Source: Spirochaetia bacterium | Lineage (GTDB): Bacteria; Spirochaetota; Spirochaetia; CAKZLE01 | Length of the DNA: 64,000 nt | NCBI GenBank assembly: GCA_963677595.1 | Contig: OY782041.1 | Location: forward strand, 2,112,001-2,176,000 | Direction: 5' to 3' | The notes under the pieces: generated by a model | Database searches by the model: none | What the model was told of the DNA's origin: nothing | Seen by the model: the letters and a program-made list of their open reading frames with translations, nothing else | Position numbers and translations under genes: made by a program | Shown here: positions 1 through 64,000 of the stretch, one piece after another | Position numbering within the stretch: position 1 is the first letter of the stretch | Layout: every line of letters starts with the position of its first letter

Positions 1-2
1 AT

Positions 3-824
3 ATCTTCAAGCAGCTCGACCGGCTGGAGGCAGACCTCCTGGTCATCGACCGGACCCGGGACGGGACCGGCGTGACCGCCTACACACCAGAGGACCTTGC
101 CCGGCTGAAGGGGGAGACCGGAGGACAGGTCGTCTCCTACCTGAGTATCGGTGAGGCTTCGTGGTTCCGTGACTATTTCCACCGCTCCTGGCTCAGCCGG
201 AACTCCCGCCGGATATGGTGGAATACCCCGGACTGGATCTCCTGCGAGGATGCCGAATGGCCGGGGAGCTTTCGGGTGAAGTTCTGGGTCGAGGAGTGGC
301 AGCAGATCGTGCTGGATATCGCGGACCAGATCATGGAGGCAGGTTTTGACGGTGTCTTCCTCGATCTCGTGGATGTCTTCGAATACTGGGCAGCGCCGGA
401 CTGCGGGGAGGCGATGGAGCGGGAGGTGACTGCCGGGTATATGGTCGACTTCGTCGTCCGGATCGCTAATCAGATCAGAGAAGTGAACCCCGAAGCGATC
501 GTCATCGTCCAGAACGCGGAGTATATCATCCACTACGGTGATGAACGGTACCTCGAGGCTGTTGACGGCCTCAACCTCGAGTCCCTCTACTACAAGAACG
601 GGAAGCCCCGTGATGCTGAACGTACCGAGCGGCGGTTCTCCTATATCCGGGAGTTCCAGGATGCCGGGGCTGCTGTGTTCGCCATCGATTACATCTATTC
701 CGAGGATGAAGAAGAGGATCTCCGGTGGTACACGGAGCAGACCCGGGCCGACGGTATCACGGGGTACCCCGCAGATGAGGATCTCCGGCTCTCGGAGATC
801 ACCCCCTTCTGGGTCTATCTATAG
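3..824 (+). CDS. Glycoside hydrolase family 114 / PelA-like TIM-barrel protein, 5' truncated by the window edge
   Basis: Frame is open from position 3 (IFKQLDRLEADLLVID...). Motifs YLSIGEA, GFDGVFLDLVD and IVQNAE...NLESLYY match this family. Confidence 0.75.
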   Translation: MFKQLDRLEADLLVIDRTRDGTGVTAYTPEDLARLKGETGGQVVSYLSIGEASWFRDYFHRSWLSRNSRRIWWNTPDWISCEDAEWPGSFRVKFWVEEWQQIVLDIADQIMEAGFDGVFLDLVDVFEYWAAPDCGEAMEREVTAGYMVDFVVRIANQIREVNPEAIVIVQNAEYIIHYGDERYLEAVDGLNLESLYYKNGKPRDAERTERRFSYIREFQDAGAAVFAIDYIYSEDEEEDLRWYTEQTRADGITGYPADEDLRLSEITPFWVYL

Positions 825-2036
825 GATCTCTGCGGTGATCCCCTCTTCGGAGAGGATACGGAAGAACTCCCTCGATACTGAGGGGTCCTGCACGGTCCTG
901 GTGAAGGTGATGCGGATCACTCCGTCATACCCGATGATCCCGCAGTTCTCATGGTTGATGCTGTTCGGTCCCAGGGTGAAGTCGAACCCCGTGATGAGTC
1001 CGGCCATCTCGTCCGGGATCTCCACCTGCCGCATGTTCGACAGGGTCCCCGAGTGGTAGAGCTCTCCCTGCTCGAACCTGCCGAGCCGGTGGAGCCCGTT
1101 CTGCAGCCGGAGGTGCCGGGTGAAGTTGGTCCGTATCGTTGATGAGATCTGTTTCTTCTGACGGGCATACCGGAGGGAGTGGCAGACGTGCCTGATCAAT
1201 TCAGGGAGGTCATACTCGCCGAGGCCGGTATGGATCTCCGGGCGGATGAAGAGTGAGAAGTTTCGTAAGGTCTCCGTCTCATAGAAGCCCCTGAGGTCGA
1301 CCGGGATACTGAGCCTGATCGGGGTCTCCCGGTTCGATTCCCGCTGCTGGATGCGGTAGAGCGCATACAAGTAGACAGCCCCGAGGTACTCGGTGACAGT
1401 GACCTGGTACTTCTTCGTGGTCTCTTTCAAGGTCTCGGTCGGGATCACGCCGGTGATCCTCCCGAGGCGGTTCGCTTCCAGGGGACGGCCGTCTGTGTGG
1501 AAGGCCCTCCCGGTGAGTTTCGTGGTGGGTATATCCTCATGGTAGCAGGCCCTGAAGGCATCCTCGGTCTCGGAAGGGAGGATGCTGGAGCCCGGCTCCC
1601 GGACCAGCCCGCTTTCCGGGACAGCATGGCCTGCAAGCCTGAGATAGGCGAGGAGCAGGGTCTTGAGCATGGTCAGCACCCCGTGGCCGTCTGTCAGCGA
1701 GGATGAGGCTGCGATACCGATGTACTTCGTGTCATAGACGACCATCAGGGGGAAGGGAAGGTTCCGCCACTTGACCATATGGCCCTTCTGGACGACCCTC
1801 CGTGCCTGGGGGATGTGATCATCATAACGCAGCACCGAGGAGAAGAGGGTCTGCCCCTCCCTGACCCGGATGAAGGGGTACCGGGCAGCCAGAAGGCTGA
1901 CTGCCTCCTGGAGGAGCTCCGGGTCCACGGGTTCCCGCAGGTCTGCTGAGACGCAGAAAGTCGACGGCATCGACTTGATAGCCAGTGAGGGTATGAATGA
2001 TCTTGGGTTCGGTCCGTTCTGTATGCTGTCGCTCAT
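819..2036 (-). CDS. Alcohol acetyltransferase / condensation-domain-like CoA-dependent acyltransferase; catalytic His appears lost
   Basis: SSSLTDGHG sits at the HxxxDG position; also IPVDLRGFY..TLRNFSL and TLSNM motifs. Confidence 0.7.
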   Translation of the reverse strand: MSDSIQNGPNPRSFIPSLAIKSMPSTFCVSADLREPVDPELLQEAVSLLAARYPFIRVREGQTLFSSVLRYDDHIPQARRVVQKGHMVKWRNLPFPLMVVYDTKYIGIAASSSLTDGHGVLTMLKTLLLAYLRLAGHAVPESGLVREPGSSILPSETEDAFRACYHEDIPTTKLTGRAFHTDGRPLEANRLGRITGVIPTETLKETTKKYQVTVTEYLGAVYLYALYRIQQRESNRETPIRLSIPVDLRGFYETETLRNFSLFIRPEIHTGLGEYDLPELIRHVCHSLRYARQKKQISSTIRTNFTRHLRLQNGLHRLGRFEQGELYHSGTLSNMRQVEIPDEMAGLITGFDFTLGPNSINHENCGIIGYDGVIRITFTRTVQDPSVSREFFRILSEEGITAEIL

Positions 2037-2112
2037 TTCTCCTTAACCCTATAATCATTTTCGCATTTAGTCTATATTTATCTGTAGATACAGTTCACGA
2101 CGGAGGTAACCA

Positions 2113-2634
2113 GTGATGGATTTCTATGATGCAGTGAAGAACCGTTTCAGTGTTCGCTCGTATGACCCAAGGCCCGTAGAGCAGGAGAAGCTTGACCGGA
2201 TCCTCGAGGCAGCCAGGCAGGCGCCCTCGGCACGAAACCAGCAGGAGTGCCGGTATGTGGTGGTGACCGACCCCGTCAAGCGAGGTCTCCTTGCCGAGGC
2301 GGCATACGGGCAGAAGTTCGTGGGGCAGGCCCCGGTCGTGATCGTCTGCTGCTCGGTCTCCGACGGCAAGCTCATGCGGTGCGGCCATGCACGCTACGGC
2401 ATAGATTCAGGGATCGCCATCGAGCACCTGGCACTGGCAGCTGCTGCTGAGGGACTGGGGAGCTGCTGGATAGGTTCCTTCCAGCCGGAGAGCGTGAAGG
2501 AGATCCTCGGGATCCCCGACGAAGTCATGGTGGTCGAACTGCTCCCGGTCGGGTACGCGACAGCGGATGCCAAGCCGGGAAGGGGCCGAATGCCGGTAGA
2601 GGAACTCGTCTGCTATGACGGGTGGAGTCTCTGA
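2113..2634 (+). CDS. Nitroreductase family protein
   Basis: RFSVRSY, APSARNQQ and GLGSCWIG motifs; GGAGG RBS upstream. Confidence 0.9.
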   Translation: MMDFYDAVKNRFSVRSYDPRPVEQEKLDRILEAARQAPSARNQQECRYVVVTDPVKRGLLAEAAYGQKFVGQAPVVIVCCSVSDGKLMRCGHARYGIDSGIAIEHLALAAAAEGLGSCWIGSFQPESVKEILGIPDEVMVVELLPVGYATADAKPGRGRMPVEELVCYDGWSL

Positions 2635-2640
2635 TTCTGT

Positions 2641-3714
2641 ATGGTCACACTCCGCGAGTTCACACCTGACGATATACCCCTCCTGCTTAGCTGGGCAGGA
2701 GAGGGGGATGAACGGGAACTGCTGCTCTGGGCAGGCCCGTCTTTTACCTACCCGCTGACCGAGAGCAAGCTGAGGGAGTTCCTTGTGACGAAGAGGAACT
2801 CACGTCTCTTCATCATCGAAGATGGGGGGATCGCAACCGGGATCATCGAGCTCGGGTCCATCGACCTGGCCCATCGTAATGCGAGGATCCAAAAGGTCTT
2901 CATCGGGAGGCGGGAAGCTCGTAGTAAGGGCCTTGCAGGCCTTGCCGTGCGGGAAGTGATCAGGATCTGCACCGAGGAGCTCCACCTGCACAAGGTCACC
3001 CTCGGTGTCCTGGCAGGCAACAGGATCGCCTACCGCACCTACGTGGGCATGGGGTTCTCCGTGGAGGGGATCCAGCGGGAGTACCGCTTCTTCTACGGGC
3101 AGTGGTACGACCTCATCACGATGGCGATGTTCCCTGAGCGGGACCTCATACCAGATTCGAGGATCCCGGCCCGGCTCTATGAGACGGAACGGCTCATCGT
3201 CAGGACGGCCGTCCCCGCAGATGCCGATGCCGCCCTCGACTACTACCGAAGGAACCGGGAGTTCCTCTCTACCTTCGGGCCGCTCCGGCCTGAGCAGTTC
3301 TACACCCGGGAGACGCAGGAAGATATCATCCTGCAGGACATGCTGCTCGAGCGGCAGCAGACTGGCATACGGTTCTGGATCGAGAGAATCGAAGAACCTG
3401 GGCGGTTCATCGGGAACATGAGCTTCTCGAACACCGTGCGGGGGTATTTTCAGTCAGCCTATCTCGGCTACCAGCTCGATGCGCAGGAGGTGCGCAACGG
3501 CTATATGACCGAGGCCCTCAGGGTCATGGTCTATTACGGCTTCACTGAGTTCAAACTCCATAGGATCGAGGCGAACATCATGCCGGAGAACGAGGCCTCC
3601 CTCGCGACGATCAGGAGACTGGGATTCACCTATGAGGGAGAGGCCCCTGACTACCTCTTCATCCGTGATGCCTGGCAGACCCACCACCATTATGCACTGA
3701 TCAGGGAGATCTGA
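2641..3714 (+). CDS. Tandem GNAT acetyltransferase (two RimJ/RimL-like domains)
   Basis: Two GNAT repeats. The C-terminal half is RimJ-like (RGYFQSAYLGY, LHRIEANIMPEN). Confidence 0.85.
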   Translation: MVTLREFTPDDIPLLLSWAGEGDERELLLWAGPSFTYPLTESKLREFLVTKRNSRLFIIEDGGIATGIIELGSIDLAHRNARIQKVFIGRREARSKGLAGLAVREVIRICTEELHLHKVTLGVLAGNRIAYRTYVGMGFSVEGIQREYRFFYGQWYDLITMAMFPERDLIPDSRIPARLYETERLIVRTAVPADADAALDYYRRNREFLSTFGPLRPEQFYTRETQEDIILQDMLLERQQTGIRFWIERIEEPGRFIGNMSFSNTVRGYFQSAYLGYQLDAQEVRNGYMTEALRVMVYYGFTEFKLHRIEANIMPENEASLATIRRLGFTYEGEAPDYLFIRDAWQTHHHYALIREI

Positions 3715-3735
3715 GGCAACATTTCCTGGTTGAGC

Positions 3736-3777
3736 TTGACAAGAGCTTCATAATGCATTATATTTAGCATATGCCAA
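3736..3777 (+). promoter_or_regulatory. Sigma70 promoter with an overlapping palindromic operator candidate
   Basis: TTGACA(3736)-17 nt-TATATT(3759), followed by the imperfect palindrome TTAGCATATGCCAA (3764-3777). Confidence 0.7.
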
Positions 3778-3815
3778 TTAAGGGTGTACGAACAGTACGT
3801 CCGAAGGAGTAAGGT

Positions 3816-4049
3816 ATGCCAAGATTTGATGGAACCGGCCCGAACGGAGAAGGGCCGAGAACAGGTTGGGGATACGGCAGGTGCCCGGTCCCCGCAGGAG
3901 AAGAACAGAAGACAGCAGAGAGCGCAGGGACTGAACCTGCAGCCGTGCCGCAGTACGGTATGGGTCGCGGTCTCGGACGGGGTTTCCGGCCACGAGGCGG
4001 CAGGGGCATGGGACGAGGCTTCGGCAGGAGAGGAGGCGGTAGATGGTAG
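3816..4049 (+). CDS. DUF5320 family Gly/Arg-rich small protein
   Basis: MPRFDGTGPNGEGPRTGWGYGRC N-terminus and GRG-repeat tail; adjacent to NifX-family genes. Confidence 0.8.
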   Translation: MPRFDGTGPNGEGPRTGWGYGRCPVPAGEEQKTAESAGTEPAAVPQYGMGRGLGRGFRPRGGRGMGRGFGRRGGGRW

Positions 4050-4408
4050 TGGCGATCCCGGTCACGGAAGACCACGGCATGGAGTCCCGGGTGGACCCCC
4101 GTTTTGGCAGGGCGGCAGGATTCATCCTCTATTCGAAGGAGTCAGGGGATCTCTCCTATCTGGCGAACACCCAGAACTATGAGGCAGCCCAGGGGGCTGG
4201 GATCCAGACGGCCCAGAACCTGATAGGTGCGAAGGTGACGACCGTGATCTCAGGCCTCTGCGGTCCGAAGGCCTATGCCGTCCTCTCGAGGGGCGGGGTG
4301 GAGCTCTACTACCGGAAGGGCGGTACGGTGCAGGATGCACTCGAGGAACTGGAGAAGGGTAGGCTGCAGCCGGCAGCTGATGCGAACATCGAGGGCCATT
4401 GGGTCTGA
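4043..4408 (+). CDS. NifB/NifX family Fe-Mo cofactor-binding domain protein
   Basis: RFGRA, GAGIQTAQ and CGPKA motifs. Confidence 0.85.
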   Translation: MVVAIPVTEDHGMESRVDPRFGRAAGFILYSKESGDLSYLANTQNYEAAQGAGIQTAQNLIGAKVTTVISGLCGPKAYAVLSRGGVELYYRKGGTVQDALEELEKGRLQPAADANIEGHWV

Positions 4409-4499
4409 TCCGGTAAAAAATAGCATATGCCGGTATTGGCTATTTCTGCGAAAGTGTGTATAACTGTGACTAAGATGACTGAACTCGGAGGTAAGAGAG

Positions 4500-4838
4500 A
4501 TGAGATATGCCGTACCATGCGTGAATGGGAAGCTCAGTATGCATTTCGGGCACTGCCAGGAATTCGTGCTTGTTGATACAGATGATGAGAAGAAGAGCAT
4601 CACCGGCTCACAGAGCCTGGTGCCGCCCCCCCATGAGCCGGGCGTCCTGCCACAGTGGCTCCATGAGCAGGGTGCGAACGTGATCATTGCCGGCGGTATG
4701 GGCACCCGTGCCCAGCAGCTCTTCACGGCGAACGACATCACCGTCATCACCGGCGCCCCTGCAGGGGACCCGGAAGAGCTGGTGAGCGTCTACATGAGCG
4801 GTGCCCTGGAGACCGGGGACAACGCCTGCGACCACTAG
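4500..4838 (+). CDS. NifB/NifX family protein
   Basis: HFGHC, PPPHEPG, IAGGMG and C-terminal NACDH motifs. Confidence 0.85.
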   Translation: MRYAVPCVNGKLSMHFGHCQEFVLVDTDDEKKSITGSQSLVPPPHEPGVLPQWLHEQGANVIIAGGMGTRAQQLFTANDITVITGAPAGDPEELVSVYMSGALETGDNACDH

Positions 4839-4877
4839 TCGCAGCAGCCTGAAACAGGCAGCAGGGGGTGACCTTCG

Positions 4878-5717
4878 TTATTGGGGGTCGCCTTTTTTCG
4901 TATCAGGGGAGACCCCGAGTTTCTGGAGGTAGTTCTTCCGGTAGTTCGTCGGGGCAAGACCCGTATAGGCCTTGAAGGTCCTGCTGAAATGGAACTCGCT
5001 GTAGAAGTGCAGTTTAGCCGCGATCTCCTTGACCGAGAGCGTCGTCTCGGCAAGCATGGCTCCCGCTGCCTCGATCTTCAGCTTCATGTAGTATTTCATC
5101 GGGGTGTTGTGGACCCTCCGGCGGAAGAGCCGGATGAAGTAGGACTCGTTGAGCCTGATATGGTTCGCGATGTCAGTGAGGGTGACCGACCCCATCACGT
5201 TATTCTGCATGAAGGTGATGGCTTTCTCGAGGTGGATGCTCTCCTCCCTGCCGTAGGGACTCACGTCATCCTCGGAGAGCTGGTAGAGGAAGGAGATGAG
5301 CTGGTGGGCAGCCGACATCTGGAGGTTCCGCTGGCCTGAGAGCCCCTTCTCTCTGATCTCCTCGAAGAAGAAGCGACGGTTCGTCCCCACCGTATAGGAT
5401 CCCCGCCTCTCCGTCTCCCCGGCAAGCAGGCTGCGCAGCTCATGATCAGAATCAGGGACCTCGATGAGCACCGCGTAATAGGTGATGGGATCATGGAGGT
5501 CCTGGGCCTGGATCGAATGCTGGGTCTCGGGTCCCGTGACGAAGAGCATCCCCGGTGATAATCTATAATATGTATTGTCGTTCAGGAAGGTCCCCTCGCC
5601 CTGGAGAAAGTAGTGGATCTCATACAGATGCGCACCGTGCTGGTGGAAACGGCCGTGCCACCGGATCTCCTCGACCTCCTTCATCTGGTAGACGAAGACT
5701 GCGTCTATTATCCTCAT
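4878..5717 (-). CDS. AraC family regulator (cupin plus HTH), probable xylose regulator
   Basis: Cupin HxH...EIHYF motif and C-terminal AraC HTH; divergent from xylB. Start at 5717 chosen because TATAAT lies 7 nt upstream (alternative start 5735). Confidence 0.85.
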   Translation of the reverse strand: MRIIDAVFVYQMKEVEEIRWHGRFHQHGAHLYEIHYFLQGEGTFLNDNTYYRLSPGMLFVTGPETQHSIQAQDLHDPITYYAVLIEVPDSDHELRSLLAGETERRGSYTVGTNRRFFFEEIREKGLSGQRNLQMSAAHQLISFLYQLSEDDVSPYGREESIHLEKAITFMQNNVMGSVTLTDIANHIRLNESYFIRLFRRRVHNTPMKYYMKLKIEAAGAMLAETTLSVKEIAAKLHFYSEFHFSRTFKAYTGLAPTNYRKNYLQKLGVSPDTKKGDPQ

Positions 5718-5812
5718 AATGTCAATTATATGCATGTCTTATCAATTATGTCCATTCATAAATGGCTATTTTGGGGTGAGAATAGAGCTAACCTTGAGAT
5801 AGGAGCAGGCAT

Positions 5813-7297
5813 ATGAAGACAGTCGCAGGGATCGACACCGGTACCCAGAGTACCAAGGTCGTCGTATATGATTATGAGTCCAAGACGATCGTGGCAGAGG
5901 GCTCAGCCTCCCATGAGCTCGTCAGCAGGAATGACGGCACCCGGGAGCAGGAGGCTTCCTGGTGGATCGATGCGATCAGGGAGAGTTTCTCCCAGATTCC
6001 CGCGGAGGTCAGACAGACGATCGGGGCGGTCGGCGTCTCCGGACAGCAGCACGGGTTCGTGCCCGTGGATGCGGACGGCGAGGTGCTCTACCCGGTGAAA
6101 CTCTGGTGCGACACCTCTACCGCGGCTGAGTGCGGCGAGATCACCGAATCCTTCGGCGGCGGGGACGCGCTGCTGGAGAAGGCCGGCAACCTGGTGCTGC
6201 CTGGGTATACCGCGCCGAAGATCCTCTGGCTGAAGAAGAACCATACGGATCTGTATGACCGGATGGCGAAGATCCTCCTTCCCCATGACTATATCAACTG
6301 GTACCTGACCGGGGAGTACACCATGGAGTATGGTGACGCCTCAGGGACTGCCCTCCTTACCGTCGGGACACGGGAGTGGAATACCAGCCTGCTAGCCGCG
6401 CTGGACCCCGACCGGGATCTCAGCGAATGCCTCCCGAGGCTGATCGGGCCGCAGGAGAAGGCCGGTCTCGTCACGGAGAAGACTGCGGCAGAGTTCGGGA
6501 TCCCTGCCGGCATCCCCGTATCGAGCGGAGGCGGGGACAACATGATGGGGGCGATCGGCACGGGCACGGTCTCCTCCGGTGTACTCACCATGAGCCTCGG
6601 CACCTCCGGTACGATCTACGGTTATTCCGATACCCCCGTCATCGACCGGAACGGCTCGCTCGCAGCCTTCTGTTCCTCGACCGGCGGCTGGCTGCCGCTC
6701 TTATGCACCATGAACTGCACCGTTGCCTCCGAGCTGACGAGAACCCTCTTCGAGAAAGGCGTCAAGGAGTTCGACGGGACTGCTGAGCAGGCTCCTGCCG
6801 GGGCGGAAGGGGTACTCATGCTGCCCTTCTTCAACGGGGAGCGAACCCCGAACTTCCCCAACGGCAAGGGGTGTATCGTGGGTCTCGACAATGCCAACTA
6901 CCGTGAGGCGAACATCTCGAGGGCTGCCATGGAGTCGGCGATCTTCGGGCTGAAGATGGGGCTCGATGCCTTCATCTCCCTCGGCTATGAGCCGAAGGAG
7001 GTCCGGCTCATCGGGGGCGGGGCGAACTCCCCGTTCTGGCGGCAGATCGCCGCTGACATCCTCGACCTGCCGGTCGTCATCCCGGTCGTCAAGGAGGCAG
7101 CAGCCTTCGGTGCTGCCCTGCAGGCGCTCTGGTGCCTGGAAGGCGACGGGGTTTCGATCGAGGCGATCGCCGGGGAGCACATCGGGCTTGATGAGCGCAA
7201 GGGTTGCGTTCCCGATACCGCCGATGCAGCTGCCTATAGGGAAATATATGCACGGTACAGCGCGTATGTCGAAGCCATGACGCCGCTGTTCTCATAG
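5813..7297 (+). CDS. xylB: Xylulokinase
   Basis: FGGY kinase motifs GIDTGTQSTK, SGQQHG, GGGDN and GERTP; adjacent to xylA. Confidence 0.93.
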   Translation: MKTVAGIDTGTQSTKVVVYDYESKTIVAEGSASHELVSRNDGTREQEASWWIDAIRESFSQIPAEVRQTIGAVGVSGQQHGFVPVDADGEVLYPVKLWCDTSTAAECGEITESFGGGDALLEKAGNLVLPGYTAPKILWLKKNHTDLYDRMAKILLPHDYINWYLTGEYTMEYGDASGTALLTVGTREWNTSLLAALDPDRDLSECLPRLIGPQEKAGLVTEKTAAEFGIPAGIPVSSGGGDNMMGAIGTGTVSSGVLTMSLGTSGTIYGYSDTPVIDRNGSLAAFCSSTGGWLPLLCTMNCTVASELTRTLFEKGVKEFDGTAEQAPAGAEGVLMLPFFNGERTPNFPNGKGCIVGLDNANYREANISRAAMESAIFGLKMGLDAFISLGYEPKEVRLIGGGANSPFWRQIAADILDLPVVIPVVKEAAAFGAALQALWCLEGDGVSIEAIAGEHIGLDERKGCVPDTADAAAYREIYARYSAYVEAMTPLFS

Positions 7298-7333
7298 AGA
7301 TCAAGAAAACACTATGTATAAAGAGGTACTAGT

Positions 7334-8668
7334 ATGACAACACCATTTATCGGAGCAAAGGAATACTTCCCCGGGATCGGGAAGATCGGGTTCGAGGGAA
7401 GGGGTTCTGACAACCCGCTGGCATTCAAGTTCTACAACCCGGACAAGGTCGTTGCCGGGAAGAGCATGCGGGAGCACCTGCGGTTCGCGATCGCCTACTG
7501 GCACTCCTTCTGCGCGAACGGGACCGACCCCTTCGGCAGCGGGACCATCATCTTTCCCTGGGCTGATGCCGACCCCATGACCGCGGCACTGAAGAAGGCA
7601 GATGCGGCATTCGAGTTCTTCACGAAGATCGGCGCGGACTACTACTGCTTCCATGACGCTGACGTCTCCCCGGAGGGGAACAGTGTTGCTGAATACGAGA
7701 AGAACTACCACCAGGTAGCCGAAGCCCTCAAGGAGCGGCAGGAGGCGACCGGGGTGAAGCTTCTGTGGAACACGGCTAATGTCTTCTCCAACCCGAGGTA
7801 TATGAACGGTGCGGCTACGAACCCCGATTTCGACGTGGTCTCACGGGTCGCCGTCCAGGTCAAGAACTGCCTTGACGTGAACGTGATGCTCGGCGGCGAG
7901 AACTATGTCTTCTGGGGCGGACGGGAAGGCTACATGGACCTGTGGAACACCGACATGAAGCAGGAGACCGAGCACCTCGCACGGTTCCTCACCATGGCAC
8001 GGGACTACGGCAGGAAGATCGGCTTCACCGGGAACTTCCTCATCGAGCCTAAGCCGATGGAGCCTACCAAGCACCAGTACGACTACGATGCGGCCACCAC
8101 CATCGGCTTCATCAGGCAGCACGGCCTCGAGCAGGACTTCAAGTGCAACATCGAGAACAACCATGCGACCCTCGCAGGGCACACCTTCGCCCATGACCTT
8201 CAGGTCTGTGCGGATGCCGGGATGCTCGGGAGCATCGACGCGAACCAGGGTGACTACCAGAACGGCTGGGATACCGATGAGTTCCCGACGAACGTCTATG
8301 ACGCGGTAGAGGCGATGATGGTCGTGCTGAACGCAGGCGGGCTCACTTCCGGCGGGCTTAACTTCGACGCGAAGGTCAGGAGGAACTCCACAGATGCGGA
8401 AGACCTCTTCATCGCGCACATCGGCGGTATGGACACCTTCGCCCTGAGCCTTGAGCTGGCAGACAGGATCATCTCGGACGGGAAGATATCGGGCATGAAG
8501 GATGAGCGCTACAGCAGCTTCGCAGGCGGCAAAGGCCTTGCCTTCGCTACCGGTGAGATGACGCTCGAGGATCTCTATGCAGTCGGGAAAGAGGTCGGGG
8601 AACCGGCACGGACGAGCGGCAAGCAGGAGAAGATCCGGAACATGGTCAACCAGTACCTCTTTGGGTAG
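7334..8668 (+). CDS. xylA: Xylose isomerase (class II)
   Basis: [22 protein letters not shown] and GWDTDEFP motifs. Confidence 0.97.
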
Positions 8669-8691
8669 GACGATACTTTAAGAGATAGAGT

Positions 8692-8717
8692 CAAGGTCCG
8701 AGGAAACCCGGACCTTG
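8692..8717. terminator. Hairpin terminator between convergent xylA and osmC
   Basis: Inverted repeat CAAGGTCCG...CGGACCTTG. Confidence 0.7.
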
Positions 8718-8724
8718 TTCATCG

Positions 8725-9120
8725 CTACTGGAACGAGACGTCCCAGGACATCTCGGCCACCTTCGCGATGGTGTTGTAGACCGAGCAGTACCTCGTCCCG
8801 ATGTCGCAGGCCTTCGTGATCTTCTTCTCGTCACTCGCCCCGGTCACCGTGATCGCGATATGGCACTCCTTCAGGGTCGCGACCTTCTCGTCGCGCTTCT
8901 CCCCGGAGACTTCCATCTCGAGGATGTCGTAGTCTGCCTGCATCTTCTCGGCTACCGACACGATGGTAGCGTACAGGCACCCCTCGAGGGCTGCGAGGAG
9001 CAGGTCGTAGGGCCTGAAGGACCCTTCGGCCTTCCCGATGTGCAGTGTGCTCCCGTCATCCTTGATGGCTTCCCAGCCTTCCTTCGTGAACCGTGCACGC
9101 ATGTGCTGTTTCTCACCCAT
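8725..9120 (-). CDS. OsmC/Ohr-like family protein
   Basis: FRPYDLLLAALEGC and RYCSVYNTI motifs; AGGAGG RBS before the ATG at 9120. Confidence 0.85.
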   Translation of the reverse strand: MGEKQHMRARFTKEGWEAIKDDGSTLHIGKAEGSFRPYDLLLAALEGCLYATIVSVAEKMQADYDILEMEVSGEKRDEKVATLKECHIAITVTGASDEKKITKACDIGTRYCSVYNTIAKVAEMSWDVSFQ

Positions 9121-9318
9121 GGCATACCTCCTGATACCTGTCACTATACGACGAAGGGGAAGAAAGATAAAGAGCGGATGCCCCTTCGGGGATGGATGGG
9201 TCCCCACCGTTCGCTAACTGCATTGAGCACATGGGTATAGGTTCCTCTTAACAGATTTTTACCCCACCTGTAGTGTAGAATTGATAAAAATTCATATCCG
9301 TAGTACAATTATGGCAGT

Positions 9319-11109
9319 ATGAAAGCAACGACAGTCTATGATGAGAGCAAGATAAAGACGTTAAGCTCACTGGAGCATATACGCCTGAGGACCGGTATGT
9401 ATATCGGGCGCCTCGGGGACGGCGGGAATGCCGATGACGGGATCTACATCCTCCTCAAGGAGGTGGTGGACAACAGCATCGACGAGTTCATCATGGGGTT
9501 CGGCCGACAGGTGGCCGTGGAGATCCATGAGAAGACCGTGAAGGTCCGGGACTTCGGTCGGGGGATCCCCCTTGGCAAGGTGATCGAGTGCGTCTCGGTG
9601 ATCAATACCGGGGCAAAGTACAATGACGAGGTGTTCCAGTTCTCCGTGGGGCTCAACGGGGTCGGTACGAAGGCGGTCAATGCCCTCTCCTCCTATTTCC
9701 ATGTGGTCTCCTACCGTGAGGGGAAGTACTCCGAGGCGGTCTTCGAGCGGGGGACCCTCATCTCGAAGAAGCAGGGGAAGAGCACCCAGCCGGCCGGCAC
9801 CTTCATCGAGTTCATTCCCGATGAGCAGATCTTCGGCGAGTATGCCTATGACATGGAGTTCGTCGAGGAGCGGATCCAGAACTATGCCTACCTGAACGCC
9901 GGGCTCACGCTCGAGTTCAACAAGCGCATGTACCGCTCTAAGAAGGGTCTGCTCGACCTGCTGCAGGCTGAGGTCGGCTCCCAATGCCTCTATGACATCA
10001 TCTACTACAAGGGAGAGCATATCGAGTTCTCCCTCACCCATACGGGGAACTACGGCGAGAACTACTTCTCCTACGTGAACGGCCAGTTCACCAGCAGCGG
10101 GGGTACCCACCAGAGCGCCTTCCGTGAGGGGATCCTCAAGGGGGTCAACGAGTTCTTCAAGAAGAGCTACTCCGGGGTCGATGTCCGCGAGGGCGTCGTT
10201 GGGGCTGTGGCGGTAAAGCTGATGAACCCGGTCTTCGAGAGCCAGACAAAGAACAAGCTCGGGAACACCGAGATCAAGGGCTGGATCATCAATGAGGTGA
10301 AGTCCGCTATCGAGGACTTCCTGCTCAAGAACCAGGATGCTGCCACGCGGCTCAACGACAAGATAGCGAACAACGAGAAGCTCCGCAAGGAGCTCAATGC
10401 CGTGAAGAAAGGAGCCCGCGAGGCAGCGAAGAGGATCTCGATCAAGATCCCGAACCTCAAGGACTGCAAGTACCACCGGGACCACGCGAAACACGGCGAG
10501 AAGACCATGATCTTCCTCACCGAGGGACAGTCTGCCTCCGGGTCGATGGTCTCCACCCGGGATGTCTATACCCAGGCGATCTTCAGCCTGCGGGGGAAGG
10601 TACTCAACGTCCAGGGCAAGAAGCGGACGGAGATCTATAAGAACGAGGAGCTCTACAACCTCATGAAGGCCCTCGGGATCGAGAACGAGCTGGAGAACCT
10701 CCGGTATGAGAAGATCGTCATCGCGACCGATGCCGATTTCGACGGGTTCCATATCAGGAACCTGCTGCTGACCTATTTCCTCAGCTATTTCGAGGAGCTC
10801 GTCCTCTCGAACCATATCTATATCCTCGAGACCCCGCTGTTCCGTGTGCGGAACAAGAAGAAGACGGTCTACTGCTATAACGAGCAGGAGCGCAACGAGG
10901 CGATGGCTATGATCTCCTCGCCTGAGGTGACGCGGTTCAAGGGGCTCGGGGAGATCTCCCCGAAGGAGTTCGGCCAGTTCATCGGCGAGGACATCCGGCT
11001 CATCCCCGTGAGCATCAAGTCGATCCATGAGATCAGGGACACCCTCGAGTTCTACATGGGTAAGAACACGCCGCAGCGAAAAGAATTCATCATGGAGAAC
11101 CTGATCTGA
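9319..11109 (+). CDS. parE: DNA topoisomerase IV subunit B
   Basis: GHKL ATPase (EVVDNSIDE, GLNGVG) and TOPRIM (TEGQSA, TDADFDG, RFKGLGE); lacks the gyrase-type extension. Confidence 0.9.
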   Translation: MKATTVYDESKIKTLSSLEHIRLRTGMYIGRLGDGGNADDGIYILLKEVVDNSIDEFIMGFGRQVAVEIHEKTVKVRDFGRGIPLGKVIECVSVINTGAKYNDEVFQFSVGLNGVGTKAVNALSSYFHVVSYREGKYSEAVFERGTLISKKQGKSTQPAGTFIEFIPDEQIFGEYAYDMEFVEERIQNYAYLNAGLTLEFNKRMYRSKKGLLDLLQAEVGSQCLYDIIYYKGEHIEFSLTHTGNYGENYFSYVNGQFTSSGGTHQSAFREGILKGVNEFFKKSYSGVDVREGVVGAVAVKLMNPVFESQTKNKLGNTEIKGWIINEVKSAIEDFLLKNQDAATRLNDKIANNEKLRKELNAVKKGAREAAKRISIKIPNLKDCKYHRDHAKHGEKTMIFLTEGQSASGSMVSTRDVYTQAIFSLRGKVLNVQGKKRTEIYKNEELYNLMKALGIENELENLRYEKIVIATDADFDGFHIRNLLLTYFLSYFEELVLSNHIYILETPLFRVRNKKKTVYCYNEQERNEAMAMISSPEVTRFKGLGEISPKEFGQFIGEDIRLIPVSIKSIHEIRDTLEFYMGKNTPQRKEFIMENLI

Positions 11110-13100
11110 TGGCACATGTACAGAAACTCTTCAGAAAGAACTTCCTCGAATATGCATCCTACGTTATCAAGGACCGGGCCATCCCGGACATAGCGGACGG
11201 GCTGAAGCCGGTCCAGCGGAGGATCCTCCACTCCCTCTTCGAGATGGATGACGGCAAGTTCCACAAGGTGGCCAACGTCGTCGGGCACTGCATGAAGTAC
11301 CACCCGCACGGGGACTCCTCCATCTACGAGGCGCTGGTGAACCTGGCCAACATGGAGGTCTTCATCGACAAGCAGGGGAACTTCGGGAACATCCTCACCG
11401 GCGACATCGCCTCGGCTGCCCGATACATCGAGTGCCGGCTGCTTCCCTATGCGAGGAAGTCGATCTACAACCCTGAGCTGACCGTCTACGAGGACTCCTA
11501 CGACGGGAGGAACTCCGAACCGGTCGCCTTCCCGGCCAAGATCCCGGTCCTGCTGATCCAGGGGGCCGAGGGGATCGCCGTCGGCATGTCGACGAAGATC
11601 CTGCCGCACAACCTCAACGAGGTCCTCGACGCGATGGCAGCCCGGCTCCAGGGGGAGGTGAAACGGGTCTACCCCGACTTCCCGGGCGGCGGCTACCTCG
11701 ACGTGTCGAACTATGAGGACGGCAACGGGAAAGTGCTCGTACGGGCCAAGCTCAATACCAAGGACCCGAAGAAGATCGTCATCGAGGAGATCCCCTACGG
11801 GGTCACCACCGAGAAGCTGATCGCCTCCATCGAGGCTGCAGCCAAGAAGAACAAGCTGAAGATCTCGGGGATCAACGACTTCACCACCGAGAAGATCAAT
11901 ATAGAGATCAACCTCCCGAGGAACACCTATACCCAGGATGTCGTCGATGCCCTCTATGCCTTCACCGACTGCGAGCAGTCGATCTCGGTGAACCTGCTGG
12001 TGATCCGGGACGGGTTCCCGGTACAGATGACCGTCACCGATGCGATCGCCTACCAGACGGATCGGCTCGTCGAGATCCTGAAGATGGAGCTCGAGAACGA
12101 GCGGGGGCACCTGCTCGATAACCTGCATGCCAGGACACTGGAGCGGATCTTCATCGAGGAGCGGATCTATAAGGCTATCGAGAAGATGAAGACCCAGGAG
12201 ACGGTGGTGAAAGCCGTCTTCCAGGGGTTCAAGCCCTTCCTAGACCAGTTGACGCGGGAGCTCGTTCCCGACGACGTGGACCGGCTGCTCAAGATCCCGA
12301 TCAGGAGGATCTCCCTCTACGACATCGAGAAGGCCCGCCATGAGGTCGAGAAGATCAATGCACGGCTCGAGGAGATCGCCTACCACCTCGCACATATCAC
12401 GGAATATGCCCTGGAGAACATCGAGTCGCTGAAGGTGAGTTCCGGTCCCCGCGCGCAGCGGAACACGATGGTGACCTCGTTCGACAAGGTCGATGTCAGG
12501 GAGGCTGCCAACCGTGACCTCTCCGTACGGTTCGATCCCTCGACCGGCTATCTCGGGTACCAGGTCCGGGAGGGCAGCATCCATTGCGAGGTCTCCCCCT
12601 ACGACCGGCTGCTGGTCATCAAGCGGGACGGCAGCTACTTCGTCACCGAGACCACGGACAAGCTCTTCGTCGGCAAGGGGATGCGCTACTGCTGCATCGC
12701 GGAGAAGTCCTGCCTCGAGGAGACGTTCTTCACGCTGGTCTACCAGCTGAAGGGGACCCGGCAGCTCTACATCAAGCGGTGCCAGATCACCCAGTTCATC
12801 ATGAACCGCTCCTACGAGCTGGTCCCGGAGAACGGGAAGCTCGTGAAGTTCTCCACCCAGGAGAATGCTGAGGTATTCCTGCAGTATAAACCGAAAAAAC
12901 GGCTGAAAGTGCTCGAGGAGAGTTTCCCCTTTGCCGATTATCTGGTAAAAGGTGTGAGGGCTAACGGGGTCCGGCTGACATCGAAGGATGTCCAGTCCGT
13001 CAGGATCCGCAGGGTGGTCCATAAGAAACCGGCAGAACCTGAGCAGCAGGAGCCTGAAGTGCAGAAGCAGCTGCAGCTCGGTATCGAGGATGATGCATGA
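11109..13100 (+). CDS. parC: DNA topoisomerase IV subunit A
   Basis: DGLKPVQRRI, YHPHGDSS and AARYIE (catalytic Tyr); start overlaps the parE stop. Confidence 0.9.
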   Translation: MAHVQKLFRKNFLEYASYVIKDRAIPDIADGLKPVQRRILHSLFEMDDGKFHKVANVVGHCMKYHPHGDSSIYEALVNLANMEVFIDKQGNFGNILTGDIASAARYIECRLLPYARKSIYNPELTVYEDSYDGRNSEPVAFPAKIPVLLIQGAEGIAVGMSTKILPHNLNEVLDAMAARLQGEVKRVYPDFPGGGYLDVSNYEDGNGKVLVRAKLNTKDPKKIVIEEIPYGVTTEKLIASIEAAAKKNKLKISGINDFTTEKINIEINLPRNTYTQDVVDALYAFTDCEQSISVNLLVIRDGFPVQMTVTDAIAYQTDRLVEILKMELENERGHLLDNLHARTLERIFIEERIYKAIEKMKTQETVVKAVFQGFKPFLDQLTRELVPDDVDRLLKIPIRRISLYDIEKARHEVEKINARLEEIAYHLAHITEYALENIESLKVSSGPRAQRNTMVTSFDKVDVREAANRDLSVRFDPSTGYLGYQVREGSIHCEVSPYDRLLVIKRDGSYFVTETTDKLFVGKGMRYCCIAEKSCLEETFFTLVYQLKGTRQLYIKRCQITQFIMNRSYELVPENGKLVKFSTQENAEVFLQYKPKKRLKVLEESFPFADYLVKGVRANGVRLTSKDVQSVRIRRVVHKKPAEPEQQEPEVQKQLQLGIEDDA

Positions 13101-13786
13101 GAGACAGTATAAGAGAGAGGATCCTCTTTGAAGATAACCACCTGATCGTGGTGAACAAGCGCCCCTCGGAGATCGTGCAGGGCGATGAGACCCAGGATGT
13201 GCCGCTGTGCGATCATGTACGGGAGTATATCAGGGAGAGATACCATAAGCAGGGGAATGTCTTCCTCGGCATACCGCACCGGCTCGACCGGCCGACGAGC
13301 GGGATCGTCATCTATACCAAGACCGACAAGGCCCTCTCGCGGATGGGTTCCATGTTCCGGGAGAAGAAGGTGAAGAAGACCTACTGGGCTGTCGTTGACA
13401 AGATGCCGCCCCAGTCCGAGGGGGAGCTCAAGCACTACCTTACCCGGAACCGGCAGAAGAACAAGAGCATCGCCTTCGATACGGAGAAGAAGAACTCGCA
13501 GTTCGCCCACCTGAGCTACCGCGTGGTCGGGGCGACCCAGAACTACTACCTGCTCGAGATCGACCTCCATACCGGGCGGCACCACCAGATCAGGGCGCAG
13601 CTTGCCGCGATCGGCTGCTCCATCAAGGGTGACCTCAAGTACGGGGCGAGGCGGTCGAACCGCGGGGGTGGGATCTACCTGCATGCGCGCAAGGTCGAAT
13701 TCGAACACCCCGTGAAGAAAGAATCCCTCACGATCGTCGCGGACCCCCCGTCCGACCCCCTATGGAACTGTTTCAGAAACCTCTAA
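13097..13786 (+). CDS. RluA family pseudouridine synthase
   Basis: HRLDRPTSG and TGRHHQIR motifs. Confidence 0.92.
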   Translation: MRDSIRERILFEDNHLIVVNKRPSEIVQGDETQDVPLCDHVREYIRERYHKQGNVFLGIPHRLDRPTSGIVIYTKTDKALSRMGSMFREKKVKKTYWAVVDKMPPQSEGELKHYLTRNRQKNKSIAFDTEKKNSQFAHLSYRVVGATQNYYLLEIDLHTGRHHQIRAQLAAIGCSIKGDLKYGARRSNRGGGIYLHARKVEFEHPVKKESLTIVADPPSDPLWNCFRNL

Positions 13787-13789
13787 CCA

Positions 13790-16726
13790 CTACAGGATAT
13801 CGATGTAGCCCTCTCCCGACTTCCCGTCTATCTTCACGGTGAACGGTCTGTCTGTATGGGAGAGCCTGAGGAACTCCGTCTCCCTCGTGCAGGTCAGTAC
13901 ATCAAGCCGCTCATACGCACAGCTCCCGTCTCCCCGTACCGGATTGATCGTCATGTAGCCGTTGTGGAGCGAGGTGAGATTCTGGAAGAAGTGCGTTCCC
14001 TGGCTTGGCTCCACCTCGAACCCCTTGAGACCCGTCTCGATGATGACCCTCGCCTGGGAGATCTGCGCCCAGGTGGTGGGGATGCCGAGCCAGGGGTCGC
14101 TCGAACCGAGCCTCCCTGCCACCAGGAGGATGTAGCCCCTGTCCTCCTCGGTGAAGGCGGCGTTGATCTCTGCTATCTGCTCTGCCATGAGTACCGTCTT
14201 CGACGGGTCGAAGGCGTCCGGCTTCACGTAGATGATGTCCTGGAGGTCAGAATAGATCCCGTTGCCCATCGCCTTCTTCGAATGGATTACAGCTTTCTGG
14301 GTATCTTCGGGGAGGAACGAGACGTCCGTTGACTCAGCACCCTCGACGATCGGCCTGATCTGCAGGATGCTGAACTCCGGGGGCTTTCCCGCCGGTTTAT
14401 GGAAGTTGCATGCGAACTCGATCTCGATCGGCACATTCATGATATCCTCTCCGAGGATGAGCAGGTCCCTGATGATCTGCACGACCGGGAGGGCATTGTA
14501 TTTGAGAAGGGCGGAGAAGGTGATGATCTTCTTCCCCTTTGCCGACGGGGAGTCGCTCATGGTCCTGTTGCGGATGTCGTAGGTCGAGGCGACATACTTC
14601 AGGGGATTTGGATCATCAAGGTCCCCGACCTGGAGCTTCACCAGGTTGTCCGCATCGAACTCCTCCGGGTCGAAGAGCCTGGTCATATCCAGGGCATAGA
14701 ACTCCTGCTGGGTCTTGCCGGTCATGGGGTCGAGCTGCATCGCCCGTTTCGGGTATCTCGGGGAGAACCGCAGCGAGATCCCATTCTCCACGACCGTCTT
14801 CCCGAACCCGAAGGCGATGTAGGCTACCCCGTCGGAGGGGGACTCCTTCCCGAGGGGGTAGTAGTTCAGCGACCTGGCGACCCCGGAGAGGTTGGGGTAG
14901 CAGTAGTGGCCGAAGGTGGTGCCCGTCACCTGCTGGATGATGACGGCCATCTGCTCCTCCTCGATCATGTGGTTCGTCGCCTTGAGGTAGTCCTTGCTCT
15001 TGCGGTAGTAGGTGGAGGCGTAGACGCACTTGATCGCGTTGCAGATGTCCTTCATCCTCCGGTCGAAGTCCGGGTGGTCGTTGGGGATCATGCAGGTCTC
15101 GTAGATACCGGCGAAGGGCTGGTAGTGTGAGTCCTCCAGCAGGCTCGAGGACCGTACCGCGATCGGTGCACGGAGCACCTTGATGATGGCTTTCAGGTTC
15201 TCCTCGAGCTCGTTCGGCAGTTTCGCCTTGAGGAAGATCTGGAGGATCTCCCCGTCGGAGTAGTCCTTGACGACCTCGGGGTAGAGGTCGTTCTCCTCCA
15301 TGAAGGAGTCGAAGAGTTCGGTCGTCAGGACGATCGTCCTGGGGATGGAGAGGTACATTTCGGGGTACTTCTCGGCCAGGCCGTGCTCCTTGACGATCAT
15401 GCTGATGAAGGCGAGTCCGCGTCCCTTCCCCCCGAGGGAGCCTGAGCCGATCCTGTTGAAGAAGGAGAGCTCGTCGAACCGCTCCTTGCTGAAGAGCGCG
15501 ATGGTGTTCCTCCCCCGCTGGGAGCGGTAGGCCTTGATCGTGGAGATAATGTCGCTGCGAAGCTCATCGGCTGTCCGGTAGTCCTCGAGGCTCTTTGGCC
15601 GGATCTGTTTCGCCAGGTTGAAGTGGGCACGTGCCTTGAGCCATTTCGAGATGTCATTGTTACGCACATGGTACTTGAACGAGTCGAGCGGCAGGGTCGC
15701 CAGGGTGTACTGGAGGTCCCTGAGGTTCTCGGCCTTGGCGATCGGCCGCAGGGTGTCGGGATCCCTGAAGATGAAGTCCCCGAACCCGTAGTTGGTCCTG
15801 ATGTAGGTTCGTATATCGGCAAGGAGGGTCTCGGAGTGCTTGTGGATGAAGTGGGCATGGTGCTTCTCGGCCTCTATGCGGTACTCCTGGCGGGAGGACT
15901 GCAGCAGGATGGGGATCTCGCTGTTCCCCCCCCTGATATACTCACAGAGCTTCAGGCCGGCTTCCCGGTCGACTTCCCCGTCCCGGTTGTAGGTGATGTC
16001 CGAGATGATCCCGAGGGTGTTCCCTTTATAGGTGTCATAGAGCTCGACTGCCTCATTGTAGTTCTTGGCAAGGAGGATCTTCGGGCGTCCCCGCATCCGC
16101 TGGGTCTTGGACCAGTCGTTGAGCCCCTCCGACATGATATACCGGGCCTGCTGGATCAGGGTGGTATAGATGATCGGGAGGTAGGTCGAGTAGTAGCGGA
16201 CCGAGTCCTCCACCAGGATGATGACCTGCACACCGGCAGATGCCGTGTCGAGCGGTGCGTTCATCCGGTCCTCGACCAGCTTGACCATGGCCAGCAGGAT
16301 GTTCGGGTTCCCCTGCCAGGCGAAGATGTAGTCCACCACATCCCGGCTCTCGCTCTTGAGTTCGAGGAGCATCTTGTGGGAGGCCTGCGGGGTGAGGATG
16401 ATGATCGGCTTGTCAGGGTATGTCTCCCTGATCGTCTGTGCCAGGGTCGCCACATGCAGCTCCCCGATGTTGAGCATGGTGATGACCAGTTCGAAGTCCC
16501 GTTCCTCAAGGAGGTCCAGGGCTACCTGGGCTGAGTGGGCATGGGTGATCTTCGGCGGGTAGCGCAGGCCGAGGGAGACATAGTCCTGGAACAGCAGTTC
16601 CTCTATGCGTCCATCCTCCTCGAGCATGAACCGGTCATACCTGCTGCAGATGAGCAGGATGTTCCGGACTCGCAGGGACATGAGATCCCCGAACGGGGTC
16701 TCCGGTATGATCGGTTGTGCAGTCAT
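13790..16726 (-). CDS. Receiver-like domains fused to a PEP synthase/PPDK N-terminal ATP-grasp domain
   Basis: LGGKGRGL, AVRSSSLLEDS, FAGIYET, MAVIIQQV, LQIRP and C-terminal SQGTHFFQN motifs; REC-like N-terminus. Start placed at ATG 16726; the longer ORF extension runs through AT-rich intergenic DNA. Confidence 0.85.
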   Translation of the reverse strand: MTAQPIIPETPFGDLMSLRVRNILLICSRYDRFMLEEDGRIEELLFQDYVSLGLRYPPKITHAHSAQVALDLLEERDFELVITMLNIGELHVATLAQTIRETYPDKPIIILTPQASHKMLLELKSESRDVVDYIFAWQGNPNILLAMVKLVEDRMNAPLDTASAGVQVIILVEDSVRYYSTYLPIIYTTLIQQARYIMSEGLNDWSKTQRMRGRPKILLAKNYNEAVELYDTYKGNTLGIISDITYNRDGEVDREAGLKLCEYIRGGNSEIPILLQSSRQEYRIEAEKHHAHFIHKHSETLLADIRTYIRTNYGFGDFIFRDPDTLRPIAKAENLRDLQYTLATLPLDSFKYHVRNNDISKWLKARAHFNLAKQIRPKSLEDYRTADELRSDIISTIKAYRSQRGRNTIALFSKERFDELSFFNRIGSGSLGGKGRGLAFISMIVKEHGLAEKYPEMYLSIPRTIVLTTELFDSFMEENDLYPEVVKDYSDGEILQIFLKAKLPNELEENLKAIIKVLRAPIAVRSSSLLEDSHYQPFAGIYETCMIPNDHPDFDRRMKDICNAIKCVYASTYYRKSKDYLKATNHMIEEEQMAVIIQQVTGTTFGHYCYPNLSGVARSLNYYPLGKESPSDGVAYIAFGFGKTVVENGISLRFSPRYPKRAMQLDPMTGKTQQEFYALDMTRLFDPEEFDADNLVKLQVGDLDDPNPLKYVASTYDIRNRTMSDSPSAKGKKIITFSALLKYNALPVVQIIRDLLILGEDIMNVPIEIEFACNFHKPAGKPPEFSILQIRPIVEGAESTDVSFLPEDTQKAVIHSKKAMGNGIYSDLQDIIYVKPDAFDPSKTVLMAEQIAEINAAFTEEDRGYILLVAGRLGSSDPWLGIPTTWAQISQARVIIETGLKGFEVEPSQGTHFFQNLTSLHNGYMTINPVRGDGSCAYERLDVLTCTRETEFLRLSHTDRPFTVKIDGKSGEGYIDIL

Positions 16727-16939
16727 ACTGATACTGTACCACGATTCCCCGGGATTATCCACGGGTGTTTTTACTGGAGCATTAAGGGGCTGATCGAAAG
16801 AAAATATGTTAAAAAAGTATGAAAACATAAAAATAAATAAAAATATAACTGTATCCATAAGTAAGGAAATAGAAAAACATGCAAAACATAAAATACTATC
16901 ATACAAGATAATATATTTTGTAAAACATAAGAAAATAAG

Positions 16940-16968
16940 TTGACTATTGAGGGATTCGGGTTTACCAT
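16940..16968 (+). promoter_or_regulatory. Sigma70 promoter of gdhA
   Basis: TTGACT-17 nt-TACCAT, directly downstream of a very AT-rich tract. Confidence 0.6.
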
Positions 16969-17030
16969 TGCCATATATTTCTGAAATGATTATTGCCTGA
17001 AGGTGATGATCTCCTATTCGGAGGGTGTAT

Positions 17031-18368
17031 ATGTACCATTTTGATTCTTTCATGGCTGAGTTGGAGAAGAAGAACCCCGCACAGCCAGAGTTCATCCAGG
17101 CAGCCAGCGAGGTCATCGAGTCGATCATCGACGTCGTCAATGACAATCCCGCATACCTGAACGCCAAGATCCTCGAGCGGATCACCGAACCCGACCGGGT
17201 CCTTACCTTCAAGGTGGAGTGGGAGGATGACAACGGCGATGTCCAGGTCAACCGGGGGTACCGGATCCAGTTCAACAATGCGATCGGTCCCTATAAGGGC
17301 GGGCTGCGGTTCCACCCGAGCGTCACGCTCGGTACACTGAAGTTCCTCGGGTTCGAGCAGACTTTCAAGAACAGCCTTACCACCCTCCCGATGGGGGGAG
17401 CGAAGGGCGGGTCCGACTTCAACCCGAAGGGGAAGTCCGACAACGAGATCATGCGGTTCTGCCGCTCCTTCATGACCGAGCTCTACCGCTATATAGGGCC
17501 GAGCACCGATGTCCCCGCCGGCGATATCGGGGTTGGGGCACGGGAGATCGGGTACCTCTACGGCCAGTACAAGCGCCTGATGATAGAGAACACCGGGGTC
17601 CTGACCGGCAAGGGCCAGAACTGGGGCGGGTCGCTCATCAGGCCGGAAGCGACCGGCTACGGTTCGATGTACTTCGCCAATGAGATGACCACTGCCATGG
17701 GTGAGACCATGGCCGGGAAGCGGGTCGCCGTATCCGGCTTCGGCAACGTCGCCTGGGGGGCGGTCATGAAGGCTACCGAACTCGGGGCGAAGGTCGTGAC
17801 GATCTCCGGCCCGGACGGGTACATCCTCGATGAGGAGGGGATCAGCACCCCGGAGAAGTGGGACTACATGCTTGAGCTCAGGGCATCGAACAACGATGTC
17901 GTCGAGCCCTATGCGAAACGGTTCGGGGCGAAGTTCTTCAAGGGCCGCCGCCCCTGGGAGGTCCCCGTCGACATGGCATTCCCCTGTGCCATCCAGAACG
18001 AGCTCGATCTCGAGGATGCGAAGAGGCTTGCCGCCAACGGCGTGAAGTATGTGGTCGAGACCTCCAACATGGGGTGCACGACCCCTGCGGTACAGTACTT
18101 CCAGAAGGAAGGGATCTCCTTCGCGCCGGGAAAGGCCGCCAACGCAGGAGGCGTCGCCGTATCGGGACTCGAGATGTCCCAGAACTCGATGAAGCTCAGG
18201 TGGTCGATCGAAGAGGTCGACACCAGGCTCCACGAGATCATGAGGAACATCCACGCCGCCTGTATCCAGGAGGGGACGCTCCCCGACGGCTATGTCGATT
18301 ACGTGAAGGGTGCGAATATAGCGGGCTTCAAGAAGGTCGCTGATACGATGCTTCAACTGGGGTACTGA
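17031..18368 (+). CDS. gdhA: Glutamate dehydrogenase (GdhA type)
   Basis: GPYKGGLRFHPSV, GGAKGG, DVPAGDIGVG, RPEATGYG and GKAANAGGV motifs. Confidence 0.96.
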   Translation: MYHFDSFMAELEKKNPAQPEFIQAASEVIESIIDVVNDNPAYLNAKILERITEPDRVLTFKVEWEDDNGDVQVNRGYRIQFNNAIGPYKGGLRFHPSVTLGTLKFLGFEQTFKNSLTTLPMGGAKGGSDFNPKGKSDNEIMRFCRSFMTELYRYIGPSTDVPAGDIGVGAREIGYLYGQYKRLMIENTGVLTGKGQNWGGSLIRPEATGYGSMYFANEMTTAMGETMAGKRVAVSGFGNVAWGAVMKATELGAKVVTISGPDGYILDEEGISTPEKWDYMLELRASNNDVVEPYAKRFGAKFFKGRRPWEVPVDMAFPCAIQNELDLEDAKRLAANGVKYVVETSNMGCTTPAVQYFQKEGISFAPGKAANAGGVAVSGLEMSQNSMKLRWSIEEVDTRLHEIMRNIHAACIQEGTLPDGYVDYVKGANIAGFKKVADTMLQLGY

Positions 18369-18402
18369 CCAGTATCTCCTACATGAACTTTTTGTTTTTC
18401 TT

Positions 18403-18425
18403 GGAGGGTCCCGTTGGGGCCCTCC
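18403..18425 (+). terminator. Hairpin after gdhA
   Basis: GGAGGGTCCC-GTTG-GGGCCCTCC. Confidence 0.55.
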
Positions 18426-18484
18426 ACCTTTAGCAGGAGGCTTGCAGGGCAAGCTAAATCCCTATATAAACCATCAGGCACGTG

Positions 18485-18500
18485 CCGCTAAATGTAGTGT
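18485..18500. promoter_or_regulatory. NrdR box upstream of nrdJ
   Basis: CCGCTAAATGTAGTGT fits the consensus acaCwAtATaTwGtgt; CTAAATGTAGTGT is identical to a box upstream of nrdD. Confidence 0.75.
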
Positions 18501-18611
18501 TATTATTTCGATAAAATAGGAAATAGGTACTATTCATAGTTTGGGTTATGCGGTATGCTGTAGGGCACCGGGTCGGGGTCTCCCCCGCTTCCCGGAAGCC
18601 TGGAGGAACGC

Positions 18612-21104
18612 ATGACACAGAGAACGAATGAACTGAAACCGTTGGGAAGGAAGATCTTCTTTGACCGATACGCTTTGAAGGATGCAAGGAAGGATACCCT
18701 CGGTGCAGGTGACCTCGTAGTGGCAGTCTGCAACACCTCGACCGGACAGCGGGAGATCGGTACCATCGATGCCCTGCTCGAGGACGGGATGGTCTCTGTG
18801 AGGCTCGAGGACGGCACCGATATCGTGGTGAGTTCGGAACATGTGGACAAACCGCTCGAGACGACCCCGGACCAGATGCTCCAGCGTACAGCCAAGGCGC
18901 TCTCCCTGCGTGAGAAGCAGGACCAGGCAGGTTGGGAGGAGAAGTTCAACTGGCTCCTCGATGAATGGAAGTTCGTCCCCGGCGGCAGGATCCTCAGCGG
19001 GGCAGGGACTGACCAGAAACTGACCTACTATAACTGTTATGTCGTACCTTCCCCGAAGGACAGCCGGGGCGGGATCATGGAGACACTCTCGAACATGACG
19101 GAGATCATGTCACGAGGGGGCGGTGTCGGGATGAATCTCTCGACCCTTCGGCCCCGCCATGCCTATGTGAAGGGCGTGAATGGCAGGTCGAGCGGTTCCG
19201 TCTCCTGGGGCGGGCTCTTCAGCTTCGTCACCGGACTGATCGAGCAGGGCGGCAGCCGACGGGGTGCCCTCATGCTCATCCTCAACGTCTGGCACCCGGA
19301 CATCCTTGACTTCATCAAGAGCAAGCGGGAGATGGGGAAGATCGAGAACGCGAACATCAGCGTCGGCATCACCGATGAGTTCATGAATGCCGTGAAGCAG
19401 GACCTCGACTGGACCTTCTACTTCCCCGATACCCTCGACCCGGAGTATGACAGCCTCTGGGATGGGAACCTCGAGGCCTGGAAGGCTGCCGGCAAGGAGG
19501 TCTATGCCTATAAGACCGTCAAGGCACGGGAAGTCTGGAACGAGATCATCGAGAGTGCCTGGGCTTCTGCAGAACCCGGCGTCTTCTTCATCGATCGATA
19601 CAACCATATGAGCAACTCGTGGTACTATACCACGATCGCGAGCACCAACCCCTGCGGTGAGCAGGGACTCCCCCCCTGGGGAGTCTGCAACCTCGGGTCC
19701 ATCAACCTCTCCCGCTTCGTCGAGGAGGGGAAGGTACTCTGGGACGATCTCGGCAGGGCTACCGCCTATGCCGTGCGGTTCCTTGACAACGTCATAGACG
19801 ACACCCCCTACTTCTTCGAGGAGAACCGGGCACAGCAGACCTCAGAGCGGAGGATCGGGCTCGGGACCATGGGGCTTGCTGAGATGCTCATCGGGCTGAA
19901 GATCGCCTACGGGAGTGAGGAGTCCATCACCTTCATCGATGAGCTCTACCGCTTCATCTGCATCGAGTCCTATAAAGCCAGTGCGGCGATCGCAGAGGAG
20001 AAGGGCTCCTTCCCGCTCTTCGATGCGGACAAGTTCCTCGAGAGCGGCTTCATGAAGCAGATGCCTGAGGACCTCAGGTCCATCATCGCCGAGAATGGGA
20101 TCAGGAACGTGACCCTCCTCACCCAGGCCCCGACAGGATCGACGGGGACCATGGTCGGGACGAGTACCGGGATCGAACCCTACTTCTTCTGGGAGTGGGA
20201 ACGGGTCGGCAGGATGGGCTCCCATACCGAGCGGGTCGACGTCTATGCACAGTGGAAGGATGCCAATCCCGACGCGGAACTGCCTTCGTATTTCGTCACG
20301 GCAATGGACCTTGCTCCCGAGGCCCATGTACGGGTCCAGGGTGCGATCCAGAAGTGGGTCGACTCGAGTATCTCGAAGACCTGCAATGCCCCGAACGAGT
20401 ATACCGTGGACCAGGCCAAGGAGCTCTACGAGCAGATGTATGACCTCGGCTGCAAGGGCGGCACCCTCTACCGTGACGGTTCCCGTGATACTCAGGTCCT
20501 CAACCTGAAGGAAGAGGAGGCGCAAGAGGAGGCGGCACCGGTCGTCGAGATCAAGCCGCGTGTGCGCCCGACCATCCTGCGGGGGACCACCTACCGGAAG
20601 GCTACCCCGATCGGGACTGCCTACATCACGATCAACTCTGACGGGAACCATTTCGAGGATCCCTTCGAGATCTTCGTCAACGTGGCCAAGGTCGGCTCCG
20701 ATGTCGCTGCTGATGCCGAGGGTATCGGGAGGCTGATCAGCCTCATCCTGAGGATGGCTTCCCCCCTCACACCGAAACAGCGGGCTGAGGCAGTCATCGC
20801 CCAGCTGAGGAGCATCGGTTCCGGGAGGCAGACCGGGTTCGGCAAGAACCGGATCATGAGCCTGCCGGACGCGATCGCCAAGGCTATCGAGGAGCATATC
20901 GGATCATCGGAGGAGGCACACCTCTATCCGGCCCTTCCCGACGAGGAGGATGAGGTCAAGAACATGCAGATGGACCTCTCCTTCTCCGAGAAGAAACCAG
21001 CTGCCGCCTCCCAGGCTGATATATGCCCGGTCTGCGGGAATGCCACCTTCCTGAACATCGAGGGATGCAAGAAGTGTTTCTCCTGCGGTCACAGCGAATG
21101 CTGA
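18612..21104 (+). CDS. nrdJ: Class II adenosylcobalamin-dependent ribonucleotide reductase with C-terminal TSCPD-like domain and Zn ribbon
   Basis: PGGRIL, YNCYV, TNPCGEQ, CNLGSINL, APTGS and SISKT motifs; terminal CPVC...GCKKCFSCGHSEC. Confidence 0.93.
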   Translation: MTQRTNELKPLGRKIFFDRYALKDARKDTLGAGDLVVAVCNTSTGQREIGTIDALLEDGMVSVRLEDGTDIVVSSEHVDKPLETTPDQMLQRTAKALSLREKQDQAGWEEKFNWLLDEWKFVPGGRILSGAGTDQKLTYYNCYVVPSPKDSRGGIMETLSNMTEIMSRGGGVGMNLSTLRPRHAYVKGVNGRSSGSVSWGGLFSFVTGLIEQGGSRRGALMLILNVWHPDILDFIKSKREMGKIENANISVGITDEFMNAVKQDLDWTFYFPDTLDPEYDSLWDGNLEAWKAAGKEVYAYKTVKAREVWNEIIESAWASAEPGVFFIDRYNHMSNSWYYTTIASTNPCGEQGLPPWGVCNLGSINLSRFVEEGKVLWDDLGRATAYAVRFLDNVIDDTPYFFEENRAQQTSERRIGLGTMGLAEMLIGLKIAYGSEESITFIDELYRFICIESYKASAAIAEEKGSFPLFDADKFLESGFMKQMPEDLRSIIAENGIRNVTLLTQAPTGSTGTMVGTSTGIEPYFFWEWERVGRMGSHTERVDVYAQWKDANPDAELPSYFVTAMDLAPEAHVRVQGAIQKWVDSSISKTCNAPNEYTVDQAKELYEQMYDLGCKGGTLYRDGSRDTQVLNLKEEEAQEEAAPVVEIKPRVRPTILRGTTYRKATPIGTAYITINSDGNHFEDPFEIFVNVAKVGSDVAADAEGIGRLISLILRMASPLTPKQRAEAVIAQLRSIGSGRQTGFGKNRIMSLPDAIAKAIEEHIGSSEEAHLYPALPDEEDEVKNMQMDLSFSEKKPAAASQADICPVCGNATFLNIEGCKKCFSCGHSEC

Positions 21105-21116
21105 TCGTCCTTGTTG

Positions 21117-21139
21117 AGGGATCTAGGGGATAGATCCCT
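21117..21139 (+). terminator. Hairpin after nrdJ
   Basis: AGGGATCTA-GGGGA-TAGATCCCT. Confidence 0.55.
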
Positions 21140-21220
21140 TCTATACAGAAGAAGTCCCTGAGAGGATGATGCCTGTCAGGGTCTTCCACGGCTCATATCA
21201 TGAATCCCTGATTCTGTGAG

Positions 21221-22471
21221 GTGAGCTCGGGGGTACACCCAGTGAATTCATTGTTCAAGACCTATACAGGATTGGATCGCAGTATCTATGTCCTCTTCAT
21301 CGCACGTATCGTCAACCGGATGGGTGACTTCGTCAACCTCTTCCTCGTCCTCTACCTGACTACCAGGATGGGGTTCTCGGAAGGGGCTGCCGGACGATTC
21401 CTCATGGTAGCCGGGGTCATGAACGGGGTGGGGGTCTTGCTCGGCGGGACGCTCTCAGACCACTTCAACCGGAAGTTCGTCCTCGTCTCCTGCCAACTGC
21501 TCTTCGCCGCCTTCTATATCGCGTGCGGGTTCTATACCACCTCCATGGTCGCTCCCTGGCTGATCCTGGTCTCCTCGATCTTCCGTGGGGCCACCTGGCC
21601 TGCCACCAATGCGATGGTCATCGACCTGACCGAGGGTGACAAGCGTGCCAAAGCCTTCTCCCTGCTCTACCTCGGTACCAACATCGGGGTGGCAGTAGGG
21701 CCGCTGATCGCAGGCTTCCTCTTCAACTCCTACCTGGACTGGCTCTTCTGGGGTGATGCCCTCACGACGGTCTTCGCGGCAGCTGCGGTCATCATCTTCG
21801 TCCCCGACACCAAGCCCACGAACGAGACCATCAAGGAGTTCTCGACCGGCAGGACCGATGGGGAGCGTGCGGAGAAGGGTTCGGCCATCAGCGCATTCCT
21901 GAGGAGACCGGTCCTGCTGGCCTACCTCGGGCTGGGGCTGCTCTCGAGCTTCATGTATGCGCAGATGCACTTCACCATCCCGCTCCACCTCAATGAGCTC
22001 TTCAGCACTGACGGCCCGCGGCAATTCGGGTACATCATGACCTTCAATGCCGTGGTGGTCCTCATCTTCACCGCCCTGGTCACCTACCTGACGGGGAAGA
22101 ACCGGCCGATCGCCAATATAGCGGGATCGTCCCTGCTCTTCACGATCGGGTTCGGGATGCTGCTCGGCGTCTCGGCGATGCCGTTCTTCTTCGTCTCGAC
22201 CTTCATCTGGACGATCGGCGAGGTCCTCATGGTCACCAACTCCAACGTCTTCGTCTCGAAGCATACCCCGATCACGCACCGGGGACGGTTCAACAGCTTC
22301 ATCAACCTCGTCCAGGGGGCGGGGGCTGCTACCTGCCCGTGGATCTCGGGCACCATTCTCGAGCATACCGGCTTCTCCTTCCTCTGGAGCGTCGTCGGCG
22401 GGGTAGGGGTCGTCGCGACGATCCTCTACATCGTAATGTGGCAGGTGCTCAAGAGGAAGGAGACTGCCTGA
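21221..22471 (+). CDS. MFS transporter
   Basis: About 12 hydrophobic segments and motif A (GTLSDHFNRK); start may be GTG 21242. Confidence 0.88.
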   Translation: MSSGVHPVNSLFKTYTGLDRSIYVLFIARIVNRMGDFVNLFLVLYLTTRMGFSEGAAGRFLMVAGVMNGVGVLLGGTLSDHFNRKFVLVSCQLLFAAFYIACGFYTTSMVAPWLILVSSIFRGATWPATNAMVIDLTEGDKRAKAFSLLYLGTNIGVAVGPLIAGFLFNSYLDWLFWGDALTTVFAAAAVIIFVPDTKPTNETIKEFSTGRTDGERAEKGSAISAFLRRPVLLAYLGLGLLSSFMYAQMHFTIPLHLNELFSTDGPRQFGYIMTFNAVVVLIFTALVTYLTGKNRPIANIAGSSLLFTIGFGMLLGVSAMPFFFVSTFIWTIGEVLMVTNSNVFVSKHTPITHRGRFNSFINLVQGAGAATCPWISGTILEHTGFSFLWSVVGGVGVVATILYIVMWQVLKRKETA

Positions 22472-22587
22472 TACGCAGGCCTGATTCCCAACTGATACGC
22501 GAGAAGAGAAATAACACCCTCTCTTCTGCTGTGATATATGGTATGATAGAATACTAGGTAAACCGATACCACATAACTTGGGGGGGC

Positions 22588-23517
22588 ATGGTGAAGATAC
22601 AGAAACAACAGATGATGCGCAGTGTGCTCATCGGACTGCTTCCGATGGCTGCTGCGGCGATCTACCTCTTCGGCTGGCGGTTCCTTGCGGTCCTGGCAGT
22701 CGTCCTGGCTGCAGGAACGCTCAGTGAGCTGCTCATGGCCAAACGCTACGGCCTGAAGGTCACGGAGTCGCTCTTCGTGACGGCGATGCTCTTCTCGCTG
22801 TCGCTGCCCCCGGGGATCCCGCTCTGGATGGCAGCCCTCGGCATGGCCTTCGGGATCGTCTTCGGGAAGATGGTCTTCGGCGGGTTCGGCAGGAACGTGT
22901 TCAACCCTGCGATCACGGCACGGGCGTTCGTCTATGTGAGCTTCGGCGTCCCCATGACTGCCCAGTTCCTTGCCCCGGTCTACCGGTTCCCCGGCGGGCT
23001 CGCCCACTGGATCACGCCCGCCGACGCGGTATCGAGCGCGACGCCGTTGGTCACGAAGGCTGCCGGCCTCGGTGAGCTGCTCTTCGGGAGTGTCCCGGGC
23101 TGCTTCGGCGAGACCTCCGCGATCCTGGTCCTCATAGGAGGCGGGTACATCATCTACAAGAAAGCTGCGAACTGGAGGCTGACCGTATCGGCGATCGCCG
23201 CATTCGTCATCGTCCAGGGGATCTTCTGGCTTGCCGGGGTCAAGGAGAGCGTGGACCCGCTCTATGGCCTGTTTGCCGGCAGCTTCCTCCTTGCGGCATT
23301 CTTCATGATCACCGACCCGGTATCATCATCACAGACGACGAACCTCGGGCGCTGGATCTACGGAGCGCTCTTCGGGGCCTTGACCGTCCTCATACGTATC
23401 TTCGCGAGCTGGCCTGAAGGGGTGACCTTCGCCATCCTGCTCGCGAACATGTTCGCGCCGCTGATCGACTACCTGATCAAGGAACAGCAGAAGCGGAAGA
23501 AGGAGGTGCGCTCATGA
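22588..23517 (+). CDS. NqrB/RnfD-family membrane subunit
   Basis: FGKMVFGGFGRNVFNPA, FMN-attachment motif SSATPL, GETS and MITDP. Confidence 0.9.
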   Translation: MVKIQKQQMMRSVLIGLLPMAAAAIYLFGWRFLAVLAVVLAAGTLSELLMAKRYGLKVTESLFVTAMLFSLSLPPGIPLWMAALGMAFGIVFGKMVFGGFGRNVFNPAITARAFVYVSFGVPMTAQFLAPVYRFPGGLAHWITPADAVSSATPLVTKAAGLGELLFGSVPGCFGETSAILVLIGGGYIIYKKAANWRLTVSAIAAFVIVQGIFWLAGVKESVDPLYGLFAGSFLLAAFFMITDPVSSSQTTNLGRWIYGALFGALTVLIRIFASWPEGVTFAILLANMFAPLIDYLIKEQQKRKKEVRS

Positions 23518-24107
23518 AGAAGGAGAGTTTCTACTCACAGCGGGTCTATCCGCTGGTCTTCATGCTGATCGTAACGATCGGCTGCATCTCGATCGTCACC
23601 GGGCTGCACCTCTCTACGAAGGGGCGGGTGGATGCCAATGACAACCTCTTCCTGCGCACGACGGTGCTGGAGGCGGCGGATGTCGCGATCCCGGAAGACT
23701 TCATGGAGGTGAATGCCCTCTATGAACGGATCGTGGAAGAGACCGGGGACTTCTACCGGGTGAACCGCCCGGATGGGAGTGTCTCCTACGTCGTCCCCGC
23801 AGAGGGACCGGGGCTGTGGGGCATCATCAAGCTCATGGTCGGGTTCACCGAGAGCCTTGACGAGCTCACCGGGATCGGCATCTTCTCACAGAACGAGACC
23901 CCGGGACTCGGGGCGAGGATCGAAGAGGAGTGGTATCGTACCCAGTTCACCGGGAAGAAGGGTCCGTTCACCCTCGTGGATGAGGGGACGGGAGATAGCC
24001 CGAACGAGATCGACGCGATAACCGGTGCGACGAGGACTTCACGGGGGATGCTCAGCATCCTCAACAAGGCCTATACCGACGGTCCTGCTCTGGTAAAGGG
24101 GGAATAG
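23514..24107 (+). CDS. NqrC/RnfG-family FMN-binding subunit
   Basis: N-terminal TM segment; GPGLWG, ETPGLG and DAITGATRTS motifs. Confidence 0.9.
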   Translation: MKKESFYSQRVYPLVFMLIVTIGCISIVTGLHLSTKGRVDANDNLFLRTTVLEAADVAIPEDFMEVNALYERIVEETGDFYRVNRPDGSVSYVVPAEGPGLWGIIKLMVGFTESLDELTGIGIFSQNETPGLGARIEEEWYRTQFTGKKGPFTLVDEGTGDSPNEIDAITGATRTSRGMLSILNKAYTDGPALVKGE

Positions 24108-24719
24108 ATGGCAGCGAACAACCTGAAGAAGACATTCCTGACCCCGTTGGGGAAGGACAACCCCGTATTCGTGCAGGTGCTGGGGATCTGCTCCACACTG
24201 GCAGTCACCAACAAGCTGGAGAACACCGTGGTCATGACGATGGGCGTCATGTTCACGACGATGCTCTCGAGCTTCACCCTCTCGCTGATACGGAAGATGA
24301 TCCCATCAAGGATCAGGATGATGGTGGAGACGATGATCATCGCGACCTTCGTCATCATCGTCGATATCGTGCTGAAGGCCTTCATGCCCGATATCTGGAA
24401 GCAGCTCGGGCCCTATGTCGGGCTGATCATCACCAACTGCATCATCATGGGGCGTGCCGAGGCGTTCGCGCTGAACAACAAGCCGTGGCCCTCCCTCATA
24501 GACGGGCTGGCCTCCGGGATGGGCTATGCCTATGTCCTCCTGATCATAGCCTTCTTCCGTGAACTGCTCGGCACTGGTTCTATCTGGGGCTTCAGGATCC
24601 TGGGCGACTGGTGGGTCAACTGGACGATCATGATCATGGCGCCCGGGGCGTTCTTCATGCTGGCGATCTTCATCTGGGTCGTACGTGAAGGGATCATGAA
24701 AGAGAAGAAGGGGGCATGA
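24108..24719 (+). CDS. nqrD: NqrD/RnfE-family subunit
   Basis: NPVFVQVLGICSTLAVT and GLIITNCIIMGRAEAFA motifs. Confidence 0.88.
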   Translation: MAANNLKKTFLTPLGKDNPVFVQVLGICSTLAVTNKLENTVVMTMGVMFTTMLSSFTLSLIRKMIPSRIRMMVETMIIATFVIIVDIVLKAFMPDIWKQLGPYVGLIITNCIIMGRAEAFALNNKPWPSLIDGLASGMGYAYVLLIIAFFRELLGTGSIWGFRILGDWWVNWTIMIMAPGAFFMLAIFIWVVREGIMKEKKGA

Positions 24720-24720
24720 C

Positions 24721-25314
24721 ATGAACAGCAGCATCTATCCAATCGCAGTGTTCTTCGCTGCCATATTCACCAACAACATCCTGCTCACCAACTACCTCGG
24801 GATGTGTTCCTTCCTCTCGGTATCACGGGAGCTGAAGACCTCGGTCGGTCTCGGGATCGCAGTGACCTTCGTCATGGCCTCGACGACCGTCCTGAACTGG
24901 TTCGTCTACAACTACATCCTCCTGCCGTTCGACCTGACCTACCTCAGGTACATCGTGTTCATCATCGTCATCGCCGCCTTCGTGCAGCTCGTCGAGATGA
25001 TCATCGAGCGGACGAGCGAGGGACTGTATGCGGCACTGGGCATCTTCCTGCCGCTGATCACGGTCAACTGCGCGATCCTCGGGGTCAGCCTCTTCATGGT
25101 GATCCGGGAGTACACGCTCCTGACCTCCTTCTTCTTCGGCCTCGGGAGCGGCCTCGGCTGGTTCCTCGCAATCCTGGCGATGGCCGGGATCCGGCAGAAG
25201 CTCGCCCGGGCGAAGGTACCGGAGGGTCTCGAAGGGGCAGGGATCACCCTGGTCATAGCAGGGATCATGGCATTGGCATTCACGGGTTTCTCCGGAATGA
25301 TCACGATCTCATAG
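24721..25314 (+). CDS. nqrE: NqrE/RnfA-family subunit
   Basis: YLGMCSFLSVS and LGIFLPLITVNCAILG motifs. Confidence 0.88.
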   Translation: MNSSIYPIAVFFAAIFTNNILLTNYLGMCSFLSVSRELKTSVGLGIAVTFVMASTTVLNWFVYNYILLPFDLTYLRYIVFIIVIAAFVQLVEMIIERTSEGLYAALGIFLPLITVNCAILGVSLFMVIREYTLLTSFFFGLGSGLGWFLAILAMAGIRQKLARAKVPEGLEGAGITLVIAGIMALAFTGFSGMITIS

Positions 25315-25324
25315 GAGGGATGGT

Positions 25325-26428
25325 ATGGTAACTACGTTTCTAGTCAGCCTTGGCATCATGTCAGCCATCTCCCTGGTGCTGGCACTGCTCATGGTGATAG
25401 CCGATGCCACGATCGGCAACTACGGGGAAGTGAAGATCACGATCAACGAAGATAAGGAGCTTACCGTCAAGGGCGGACAGCCCCTGCTGAAGGCGCTCAA
25501 CGGGGAGGGGGTCTTCATCCCCTCGGCCTGCGGGGGTCGCGGTTCCTGCGGGTTGTGCAAGGTCAAGGTGACCTCCGGTGGCGGGCAGTACCTGCCGACC
25601 GAGCTCCCCTGGATCTCTGACGAGGAGAAGGCTGACAACGTCAGGCTCTCCTGCCAGTTCAAGGTGAAGAACGACATCAGCATCCGGATCCCGGAAGAGC
25701 TCTTCAAGGTGAAGCAGTTCACCGCGAAGGTCGAGAGCCTGCGGGACCTCACCCATGATATCAAGGAGGTCCGGCTCGCCCTGGTCGATCCTCCTGCGAT
25801 CGAGATGACTGCCGGGCAGTTCATCCAGTTCCAGGTGCCCGAGTATGAACTGACCGACGAGGTCGTCTACCGGGCCTACTCCATGGCCTCTGTCCCGAGT
25901 GACACGAAGCATATCGAGCTGGAGATCCGGCTGGTCCCTGGCGGGATCTGCACCACCTATGTCCACAAGTTCCTCAAGGAGGGCGACACCGTCGAGCTCA
26001 ACGGCCCCTACGGGGAGTTCTACCTCCGTGATACCGAACGGCCGATCATCTGTATAGCCGGAGGTTCAGGGATGGCACCGCTCAAGTCCATCCTGCTCGA
26101 CCTCGCCGAGAAGGGGAGCCAGCGGAAGGCCCAGTACTTCTTCGGTGCCCGTTCGGTACGGGACCTCTTCCTCGTCGAGGAGATGAGGGAGCTCGAGAAG
26201 CGGCTTCCCGGCTTCAGCTTCATCCCTGCCCTGAGTGAACCGGCAGCCGAGGACAACTGGGAAGGGGAGACGGGGCTCATCACCGACGTGGTCGCCAGGG
26301 TTGCTGCCGGTCAGTCTGATGCCGAGGCCTATCTCTGCGGTTCGCCTGGCATGATCGATGCCTGCGTCAAGGTGCTGACCGCTATCGGGATCCCGGAAGA
26401 GAGGATCTATTATGACAAGTTCGCGTAA
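25325..26428 (+). CDS. nqrF: NqrF-like subunit (TM anchor, 2Fe-2S, FAD/NAD-binding)
   Basis: IPSACGGRGSCGLC...RLSCQ, RAYSMAS, GPYG, IAGGSGMAP and YLCG motifs. Confidence 0.85.
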   Translation: MVTTFLVSLGIMSAISLVLALLMVIADATIGNYGEVKITINEDKELTVKGGQPLLKALNGEGVFIPSACGGRGSCGLCKVKVTSGGGQYLPTELPWISDEEKADNVRLSCQFKVKNDISIRIPEELFKVKQFTAKVESLRDLTHDIKEVRLALVDPPAIEMTAGQFIQFQVPEYELTDEVVYRAYSMASVPSDTKHIELEIRLVPGGICTTYVHKFLKEGDTVELNGPYGEFYLRDTERPIICIAGGSGMAPLKSILLDLAEKGSQRKAQYFFGARSVRDLFLVEEMRELEKRLPGFSFIPALSEPAAEDNWEGETGLITDVVARVAAGQSDAEAYLCGSPGMIDACVKVLTAIGIPEERIYYDKFA

Positions 26429-26434
26429 GGAGGG

Positions 26435-26902
26435 ATGCGCATGAAACAGTCTCCGCAGTTCACACGGATACAGGAACAGATGAGACCGGGGGTGATCACC
26501 CTCGAGGGATTCCTCGGGACCGATGAGAGGAACCTGATAGATATCCTCGTCGAGGATGACGGGACCGTCAGGCGAAACGGCCTGAGCCATGAGAAGATCG
26601 CTTCCCGTATGCAGTACTTCCGGGACAAGGGCCTCGACGGGCTCGGGGAGTTCCTCTCCGTCGATGACCACTTCGCCGTGCGGGTCGACTCCGTCCGGGG
26701 CAAGCTCCCATCCCCCTTCGGTGGGCCCGGCATGTACGAGAAGGTCAATACCACGGTGAGGAACCTGAAGAAGGATATCGAGGTCACCTATACCGACATG
26801 CATATCCACTTCGTGCGTGACCACGGGTTCTACGAGGGGAAGGGGTCGACCTTCCGGCTGGAGCCGGAACGGCTCATAGAGACCTTGGAAGTACCCCTGT
26901 AA
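26435..26902 (+). CDS. Hypothetical soluble protein at the end of the nqr-like operon
   Basis: AAGGAGG directly upstream, 6 nt after the nqrF stop; His-rich motif MHIHFVRDHGFYEGKGS. Confidence 0.75.
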   Translation: MRMKQSPQFTRIQEQMRPGVITLEGFLGTDERNLIDILVEDDGTVRRNGLSHEKIASRMQYFRDKGLDGLGEFLSVDDHFAVRVDSVRGKLPSPFGGPGMYEKVNTTVRNLKKDIEVTYTDMHIHFVRDHGFYEGKGSTFRLEPERLIETLEVPL

Positions 26903-27033
26903 CGAGTCTATTCCGTGTGAAGGTCACTATAGTAAACTCTGTTCAATATATGCAATCACCTGTATTTTCCTTGTATTATTATACAATCTGTATCATAATG
27001 TAAAGAAATACATATTTATTAGAGGTGGTTGAG

Positions 27034-28692
27034 ATGAAAAAAGCACTTGCATTCTTTGTTGTGCTGGCACTGCTCGTGTCCCTTTCAGTTTTTACTGGCT
27101 GCGCTAAGGAAGAAGCTCCTGCAGCAGCTGAGAAAGAGACCGTTACAGAGACTCCAGTCGTGAAAGAGGCTGAGAAAGTTGATCCAGATGCCGAGAAGAT
27201 GGGCGGCGTCCTCGTCTTCGGGCGGTCAGGCGATTCCGTAGGCCTGGATCCCGGTCGTGAGACTGACGGGGAATCCTTCTACGGGTCTACCGCGGTCTTC
27301 GATACCCTCGTGGAGTTCGTTCCTGGGGAGACAGCCGTGAAACCTGCACTGGCTGAGAGCTGGGACGTGTCAGACGATGGGCTGACCTATACCTTCCATC
27401 TTCGATCCGGCGTCAAGTTCCATGACGGGACACCGTTCAACGCTGACGCTGTCGTGTTCTCCTTTGAGAGACAGTTCATTGAGGATCATCCCTACTACGA
27501 TCTCGGACCGTGGAAGTACTGGGGCTACATGGATATGGATAATATCCTGGAATCGGTCACCGCTGTCGACGACCTGACTGTCGCATTCAAGCTGAAGAAG
27601 CTCGAGGCTCCCTTTATCGCCAACCTTGCGATGGATTTCGCTTCCATCGTATCCCCGACGGCAGTCGCCAAATACGGGGAAGACTTCCAGAACAACCCGG
27701 TCGGTACCGGCGCCTTCAAGTTCGTATCCTGGACAAAGGACTCCGAGATCGTCTTCGAGAAGAATGCTGACTACTGGGACGGACCGGTCTACCTTGACCG
27801 CCTGATCCTCAAGGTCATCCCGGATGCTACCGCCAGGTGGCTTGCCCTCCAGAAGGGCGAGGTCGACCTGATCGACTTCCCATCAACTGAGGATATACCT
27901 GACATGAAGGCTGCTGCCGACATCCAGGTCATCCAGCAGCCGGGACTCAATGTCGGGTACCTTGCGCTCAATACCGAGAAGAAGCCGTTCGACAGCAAGC
28001 TGGTCCGACAGGCCATGAACTACGCCATCAACAAGGACGAGATCATCGCAGGTGTCTACGGGGAAGCCGGACAGGCTGCGAAGAACCCGCTGCCGCCGAC
28101 CATGTGGTCCTACAACGATGATATAACGGCATACCCCTACGATCCCGCTAAGGCCAAGGAACTGCTGGCAGAGGCAGGCTACGCGAACGGGTTCGAGATG
28201 GAACTCTGGGCAATGCCTGTTGCACGGCCCTACAACCCGAATGCCCGGAAGATCGCTGAGATCATGCAGGCACAGCTTGCCGATGTCGGCATCACTGCCG
28301 AGATTGTCTCCTATGAGTGGGGCACCTACCTCGACAAGCTCGACTATGGCGAGCACCATGCAGCCATGCTCGGGTGGACCGGTGACAACGGTGACCCGGA
28401 CAACTTCCTCTGGGTACTGCTCTCTGAACCCGCAGCGATCCCGCCGGCAGGGAATATCGCTATGTGGAAGAATACTGAGTTCACCGACCTCTGTCGTGAG
28501 GCCAAGGAGACCGCTGACCAGGCAACCCGTGACAGCCTCTACCGACAGGCACAGGTCGTCTTCCACGAGGAAGCTCCCTGGGTACCGATCGCACACTCAG
28601 TCGTGACGGTCCCTGCTAAGGACTATGTTCAGGACTTCGTGATCTACCCGACCGGGAAGCGTGTCTTCAAGCACGTCTGGATCGAGAAATAG
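27034..28692 (+). CDS. dppA: Dipeptide ABC transporter substrate-binding lipoprotein
   Basis: Lipobox FTGC; family 5 signature LAESWDVS...FHDG; [10 protein letters not shown] and [12 protein letters not shown] motifs. Confidence 0.92.
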
Positions 28693-28713
28693 TCACATCT
28701 TACGAAAATCCAT

Positions 28714-28747
28714 GTACAGCCACTTTTGATCAAGAAAGTGGCTGTAC
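28714..28747 (+). other. Intercistronic stem-loop after dppA (mRNA stabiliser or partial terminator)
   Basis: 13-bp perfect inverted repeat GTACAGCCACTTT...AAAGTGGCTGTAC. Confidence 0.7.
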
Positions 28748-28774
28748 TGTACTTTGCTGCAAACAGGAAACCAT

Positions 28775-29791
28775 ATGTTTAAATATATTCTGAAACGGCT
28801 TCTCCTGCTCATACCCACCCTGTTCGGGGTCATCACCCTGGTGTTCTTCATGATCGCCCTTGCACCGGGAGACCCGGCGAGGGTCATGCTCGGGGAACGG
28901 GCCAGTGCGGAGCAGATCGAACAGCTCCGTGCAGAACTCGGGCTCGACAAGCCCCTGATCCAGCAGTACGGACTCTACCTTTCGAGAGTAGCACGGCTGG
29001 ACCTGGGGAAATCCATCACCTCGGGGCAGAGGATCAAGGATGAGATCTCCGAGCGGTTCCCGGCAACGATCGAGCTGGCCATCTGGGCCATGATCTTCGC
29101 CTCGGTGGCGGGTATCATTGTCGGGGTCACCTCCGCGAGGAGGCGCAACTCCTGGGTTGATTACACCGCCATGGGGGGCTCCCTCGTGGGGGTCTCCATG
29201 CCCGTCTTCTGGCTCGGGCTCGTGCTCATCATGGTCTTCTCAGTCTGGCTTGACCTGCTACCCACCGGCGGCAGGATGAACGTCAGGTACTACTTCAAGC
29301 CGATCACCAACTTCTACGTCATCGACGGGGTCATCCTCTGGTTCCGGGAGGGTACGCCGCAGTACCTCGTCTCCGCGCTCCAGCACCTGATCCTGCCGAC
29401 GATCGCCCTCGGGACGATCCCCCTGGCGATCATCGCCCGTACGACCCGCAGCAGCATGCTCGAGGTCCTGCAGCAGGACTATGTCAAGACTGCCCGGTCC
29501 GCAGGTATAAAAGAACGCAGGGTCGTCTACCGGTATGCGCTGCGTAATGCCCTGCTCCCGGTCGTCACGATCATCGGGCTCCAGTTCGGGCTCCTGCTCT
29601 CAGGGGCGATCCTCACCGAGACCGTCTTCTCCTGGCCGGGCATCGGAAAGTGGATCTACGTGGCAATAGGAGCCAGGGATTATCCTGCCGTACAGGGCGG
29701 GATCATCTTCATCTCGACCTTCTTCGTGCTGATCAACCTGGCAGTGGATATCCTCTACTCGGTGATCAACCCGAAGATCAGGATGCAGTAG
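28775..29791 (+). CDS. dppB: Dipeptide ABC transporter permease
   Basis: APGDPA, RFPATIELA, QDYVKTARSAG and TETVFSWPGIG motifs. Confidence 0.92.
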   Translation: MFKYILKRLLLLIPTLFGVITLVFFMIALAPGDPARVMLGERASAEQIEQLRAELGLDKPLIQQYGLYLSRVARLDLGKSITSGQRIKDEISERFPATIELAIWAMIFASVAGIIVGVTSARRRNSWVDYTAMGGSLVGVSMPVFWLGLVLIMVFSVWLDLLPTGGRMNVRYYFKPITNFYVIDGVILWFREGTPQYLVSALQHLILPTIALGTIPLAIIARTTRSSMLEVLQQDYVKTARSAGIKERRVVYRYALRNALLPVVTIIGLQFGLLLSGAILTETVFSWPGIGKWIYVAIGARDYPAVQGGIIFISTFFVLINLAVDILYSVINPKIRMQ

Positions 29792-29802
29792 GGGAGGCTG
29801 AC

Positions 29803-30675
29803 ATGGAAGTAGAACGTATTGAGATCAAAGAACCTACCCCCTGGCAGGAGACCTGGTATAACCTGAAGAAGAACAAGGGGGCGATGACCGGACTTGCCAT
29901 CATCGTCTTCTTCATCCTCATTGCTCTATTCGCCCCGGTGATTGCACCGCACGATCCCCTGGAGCAGACGATCGAACTGCGGAAGAGCCCGCCGATGACC
30001 AACGGGTACATCCTCGGCTCGGATGACCTCGGGCGGGACATGCTCTCGCGCCTCATCTACGGAGCCCAGATTTCGATGACGATCGGCGTCGTCTCGGTCG
30101 GCATATCGCTGGTGCTCGGGCTGGTGATCGGGGTCATCTCCGCCTACTTCGGCGGCATGCTCGACAAGGTCATCATGCGCATCATCGACATCATGCTCGC
30201 CTTCCCCTACATCCTGCTGACGATCGTCATCGTGGCGATCCTCGGGCCCTCGCTCATCAACGCGATGGTGGCGATCGGCATCTCCCAGGTGCCGCGCTAC
30301 GCCCGTCTCGTACGTGCGTCGGTCCTGGCGGAGAAGGAGAATGACTACGTCCTGGCAGAGCGTGCACTCGGGGCGGGGGACATGGAACTGATGTTCCTGA
30401 CCATCCTCCCGAACTGCCTCTCCGCGACCATCGTCCAGTCCACCCTCGGGATCGGGGAGGCCATCCTGAGCTCTGCGGGGCTCTCCTTCCTCGGGCTCGG
30501 GGCGCAGCCGCCGACACCGGAATGGGGCCTGATGATCGCGAGTTCCAAGGAGTTCATCACCAATGCCTGGTGGATCGTGACCCTGCCCGGGCTGGCCATC
30601 CTGCTCGCGGTCCTTGGATTCAACCTGCTCGGTGACGGGCTGCGGGACATCCTGGACCCGAAGATGAGGAGCTGA
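29803..30675 (+). CDS. dppC: Dipeptide ABC transporter permease
   Basis: LGSDDLGRD, LSFLGLGAQPPTPEWG and GDGLRD motifs; RBS supports start 29803. Confidence 0.92.
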   Translation: MEVERIEIKEPTPWQETWYNLKKNKGAMTGLAIIVFFILIALFAPVIAPHDPLEQTIELRKSPPMTNGYILGSDDLGRDMLSRLIYGAQISMTIGVVSVGISLVLGLVIGVISAYFGGMLDKVIMRIIDIMLAFPYILLTIVIVAILGPSLINAMVAIGISQVPRYARLVRASVLAEKENDYVLAERALGAGDMELMFLTILPNCLSATIVQSTLGIGEAILSSAGLSFLGLGAQPPTPEWGLMIASSKEFITNAWWIVTLPGLAILLAVLGFNLLGDGLRDILDPKMRS

Positions 30676-30676
30676 C

Positions 30677-31684
30677 ATGAGTGAAGACAGACATACACCG
30701 GACGAGGTCCTGGTCTCGATAGAGCACCTCGATTTCAATTTCGACATCCAGCGCGGTATGGTGCAGGCAGTACGGGACCTTTCGCTCACCATCCGGAAGG
30801 GTGAGACGCTCACCCTCGTCGGGGAGTCCGGCTGCGGGAAGTCGGTGACCGCCCATGCGATCAACCAGCTGAACCCGATGCCGCCCGGCAAGGTCGCCGG
30901 CGGGAAGATCTTCTTCCGGGGCAGGGACCTTCTCTCCCTCCCGAAGAGCGAGATCGAGGCCTTGCGCGGTACCCAGATCTCGATGATCTTCCAGGAGCCG
31001 ATGACGGCCTTGAACCCGGTGTTTACCATCGGGTCCCAGATCGCCGATGTCTATATGACCCATCAGGGTATAAGTAAAAAAGAGGGGCTCGCCAAGGCCG
31101 TGGAACTGCTCGAGCTTGTGAAGATCCCCTCACCTGAGGAGCGTATCCACAGCTACCCGCACCAGCTCTCGGGCGGGATGCGGCAGCGTGCCATGATCGC
31201 CATGGCCCTTGCCTCACCTGAGCCGGGACTCATGATCGCCGACGAACCGACGACGGCCCTTGATGTGACCATCCAGGCCCAGATCCTCGACCTGCTCAAC
31301 GACCTCAAGGAGCGGATCGGCATGTCGATCCTCCTGATCACCCATGACATGGGGGTCGTATCAGAGATGGCAGACCGGGTCGTGGTCATGTATGCCGGGA
31401 GGAAGGTGGAGGAAGCCGATGTCTTCTCGATCTTCGAGGAGCCGAGGCACCCCTATACCCTGGGACTGCTCAACTCGCTTCCTTCCAACCCGAAATACCG
31501 GGGGGCTGCCCGGCTGGAAGCCATAGGCGGGACGGTCCCGGACCTGCTTACGATCGGGGAGGGGTGTCCCTTCGCGAACCGCTGCAGCAGGGTTACCGAA
31601 GAGTGTCTCAGCAGGTTCCCCGGAGAGAGTGTGATCAACGGGGACCATTCCGTATGGTGTCACCATTACAACGAGGGAGAATAG
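30677..31684 (+). CDS. dppD: Peptide ABC transporter ATPase
   Basis: [16 protein letters not shown] and DEPTTALD motifs; C-terminal Cys cluster. Confidence 0.92.
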
Positions 31685-31686
31685 GA

Positions 31687-32676
31687 GTGTTTGAAGCTAA
31701 TAAGAAGATAGTTGAGGCGACAGACCTCGTTAAGTACTTTACCGTCACCGCACAGGGCGCGAGTGAGCAGAAGCAGGTAGTGCGTGCCGTGGACGGGGTC
31801 TCGTTCGAGATCGACGAGGGGGAGATCCTCGGTGTCGTGGGTGAGTCCGGCTGCGGGAAATCGACCCTGGGAAAGACCGTCCTCCGTCTCCATGAGAAGA
31901 CTTCCGGGGATGTGCGCTACCGGGGCAGGGATCTCTTCGCCATGAAGGGGGCTGAGTTCAAGGAGATGAGCCGTTATATGCAGATGATCTTCCAGGACCC
32001 CTACTCCTCGCTGAACCCGAGGAAGAAGGTATCGCAGATCATCGGGCAGCCGCTGCGCATCCACTCGGTCGGCAGTGCTGCTGAGCAGAACGAACGGATC
32101 GATGCCCTCATGGATGAGGTCGGGCTGAACCCGAAGTTCAGGCGCCGATACCCCCACCAGTTCTCCGGGGGGCAGCGGCAGCGGATCGGGATCGCCCGGG
32201 CCCTTGCCCTCGACCCCGAGTTCATCGTCTGCGATGAGGCGGTATCGGCTCTCGACGTCTCGGTGCAGGCGCAGATCCTGAACCTCCTGCTCGAGCTCCA
32301 GGAGAAGCATGCCTTCACCTATATGTTCATCTCCCATGACCTCGCGGTCGTCGAGTTCATATCGACGCGGATCATGGTCATGTATCTCGGGAGGGTGGTA
32401 GAGATCGCGGCTAAGGAAGAGTTGGTACGTGACCACCTCCATCCCTATACGAAGGCTCTCTTCGAGGCATTCCCCTCCACGGACCCGAGGGCGAGGGTCG
32501 GGAAGAAGCGGGTAGTCATGGGCGATGTGCCGTCCCCGATCCATCCCCCTTCCGGCTGTCATTTCCATCCCCGGTGCCCCTATGCGACCGAACGCTGCAG
32601 AGAAGAGTACCCGCCGTTGAAAGAGGTCGCCCCAGGCCACAGCGTGGTCTGCTGGGAGTTCGGGTCACAGGTTTGA
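31687..32676 (+). CDS. dppF: Peptide ABC transporter ATPase
   Basis: [16 protein letters not shown] and CHFHPRCP motifs; GTG start just after the dppD stop. Confidence 0.9.
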
Positions 32677-33588
32677 TGCCTTGAAGAAGGTCTGCCTGCT
32701 CCGTTTCTCGATGAAATTGGTGAAGAGGTAGGAGAAGAAGAAGAGCAGGAGGTAGGCTGCGAGCGGGAAGACGATCAGCCACCACTGCGTGGTGCCGACC
32801 TTCCCCATGTGCTGTCCGATGAGGCCTCCCCACTCCCTGGTGAACGATGAGAGCTCCGGGGGGTCGGTGGTCAGTCTCGTTCCCCCGATGAAGAGGGAGA
32901 AGATCCCCAGCTGCCCGATCAGCGTCAGGGTCGCGATGATCTCATGCATGAACAGGAGACAGGTATCCTCTGAGAGATGGGGAAGCAGGTGCCTGTGCAG
33001 GATCCACATCCTCCCGCCGCCGCTGCTTCTAGCTGCCTCGATATAGCTGGTCTTGAGTTGCTGTGAGATCTTTTCCCGGAAGACAGGTATTGTGGAGGGC
33101 AGCCCGAAGATGGAGAAGAGTCCTATCTGGATAGCGGTGATCACCGGTGGCGGGACTGCCGGGTTGATGATGAAACCGAACATGATGAAGTAGATAATGA
33201 CGAAGATCGGGAGTCCCTGGACAACTGAGAAGCTCTGCTTTCGATTCTTGCCGTCCAGTGCCTGCCCATAACCGATGAGGAAGCCCCCGACGACTCTGGT
33301 GAAGGCAGTGAGGAGCATAGTCAGGATGGTATATTTCGCGCCGTAGAGCATTGATGTGAGCAGGTCATAGCCGAAGATGTCAGTGCCCATGGGATGCCGT
33401 GCAGAGGGGGCGAGGGGTGAGAAGAGGATCAATCTTCCCTCATCGGTCATGATGTCGATTATGTTCTCCGATTCATCAAATTCAAAAGGGGCAAAGAACG
33501 GCCCGATATAGGCAATGGCCAAGAGGCTGATGAGAAAGACCGCTATGGCGGTATAGAGCTGGTTATGAGATGAGGCTTTCATGGGCAC
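32665..33588 (-). CDS. Divergent OppC-like ABC permease
   Basis: HPMGTDIFGYD, YIEAARSSG and EWGGLIG motifs. Confidence 0.8.
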   Translation of the reverse strand: MPMKASSHNQLYTAIAVFLISLLAIAYIGPFFAPFEFDESENIIDIMTDEGRLILFSPLAPSARHPMGTDIFGYDLLTSMLYGAKYTILTMLLTAFTRVVGGFLIGYGQALDGKNRKQSFSVVQGLPIFVIIYFIMFGFIINPAVPPPVITAIQIGLFSIFGLPSTIPVFREKISQQLKTSYIEAARSSGGGRMWILHRHLLPHLSEDTCLLFMHEIIATLTLIGQLGIFSLFIGGTRLTTDPPELSSFTREWGGLIGQHMGKVGTTQWWLIVFPLAAYLLLFFFSYLFTNFIEKRSRQTFFKASNL

Positions 33589-34486
33589 AGATCCTTCTGA
33601 GAAAGAAAATAAGCAATAAGCAGATGAGATAAGTCGCTGCCGAGATGGCGGCGATCAGGATGATCGCGGTCAGGGCGATCCTGAAATTGATGGAGTAGGC
33701 CGTGATCCCTCGGTAGGTACTGAACTCCATGTTGAACCCGAAATGGAAAAGCAGCCTGGTAAGGCCGGGAATGCTGAACATCCTCTCCACGATGAAGAGG
33801 CTCCCCGTTGTGATCGAGACCAGCTTGATGAGGTCACCCCGGAATCCGGAAAGGACTGCTGTCAGCATGTAACGGAAGATGATCACGGGCCTTGAGAGCC
33901 CCCTGGCCCGGGCGTAGAGAACATAGTCTTCGGTACCGATCTGCGTCATCTTCTGGGCGATAGTCCTGGAAACATATGACAGGGATATGATAACGAGGAT
34001 GATCAGGGGGAATCCCATTATCCCATCACGGATAGAATAGTTGATGTATCCGAGCCGTATTCCCAGGTTCTGGAAGGAGAGGACCATCAGCAGCTGCAGG
34101 ACCATGACCAGGATGAAATCCGGGACGGCGCTGAGCAGGGTGAGTCCGCCGAGGCCGAATTTCCGTTTGCGGGTTCCGAAGAAGACCCCGAGCAGGATGC
34201 CGAGCAGAAGGCTGATTACCGTCGCGATCATCAGGTGAAGAAATGATGCCCTGATGAAATCGGGGATGAACTCCATCATGTTCCTCGGGGTCTTCCCAAA
34301 CATGACCATGAGGAAGTCCTCCGAGCCGAGCTCGCTGAAAAAATCGGAGAGGACGGTGAGAGGTCCGTGCAGATTCAGCGCGTGGGCTCCCTCCTCAAAC
34401 ACGAAGAGGGCCGGAGCCGTGAGGATTGCAAGAAGGATGAACACTGACAGACTCAGTCTGAGCAGGAAACGAACAAGTTGTCTCAT
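33563..34486 (-). CDS. Divergent OppB-like ABC permease
   Basis: EDYVLYARARGL and IVERMFSIPGL motifs. Confidence 0.8.
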   Translation of the reverse strand: MRQLVRFLLRLSLSVFILLAILTAPALFVFEEGAHALNLHGPLTVLSDFFSELGSEDFLMVMFGKTPRNMMEFIPDFIRASFLHLMIATVISLLLGILLGVFFGTRKRKFGLGGLTLLSAVPDFILVMVLQLLMVLSFQNLGIRLGYINYSIRDGIMGFPLIILVIISLSYVSRTIAQKMTQIGTEDYVLYARARGLSRPVIIFRYMLTAVLSGFRGDLIKLVSITTGSLFIVERMFSIPGLTRLLFHFGFNMEFSTYRGITAYSINFRIALTAIILIAAISAATYLICLLLIFFLRRICAHESLIS

Positions 34487-34662
34487 ATAGGAACTATACA
34501 GGAGATTGCCGTGATTGGCAAACCTGATGGTTGTAAAGAGCAGTTCGATTCGATATACTTGTCATGCTGGAATTGATTGGGGTGAACCCTGGTTAGTGGG
34601 TATTCAGGTTCATGTCATATTATGATCCAACACATATACTAAAATCTATGGAGTGTTTCATT

Positions 34663-38193
<3,531 letters not shown>

Positions 38194-38255
38194 TTTCAAG
38201 AGATCATGTAATTGAGATGTAAGTCTCTTACATCTTGGTCAATGGTATAACAATC

Positions 38256-38287
38256 GCCCCTGTCCGGTCTCCGGGCAGGGGCTTTCT
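38256..38287 (+). terminator. Intrinsic terminator of the PFOR gene
   Basis: GCCCCTGTCCGG-TCT-CCGGGCAGGGGC followed by TTTCT. Confidence 0.75.
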
Positions 38288-38304
38288 CATTTATGTTCTG
38301 AGCC

Positions 38305-38340
38305 AAAAAAAGGCCCCGGACCCGTAGGTTACCGGAGCTC
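38305..38340 (-). terminator. Intrinsic terminator on the minus strand
   Basis: GAGCTCCGG-TAACCTACGGGT-CCGGGGCC followed by 7 T. Confidence 0.8.
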
Positions 38341-38452
38341 GATCCCTTATCTAAAGCATACTTGTGCTGCTGGTTGAAGTCAACGCTGGGAATTAGGTTG
38401 TAGTGACTACTCAGGTCCTCAGCTTCGTGAAGCCTGAGCAGGCCGGGTACAG

Positions 38453-39241
38453 CTATTCCCAGTTCTTCAGCATGCGGGCTACTGAACGGTTCATCTCCTG
38501 CATGAAGTCGCTGGTATGCTTACGGAAATAGTAGTAGTGGGCGAGGTCCGGGGTCCCCTCATCGAGTCTCCCCGTCTGCCGGTAGTACTCGTTGTGGGGA
38601 GCGAACATCTCCTGTAGCTCCTGGGCGTCCTTCCGTTTGTAGGTGTTCTCGTAAAAGATCTCCTCATGGCTGTGGCGCGGGGTGGGGGCGATACCGGTCT
38701 TCCATTCCCCCTTCGGGTAGCCGAAACAGATCATCGTGATCGGTAATACGAAATCCGGCAGGTCGAGCAGCTCCTGCACCTGTTCATAGTTCTCTAAGAT
38801 ATCACCGATGTAGCAGGACCCGATGTGGAGGGAGTCAGCCGCGGTCACGGCGCTCTGTGCGGCGATCAGCGCATCGCAGACGGAGAGCATGATGTCCCCC
38901 TGACCCAGGTCGCGGTGTGCGATCCCTTCGGCTTCTCCCTTCTGCACGGCACCTGATGATTGGAAGTAGTCCTCCCACTTCTGGTAGTCCGCCAGGAAGA
39001 GCCAGACCATCGGGGCCTTGGCGATCATCGGCTGGTCGTCGCAGAGGTCAGCAAGCCGGTCCTTGATACCCTGGTCGGTTATATCGAGGACGGAGTAGAG
39101 CATCATGTTGCCTGCCGTCGCGGCTCTCCTGGTCGCTTCCGAGATGATCCGCTTATGTCCAGGTTCGATCGGTCTCCCGTCGTAAGCCCGGAGTGATCTC
39201 CTCTCGAGCAGCAGCTGTATTGTCTCATTCGGGTAGTCCAC
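38453..39241 (-). CDS. NfrA/NfsA-like nitroreductase
   Basis: RRSLRAY, AATAGNMMLYS and IGSCYIG motifs. Confidence 0.88.
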   Translation of the reverse strand: MDYPNETIQLLLERRSLRAYDGRPIEPGHKRIISEATRRAATAGNMMLYSVLDITDQGIKDRLADLCDDQPMIAKAPMVWLFLADYQKWEDYFQSSGAVQKGEAEGIAHRDLGQGDIMLSVCDALIAAQSAVTAADSLHIGSCYIGDILENYEQVQELLDLPDFVLPITMICFGYPKGEWKTGIAPTPRHSHEEIFYENTYKRKDAQELQEMFAPHNEYYRQTGRLDEGTPDLAHYYYFRKHTSDFMQEMNRSVARMLKNWE

Positions 39242-39262
39242 GTCATTCTCCTTTTACCAAAT

Positions 39263-39286
39263 AAAAAGGCCTGCGTAACAGGCCTT
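39263..39286 (-). terminator. Terminator after rubredoxin
   Basis: AAGGCCTG-TTACG-CAGGCCTT followed by a T tract. Confidence 0.75.
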
Positions 39287-39307
39287 GTGAATTCATGATA
39301 CGATGAT

Positions 39308-39469
39308 CTACTCTACTTCAGAGAAATCATCCTTTGATGCTCCGCACAGCGGGCATACCCAGTCTTCAGGGAGGTCAGCGAATGCTGTTCCTGCATCGAC
39401 ACCGTTGTCTGGATCGCCGTCAGCCGGATCATAGATATAACCGCACAGATCACATACGTACTTCTTCAT
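39308..39469 (-). CDS. Rubredoxin (53 aa, absent from the ORF track)
   Basis: Manual translation: [53 protein letters not shown]. Confidence 0.96.
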
Positions 39470-39494
39470 TGTTCATACCCCTTATCGTATTGTA

Positions 39495-39986
39495 TTATTG
39501 TCGAGCACCAAGCTCTTTATCGATCATGAAGAGACCGCGTCCCTCTTCCCCGACCTGGCCGATCATCTGGATGATGCCTTCGACTGTTGACTCTTCCTCG
39601 ACCTGTTCGCTGACGAACCAGTCTAAGAATATCTCGGTCGGGGTGTCATCAAGCTCCCTGGCCTTCTTCACCAGTGCTATGATTGACTCTGAGATGTACT
39701 GCTCATGAGCCAGGGCGCCCTCGAAGGCAGCCTTGAGTGAGTCCCAGGTCCCCTGGGGCTTGTCAAGCTGGGCGAATTCCGGCTTGCCGCCACGGTCGAG
39801 GATGTAGTCGTAGATCTTCCTGGCATGGGAGAGTTCCTCCTCAGCCTGCTTGAAGAACCAGAAACCAGCCCCTCTCCTTCCCTTATAGGTAGCATCTGAT
39901 GACATTGCCATATAGAGGTACCAGGAGTACATCTCTTTCGCGAATTGCCCATTCAGTGCATCGATCATCTCTTGTGTAATCTTCAT
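39495..39986 (-). CDS. ftnA: Non-heme ferritin
   Basis: Ferroxidase residues in KEMYSWYLY, QAEEELSHA, HEQ and WFVSEQVEEE. Confidence 0.92.
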   Translation of the reverse strand: MKITQEMIDALNGQFAKEMYSWYLYMAMSSDATYKGRRGAGFWFFKQAEEELSHARKIYDYILDRGGKPEFAQLDKPQGTWDSLKAAFEGALAHEQYISESIIALVKKARELDDTPTEIFLDWFVSEQVEEESTVEGIIQMIGQVGEEGRGLFMIDKELGARQ

Positions 39987-39989
39987 CTT

Positions 39990-40376
39990 CTATCCTTTCC
40001 ATAAACCGTGAACGTTGCAGTGTTCACGGGCTGAGACATCGGTGATGTCAGTGTTCGCGCAGAAGTATGCCTCCGGTACATCCCCGGGTTTCAGGTACTT
40101 CCTGGATGAGACACCGCCGATCGTCAGTTCGATCCATTCGATGTAGTGCTCCTCGGTCATAGGATGGAGGGTCGAACCCACATAGACCCGGAAACCGTCC
40201 TCGAGTTTCTCGATGACCGGTACATGTTTCTCGGTAGCAGAGTCTGCAGTCTTCTCTTCAAGAAGATCCATCGGCTTCCCGCAGCAGACCAGCTCGCCGC
40301 CGCCTACTCGTACCATCTCCACCATATTCCCGCACAGAGAACATACATAGATTCCGTCTTTAACCGCTTTAGCCAT
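39990..40376 (-). CDS. dfx: Desulfoferrodoxin (2Fe superoxide reductase)
   Basis: CSLCGN...[19 protein letters not shown] and CNVHGLW motifs. Confidence 0.95.
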
Positions 40377-40389
40377 TGATACCTCCCAA

Positions 40390-40406
40390 ATTGTAATGAT
40401 TACAAT
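40390..40406. promoter_or_regulatory. PerR/Fur-family-like operator overlapping the dfx -10 element and start site
   Basis: Palindrome ATTGTAAT-G-ATTACAAT; minus-strand promoter TGGATT-17-TATATT overlaps it. The PerR box is TTATAATnATTATAA. Confidence 0.75.
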
Positions 40407-40437
40407 ATACAGAAATCCTCAGGATTAATCCAGAGCA

Positions 40438-41013
40438 TTATACAACTTCGTGGAAAACTTCGAAGTAAGCCTGCGGATGGTCGCATGCAGGGCACTTCTT
40501 GGGTGCTTCAGCCCCTTCGTAGATATAGCCGCAGTTGAGGCATCTCCAGACGACCGGCTGTCCCTGCTTGAACGATGTACCGTTCTGGACCTTCCTCAGG
40601 AGGGTCTTGTACCGGTCCTCATGGCGCTTCTCAGCAACACAGACAGCCCGGTAGACTGCCGCGATCACTGGGAATCCCTCCTCGTCGGCGACCCTGGCGA
40701 ACTCGGGATAGAGCTCTGTCCACTCCTCATGCTCACCTGCGGCAGCCTCGGTGAGGTTGTCTGCTGTCGTGCCGATCATCCCTGCAGGGTAGGCAGCCGT
40801 GATCTCGAGAGGGCCTCCCTCTAGGAATTTGAAGAACCGTTTTGCATGCTCCTTCTCCTGGTCTGCTGTCTCTGCGAAGATCTGGGATATAAGGACATAC
40901 CCCTCCTTCTTTGCGACACTCGCGAAATAAGTATATCGATTCCTTGCTTGAGATTCTCCCGCAAATGATTTCAATAGATTCTTCTCTGTCTGTGTTCCTT
41001 TGATACTTTTCAC
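40438..41013 (-). CDS. rbr: Rubrerythrin
   Basis: FAGESQARNRY, EKEHA and WRCLNCGY...CPACDHP motifs. Confidence 0.96.
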   Translation of the reverse strand: MKSIKGTQTEKNLLKSFAGESQARNRYTYFASVAKKEGYVLISQIFAETADQEKEHAKRFFKFLEGGPLEITAAYPAGMIGTTADNLTEAAAGEHEEWTELYPEFARVADEEGFPVIAAVYRAVCVAEKRHEDRYKTLLRKVQNGTSFKQGQPVVWRCLNCGYIYEGAEAPKKCPACDHPQAYFEVFHEVV

Positions 41014-41091
41014 CGATTTAGCCCTCCATTGTTCGGAATGAGATAGATGTGTCTACCTGTCATGATAAATGATTGGCATCCAAAAAGCAAT

Positions 41092-42054
41092 TTATTCAGG
41101 GTAAATGTCCAATATTTCACGTAAATATGAGGTGAAATAGGTGCGATACCCCTCCGGCCCTAGAACCTCGATCGACTTTCCACACTGTACGAGCCGTAGT
41201 ACCAGTTCGATGGAGTTCTCCGCGTTCATCCTGCAGTAGAGCTTCCCGTCCTCCCCAGTGTAGGTCTCGAGCTTGTCATAATAGATCGAGGAGAAGGAGT
41301 TGAGCGCTGAACGCTCTTTCAGCCTGAGTTCCAGGGGCACCATGTCGATCCCGCTGTACCGCTCCCCGGTATCAGGCTTCCTGAAGGGCCTGAGGTTGTC
41401 AGGGATGGTGTAGGTCTCATCGAGGATCTCCGCCGAATTGATCGCGTGGATGTCGATGGTCTCGATCTCCGAGGTGTGCCGCAGGCGTCCGGTAACGCTG
41501 ATCGGGCGGCGTCCTGAGGAGCTGTCCCGGTACCCGATGAAGTAGGGGGCGAACTCGGTCTCCTGTTCCTCGCCTTCAGCGATGGTATGGCTGATCTTGA
41601 GCATCTTGCCCGAGACCCAGGAGTCGATGATGACCTCGAGGGTGTCGGTGAAGGAGGGGTGCGGCCTCTCAGAGGTCGTCTCGATCTGCTCGGCTACCGC
41701 GTCGATATTATTACTCACATGGGGTGCATAGGTCCGCATGTTCCCGGCGATCTTCCGCAGCCCCGAAGCCAAATGGGGCGTCTGCATCGGCTCATACTTC
41801 GCCAGCATCTCCGCTGAGAGGTTCAGTGCCAGCGACTCGTAGACGCTGAGCTTCATCACGTCAATCTCTTCCCGTGCCTGGATCTTGATGAGGTACTTGT
41901 CCTCATAGACATCCGTATGTTTCTTCAGTTCATCAATATATCGTCCGATGGTGGATCTGTGGACCCCCAGTCTCCTGGCAATCTCAGCCCGCCTCATCCC
42001 CTCGGGATGTGAGAGCAGCAGCAGTTCCAACTGCATCAATCGTTCACCTTTCAT
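41092..42054 (-). CDS. HTH plus degenerate WYL/WCX-domain transcriptional regulator
   Basis: N-terminal wHTH (EIARRLGVHRSTIGRYI), central PY-containing WYL-like segment and C-terminal GKSIEVLGP. Confidence 0.75.
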   Translation of the reverse strand: MKGERLMQLELLLLSHPEGMRRAEIARRLGVHRSTIGRYIDELKKHTDVYEDKYLIKIQAREEIDVMKLSVYESLALNLSAEMLAKYEPMQTPHLASGLRKIAGNMRTYAPHVSNNIDAVAEQIETTSERPHPSFTDTLEVIIDSWVSGKMLKISHTIAEGEEQETEFAPYFIGYRDSSSGRRPISVTGRLRHTSEIETIDIHAINSAEILDETYTIPDNLRPFRKPDTGERYSGIDMVPLELRLKERSALNSFSSIYYDKLETYTGEDGKLYCRMNAENSIELVLRLVQCGKSIEVLGPEGYRTYFTSYLREILDIYPE

Positions 42055-42335
42055 ACTATACTTATCCTATTCATGAGTTACCGGATTCCTGCAACATTCT
42101 GCATCATATACGGGAGATTATACCATAGAAACTGGAGTGTGGGGAAATTCACTTCAGGTACCGGCGTTCTTTTTGGGAGAGGAGGGGACTTATCGATAAA
42201 TACGGAGAGATTTGCCCTCTTTCACTTGAGCATTAGCTGATGATTGACTATCTTAGGAGGGTAAAGAAAAATAGTAACTAGCGGATGCCCGAAAGCCGGG
42301 ATCCGCGTCAATGACCGAATACAGGAGAAGACCAT

Positions 42336-43169
42336 ATGCACGGTTTACAGGGAGCTGAGCTCGAGGCCCAGAACAAGCGGCTGCAGGAGAGGATGTCACA
42401 GATCAGGTACAAGATCCTGGTCATGAGCGGTAAGGGAGGGGTCGGCAAGACCACGGTATCAGTCAACCTCGCGTTGTCGCTGGCTGCCAAGGGCCACAAG
42501 GTCGGTATCCTCGATACCGATATCCACGGGCCGAACGTGGCGAAGATGCTCGGCGTCCAGGGGGAGAAGATGTATTCCCAGGATGAGCATACCATCGAGC
42601 CATTTGAGGTCAACGAGAACCTCAAGGCTGTCAGTCTCGCCTTTGCTGGGAACGACGATGACACCCCCATCATCTGGAGGGGGCCGCTGAAGATCAGCGT
42701 CATCAAGCAGTTCCTCGCTGACGTGAACTGGGGAGCCCTGGACTACCTGATCATCGACTCCCCGCCGGGTACCGGCGATGAGCCGCTGACCGTCTGCCAG
42801 ATGATCCCGGAGCTCACGGGAAGCATCGTGGTCACGACCCCCCAGGAGGTCGCGATCCTCGATTCACGAAAGAGCATCACCTTCTCACGGCAGATCAAGG
42901 TCGCCCTGCTCGGGATCGTCGAGAATATGAGCGGCTATGTCTGCCCGCACTGCGGCGAGAGAGTGGACATCTTCGGCAAGGGCGGCGGAGAGGCTGCCTG
43001 CAGGGAGATGGATGCACCCTTCCTCGGGAGCATCCCGATCGACCCGGGTCTCATGCAGGCTGAGGACAGGGGTGTCTCCTACGTGAGCACAGCTCCTGAG
43101 AGCGCCTGTGCGATCGCGATCAATGCGATCGTGGACAAGATCGATTCTGCGCTGGCAAGCAGCAAGTAA
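42336..43169 (+). CDS. Mrp/ApbC/NBP35 Fe-S carrier ATPase
   Basis: SGKGGVGKTT, DSPPGTGD and ENMSGYVCPHC motifs. Confidence 0.93.
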   Translation: MHGLQGAELEAQNKRLQERMSQIRYKILVMSGKGGVGKTTVSVNLALSLAAKGHKVGILDTDIHGPNVAKMLGVQGEKMYSQDEHTIEPFEVNENLKAVSLAFAGNDDDTPIIWRGPLKISVIKQFLADVNWGALDYLIIDSPPGTGDEPLTVCQMIPELTGSIVVTTPQEVAILDSRKSITFSRQIKVALLGIVENMSGYVCPHCGERVDIFGKGGGEAACREMDAPFLGSIPIDPGLMQAEDRGVSYVSTAPESACAIAINAIVDKIDSALASSK

Positions 43170-43178
43170 GGACACCCC

Positions 43179-43751
43179 ATGAAACACCTCACATGGAAGA
43201 CGCTGGAACGGAAGAAGCTGCATGACTGCAGGATCTTCGATGTCCTCGAGACGAGCAGCATCACCGAAGACGGGAAGCAGGGTTCCTTCATCCAGGTGGA
43301 TGCACCGGACTGGATCACGGTCATGCCGGTGGTCCGGGACCAGATGGGCCACCCCTGTTTCCTGATGGTCAAGCAGTACCGTCACGGCACCGAGTCGCTG
43401 ACCCTCGAGTTCCCTGCAGGGACGGTGGAGAGGGGGGAGCAGCCGAAGGTAGCTGCCTACCGGGAGCTGCTCGAGGAGACCGGCTGTCGGCCGGCACGGC
43501 TCATCAAGGTCGGTGCCGTCTCCCCGAACCCGGCATTCATGATGAATACTGTAACCTACTACGTTGCTGAGGAGTTGGAATATATACAGGACCAGCAGCT
43601 TGATGAAGATGAGATGATCGACATCGAGCTGGTCCCGATCAATGAAGTGATCCATTCAATGGGTCATGGATACTACAACAACGCGATCATGATGGCGGCT
43701 CTCGCCTTCTACTTAAGATGGAGAGGGCTCGTGCGTGACGTCCGGGAGTAG
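43179..43751 (+). CDS. Nudix hydrolase (ADP-ribose pyrophosphatase-like)
   Basis: EFPAG...AAYRELLEETG Nudix box. Confidence 0.9.
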   Translation: MKHLTWKTLERKKLHDCRIFDVLETSSITEDGKQGSFIQVDAPDWITVMPVVRDQMGHPCFLMVKQYRHGTESLTLEFPAGTVERGEQPKVAAYRELLEETGCRPARLIKVGAVSPNPAFMMNTVTYYVAEELEYIQDQQLDEDEMIDIELVPINEVIHSMGHGYYNNAIMMAALAFYLRWRGLVRDVRE

Positions 43752-43772
43752 TATCCTACAAGGAGTTGTTGC

Positions 43773-44525
43773 GTGCAAACTAAAAGAACAGTATTGACAG
43801 CAGTCTTCCTGCTGTCGCTTGCAGCCCTGCTGCTGACCGGCTGCCTGACGCCGAACGGTAGCCAGGCTGCAGTCAGTGACCTGCCCGTGATCTCGGTGAA
43901 CGGGGTCGGTGTCGTGGAAGCCGAACCGGATGCCGCAAGGGTGACCGTCACGGTCTCTGAACTGCGGGATACCACCGCAGAGGCCCAGGGCGAAGTCAAC
44001 CGGAAGGTAGCCCAGGCGATCGATGCCTGCATCGCTGCCGGCATCGATGAGGAGAAGATCTCCACAGCCTCGATCGACTTCAACGCGGAGTATGACTGGA
44101 CCGATGAGGGACGGGTGCTGAAGGGCCAGCGGGTCAGCCAGACCCTGACCGTCATCGCATCAGGTATCGACGGGGACACCGAACTGCTCTCGAACCTCTT
44201 CGACGGCCTCGGCATGGTCTCGGGGATTGAGATCTCTTCGCTCTCCTTCTTCGTGGAAGATACCCAATCACTCTACCGGGAGGCCAGGGAGCTTGCCTTC
44301 ACCAAGGCAAAGCAGAAGGCAGAGGAGTATGCGCAGTTGGGCGGGGTAACCCTCGGTAAGCCGGTCGCGATCTCCGAGTACTCCTCGGACGCGACCGTGG
44401 CAGAGACCGCTGTGCGGGCAGTGAAGATGGCTGCGGCACCCATGGCGGAGTCCTACCCGACCCAGGTGCCCTCTGGTTCCTACAGCGTGACCCTGACGGT
44501 ACAGGTGCAGTTCCTCATCAACTGA
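43773..44525 (+). CDS. SIMPL/YggE-family lipoprotein
   Basis: Lipobox LTGC; ISVNGVG..EPD, AKQKAEEYA and LGKPVAISE motifs. Confidence 0.85.
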   Translation: MQTKRTVLTAVFLLSLAALLLTGCLTPNGSQAAVSDLPVISVNGVGVVEAEPDAARVTVTVSELRDTTAEAQGEVNRKVAQAIDACIAAGIDEEKISTASIDFNAEYDWTDEGRVLKGQRVSQTLTVIASGIDGDTELLSNLFDGLGMVSGIEISSLSFFVEDTQSLYREARELAFTKAKQKAEEYAQLGGVTLGKPVAISEYSSDATVAETAVRAVKMAAAPMAESYPTQVPSGSYSVTLTVQVQFLIN

Positions 44526-45471
44526 GGACCTTCAGCATGTAGTGGTTCAGGTCATAGGACCCGTACATGAGCTCATAGAGTGCGTGCAGGAGGGGGAAGT
44601 CTTTCGTCAGGTTCTTCTCATGGATGAGTTCCCCCATCAGCCGTATGGTCTTCATCCCCTCGATGACGATCCCGCTCTGCGGGTCGTTGGCGAACCCCTT
44701 GCCGATCAGGAGCCCGAGGGTCCTGTTACGGCTCAGGTCATTGAGGGCGGTGAGCCCGAGATCCCCGATCCCGCAGTAGGAGAAGATCGTCTCGCTCTCG
44801 CATCCGTAGAGCTCAAGGATCTCCTTCATCTCGTTCACGGCCTTCGTCATCATGATGAAGTCCACGTTCGGTGAATTGTACTTCCCGGAGATGATCCCGA
44901 TCGCTATCGCGTACATGTTCTTCAGGATACTCAAGAGCTCAGCCCCCCGCATGTCCGGGGTGTAGTCCGAGATGATGCCCGTCTCGGGCAGCACCTGCGA
45001 GGTCAGCCGCTCGAAGTCCTCCCTGCGGCCGCCGAAGGTGAGGGCGGAGGGGACGCCGTTGAAGACCTCGACAGCGAAGGTCGGCCCCTTCATGACCGCG
45101 ACGTGGTCGAACGGGATCACCTCGGGGAGGAACCTCCCGTCGTTGGCAAAGCCCTTCGCCAAGTTGATCACGACACAGTCGGGCTTGATGATATCCTTGA
45201 TCGAGAGGCAGAACTGTTCGATGACCTTGGACGGGATGGCGAGGAAGAGGTAGTCTGCCCCGCTGCAGCAGGATATATCCATGGTGGCCGTGATATCTCT
45301 CCGGAGATGTCTCCCGGGGAAGTACTTCGTGTTCTGGTGGTGAGAGTTGATATCTTCGATGACATCCTCTTCTATGGTGTAGAGGGTGATACTGTTATCT
45401 GGGTTTGTCGCGAGTCTGTCCGCGAGGGCAGTGCCGAAGACGCCGGCCCCTGCCATGACGATGTTGTTCAT
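44518..45471 (-). CDS. gpsA: NAD(P)H-dependent glycerol-3-phosphate dehydrogenase
   Basis: GAGVFGTA, KGPTFA, LKNMYAI and GIGDLGLT...SRNR motifs. Confidence 0.88.
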   Translation of the reverse strand: MNNIVMAGAGVFGTALADRLATNPDNSITLYTIEEDVIEDINSHHQNTKYFPGRHLRRDITATMDISCCSGADYLFLAIPSKVIEQFCLSIKDIIKPDCVVINLAKGFANDGRFLPEVIPFDHVAVMKGPTFAVEVFNGVPSALTFGGRREDFERLTSQVLPETGIISDYTPDMRGAELLSILKNMYAIAIGIISGKYNSPNVDFIMMTKAVNEMKEILELYGCESETIFSYCGIGDLGLTALNDLSRNRTLGLLIGKGFANDPQSGIVIEGMKTIRLMGELIHEKNLTKDFPLLHALYELMYGSYDLNHYMLKVLS

Positions 45472-45540
45472 ATGCTCCTCCAGTGATGGCAGATGACATA
45501 ATAAACAATATTCGAGAAAATGTCAAAAAAAGAGGAATAG

Positions 45541-46488
45541 TCAGAGACGCAAGGACATACTGATGTGGGGGATGTCTGCCTCCAAGAAGGGTTCCCCTGT
45601 CGGCCTGAACCCGAAGCTGGCGTAGAACTCCTCCAGGTAGCATTGGGCATGCATGGTCACCGAACCAAGGGATCGTTCCTTCGCTTGCTCGAGCGCGGCC
45701 TCTACCAGCCGCTTCCCGAAGCCGTAGCCCTGGAACCGGTCAAGCACGGCAAGCCGTTCGAGCTTCACCGTGCCGGGTTTGGAGGTGTTGAGCCGTACGC
45801 AGCCGGCAGGCTCCTCCCCATAGGAGAGGAGCACATGGTCGAAGATCTCATCCCTGCCGTCCAGGTCGATCTCCACCGGCACATCCTGCCCGATGATGAA
45901 GACCACCCTGCGGATCTCCTGGCAGGCTGCTATGACCTCCTGGTGGCGGGTATCCCCCGGGGTAGAGAGCGTCATCGTGACCTTCGGGGGGAGGTATTCC
46001 ATGGCAACATACTCACGGTCTCCCTCAAGCACGGACCCGAGGAGGGTGAAGCCCCTCCGTGCGTACATATCGATGAGGTGCCGCTCGCTGTCGATGACCT
46101 CGAGCCGGATCGACCGGGTCCCGCGGCGGACCGCATGGCGGAGGGCATGGGCGAAGAGCTGCCTGCCGAGTCCCTGTCCCTGGTAGGCAGGATCGATGCA
46201 CAGCCGCGCGATCTCGAGGCAGCCGTCATCCGGTCCCTGCCACGTGATCTCGCGCAGGGCTCGCTCGTACATGTGAGGTGTCACCGTGACGTTCCCAGCC
46301 AGGGTATCGTCCTGGTAGAGCAGGAAGACCGTCCCTTCGGTGATGTCCTGCAGCAGGAGTTCGGGAAAGGGGTACTCCTCGTTCCAGTTGTTGATGCCCC
46401 GGGTTATCATATCGGCGCGGCAGATGTCGATGGTGTGCATGACAGCCTCGATATCGCCGGGTACTGCGGTCCTGATCGTTGTGTTCAT
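45541..46488 (-). CDS. Tandem GNAT acetyltransferase (C-terminal ElaA/YjcF-like domain)
   Basis: Two motif-A segments (QGQGLG and QGYGFG); FLEADIPH. Start placed at ATG 46488, behind TTGTCC-17-TATACT. Confidence 0.82.
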   Translation of the reverse strand: MNTTIRTAVPGDIEAVMHTIDICRADMITRGINNWNEEYPFPELLLQDITEGTVFLLYQDDTLAGNVTVTPHMYERALREITWQGPDDGCLEIARLCIDPAYQGQGLGRQLFAHALRHAVRRGTRSIRLEVIDSERHLIDMYARRGFTLLGSVLEGDREYVAMEYLPPKVTMTLSTPGDTRHQEVIAACQEIRRVVFIIGQDVPVEIDLDGRDEIFDHVLLSYGEEPAGCVRLNTSKPGTVKLERLAVLDRFQGYGFGKRLVEAALEQAKERSLGSVTMHAQCYLEEFYASFGFRPTGEPFLEADIPHISMSLRL

Positions 46489-46532
46489 GGGGGAAGTATA
46501 GCTGTTTGTCATGGTTCGGACAAGTACGGGAA

Positions 46533-47249
46533 TCAGCTGTTGCCCTTGATCGTCACGGTCCGGGCACAGGGGGCCATCATCTGAGCATAACGATGGAGGA
46601 GGTCGGGGGAGGTCCGCTTCTTCGTCCGCATCTCGGGGTCGGGGAGGTTGTCCCGGGGGACGAAAGGCTGCAGGGTATAGGTATCTGCCCCCTCTATGAG
46701 TTCCATGATGCGCTCCATCTGGTCTGCGGTGTGGAAATCCTCGAGCACGGTCGTGCGGAATTCCGCATGCCCCTCCCATTCTAGGAGGAGGTCCACTGAC
46801 TGCTGGATGTTGTCCGTGCGGTGGTAGGAGACAAAGTCGGGATAGGACTCGAGTGCACACTTGATGTCCATGGCGACGTAGTCGAGGTCCGGCAGCAGCC
46901 CCTTGAGCATCTGCGGGTTCGAGCCGTTGGTGTCGAGCTTGACCTCGAGGTTCTGGTCCTTGAACCAGCGGATCAGCTGCGGGAGGTGTTCGAGCAGGGT
47001 AGGTTCCCCACCGCTGACAGTCACGCCGTTGATCCAGTCCTTGGTCTTGAACCGCTTGACGGTTGCCTTGAGTTCCTCTGCCGAGAGCCCTGCCGTGCGT
47101 TTGCCGAGCAGGGGCGCGTTGTGGCAGTAGCCGCAGCGGAAGTTGCAGCCAGAGGTGAAGTACACTGCCGTGATGTGCCCGGGGTAATCGACCAGTGAGG
47201 GTTTCTGGAGGTAGCCGTAGATCCCGGTCTCGAGCGGGAGTACAGCCAT
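46533..47249 (-). CDS. nrdG: Anaerobic RNR activating radical-SAM enzyme
   Basis: GCNFRCGYCHN, SGGEP and DTNG motifs; in an operon with nrdD. Confidence 0.9.
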   Translation of the reverse strand: MAVLPLETGIYGYLQKPSLVDYPGHITAVYFTSGCNFRCGYCHNAPLLGKRTAGLSAEELKATVKRFKTKDWINGVTVSGGEPTLLEHLPQLIRWFKDQNLEVKLDTNGSNPQMLKGLLPDLDYVAMDIKCALESYPDFVSYHRTDNIQQSVDLLLEWEGHAEFRTTVLEDFHTADQMERIMELIEGADTYTLQPFVPRDNLPDPEMRTKKRTSPDLLHRYAQMMAPCARTVTIKGNS

Positions 47250-47250
47250 C

Positions 47251-47646
47251 TCAGACAGCCTGGGCAGACTCGAGGATGCTCTTCACCATCTTCGGGGTGA
47301 TCGTCCCTGTGGAGGAGTAGTCGGTCTGGACGCCGAGATAGGTATAGAGCTTGAAGCTCCCGCAGACAGCATCCTCCCTGCCCGGCTGGGGGTTCTCGAT
47401 ATATTCATAGAGCCCGGTCTCGGAGGAGTACTTCCTGACCGTCATGGCCGGGATCCTCTGCGGGTTGATGCACTCGGTATTGCAGAACTCGATGAGTCCC
47501 TCCTCGGTCAGTACATCGACATAGGTCTTGGTGAAGGAGGCGAACTCCTCCTTCTTAAGCAGTTTATCTATACGCTGGTTGAGGGCATGGCACTTCTGGC
47601 AGCCCTCCTTGCCGAATACTACGATCTCATATGGATGTTGTGTCAT
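47251..47646 (-). CDS. Thioredoxin/glutaredoxin-like (NrdH-like) CxxC protein
   Basis: VFGKEGCQKC and RIP cis-Pro-like motif; lies between nrdD and nrdG. Confidence 0.75.
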   Translation of the reverse strand: MTQHPYEIVVFGKEGCQKCHALNQRIDKLLKKEEFASFTKTYVDVLTEEGLIEFCNTECINPQRIPAMTVRKYSSETGLYEYIENPQPGREDAVCGSFKLYTYLGVQTDYSSTGTITPKMVKSILESAQAV

Positions 47647-47660
47647 AGCTGTCTCTCTCC

Positions 47661-50360
47661 TTATGCGCCCTTGATCGATACGACTTCTTCGTCTGCGGTC
47701 TCTACCGCGTAGGTCCCTGCCTGCCGTGCCTTCAGTTCCCCATACCGTTTCGACTTGTTCCAGTTCTGAACCCTGCTGAAGTAGCCGACGACCCGGGTCT
47801 CCCCAAAGACATCGGATGATCCGCAGCGTTCACAGCTCTCATGCAAACCCCTGAAGGTATGGTTGCAGGTGTTGCAGTAGGTGAACTCCGGCGAGATGGT
47901 GACCTGTGCGCTCTGGGTCCTGAAGAAGACCTCCTTCATGAGCAGGGCGATCGATTCAGCCGAAGGCTGCTCCTCGCCGACGAACGCATGGGTGATCGCC
48001 CCGGATTCGATGAGGCTGTGGTACTTGCTCTGCTGGGAGATACGCTCCACCAGTGATACCGGGGCATCCGCGGTGAGGTGTACCGAGTTGGTGTAGTAGG
48101 CTGAGTCCTCGTCTCCCTTGACGATCCCCTCTGCCTCCTTCTCGAAGTAGATGAGGTCGGTCTTGGCCAGTCGCCGTGCGGCGCTCTCTGCCGGTGACTC
48201 CTCGAGGCTGAATTTCAGGTTATGCTTGGCAGCGAGCTTCTTGGCCTTCAGGTACATATGGGCGACGATCTGCAGGCCGAGGTCCATCGCCTTCTTCTCC
48301 TCGTGGAGCTCGGTCCCTGTCAGGAAGTTGACGGTGTCGTTGACGCCGATGAGCCCGAGGATGTAGGTGCACTTGTCAAGCTCGACGTAGGGTCGGCCGT
48401 CGCAGGCCGGCTTGCCGATCTGGTAGAGCGGCCGTCCCGGTTCCTTGATCATCTCGGCGATCTTGGCCTTCTTCTCGAGGTGGGCCTGGACTGCCAGGTC
48501 CATGGTGGCATCGAGCTCCGTGAAGAGCCCCTCGAGGTTCTTCTTCCCCTTCCGTGCCGCACGGTATGCAGCCTGGGGGATGTTGATGGTGACGTTCTGG
48601 AAACCGCAGAATCTCATCGATTCCGGGTGTTTCAGCATCCGGTTGTCCTGGATGGTCGTTCGAAGTCTGCAGCAGGCAGAAAGGGTAACCTCATCTCGGT
48701 CAAAGATGAAATAGGTAGAACCGTTCCCGCTCGCCAGTTTGCAGGCTTCCATGTAGATGGCATACTGGGCCGGATCGGTGAAGGTTTCGTCGCTGATGTG
48801 GAAGTCGCACTTCGGGAACTCGAAGACACGCCCGTTGCGGTCTCCCTCACCCCAGACCTCAAGCAGTGCCGAAGCAAAGTCGCGAGTCTCTCTGGTATAG
48901 TCGCCGTAGGTGACGATCCTCCATCCCTTCTCTCCCAGGTACGTCTCGATCTCTTCATCATACACGATCCCGTTCTCGCTGTCCGCGAGTTCTCTCAGGA
49001 CGACATGCTCCATACCGCTCTCGTCGGTGTAGAGTAGATCCATGAGCCGGTTCCCGGCCGGGTCGAGGTCTTCCCTGAGCACCTCTACCAGTTCGACCTT
49101 CTCATCGGCTATCCACATCATGTAGGTACCGCCGGGGCCGATGGCCGGGACGGTCTGCATGTACTTGGGAACACCAGTGTGGATATTGAAGTCGAGGAAG
49201 AGCGTCTGTCCTCCCCGTGAGAATGCGTTCTGGGAACCGTTGAAGATCATCTCCTGCGCAATCTGCTTGAGATGGGTCCGGTCCATCCCCTCGAGGAAGG
49301 GTGCATAGAGGATGTTGATGTAGGCGATCCCGAGGGCACCGGCATAGTTCGCCTGCATGCTCGCCAGGAAGGTGTTGAGGTGGCCGGTGAGGACGCTTGC
49401 GCTCCTCGCGGGCTTCGATTCGGTATTGAGGTTGCTCAGGCCCTGGAGCCCGTACTTCTTGATATACTCGATGGAGTGGGAGGAGCAGTAGACCCGGTGG
49501 GGGTAGCCGAGGTCGTGGAGGTGGATCGCCCCGGTATCATGGGCTCGCTTGATCTCAGGGGAGAAGATGGTGTCAAGGCCCCACTGCTTGAGGACCAGTT
49601 CAGCCAGCCCAAGGTTGACCGCCTCCGGGTTGTTGTTCACGATATTGCTGTTCTCGGTAGGCTTGGTGTACATGAGCTGTTCAACGAACTTCTTCGGGAC
49701 CCGGTAGATCGAGAGGTCCTGGAGCTGCTCTGAATGGTTCCGGTCTGAGAGTACGTTGTTCACCAGCTCCCTGATCAGGGCGGTGTTCAGGGTCTTGATC
49801 GAGCTCTTGATGACCATGTTCTCGACCTCTTTGGCCACACTGCCGGCAAAGTTGACCGAGAGATCGGTCTCCTCGACGATCTGCCGCACGATCTCCTTCC
49901 GGTCCCAGGGCCTGGTGATGTTCCCCGAGGTGGACTCTACGAGGAGGAGGCCTGCATCGGTGACGTCCATCGCCGACTCAGCATCCTCGCTCCTGACGCG
50001 GATCTCCTTTCGGGCGAGGTCACGCTGCTTCCGGTAGCGCTTGTAGGCGGTGAAGACGAGGGGGAGGTTCTCCTCTGCCAGCACGATCTCCACGAGGTCC
50101 TGGACATCCTCGATATGTGGTACCCGCAGTCTCTTGGCATTCTCCCGTACATAGTACTCGGAGGAGGGGGAGTTGAGCTGGATGAGCACCTGCTCGGTAA
50201 GCTCGGAAGCCCTTCTGGTATCGATGCCAGGATCATCTCCAGCACGCTTCACGGCAGCCGCTGCATTGAGGATCGCCTGTTCGATCTTATCTCTGCTGAA
50301 TGGGACGATGTCCCCGCTGCGTTTCTTGAATCCGTCAAACTGAAGTATCTGGTCGAGCAT
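47661..50360 (-). CDS. nrdD: Class III anaerobic ribonucleoside-triphosphate reductase with N-terminal ATP-cone domains
   Basis: Two cone-like segments (KKRSGDIVPFSRDKI and ESTSGNITRPWDRKEI), IHLHDL, SACCRL, ESPAES, CxxC...CxxC and glycyl loop TRVVGYF. Confidence 0.93.
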   Translation of the reverse strand: MLDQILQFDGFKKRSGDIVPFSRDKIEQAILNAAAAVKRAGDDPGIDTRRASELTEQVLIQLNSPSSEYYVRENAKRLRVPHIEDVQDLVEIVLAEENLPLVFTAYKRYRKQRDLARKEIRVRSEDAESAMDVTDAGLLLVESTSGNITRPWDRKEIVRQIVEETDLSVNFAGSVAKEVENMVIKSSIKTLNTALIRELVNNVLSDRNHSEQLQDLSIYRVPKKFVEQLMYTKPTENSNIVNNNPEAVNLGLAELVLKQWGLDTIFSPEIKRAHDTGAIHLHDLGYPHRVYCSSHSIEYIKKYGLQGLSNLNTESKPARSASVLTGHLNTFLASMQANYAGALGIAYINILYAPFLEGMDRTHLKQIAQEMIFNGSQNAFSRGGQTLFLDFNIHTGVPKYMQTVPAIGPGGTYMMWIADEKVELVEVLREDLDPAGNRLMDLLYTDESGMEHVVLRELADSENGIVYDEEIETYLGEKGWRIVTYGDYTRETRDFASALLEVWGEGDRNGRVFEFPKCDFHISDETFTDPAQYAIYMEACKLASGNGSTYFIFDRDEVTLSACCRLRTTIQDNRMLKHPESMRFCGFQNVTINIPQAAYRAARKGKKNLEGLFTELDATMDLAVQAHLEKKAKIAEMIKEPGRPLYQIGKPACDGRPYVELDKCTYILGLIGVNDTVNFLTGTELHEEKKAMDLGLQIVAHMYLKAKKLAAKHNLKFSLEESPAESAARRLAKTDLIYFEKEAEGIVKGDEDSAYYTNSVHLTADAPVSLVERISQQSKYHSLIESGAITHAFVGEEQPSAESIALLMKEVFFRTQSAQVTISPEFTYCNTCNHTFRGLHESCERCGSSDVFGETRVVGYFSRVQNWNKSKRYGELKARQAGTYAVETADEEVVSIKGA

Positions 50361-50537
50361 GTATTCCCCCTGTTGTGAGCACTCAATGAAACCCCGGTAG
50401 TGTTGGGCTCTACCGGATAAGATGAGTCACAGTATGTTTGCATATAATTTGATGAATATCGGTACTATGCTGGTGCCGGTACCGATTCCCCACACGTCTG
50501 ATCAGCTACATCCCTTACGTCCTGAACCAAACTATAT

Positions 50538-50583
50538 ACACTATATCTTGTGTATGCAGTCCAAGTCAATCTAAATGTAGTGT
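50538..50583. promoter_or_regulatory. Tandem NrdR boxes over the nrdD promoter
   Basis: ACACTATATCTTGTGT (50538-50553) and AATCTAAATGTAGTGT (50568-50583), 30 nt start-to-start; overlapping minus-strand TTGACT-18-TATAGT. Confidence 0.85.
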
Positions 50584-50611
50584 TTTTTTCTCATGTTGTG
50601 GGATCTTCCCC

Positions 50612-51511
50612 CTAGAGGTCATCCCCGGGGGCAGAAGGTGCTCTGACTGCCCTCAGGCTGTTGGTCCAGGTGATGGCGGAGACCGGGCAGACCCCTTTGC
50701 AGGTACCGCACCTGATGCACTCAGGACTGCTGAGTTCGCTGACGGGGTCGAGACCCATCGGGCAGGAGGTCTGGCACTTCCCGCAGGAGATGCAGGTTGA
50801 ACTCTCGACCTCGAGGCGGAAGACCGCGATCCGGTTCCCGAGGCTGTAGGCTGCCCCGAGCGGGCAGGCGAACTTGCAGAACGGGCGGTTCTCGAAGAGG
50901 GAGAGGACGATGAACCCGGCAGCGATCACGGCCTTCCATATGAACTGCCAGCCGAGGATCTCCCTGAGTCCCTCGGCTGAGAGCAGCAGCGGGAGGGCTG
51001 CCTCCACGGTACCTGCGGGGCAGACGTAGGCGCAGAACCAGGTGGTCCCGAGACCGACATCGCTCCTGATGAGAGCCGGCAGGAGGAAGACGAAGAGGAT
51101 GAGGATGAGGTACTTGAGCAGCCGCAGCCTGGTCTTGGGGACCGGGGTCCCCGAGGCGGTCTTCGTATGGGAGAACTTCCTCACCGGGATCCGATAGAGA
51201 CTCTCCTGGATCAGCCCGAAGGGGCAGAGCCAACCGCAGGTCAGCCGGCCGGTCAGGGTCGCTGCCATCGTGAGAAAGCCCACGACATAGAGGGATACCC
51301 GCTGGCCGAAGCCTGCTAGGGTCGTCTGGATCGCCCCGATGGGGCAGGAGAAGAGAGCTCCGGGACAGGAGTAGCAGTTCAGCCCCGGGACACAGATATG
51401 CTTGGCTCCACCGCGGTAGATCCTGCCGGTGAAGAACCCCTTCAGGTAGCTGTTGGTAGCCAGGGTGAAGAGCAGCTGGACATGCAGCCTCTTGAACCAT
51501 CTGAACTTCAT
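50612..51511 (-). CDS. Membrane 4Fe-4S binding protein (NapH/MauN-like polyferredoxin)
   Basis: CVPGLNCYSCP, CGWLCPFG, CAYVCPAG and CKFACPLG motifs; two CxxCxxCxxxCP. Confidence 0.88.
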   Translation of the reverse strand: MKFRWFKRLHVQLLFTLATNSYLKGFFTGRIYRGGAKHICVPGLNCYSCPGALFSCPIGAIQTTLAGFGQRVSLYVVGFLTMAATLTGRLTCGWLCPFGLIQESLYRIPVRKFSHTKTASGTPVPKTRLRLLKYLILILFVFLLPALIRSDVGLGTTWFCAYVCPAGTVEAALPLLLSAEGLREILGWQFIWKAVIAAGFIVLSLFENRPFCKFACPLGAAYSLGNRIAVFRLEVESSTCISCGKCQTSCPMGLDPVSELSSPECIRCGTCKGVCPVSAITWTNSLRAVRAPSAPGDDL

Positions 51512-51513
51512 GG

Positions 51514-51663
51514 CTAGCCGATCCCTATGCAGGAGAGGCAGATCGTGATGCCCTTCTGGTAGATCTCGGCAGCTTCCCCGCGGAAGACGCCGATACCGAT
51601 CGCCGTGACCGATGCCGCAAGGAGGGAGATGATCAGGATCCTGTATCTGGTGCTGCTTCTCAT
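51514..51663 (-). CDS. Small single-TM CXXC protein (CD1871A-like), 49 aa
   Basis: MRSSTRYRIL...GVFRGE...KGITICLSCIGIG; ends 2 nt before the polyferredoxin start. Confidence 0.8.
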   Translation of the reverse strand: MRSSTRYRILIISLLAASVTAIGIGVFRGEAAEIYQKGITICLSCIGIG

Positions 51664-51770
51664 CCCTCTATAGTACGGTAGATCGGCATGGCTGTAAACA
51701 GGAACCGTTACGCCCTCCCCCGGCCTTTCTCGTTGTTCCCTCACTCCCCATTCTGTAGTATAGTGCTCTC

Positions 51771-53642
51771 ATGAACCTGATATCGATCGAGAACATCTCG
51801 AAGACAGTGAAGGACCAGCCCCTCTTCGAAGGCGCGACGCTCGGGCTCGACGAGGGGGAGCGGGTAGGGCTCATAGGCCGTAACGGCACGGGGAAGTCGA
51901 CCTTCCTCAAGGTCCTCTACGGCTTGCTCCCCCCTGATACCGGCACGATCGCCAAGAACAGCATACTGCGCATCAGCATGCTCGACCAGGTCCCGGAAGT
52001 CCCCGAAGGAGCGACAGTCGCCTCCTTCCTCTTCTCCGACACCTCCTACAAGGTCAGGATCCTCAACGAGTACCGATCCTGCCTGGAGGCCTATGAGTAT
52101 GACGGGTCGGCAGAACGGCGGTTCTCCGAACTCTCAGCGCTCATGGATAAGGAGGAGTGCTGGACGATCGAGCACGAGTACCTCTCGAGGCTGACGGAGC
52201 TGGGGATCACCGATCCGGGGTTGCCGATGGCCCAGCTTTCCGGCGGCATGGTGAAGAAGGCAGCCCTGGCACGGGCAATAGCCTCGAAGCCGAACATGGT
52301 CATCCTCGATGAACCGACGAACCACCTCGATATACGGACGATCGAGTGGCTGGAGAACTACCTGGTCTCGAGCCAGGCCGGCTGCATCATGGTCACCCAT
52401 GACCGCTACATCCTCGATGCGGTCTGCACGAAGATCCTCGAGATCGATGACGGGTCCCTCTATGCCTATGAGGGGAACTATTCGGTATTCCTCGAACGGA
52501 GGGCAGAGCGTATCCAGCAGATGCACCGGTACCAGGAGAAGATCACCAACATCCTGCGCAGGGAACAGGAGTGGCTCATGCGCGGGCCGAAGGCCCGCAG
52601 CAGCAAGAACAAGCTCAGGATCCAGAAGGTCTACGACCTCATGGACGAGCGGGTGAGCCTCCAGCAGGATGCGATGGAGTTCAGCTCGACCGACAGGCGC
52701 CTGGGCAAGAAGATCCTGGAGCTGAAGCATATCGAGAAGTGGTACGGGGACCGACAGGTCATCGCCCCCTTCAGCCACAGCTTCAAGCGGGGGGAGCGTA
52801 TCGGCATCCTCGGCCCGAACGGGTCAGGGAAGACGACCTTCCTCGACCTGGTCACCGGGAGGGTGCCGCTCTCCGGCGGGGAGATGGATCTCGGGATCAA
52901 TACCCATATAGCCTATTACGACCAGCTCAGCAGGCCCCTGAAGGAGGAGCTCACGGTACTCGAGTACCTCGAGGAGCTCGTTGACGTGGTGACCGTTGAG
53001 CCGGGGGTCCGGATCTCAGCCTCCCAGTTCCTCGAGCGGTTCAACTTCCCGGTGAGCATGCACCGCATAGCGATCAGCCGCCTCTCGGGCGGGGAGAAGC
53101 GCAGGCTCTACCTCATCAGCCTGCTGATGACCCATCCCAACTTCCTCATCCTCGATGAGCCGACCAACGATCTCGACATCGAGACGCTTCGTGCCCTCGA
53201 GGAGTATATCGAGGAGTTCAACGGCTGCCTCCTGGTGGTCTCCCATGACCGGGCCTTCTTGGACCGTGTCACCGACTACCTCTTCGTCTTCGACGGGAGC
53301 GGACGCGTCCTCGGGGTGTCGGGGAGCTACAGCGACTACCAGCTCTATGAGAAGCAGCGGCAGGAGGCGCAGTCTTCCCCTCCCGCCGCCAAGGTGCAGA
53401 AGCAGGTGAAGCGGGAAGGGAAGAAGGGCCTGTCGTTCAAGGAGCGGCGGGAGTACGAGTCCATCGAGGAGGTCATCGAGGGACTCGAGGAGGAGAAGTC
53501 TTCCCTCGAGCAGGATTTCTGCCGGGTCGACATACCTCCTGAGAGGATGCGGGAACTGCATGAGCGCTACCAGGTCGTGGAAGCGGAACTTGAGGCGAAG
53601 ATCGAGCGCTGGGAGTACCTCGCAGAGCTCGATATGGAATAG
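51771..53642 (+). CDS. ABC-F family ATPase (Uup/YfmR-like)
   Basis: Two ABC domains without TM segments (GRNGTGKS and GPNGSGKT); C-terminal coiled coil ending ERWEYL. Confidence 0.9.
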   Translation: MNLISIENISKTVKDQPLFEGATLGLDEGERVGLIGRNGTGKSTFLKVLYGLLPPDTGTIAKNSILRISMLDQVPEVPEGATVASFLFSDTSYKVRILNEYRSCLEAYEYDGSAERRFSELSALMDKEECWTIEHEYLSRLTELGITDPGLPMAQLSGGMVKKAALARAIASKPNMVILDEPTNHLDIRTIEWLENYLVSSQAGCIMVTHDRYILDAVCTKILEIDDGSLYAYEGNYSVFLERRAERIQQMHRYQEKITNILRREQEWLMRGPKARSSKNKLRIQKVYDLMDERVSLQQDAMEFSSTDRRLGKKILELKHIEKWYGDRQVIAPFSHSFKRGERIGILGPNGSGKTTFLDLVTGRVPLSGGEMDLGINTHIAYYDQLSRPLKEELTVLEYLEELVDVVTVEPGVRISASQFLERFNFPVSMHRIAISRLSGGEKRRLYLISLLMTHPNFLILDEPTNDLDIETLRALEEYIEEFNGCLLVVSHDRAFLDRVTDYLFVFDGSGRVLGVSGSYSDYQLYEKQRQEAQSSPPAAKVQKQVKREGKKGLSFKERREYESIEEVIEGLEEEKSSLEQDFCRVDIPPERMRELHERYQVVEAELEAKIERWEYLAELDME

Positions 53643-53652
53643 CTTGTTTTCA

Positions 53653-53676
53653 CTCCCCCGGCAGATGCCGGGGGGG
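53653..53676. terminator. GC-rich hairpin between convergent ABC-F and adh genes
   Basis: CTCCCCCGGCA-GA-TGCCGGGGGGG. Confidence 0.65.
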
Positions 53677-53689
53677 GGAAGAGAACCTG

Positions 53690-54853
53690 TTACCGGAATG
53701 AAGCCCGGTAGATCTTCACGGCATTCTCATCGGTGAGGGGGATTCGGTCCATGTCATAGAGACCGCCCATAGTATGACGTGCATTCACCGCGAGGGCCGG
53801 CAGCTCCTCTTCGGTGATGCCGTAATCGGACATCTTCAATGCCTCGACACCGCAGCTGACCTGCATCTTCTTCAGGGCAGTGAGGAAGTCATCCGGGGAG
53901 GAACCTTCCTCTCCCATCACCTTCGCCATGTCCATCAGCCGTTGAGGTGCTGCTTCCGCGAAATGGGCGAAGTAGGCAGAAGAGAGCATGATCAGCCCTG
54001 CCCCGTGGGCGAGTTCCGGGTGGAACGCACTCAGTGCATGCTCGAGGGAGTGCTCGGAGGTACAGGAGGAGGTGGACTCGACCATCCCTGAGAGGGTGTT
54101 GGCTAGTGCTACCTTCGACCGTGCCTCGAGGTCGCTCCCGTCTGCCACGGCAGCGGGAAGGTACTCAGCGAGGAGGGCGATGCTCCGCAGGGCGAAAGCG
54201 TCGCTGATCGGGGTCGCGATGGTCGCGATGTAACCCTCGGCTGCATGGAAGAAGGCATCGAACCCCTGGTATGCTGTCAGGTGCTTCGGGACGGTGAGCA
54301 TCAGCTCCGGGTCCACGATCGAGAGGACGGGGAAGGTGTCGTCGTTGCCAAACCCGATCTTCTCGTTGCGTTCCTCATGGGTGACGACCGTCCAGGGATC
54401 CGCCTCGGTACCCGTACCTGCCGTCGTCGTGATCGCGACGATCGGGAGCACCGGCTCGGTGACAGGCATCCCCTTGCCTGAACCGCCGCCGACGTAGTCC
54501 CAGTAGTCCCCGGGATTGTTCACCATGATCGCGATACTCTTGGACGAGTCGATGCTGCTCCCGCCGCCGAGGCCGAGGATGAAGTCGCAGCCGGTCTCCC
54601 GTGCGAGGGCGGCCCCCTCCATGATCTGGACGAGGGTGGGGTTCGGCTGGATCTTGTCATAGACCACCGATTCGACCTGCTGGGAGGCCAGCAGCTTCTG
54701 GACACGGTCAAGGTACCCGTTGCTCCTGATCGACTTGCCTGATGAGATGACGATGAGTGCCCGCTTCCCCGGGAGGGGGAGGCTCTCGAGCTGGTTCAGC
54801 GACCCGGGGCCGAAGATGACCCGTGTCGGGATATAATAGGAAAAATTGTTCAT
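53690..54853 (-). CDS. Iron-containing alcohol dehydrogenase
   Basis: GGGSSID, TTAGTGTE and DAFFHAAE...HSLEH...HG motifs. Confidence 0.92.
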   Translation of the reverse strand: MNNFSYYIPTRVIFGPGSLNQLESLPLPGKRALIVISSGKSIRSNGYLDRVQKLLASQQVESVVYDKIQPNPTLVQIMEGAALARETGCDFILGLGGGSSIDSSKSIAIMVNNPGDYWDYVGGGSGKGMPVTEPVLPIVAITTTAGTGTEADPWTVVTHEERNEKIGFGNDDTFPVLSIVDPELMLTVPKHLTAYQGFDAFFHAAEGYIATIATPISDAFALRSIALLAEYLPAAVADGSDLEARSKVALANTLSGMVESTSSCTSEHSLEHALSAFHPELAHGAGLIMLSSAYFAHFAEAAPQRLMDMAKVMGEEGSSPDDFLTALKKMQVSCGVEALKMSDYGITEEELPALAVNARHTMGGLYDMDRIPLTDENAVKIYRASFR

Positions 54854-54896
54854 ATCATGGACTCCTTGTATATGGGTGTTACCCTGTATATGGACA

Positions 54897-54927
54897 ATTG
54901 TAGAACTTGGAGTTCACTCCAAGTCAA
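54897..54927 (-). promoter_or_regulatory. MerR-type promoter/operator of adh
   Basis: TTGACT-19 nt-TACAAT with the dyad ACTTGGAGT-TC-ACTCCAAGT (54905-54924). Confidence 0.9.
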
Positions 54928-54970
54928 GAGCGAACTTGCTTTTTTCCCGGAATGCATCTAGACTTTTCCC

Positions 54971-55372
54971 ATGAACAGACAACGACCAGAGAAGACGACC
55001 TATACCATGCAGGAGATAGGCGAGAGGACCGGCCTCTCAGCCGACACCCTTCGCTTCTATGAGAAGGACGGGGTCCTCGCAGATGTCTTCAGGCTCCCGA
55101 ACGGCCATCGCCGCTATGACCCTGCTGACCTCGACTGGCTCAACTTCGTCGTATGCCTCAGGACGACCGGGATGCCCCTGAAGGATATTAGGAGGTTCCG
55201 GGAACTGTTCGAGGAGGGGGACGAGAGCATCCCCGAGCGGCTGCAGCTGCTGCTTGACCAGAAGGAGAGCCTGCTCGAGAGCATCGGGGAGCTGGAGCGT
55301 GCCCTGAGGAAGATCGAGCACAAGATCGCCTATTATGAGGGGAGAGGGCCGGCTGACTGTGAAGGGGTGTGA
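54971..55372 (+). CDS. MerR family regulator, AdhR/NmlR-like
   Basis: TLRFYEK.G HTH, NGHRRY and the conserved Cys in CLRTTGM. Confidence 0.9.
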   Translation: MNRQRPEKTTYTMQEIGERTGLSADTLRFYEKDGVLADVFRLPNGHRRYDPADLDWLNFVVCLRTTGMPLKDIRRFRELFEEGDESIPERLQLLLDQKESLLESIGELERALRKIEHKIAYYEGRGPADCEGV

Positions 55373-55376
55373 TCTG

Positions 55377-55685
55377 TCATGCCTTGAGCATGAGCTGGTC
55401 TATGAGATCAGGATCGTCCCTGAGCAGCTGAAGGAGCCTGCGGGAGGGACCTTCGGGTGAGTTCCTGCCGCACTCCCAAGCCTCGACAGTCTTCTTTGAG
55501 ACTCCAAGGGTGGATGCGAAGAGTACCTGCGTCAGAGAGAGGTCCTTCCGTATCTGCTTGATATCTTCACTGCTGAACAGTTCAACCGGTTTGACAGCGA
55601 TCTTTGTACGTCTGACAGGTATCTTTCCTTCCTGATATTGGACAGCCTCATCCAGTCCCCGCATGATGCTTGTATAGACACTCAT
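55377..55685 (-). CDS. XRE-HTH antitoxin (HigA/YiaG-like)
   Basis: MSVYTSIMRGLDEA...IKQIRKDLSLTQVLFA...WECGRNSPEG; AGGAG upstream. Confidence 0.82.
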   Translation of the reverse strand: MSVYTSIMRGLDEAVQYQEGKIPVRRTKIAVKPVELFSSEDIKQIRKDLSLTQVLFASTLGVSKKTVEAWECGRNSPEGPSRRLLQLLRDDPDLIDQLMLKA

Positions 55686-55805
55686 TTCCTTGACTCCTGT
55701 CTCCTGAGACCTGCTTCCAATCTTTTGATCATCTTGGCGATCTCGTTCCTTTCCGCTGCAGGATCTCTTATCCTTGCTTTCATCTCTCATGACTTCACTG
55801 TTCAT
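55682..55805 (-). pseudogene. Chimeric toxin remnant (AbiEii-like N-terminus joined to RelE/HigB-like C-terminus)
   Basis: ATG at 55805 overlaps the abiEi stop. The 33-aa frame 55783-55682 (MKARIRDPAAERNEIAKMIKRLEAGLRRQESRK) ends in an ATGA overlap with the XRE antitoxin. Confidence 0.55.
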
Positions 55806-56413
55806 AGGAGCACCTCCAGGTACTGATGCAAAGGAGTCTCAACTCTCAAATTTCTTGCATAGTCTGAGAGTAGCATGAAGTTGGCAGATGGAGATACTAC
55901 GAATTTCTTTAGAGCCTCTGTACGTATGTGTGTATCGATGGTGTTCCTGTTGCGAATCAGGTCACAAATCGTACGTTCTCTATCATATAATCTTATGGTA
56001 TTGCCGAAAGAGGTTTCCCCCTCGATCTGTCCTAGGTCGTGGTATGCACGTTTCATATAATACAGCTTGCAGTTCTCTGACAGGTTCTGGACTGCTTTGT
56101 ACCCGCTAGGTACTGTTGCTGTGTACACGGCAGGAGTCCTGTCGGTGAGCCCATGAATGAATAAGGCAGTCTCATGTGAATAGATGATCTGTGGATATTT
56201 TCTCTGCAGATAGAACATCACATCTTCTATCGCATCTGTCATGACATATACTCCCCTGGAGACTTTATCCAGGACTCCTTCAGATACAAGCTTATGCAGA
56301 TAACTTCGGGGAATGTTCTGTTCAGTGAGATCTGAGGTCAAGAGGGTCCCTGATTGACTCCGGGCTATATCCAGGATCAGCTGTTCATGATTCTTTGTGT
56401 TTGCTACATTCAT
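55802..56413 (-). CDS. Type IV TA antitoxin, AbiEi family
   Basis: N-terminal wHTH (KVSRGVY), IYSHETAL..HGLTDRTP, YDRERTICD and terminal YLEVLL. Confidence 0.88.
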   Translation of the reverse strand: MNVANTKNHEQLILDIARSQSGTLLTSDLTEQNIPRSYLHKLVSEGVLDKVSRGVYVMTDAIEDVMFYLQRKYPQIIYSHETALFIHGLTDRTPAVYTATVPSGYKAVQNLSENCKLYYMKRAYHDLGQIEGETSFGNTIRLYDRERTICDLIRNRNTIDTHIRTEALKKFVVSPSANFMLLSDYARNLRVETPLHQYLEVLL

Positions 56414-56463
56414 ACTTATATAATATATAAAATAAGTAAAATTGTATATAGCAGCAAACAAAC

Positions 56464-56492
56464 AAAAAGGCCGCTGCCTGTAGCAGCGACCT
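56464..56492 (-). terminator. Terminator after hpf
   Basis: AGGTCGCTGC-TACAG-GCAGCGGCCT followed by T tract. Confidence 0.75.
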
Positions 56493-56513
56493 CCAGTCTA
56501 CCTGTCCTATCTG

Positions 56514-56804
56514 TCAGTGTTCCTTGACTTTTCCCTTTTCCTTGCGGATGACTCCTTCGAGTTTATCCACGAAGAGTTCGATGGCCTCATATAGTTCATG
56601 ATCCGTCTCGTTGACCATTTTGGTCTTGCTCCATTGGAAATGAACTTTCCCTTCGATCTTATAGCCCTGCGGCTCCTTGATCACCAGGATTGAAAGGTCA
56701 ATGACATACTCTTTTGCGAAATCGATCCGTTCCAGTTTCTTGTCCAGAAACTCCCGAGTAGTGTCACTGATATTGTAGTGAATACCTCTAACATCTAGAT
56801 TCAT
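56514..56804 (-). CDS. hpf: Ribosome hibernation promoting factor (short HPF/RaiA)
   Basis: MNLDVRGIHYNISD...LYEAIE...DKLE; downstream of rpoN, AGGAGG RBS. Confidence 0.88.
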   Translation of the reverse strand: MNLDVRGIHYNISDTTREFLDKKLERIDFAKEYVIDLSILVIKEPQGYKIEGKVHFQWSKTKMVNETDHELYEAIELFVDKLEGVIRKEKGKVKEH

Positions 56805-56895
56805 AGCCACCTCCTGAATTCTTAGGGTATATCTAAAAGATAAACCCCTGAGGACCATATGTCAAAGGAAAGCGGGTAATCTCTGACCCGGCAGG

Positions 56896-58278
56896 TCAGT
56901 TTCTATGGAAGGATGAATCGATGTTCAGCTCTTTTCGGTACTTTGCCACGGTCCTGCGGGCGACGGAGATGTTCCGATCCTGCAGCATGTTGGAGATCTT
57001 CTGGTCGGAGAGTTTCTTCTTGCCCTCATAGCCCTCGATGATCTCTCTGATGACCTCCTTGACCCCGATCTTGGAGATCTCCTTCCCGTCATCGCTCTGC
57101 CCTGAGACGGCGTTGGTAAAGAAGAACTTGATAGGGTAGATCCCGAAATCGGTCTGGATGTACTTCGCGTTGGAGATACGGGAGATGGTGGTCTCATGGA
57201 CCTCCACCTCTTCTGCGATATCTTTCAGGGTGAGGGGGCGAAGGTACTTCGGCCCGTTATTGAAGAAGTCGAACTGGTGCCTGATCAGGGCGGCACCGAC
57301 CTTCCGCAGGGTCACGTTCCGCATCCTGATACTGTCGATGAGCCAGTTAGCATCCTTCAGGGAGCGCTGGATGTATTTCTCGGTATCCTTCGCCCCATCG
57401 GCTGGAGCCATGTCATCGAGCAGGTGCTCGAACTCTGTGTCGATGCTGAGGCTGGGGATCTGTTCCGTGTTGAGCCGCATGGTCAGCTTCCCCTCGATGT
57501 TCCTGATGATCAGGTCGGGGATCACGTACTGGGTCTCGTTGCTGGAGTAGAGACTGCCGGGGAAGGGGTTGAGGGTCTTGATGAACTCTATTGCCTCCTC
57601 GACATCCTCCAGGTCCGCATCAAGGTCCTTCGCGATCTGGTCCAGCTTCCCGCGGCGTACCGACTCCAGGTGCCCCTCGATGATCTGCTCACTGAGTTCG
57701 TGGGTGAAGTCATCGAGCTCGCACTGGAGGACCAGTGACTCGGTGTAATCGGCTACGCAGATCCCCGGGGGATCGAAGGTCTGGATGATGTTGATCATCG
57801 TCTCCGCCAGGGACGGGTCCGTCCCCTCCGGGAGGATGGAGAAGGGGTCCTCACGGTGGAACCCGTTGTCATCGAGGTTGGAGATGATCAGCTCCCCGAT
57901 CGCCTCCTTCTCCGGGGTGAGGGTATGGAGGTGCAGCTGGGCGATGAGGTGCTGCTGCAGGGATTCGGATCGGGAGAGTGCCCCTTCCATGAACTGCTGC
58001 TTGGAGTTCTCGCTGATATGGGATGACTTGCGGATATAGCCCGGGTCCGAGCTGTTCTCGAAGAAGTCATACTCGCTGCTCTGGGTCGCCTTCGAATACC
58101 GGTCATAGGAGACATCGGATGAGGAGGCCAGCTCCAGGGCCGGGTTCTTCTCGATCTCATCGCGTATGCGTGCCTGGAGGTCCTGGATGGGCATGGCAAG
58201 CAGTTCCAGGGACTGGTACATCTGGGGACTGAGTTTGAGCTGCTGTTTCTGGGTCAGTACGATACGTTGGGACTGCAT
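56896..58278 (-). CDS. rpoN: RNA polymerase sigma-54 factor
   Basis: Gln/Leu-rich region I, HETTISR and RpoN box ARRTVAKYR. Confidence 0.96.
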   Translation of the reverse strand: MQSQRIVLTQKQQLKLSPQMYQSLELLAMPIQDLQARIRDEIEKNPALELASSSDVSYDRYSKATQSSEYDFFENSSDPGYIRKSSHISENSKQQFMEGALSRSESLQQHLIAQLHLHTLTPEKEAIGELIISNLDDNGFHREDPFSILPEGTDPSLAETMINIIQTFDPPGICVADYTESLVLQCELDDFTHELSEQIIEGHLESVRRGKLDQIAKDLDADLEDVEEAIEFIKTLNPFPGSLYSSNETQYVIPDLIIRNIEGKLTMRLNTEQIPSLSIDTEFEHLLDDMAPADGAKDTEKYIQRSLKDANWLIDSIRMRNVTLRKVGAALIRHQFDFFNNGPKYLRPLTLKDIAEEVEVHETTISRISNAKYIQTDFGIYPIKFFFTNAVSGQSDDGKEISKIGVKEVIREIIEGYEGKKKLSDQKISNMLQDRNISVARRTVAKYRKELNIDSSFHRN

Positions 58279-58340
58279 TACTCCGGGTTCCTGCTAGGCT
58301 CCTTTCCTTATAGGTATTCTCAGAAGGGATGATAGCATAA

Positions 58341-59087
58341 TCAGAGACTAAAGTCTTCACCAAAGTAGGAATCCCGGGCTATCTGGCTCGAGGCGATCTT
58401 CTCCTTGGAACCGGAGTCCACGATCTCACCCTGTTTTATTATATAGGTGCAGTCGGTGATATCGAGTGTGTCGCGGGCGTTGTGGTCGGTGATGAGCACG
58501 CCGATGCCTCGGCGTGAGAGTACCCGGATGATCGACTTGATCTCCTGGACCGTCTTCGGGTCGATCCCGGCGAAGGGTTCGTCGAGCAGGAGGAACTTCG
58601 GGTCCACGGCCAGGTTCCTCGCGATCTCGGTCCGTCTCCGTTCCCCGCCGGAGAGCTTGTACGCCTCCTGGTGCCGCAGGTCCTGGATGCCGAAGCTCTC
58701 CAGCAGTTCCTCGAGGAACTCCTTCTTCTGTGCCTTCGTCAGGTCGCCACGGGTCTCGAGGATCCCCCATATATTGTTCTCCACCGACAGCTTGCTGAAG
58801 ATGGAAGGTTCCTGGGCAAGGTAGGAGATGCCCATGCGTGCCCGCTTGTACATGGGAAGCCGGGTGATGGGCTTGTCATTGAGGAAGATGTCACCCCGGG
58901 TCGGGTGGATGAAGCCGACGATCATGTAGAAGACCGTGGTCTTCCCCGCCCCGTTGGGGCCGAGCAGTCCTACCACCTCCCCTGAGGTCATGGAGAAGGA
59001 GACATCCTCCACGGCGGTCTTCCTGCCGTATACCTTCTTCAGGCCCTCGACGCCCAGGACCATCCGCTCTGCTGTCGATCTACTCAT
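58341..59087 (-). CDS. lptB: Lpt ABC transporter ATPase
   Basis: GPNGAGKTT, YLAQEPSIF, LSGGERRR, DEPFAGIDP and ITDHN motifs. Confidence 0.93.
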   Translation of the reverse strand: MSRSTAERMVLGVEGLKKVYGRKTAVEDVSFSMTSGEVVGLLGPNGAGKTTVFYMIVGFIHPTRGDIFLNDKPITRLPMYKRARMGISYLAQEPSIFSKLSVENNIWGILETRGDLTKAQKKEFLEELLESFGIQDLRHQEAYKLSGGERRRTEIARNLAVDPKFLLLDEPFAGIDPKTVQEIKSIIRVLSRRGIGVLITDHNARDTLDITDCTYIIKQGEIVDSGSKEKIASSQIARDSYFGEDFSL

Positions 59088-59733
59088 TGATGATTCCCTT
59101 GACTCTTCCTTTCAGGGTGATCTCGTTGTCCGCGAGGTTCACGGTGATCTGTGAGGCCTCGTAGGAACTGCCCTTCCAATATACTACCGAGTTGCCGGTC
59201 ATCGCAAGCGTCTGGTTCCTGCTGTCATAGACGGCAGAGTCCGTCATACAGACCATCGGTCCGTCTTCGGTGTGCTTGTAGATCTTCACGCTGATCTGGA
59301 GCAGCGAGATACCGGTCTCCTGGGAGTTCTCCAGGTAGGCCGCCTTCGCGATGATCCCGTTGGCGGTATCCTCCATCTCCGCCCAGCCGTCGATCCTCAG
59401 CAGCGAGCGGTTCCGGTCATAGTAGAGCTCCTCAGCTCGTACGGAGATTCCCTGTTCCCCATCGATGATGTTCACTCCCCCGGTACAGGAGACATACCGC
59501 GACTGGGCCCCGTAGATCTCGATCGCATCGGCGCTGATCGTGGTAGACCCCGTCTCGATCCTGGCGCTCCCCGATAGGAGGAGTGACTTCATGTCGTCAT
59601 GGAGCGAGGCGCGGGTATAGTCGCTGGAGAAGTTGATGGCGTTGCGTGTGCCCGTCTCCTGGGAGAAGAGGGGGAGGGAGGAGATCACCAGTACTATGCA
59701 GAACAGGAGTATGCGTTCTTTCATGCTACTCAT
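59080..59733 (-). CDS. lptA: LptA/OstA-like beta-jellyroll protein
   Basis: Signal peptide and beta-rich repeats; lies between lptC and lptB. Confidence 0.75.
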   Translation of the reverse strand: MSSMKERILLFCIVLVISSLPLFSQETGTRNAINFSSDYTRASLHDDMKSLLLSGSARIETGSTTISADAIEIYGAQSRYVSCTGGVNIIDGEQGISVRAEELYYDRNRSLLRIDGWAEMEDTANGIIAKAAYLENSQETGISLLQISVKIYKHTEDGPMVCMTDSAVYDSRNQTLAMTGNSVVYWKGSSYEASQITVNLADNEITLKGRVKGIINE

Positions 59734-60325
59734 ACTGTACTACACCTTGGGTCTCTTTGGCAAACTCTATGGCTCGCAGGGTGAAATCAGCTGAGAAGCC
59801 GTACCCCGAGACGACAGAGCCGTCGTCATAGGTCACGGAGACAGGGACCTCGGGAGGGGAGGAGAGCAGCTGGTCCTCATGGTCCCAGTAGAGGGTGTCG
59901 GTGGCGATCCGGATCTCCTCGGTCTGGGAGTAGAGCATGATGTTCCCGTCCAGGATGGTGTCGTTCGTGTCGGTATCGATGGTCGCCGAGTCGGAGGACC
60001 CATTGACGATGACCTTGCCGTCTGCATCCTTCTGCTCGAAGGTGACTTCGGTCAGGTGTACCGAGTGCTCCCTGCTGAAGAACTCAGCATGGCCGGCAGT
60101 GAAGGTGATCGGGTCGGTATAGCTTCTTGAGACAGTGTAGGTGGTGTGCTCCAGGATGAAGTCGGGATGCTCCGTCTCCTCGACCTCAGCGGCCTGCTGG
60201 TAGTCGAAGGAGCATCCCGCCAGGATGGGGAGTACGAGGGAACAGGCTAAGAGCAGGACGGCAGCATGGAGAGTATGGTTCATGCTGCCGCTGCTGCGGT
60301 GTTCCCTGTCAGTCCTTCTTCCCAT
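59726..60325 (-). CDS. lptC: LptC-like lipoprotein
   Basis: Lipobox LAGC; TDTLYWD and GYGFSAD motifs; start may be 60283. Confidence 0.75.
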   Translation of the reverse strand: MGRRTDREHRSSGSMNHTLHAAVLLLACSLVLPILAGCSFDYQQAAEVEETEHPDFILEHTTYTVSRSYTDPITFTAGHAEFFSREHSVHLTEVTFEQKDADGKVIVNGSSDSATIDTDTNDTILDGNIMLYSQTEEIRIATDTLYWDHEDQLLSSPPEVPVSVTYDDGSVVSGYGFSADFTLRAIEFAKETQGVVQYE

Positions 60326-61922
60326 GTTCGATGCTTGCCTTGATGAAGCTTGCGAACAACGGGTGCGGTTCGATCGGGGTCGACTTGAATTCCGGGTGGA
60401 ACTGCACGCCTACACCCCAGGGGTGGTCAGGCCATTCCACAGATTCGACGAGTTCCCCTTCAGGGGTGTACCCGCTGATGACCATACCCCCATCACTGAA
60501 GGCATCCCGGTAATGGTTGTTGAACTCATACCGGTGCCGGTGACGTTCGAAGACGATCTCATTGTTGTAGCTGGCAAGGATCTTCGTGCCCGACTGCAGG
60601 TGTGACTCACTCTTCCCGAGCCTCATGGTCCCGCCCATCTCGGTGATGTCGAGCTGCTCTTCGAGCAGGCTGATCACGGGGTGGGGTGTCTCAGGCTTGA
60701 ACTCGGTACTGTCCGCATCGGCGAAGCCGAGGACATCCCTTGCGTACTCGATGACGAAGATCTGCATGCCGAGGCAGATGCCGAAACAGGGCAGTTTCGT
60801 GGTCCTGCAGAACTCTACCGCCTTGATCATACCCAAAACGCCGCGGGAGCCGAAGCCGCCGGGGATGAGGATGCCGTCCACACCGCCCAAGGCTGCAGCG
60901 AGTTCCTCTGATGAGATGTTCTCAAGATCCTCAGAATCGATCTTCACCAGCTCTACCTTGGCCTCGTTGGCGATACCGCCGTGCTTCAGGGCTTCGTAGA
61001 TCGATTTATAGGAATCCGGCAGGTGGATATACTTGCCGACGACGCCGATCTTCACGACATCGACCGCATTCTTGCAGATCTCCACCATGCGTGTCCATTT
61101 GGTCAGGTCCGGCTCATCGGCATTGAGCTTGAGCTTCTCTATGACGATGTCATCGACCTTCTGCTCGCGGTAGACCAGCGGGAGCTCGTGGATCTCCTTC
61201 AGGTCGTAGCCGACGATGACCGCCTCTTTCTTCACGTTGGTGAAGGAGGAGATCTTGTGTATCATGTCATTCTCGAGCATCACCGGTGCACGGCAGATCA
61301 GGATATCGGGCTGGATACCGAGCTCCCTGAGCTCCTTGACCGAGTGCTGTGTCGGTTTCGTCTTCAGTTCACCGCCGCCTACTTCAGGCACCAGGGTCAG
61401 GTGGACGAAGAGGACGTTCTCGGAGCCGAGGTCGCTTCCCATCTGACGTGCAGCCTCGAGGTAGGGGATCGACTCGTAGTCACCTACGGTACCCCCGATC
61501 TCGATGAGGGTCACATCGACCCCGGGACGCTTCCCGACCACGGAGATCCTGCGCTTGATCTCATCCGTGATGTGGGGAATGATCTGGACGGTCCTTCCCA
61601 GGTACCGGCCCTCACGCTCCTTGCTGATGACCGACTGGTAGATCTGTCCTGTGGTGATCGAATTCTCTTTCCTGATGGAAGCCCGGGTGAATCGTGCGTA
61701 GCTTCCGAGGTCGAGGTCTGTCTCTGCGCCGTCATCGGTGACGTAGACCTCTCCATGCTGATAGGGACTCATCGTTCCTGCATCCACGTTGAGATACGGG
61801 TCGATCTTTATCATCTGAATGTTCAGTCCCCTGCTTTCGAGCAGGTTCGCAAGAGAGGTCGCAGCCAGCCCCTTCCCAAGACTTGAACACACACCGCCGC
61901 TGATAAAAATGTATTTCTTCAT
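60309..61922 (-). CDS. pyrG: CTP synthase
   Basis: [34 protein letters not shown] and QFHPEF motifs. Confidence 0.97.
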
Positions 61923-61994
61923 GTAAGAGAAGTATAGTGATTTTACCCTCGTTGCGCAACGTATCGGGACAGGGTTCTCTGATAAAAAGAGACG

Positions 61995-62198
61995 AGAAAA
62001 GGGATCCGCCAACGGTGGATCCCTTTGAAAGTATAGCTAAACATGAACAAGGAGGTATGGATTACGTATGTACACTTCATGCCAGTCTCATGGTTTCCGG
62101 CAGTCATGTATGGGAGTAAGAGGTGAGGCAGCTTTTACTGCACCGATCTCCGTATGCCTCCTGTCCTGGTATGGCGATCAGTCCTCTTGAATCCCTCT
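61995..62198 (-). ncRNA. Candidate small RNA (~200 nt), no family recognised
   Basis: TTGCCT(62233-62228)-17-TATATT(62210-62205) promoter and strong terminator at 61998-62026; no credible ORF between them. Confidence 0.5.
61998..62026 (-). terminator. Intrinsic terminator upstream of the pyrG promoter
   Basis: AAAGGGATCCACC-GTT-GGCGGATCCCTTT followed by a pyrimidine-rich tract. Confidence 0.8.
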
Positions 62199-62239
62199 AT
62201 ATTCAATATAAATGGTGGGGAGCCCAAAGGCAAGGGTTT

Positions 62240-62254
62240 TTGTAATGATTACAA
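62240..62254. promoter_or_regulatory. Second copy of the PerR/Fur-like palindrome
   Basis: TTGTAATGATTACAA, identical to 40391-40405. Confidence 0.7.
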
Positions 62255-62274
62255 TTTAAAAGATTGGTTTCATC

Positions 62275-63084
62275 CTACAGCAGTGCATCTACCCAGTCAC
62301 GGGGGTGGGCGGTGCGGGGCCGAAAGAACTGTACCGGGATGCGGGGTTCCAGATGCCGGGAGAGGAAGCCCGAGACCAGTGGGGGAAAGCGGTAGGCTAT
62401 CTTCCTGGCATTTGCGGGGCATGAGTCTACGCAGGCATAGCAGCGCAGGCAAGAGCCTTTCGCGATAGCGAAGGTCTTCTTCTCAATGATCCCGATCGGG
62501 CAGGCCCGTACACACCTGCCGCAGCGGGTGCAGGCATCCAAGTCAACCTTCGGTTCCCGTGCGAGGAGCCGGTGGCTGTTCTCGGGCATGACCAGGCTCA
62601 TGAAGTCAGGCTTCGTCGGTGTCCGCAGCTCTTCCGGTTTCCCGTTTCTCAAGATCTCGAAGTCCTCGATGTCAGGTCGGCCGACTCCCAGGGGTACCTG
62701 TTCGATGGCAAAGGAGTGGCGGGCGATCGCGGCGATGCTGCAGAAGGGGGAGAGCCCCATCGAGGCTGCGAGCTGCTCGAACTCCAGGAGCACGGCCCCG
62801 AACTCGACCTGCCCGTAGCTGACGAGGCAGACAGTCGGGACCGAGGTGCCGTGGAACTTCTTCAACCGTTCAACAGCCGGTTTCGGCAGGTGACCGTTAT
62901 AGACCGGGGCTGCCAGGACGATGAGGTCAGCGCTCAGGTCCTCCTCGGCAGGTATCTCCTTCGAGGTTGTGATGTCGATCTCGCGGATCGAGGCTGCGGG
63001 ATACCTGCTGCAGAACCCCCTGACGCAGGAACGTGTCCCTCCCGTGGGGGAGAAGGTGATCGTTATGATGGACTGGACGCTCAT
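62275..63084 (-). CDS. EFR1-type flavodoxin-ferredoxin fusion protein
   Basis: FSPTGGT and APVY flavodoxin motifs plus two CxxCxxCxxxCP. Confidence 0.82.
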   Translation of the reverse strand: MSVQSIITITFSPTGGTRSCVRGFCSRYPAASIREIDITTSKEIPAEEDLSADLIVLAAPVYNGHLPKPAVERLKKFHGTSVPTVCLVSYGQVEFGAVLLEFEQLAASMGLSPFCSIAAIARHSFAIEQVPLGVGRPDIEDFEILRNGKPEELRTPTKPDFMSLVMPENSHRLLAREPKVDLDACTRCGRCVRACPIGIIEKKTFAIAKGSCLRCYACVDSCPANARKIAYRFPPLVSGFLSRHLEPRIPVQFFRPRTAHPRDWVDALL

Positions 63085-63085
63085 G

Positions 63086-63814
63086 CTATTTCTTCGGCGG
63101 TGCTGCATGCTCGATGATATAGGAGAGGTTCTCCGCGAACGGGGGATTCTCCCTCCTGATATCCTGCAGGTAGGCAGCCGTGTCGTAGGTGACGCGCTTC
63201 TGGATCGGGAAGACCCCGTCGCCGGTGATGTCGACGATGCCGTAGCCGGCTCTCCGGTCGCTGTCGAAGGAGTAACCGATCGCCCCGAAGTTGATCACCT
63301 GCATGTCCCCGAGCATGAACTGTCCCGGCAGGTGGGTGTGGCCGCAGAAGAGTGTCTGGAGCTCGAGGTCGAGGATCTGCCGCTTCGAGGCACCGCTCAG
63401 GTCATCCCCAGTCATCTTCTCCTCGAAGTCCATCGGGGTACCGTGGCAGAACCCGATGGGTTCTTCCTCCATGAGGCGCTGCTCGAAGATCTCCCAGGAG
63501 GAGATCTCATCGAGGGCGCTCCCCGGTACCTGCGCTGCGGCATACGCATCGAGGAGCTGTGCGTACTGTTCATTCGGGGCAGTGGGTTCGGGGTTCATGA
63601 GGAAGTACTCGTGGAAGCCGTCGGTGTTACCCTTGATGCAAATGTCAGGTTCGAGATCGGAGAGCAGGTCCCAGCACTCCCTGGGGTAGAGCCCGTTGAT
63701 GATGAGGTCGCCGAGGAAGATGACCTGGTCAGGCTTCTCCCTCCTGAGGTCCTTCACGACCGCCTCGAATGCATAGATATTCGCATGGATATCAGAAAGG
63801 ACAGCTAACCGCAT
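63086..63814 (-). CDS. Calcineurin-like metallophosphoesterase
   Basis: SDIHAN, LGDL, KGNTD, CHG and GHTH motifs. Confidence 0.9.
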   Translation of the reverse strand: MRLAVLSDIHANIYAFEAVVKDLRREKPDQVIFLGDLIINGLYPRECWDLLSDLEPDICIKGNTDGFHEYFLMNPEPTAPNEQYAQLLDAYAAAQVPGSALDEISSWEIFEQRLMEEEPIGFCHGTPMDFEEKMTGDDLSGASKRQILDLELQTLFCGHTHLPGQFMLGDMQVINFGAIGYSFDSDRRAGYGIVDITGDGVFPIQKRVTYDTAAYLQDIRRENPPFAENLSYIIEHAAPPKK

Positions 63815-63815
63815 A

Positions 63816-63998
63816 TCATTCCTCCCGGTCCTGGTGGATCCCTGTGATCACCGGCTGATAGGTCTTCTTCTTGATCAGCCCGAATATATATCCTATAAGA
63901 AAACCTGCTGCAAGTCCAATGAATCCTCCGAGTGCCTGCAGGCCATCCCCGGCGCCGGGGACGGCTGCCCGGACTCCCAGCAGCCCTGCGAGGAAGAG
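63816..63998 (-). CDS. C-terminal part of a small membrane protein, probably RseC/MucC family (truncated by the window edge)
   Basis: Manual translation LFLAGLLGV...LGGFIGLAAGFLIGYIFGLIKKKTYQPVITGI: two TM segments, basic residues, then PxI. Confidence 0.55.
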   Translation of the reverse strand, partial: LFLAGLLGVRAAVPGAGDGLQALGGFIGLAAGFLIGYIFGLIKKKTYQPVITGIHQDREE

Positions 63999-64000
63999 GA

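Follow-up and report, generated by a model that had tools for sequence, protein, structure and literature searches.

Sequence comparison supports a discrete, conserved non-coding unit upstream of pyrG in the genome of a Spirochaetia bacterium, and very likely this unit is transcribed as a functional small RNA (sRNA). In the model that we favour and consider moderately probable, the sRNA would have been born from a peroxiredoxin gene (prx), would be transcribed under the control of an operator-binding PerR-like protein and induced by peroxide, and would, in trans and independently of Hfq, pair in vivo with the mRNA of an Msp-like outer-membrane protein and repress it. The anatomy of the unit, its conservation, its homology to a prx 3' untranslated region (UTR) and its complementarity to this mRNA in four genomes are read directly from the DNA.

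The window, i.e. the whole stretch of 64,000 nucleotides that was analysed, belongs to the source genome G000, which was compared with five further genomes of its family: G001 and G002 from the same genus, and G003, G004 and G005 from two other genera; these six are relatives and not independent samples. The G000 gene set of 3676 genes came from a simple model and contains some wrong start codons. As the PyrG tree remained unresolved, an RpoC tree was used in its place, a quick search on one marker without topology test, which gave G004,((G003,G005),(G000,(G001,G002))) with SH-aLRT values of 90-99 (90-93 at the two deciding nodes). Both pyrG and rpoC of G002, which are essential genes, carry one in-frame stop each, most simply read as assembly errors or strain mixing.

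Anatomy and conservation of the unit upstream of pyrG

The unit lies on the minus strand, behind a flavodoxin/4Fe-4S (EFR1-like) gene (62275..63084, minus strand) which precedes the operator box described below in five of the six family genomes. Its promoter TTGCCT-17-TATATT, proposed in a preliminary description of the locus, proved to be the sole promoter-like site in 61800-62400; it scores 9/12, with 0.7 yielded by shuffles, which is weak evidence taken alone. The -35 element (62228..62233) appears to be inherited from the peroxiredoxin promoter, and the -10 element (62205..62210) is invariant in G000-G002. With the start placed from the -10 element, the predicted RNA spans about 204 nt (61995..62198, minus strand) and 201-205 nt in the three same-genus genomes. 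From its 5' end it comprises a variable domain (62103..62198) of unconserved sequence, part of which resembles peroxiredoxin codons; a hairpin (62080..62102) whose sequence changed while its structure was kept in the three same-genus copies; a weak stem, whose 5' strand (62071..62078) can fold onto half of the seed and mimics the first bases of the target mRNA; an anti-Shine-Dalgarno (anti-SD) stretch, CCUCCU (62050..62055), present in G000-G003 and predicted as the second pairing site, on the target's ribosome-binding site; a 16-nt seed (62029..62044), invariant in four genomes of two genera and complementary to the 5' end of the Msp-like mRNA; and an intrinsic terminator (61995..62026), all on the minus strand.

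The strong terminator that had been proposed is borne out by a hairpin at 61998-62026 with 13-nt arms, 92% pairing and a U tract, although a strict terminator scan did not list it. Likewise, pyrG has its own promoter, as claimed: TTGCGC-17-TATACT (61931..61959, minus strand), 8 nt above the ATG at 61922, is conserved and lies below the terminator in 6/6 genomes. In all six, pyrG is nearly leaderless, since the -10 element is followed by 8 nt ending in AC and then by the ATG (window 61922-61959); one may speculate that the choice of start site between A-C and ATG could sense CTP.

In G001 and G002, the box, its 6-bp spacer, the -35 and -10 elements, the length, the anti-SD CCUCC, the 16-nt block and the terminator are all kept, and the first ~100 nt of the RNA diverge between the same-genus genomes. 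Between the five genomes compared, pyrG is identical at only 32-53% of its fourfold degenerate codon sites, which is near saturation, and the fixation of box, -10 and seed blocks against this background argues that they are under selection. The three local hairpins of the preliminary description do occur in the minimum free energy fold; in stability, however, the RNA does not exceed its shuffles (z of -1.53 with and 0.03 without the terminator), and alignment folding of the three same-genus copies, only three rows, gave zero covariation support. The claim that the unit lacks a credible open reading frame held, as none is common to all three same-genus copies. That the region codes for a small peptide on either strand is hardly credible: G000 has a frame of 27 aa on the plus strand, matched by one of 20 aa in G001, but it is gone in G002 and has neither a ribosome site nor a plus-strand -35 element. 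As in base-pairing sRNAs, an own promoter and an intrinsic terminator thus accompany a conserved seed and no conserved reading frame.

No known RNA family accounts for the unit. Searched against Rfam as the preliminary description suggested, the window contains zero families at gathering score, housekeeping RNAs included; among those not reached at the gathering threshold are OxyS, RyhB, FsrA, MicF, CsrB and the PyrG leader. The region itself has two sub-threshold matches, the best of which is local and terminator-driven (21.9 bits against a cut-off of 80). 6S RNA is characterised by a match to RF00013, a long rod with a central bubble and a single copy per genome; it was ruled out, since the canonical copy of G000 lies at G000:C1:4066955-4067133 (60.8 bits) and the sRNA folds as several hairpins. 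A pyrG attenuator based on reiterative transcription, where, as in Bacillus, a leader starting with GGGC reads into pyrG from a single promoter, was rejected as well, given that the pyrG promoter lies below the terminator in 6/6 genomes and that the 5' ends differ between genomes.

The preliminary description had also pointed to five GGA motifs in the first 55 nt and to titration of CsrA. The motifs are present, but at chance level (shuffle mean 3.5, P 0.17) and with only 2 per relative; CsrA was found in 0/5 genomes (86-97% complete), in a search whose control gave a signal in 3/14, so that CsrA titration was not upheld. A sponge for another protein would have to rely on the five CAUAC repeats of the G000 RNA (window 62053-62175), a 5-mer count within 175 nt that any 5-mer reaches in shuffles with P 0.0008. 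These repeats have no copy in G001 and G002 and are also complementary to GUAUG start-codon contexts, that of the target included, and we regard a sponge for CsrA or any other protein as very improbable.

A predicted PerR-type operator and a probable peroxiredoxin ancestry

The 15-bp palindrome of 7-1-7 type at 62240..62254, the predicted operator of a PerR-like Fur-family protein, was confirmed to lie 6 bp above the -35 element and to be identical in sequence to a box at 40391..40405, between rubrerythrin and desulfoferrodoxin (dfx). The latter abuts the dfx ribosome site and ends 14 nt ahead of the dfx ATG, within a rubrerythrin-dfx-ferritin-rubredoxin cluster. In the window, these two are the only matches at <=2 mismatches (chance expectation 0.01). 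The genome-wide scan that had been suggested gave 10 sites in G000 at <=1 mismatch, 9 of them intergenic, against 0-3 for 24 permuted palindromes; the conservation check that had been asked for located the box at the same position in six family genomes, in three of them before the sRNA and in the other three before a peroxiredoxin gene. Furthermore, it precedes rubrerythrin-perR-like operons in G000 (with two mismatches), G001 and G005, and the perR-like gene alone in G003. By sequence, then, a PerR-type box appears common to the sRNA, dfx and the rubrerythrin-perR-like operon. It differs at two positions from the B. subtilis PerR consensus (PMC545781). The Fur-family protein encoded behind rubrerythrin finds its best model in PerR, with 112 bits against a cut-off of 180, and stays below every curated cut-off, hence "PerR-like"; a second Fur-family paralogue in the genome is Fur-like.

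The box occurs in two classes of sites, either at or below the start, as in dfx, rubrerythrin-perR and a lipoprotein gene, or 6-7 bp above the -35 element, as in peroxiredoxin, the sRNA and a fimbrial-like operon. According to the preliminary description, the regulator might activate an sRNA that silences stress mRNAs. This is disfavoured, since identical promoter geometry drives peroxiredoxin in the relatives, from which co-regulation of the predicted sRNA with an antioxidant gene would follow. Most likely, albeit at no more than moderate confidence, the sRNA follows peroxiredoxin, with predicted derepression by peroxide. Given the rigid spacing, activation through the box is conceivable as well, BosR being an activator in Borrelia (PMC6476982). 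Conserved boxes were also observed before a fimbrial/chaperone-like operon, a lipoprotein gene and a small helix-turn-helix-like gene (G000:C1:1671249, 1329713 and 1049294), with tandem boxes in G001, by which the predicted regulon would reach the cell surface beyond the sRNA.

At the corresponding locus of G003, G004 and G005, the same box, 6-bp spacer and promoter are followed by a PRK13189 peroxiredoxin gene, then by the seed core and terminator within its 3' UTR, and finally by pyrG. The last 65 nt of the sRNA match the G003 prx 3' UTR at 90%, and its terminator, apparently once that of peroxiredoxin, is homologous to the same UTR with an E value of 5e-18. The seed core was present in 3/3 pyrG-linked prx 3' ends and in 0/27 other prx loci (30 of 70 spirochaete matches examined). 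A peroxiredoxin of the locus type is absent from G001 (97% complete) and G002 (86% complete), and in G000 it lies 1.6 Mb from the locus (G000:C1:567579-568320), with its own box 7 bp above TTGACA and without the conserved block. This relocated copy groups with those of G003 and G005 in a tree. It borders on a low-GC stretch (28-36% GC, 559-563 kb).

Based on the RpoC topology, a single loss of the peroxiredoxin coding sequence at the locus is the simpler reading. The coding sequence would have left, and the PerR-type operator, promoter, 3' UTR and terminator would have stayed behind as an sRNA. Part of the coding sequence might even persist: the stretch of the G000 5' domain that includes the GGA-rich part resembles peroxiredoxin codons to a degree equalled by 6/1200 coding controls, and that of G002 to a degree equalled by 14/1200. 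No significant resemblance was detected in G001, and a peroxiredoxin profile search of the 5' domain was negative; an eroded coding remnant is thus a possible, merely suggestive, reading of this domain.

Searches of larger collections with a degenerate seed pattern returned at least 16 metagenome and at least 8 genome loci. Among the matches listed, five represent the pyrG-upstream locus (G001, G002, G003 and two near-copies of G003), and the remainder, mostly one unrelated coding gene, were discarded. A three-gene cluster with a ~550-aa central gene, widespread in very different taxa, contains chance codon matches to the pattern.

The Msp-like leader as predicted target and a second candidate antisense element

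A family-wide search for the complement of the conserved block revealed one recurring site, present in all six genomes: the first bases after a consensus TTGACA-17-TATAAT promoter, in front of a gene encoding a signal-peptide protein of ~400 aa. In G000, this complement of the seed (G000:C1:846602-846618, outside the window) lies at -67 and corresponds to +1 to +16 of the predicted transcript, with which the seed forms 16 contiguous pairs. CCUCCU in turn pairs with the ribosome-binding site ~40 nt downstream, beyond a conserved leader hairpin. The 13-mer common to both partners occurs exactly twice in G000, within the seed and at the target 5' end. The encoded protein has zero sequence matches in Pfam (MOSP_N and MOSP_C included) or the PDB; its atlas neighbours, based on language-model features, include Msp clusters with MOSP domains at 0.95-0.96, and its structural model is all-beta (pLDDT 73) with porins as best folds at low TM-scores of 0.23-0.39. 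We refer to it as a predicted Msp-like outer-membrane barrel with a presumptive porin function. At G000:C1:846551-846660, its gene has a near-consensus sigma-70 promoter, and many spirochaete families conserve the leader layout of purine tail, hairpin and SD; among the 28 leaders examined, the specific 5' tail occurs in 10, all from families f1 and f20.

When accessibility was included in cofolding, the Msp-like leader ranked 6/3676 in G000, with binding energies of -25.8, -27.3, -26.2 and -27.6 kcal/mol in G000-G003. Outside these genomes, binding drops to -15 kcal/mol in G004, where the block reaches the same leader via a differently built second helix (0/300 shuffles), and to -11 to -12 kcal/mol in G005, which 19/300 shuffles match. 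The pairing is thereby kept in 4/6 genomes and partial in two, with one one-sided change, one uncompensated mismatch (G002) and zero two-sided changes. In the reverse direction, scanning from the leader, the sRNA ranked 2/865 among terminator-proximal segments; in the control, 3/19 leaders found a partner at -25.3 or better. Several measures are less selective. The energy of the pure seed duplex on the target is equalled by the best matches of 5/10 shuffled seeds, the target is 82nd in a ranking of 40-nt duplexes, and P is 0.05 for finding a 13-nt match in some leader, falling to 0.002 solely when the class "first 30 nt after promoter-like site" is singled out post hoc.

These permissive single-genome nulls leave some room for a genuine PerR-regulon sRNA which acts mainly on other mRNAs through its generic anti-SD loop and matches the Msp-like leader secondarily or by coincidence. 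The preliminary description had named osmC and dfx as such targets. Indeed, CAUACCUCCUU and its match in the osmC leader are present in the sequence, and osmC ranks 16/3676 in G000; however, its binding of -23.0 kcal/mol falls to -15.9, -11.1, -9.2 and -1.5 in the relatives, and as the CAUAC half of the match is unconserved, osmC is at best a secondary target in G000 only. The proposed dfx target did not hold either (rank 849/3676), and dfx, rbr, ftn and prx together range from 340 to 2287. The motif AGGAGGTATG lies near the start of 2/3676 called genes, and GGAGGTAT near that of 20. Five G000 leaders outscore the Msp-like one in cofolding, and the three that were checked in relatives all decay. 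In the cross-genome comparison, which covered only four rival leaders (osmC, ddl, an anti-sigma gene and a kinase), binding decayed in each by 7-21 kcal/mol already within the genus. A FAD oxidoreductase, considered as a redox target, was dropped for its rank of 950 with accessibility and for having no close orthologue (41-45% identity). An anti-SD function alone would also leave the invariant 16-mer unexplained. We thus consider other main targets unlikely and the Msp-like leader the likely main target, with the anti-SD stretch of the sRNA probably functional. The preliminary description contained neither this target nor the conserved seed beside the terminator nor the presumed descent from peroxiredoxin.

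The conservation of the target side is no evidence in this respect, since the tail is also kept in family f20 (5/5), where no conserved antisense copy of it was found and where pyrG lacks prx at the two loci displayed; only the RNA side and a second element count. Isolated intergenic complements of the tail do occur in f20, namely two tandem partial copies in G102 (G102:C46:7498). A 15-nt leader complement in the ssb-trxA spacer of G123 (G123:C115:2446) was rejected, not being conserved in six other f20 genomes, one of which lacks the downstream sequence.

The second element lies in the 3' UTR of a gene for a 326-aa porin-like protein, behind response regulator and sensor-like genes (G000:C1:1616450-1616525; G001:C36:66902), and was not found in G002-G005. 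Apart from the hairpin, nearly the whole Msp-like leader is represented in it in antisense, with a terminator behind; it offers 19 Watson-Crick pairs to the leader tail plus a complement of the ribosome site (-41.2 kcal/mol in G000, -37.4 in G001). It came first of the 865 segments in the reverse scan, and 0/60 shuffled leaders had an intergenic helix of >17 Watson-Crick pairs. As it was found after the target had been fixed, it lends independent support to a two-part antisense regulation of this leader, and by its sequence it may be a candidate porin-switch sRNA. The single-sequence model of the porin-like protein itself was uninformative (pLDDT 33).

One could argue that the conserved block acts as DNA, either as an operator or as a -10-like piece of the pyrG promoter common with the start of the Msp-like gene, and that promoter and box are relics giving a transcript without function in trans. 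The core is near-palindromic, only 1-2 bases separate it from -10 regions in pyrG and PFOR promoters of this family, the block at the target sits where a repressor site would, and the folding of the RNA body does not exceed that of shuffles. Nonetheless, neither exact copy has a TTG -35 element at 16-18 bp, the conserved last T of the -10 is lost in G004 and G005, the block keeps a constant distance to the terminator and not to the pyrG promoter, and a promoter and box that were relics would have been erased at saturating divergence. In addition, the second element follows the leader complement and skips the hairpin, a pattern that suits pairing between RNAs but would not be expected for DNA binding. 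A DNA element therefore appears rather improbable to us.

Proposed mechanism and relation to known sRNAs

Following our model, the genes of the peroxide defence and the sRNA would be switched on together. Pairing with the target would be nucleated at two places of the sRNA, its anti-SD stretch and that part of its seed which is exposed in a loop; the seed would form its 16-bp helix with the mRNA (+1 to +16) and CCUCCU would cover the ribosome-binding site, the leader's own hairpin bringing both pairing sites together. This would block translation of the Msp-like mRNA, and RNase III or RNase Y might cleave the duplex. Searches detected RNase Y in 5/5 genomes; Hfq and RNase E/G, like CsrA, were not found in five genomes each, nor was RNase J at the cut-off in five genomes. 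The long helix would suit pairing without a chaperone.

The sign of regulation could be the opposite, with pairing at the extreme 5' end shielding the mRNA from 5'-end-dependent decay and raising protein levels. The main helix does start at ~+1 of the predicted transcript, and there is precedent in RoxS-yflS and FasX-ska, which stabilise their targets, RoxS by blocking RNase J1 (PMC5419742). Yet here, in four genomes, the ribosome-binding site is covered by the second pairing site, the sister element behind the other porin-like gene covers it as well, and RNase J (0/5 genomes at cut-off) and RNase E/G (0/5) are missing. Because of the covered ribosome-binding site and the missing RNase J, repression is likelier, and we consider stabilisation improbable.

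A broader reading, on which we are evenly minded at best, is that in these Hfq-less and CsrA-less spirochaetes the mRNA of the main outer-membrane barrel serves, at its 5' tail, as a hub for antisense pairing. The 3' UTRs of several unrelated mRNAs would each clamp both ends of the leader hairpin through a two-part complement, and one of these modules, a former peroxiredoxin 3' UTR, would have outlived its gene as a free PerR-controlled sRNA. If so, the family would hold three stages, i.e. the seed in an intact mRNA, the gene relocated and the gene lost, and the regulatory function would predate the gene loss.

The sRNA resembles several known systems, combining a MicF-like outcome, a FadZ-like 3'-UTR module and an OxyS-like origin, and is a member of none of these families. 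RyhB and FsrA are Fur-regulated sRNAs that pair over ribosome sites. Fur-family control and predicted pairing over the ribosome site are common to them and our candidate, whereas our box accompanies peroxide genes and the perR-like gene instead of iron uptake, and the predicted target is an envelope protein instead of iron enzymes. MicF is likewise linked to oxidative stress and pairs through a 13-nt seed with an mRNA leader, that of a major outer-membrane pore; unlike our candidate, its seed is at the 5' end, and it is Hfq-dependent and activated by SoxS/MarA/Rob (PMC11676804). Here, the seed abuts the terminator and the pairing is two-part around a leader hairpin of an Msp-like target. The FadZ/ompD hub of Salmonella similarly combines a 3'-UTR-derived sRNA with a porin mRNA targeted by several sRNAs, but FadZ is enteric, Hfq-associated, under CRP and still within its parent mRNA (PMC10703908), whereas here searches did not find RNase E/G, and one genus no longer has the parent coding sequence. 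Among spirochaetes, the PerR-dependent LepncRNA38 of Leptospira is a ncRNA downstream of PerR-repressed ccp and rises with H2O2; the passages describing it give neither target nor mechanism, and the likeness to our candidate is one of description (PMC8638851). In our literature search, mostly of open-access coverage, neither this RNA nor an sRNA directed at a major outer sheath protein came up. If true, the model would provide a defined sRNA-target pair in spirochaetes without detectable Hfq, CsrA, RNase E/G or RNase J, together with another regulator acting on that leader. It would also connect the composition of the outer membrane with the sensing of peroxide, a link that MicF makes in enterics.

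The closest parallel concerns the origin. OxyS is a peroxide-regulon sRNA at a position where relatives have a peroxidase gene, with the regulator site, 3' end and terminator kept, and whether its function arose before or after gene decay was not decidable there (Krieger et al., 10.1101/2021.10.18.464853). The locus studied here has the corresponding features, namely a peroxidase at the same locus in relatives, a homologous regulator site and 3' end, and a loss that is derived. It differs by belonging to another phylum, by its PerR-like Fur-family regulator instead of OxyR, by having neither Hfq nor an Rfam match, and by its presumed descent from a PRK13189 peroxiredoxin instead of the Prx-glutaredoxin hybrid reported for OxyS. 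If true, the OxyS route would have been repeated independently in a distant phylum and under another regulator, the new sRNA inheriting the regulon of the lost peroxidase gene. Finally, as a further difference from OxyS, the predicted seed is already contained in the intact peroxiredoxin mRNAs of the relatives, which bears on the two routes left open in that paper and makes the question of function before or after decay testable.
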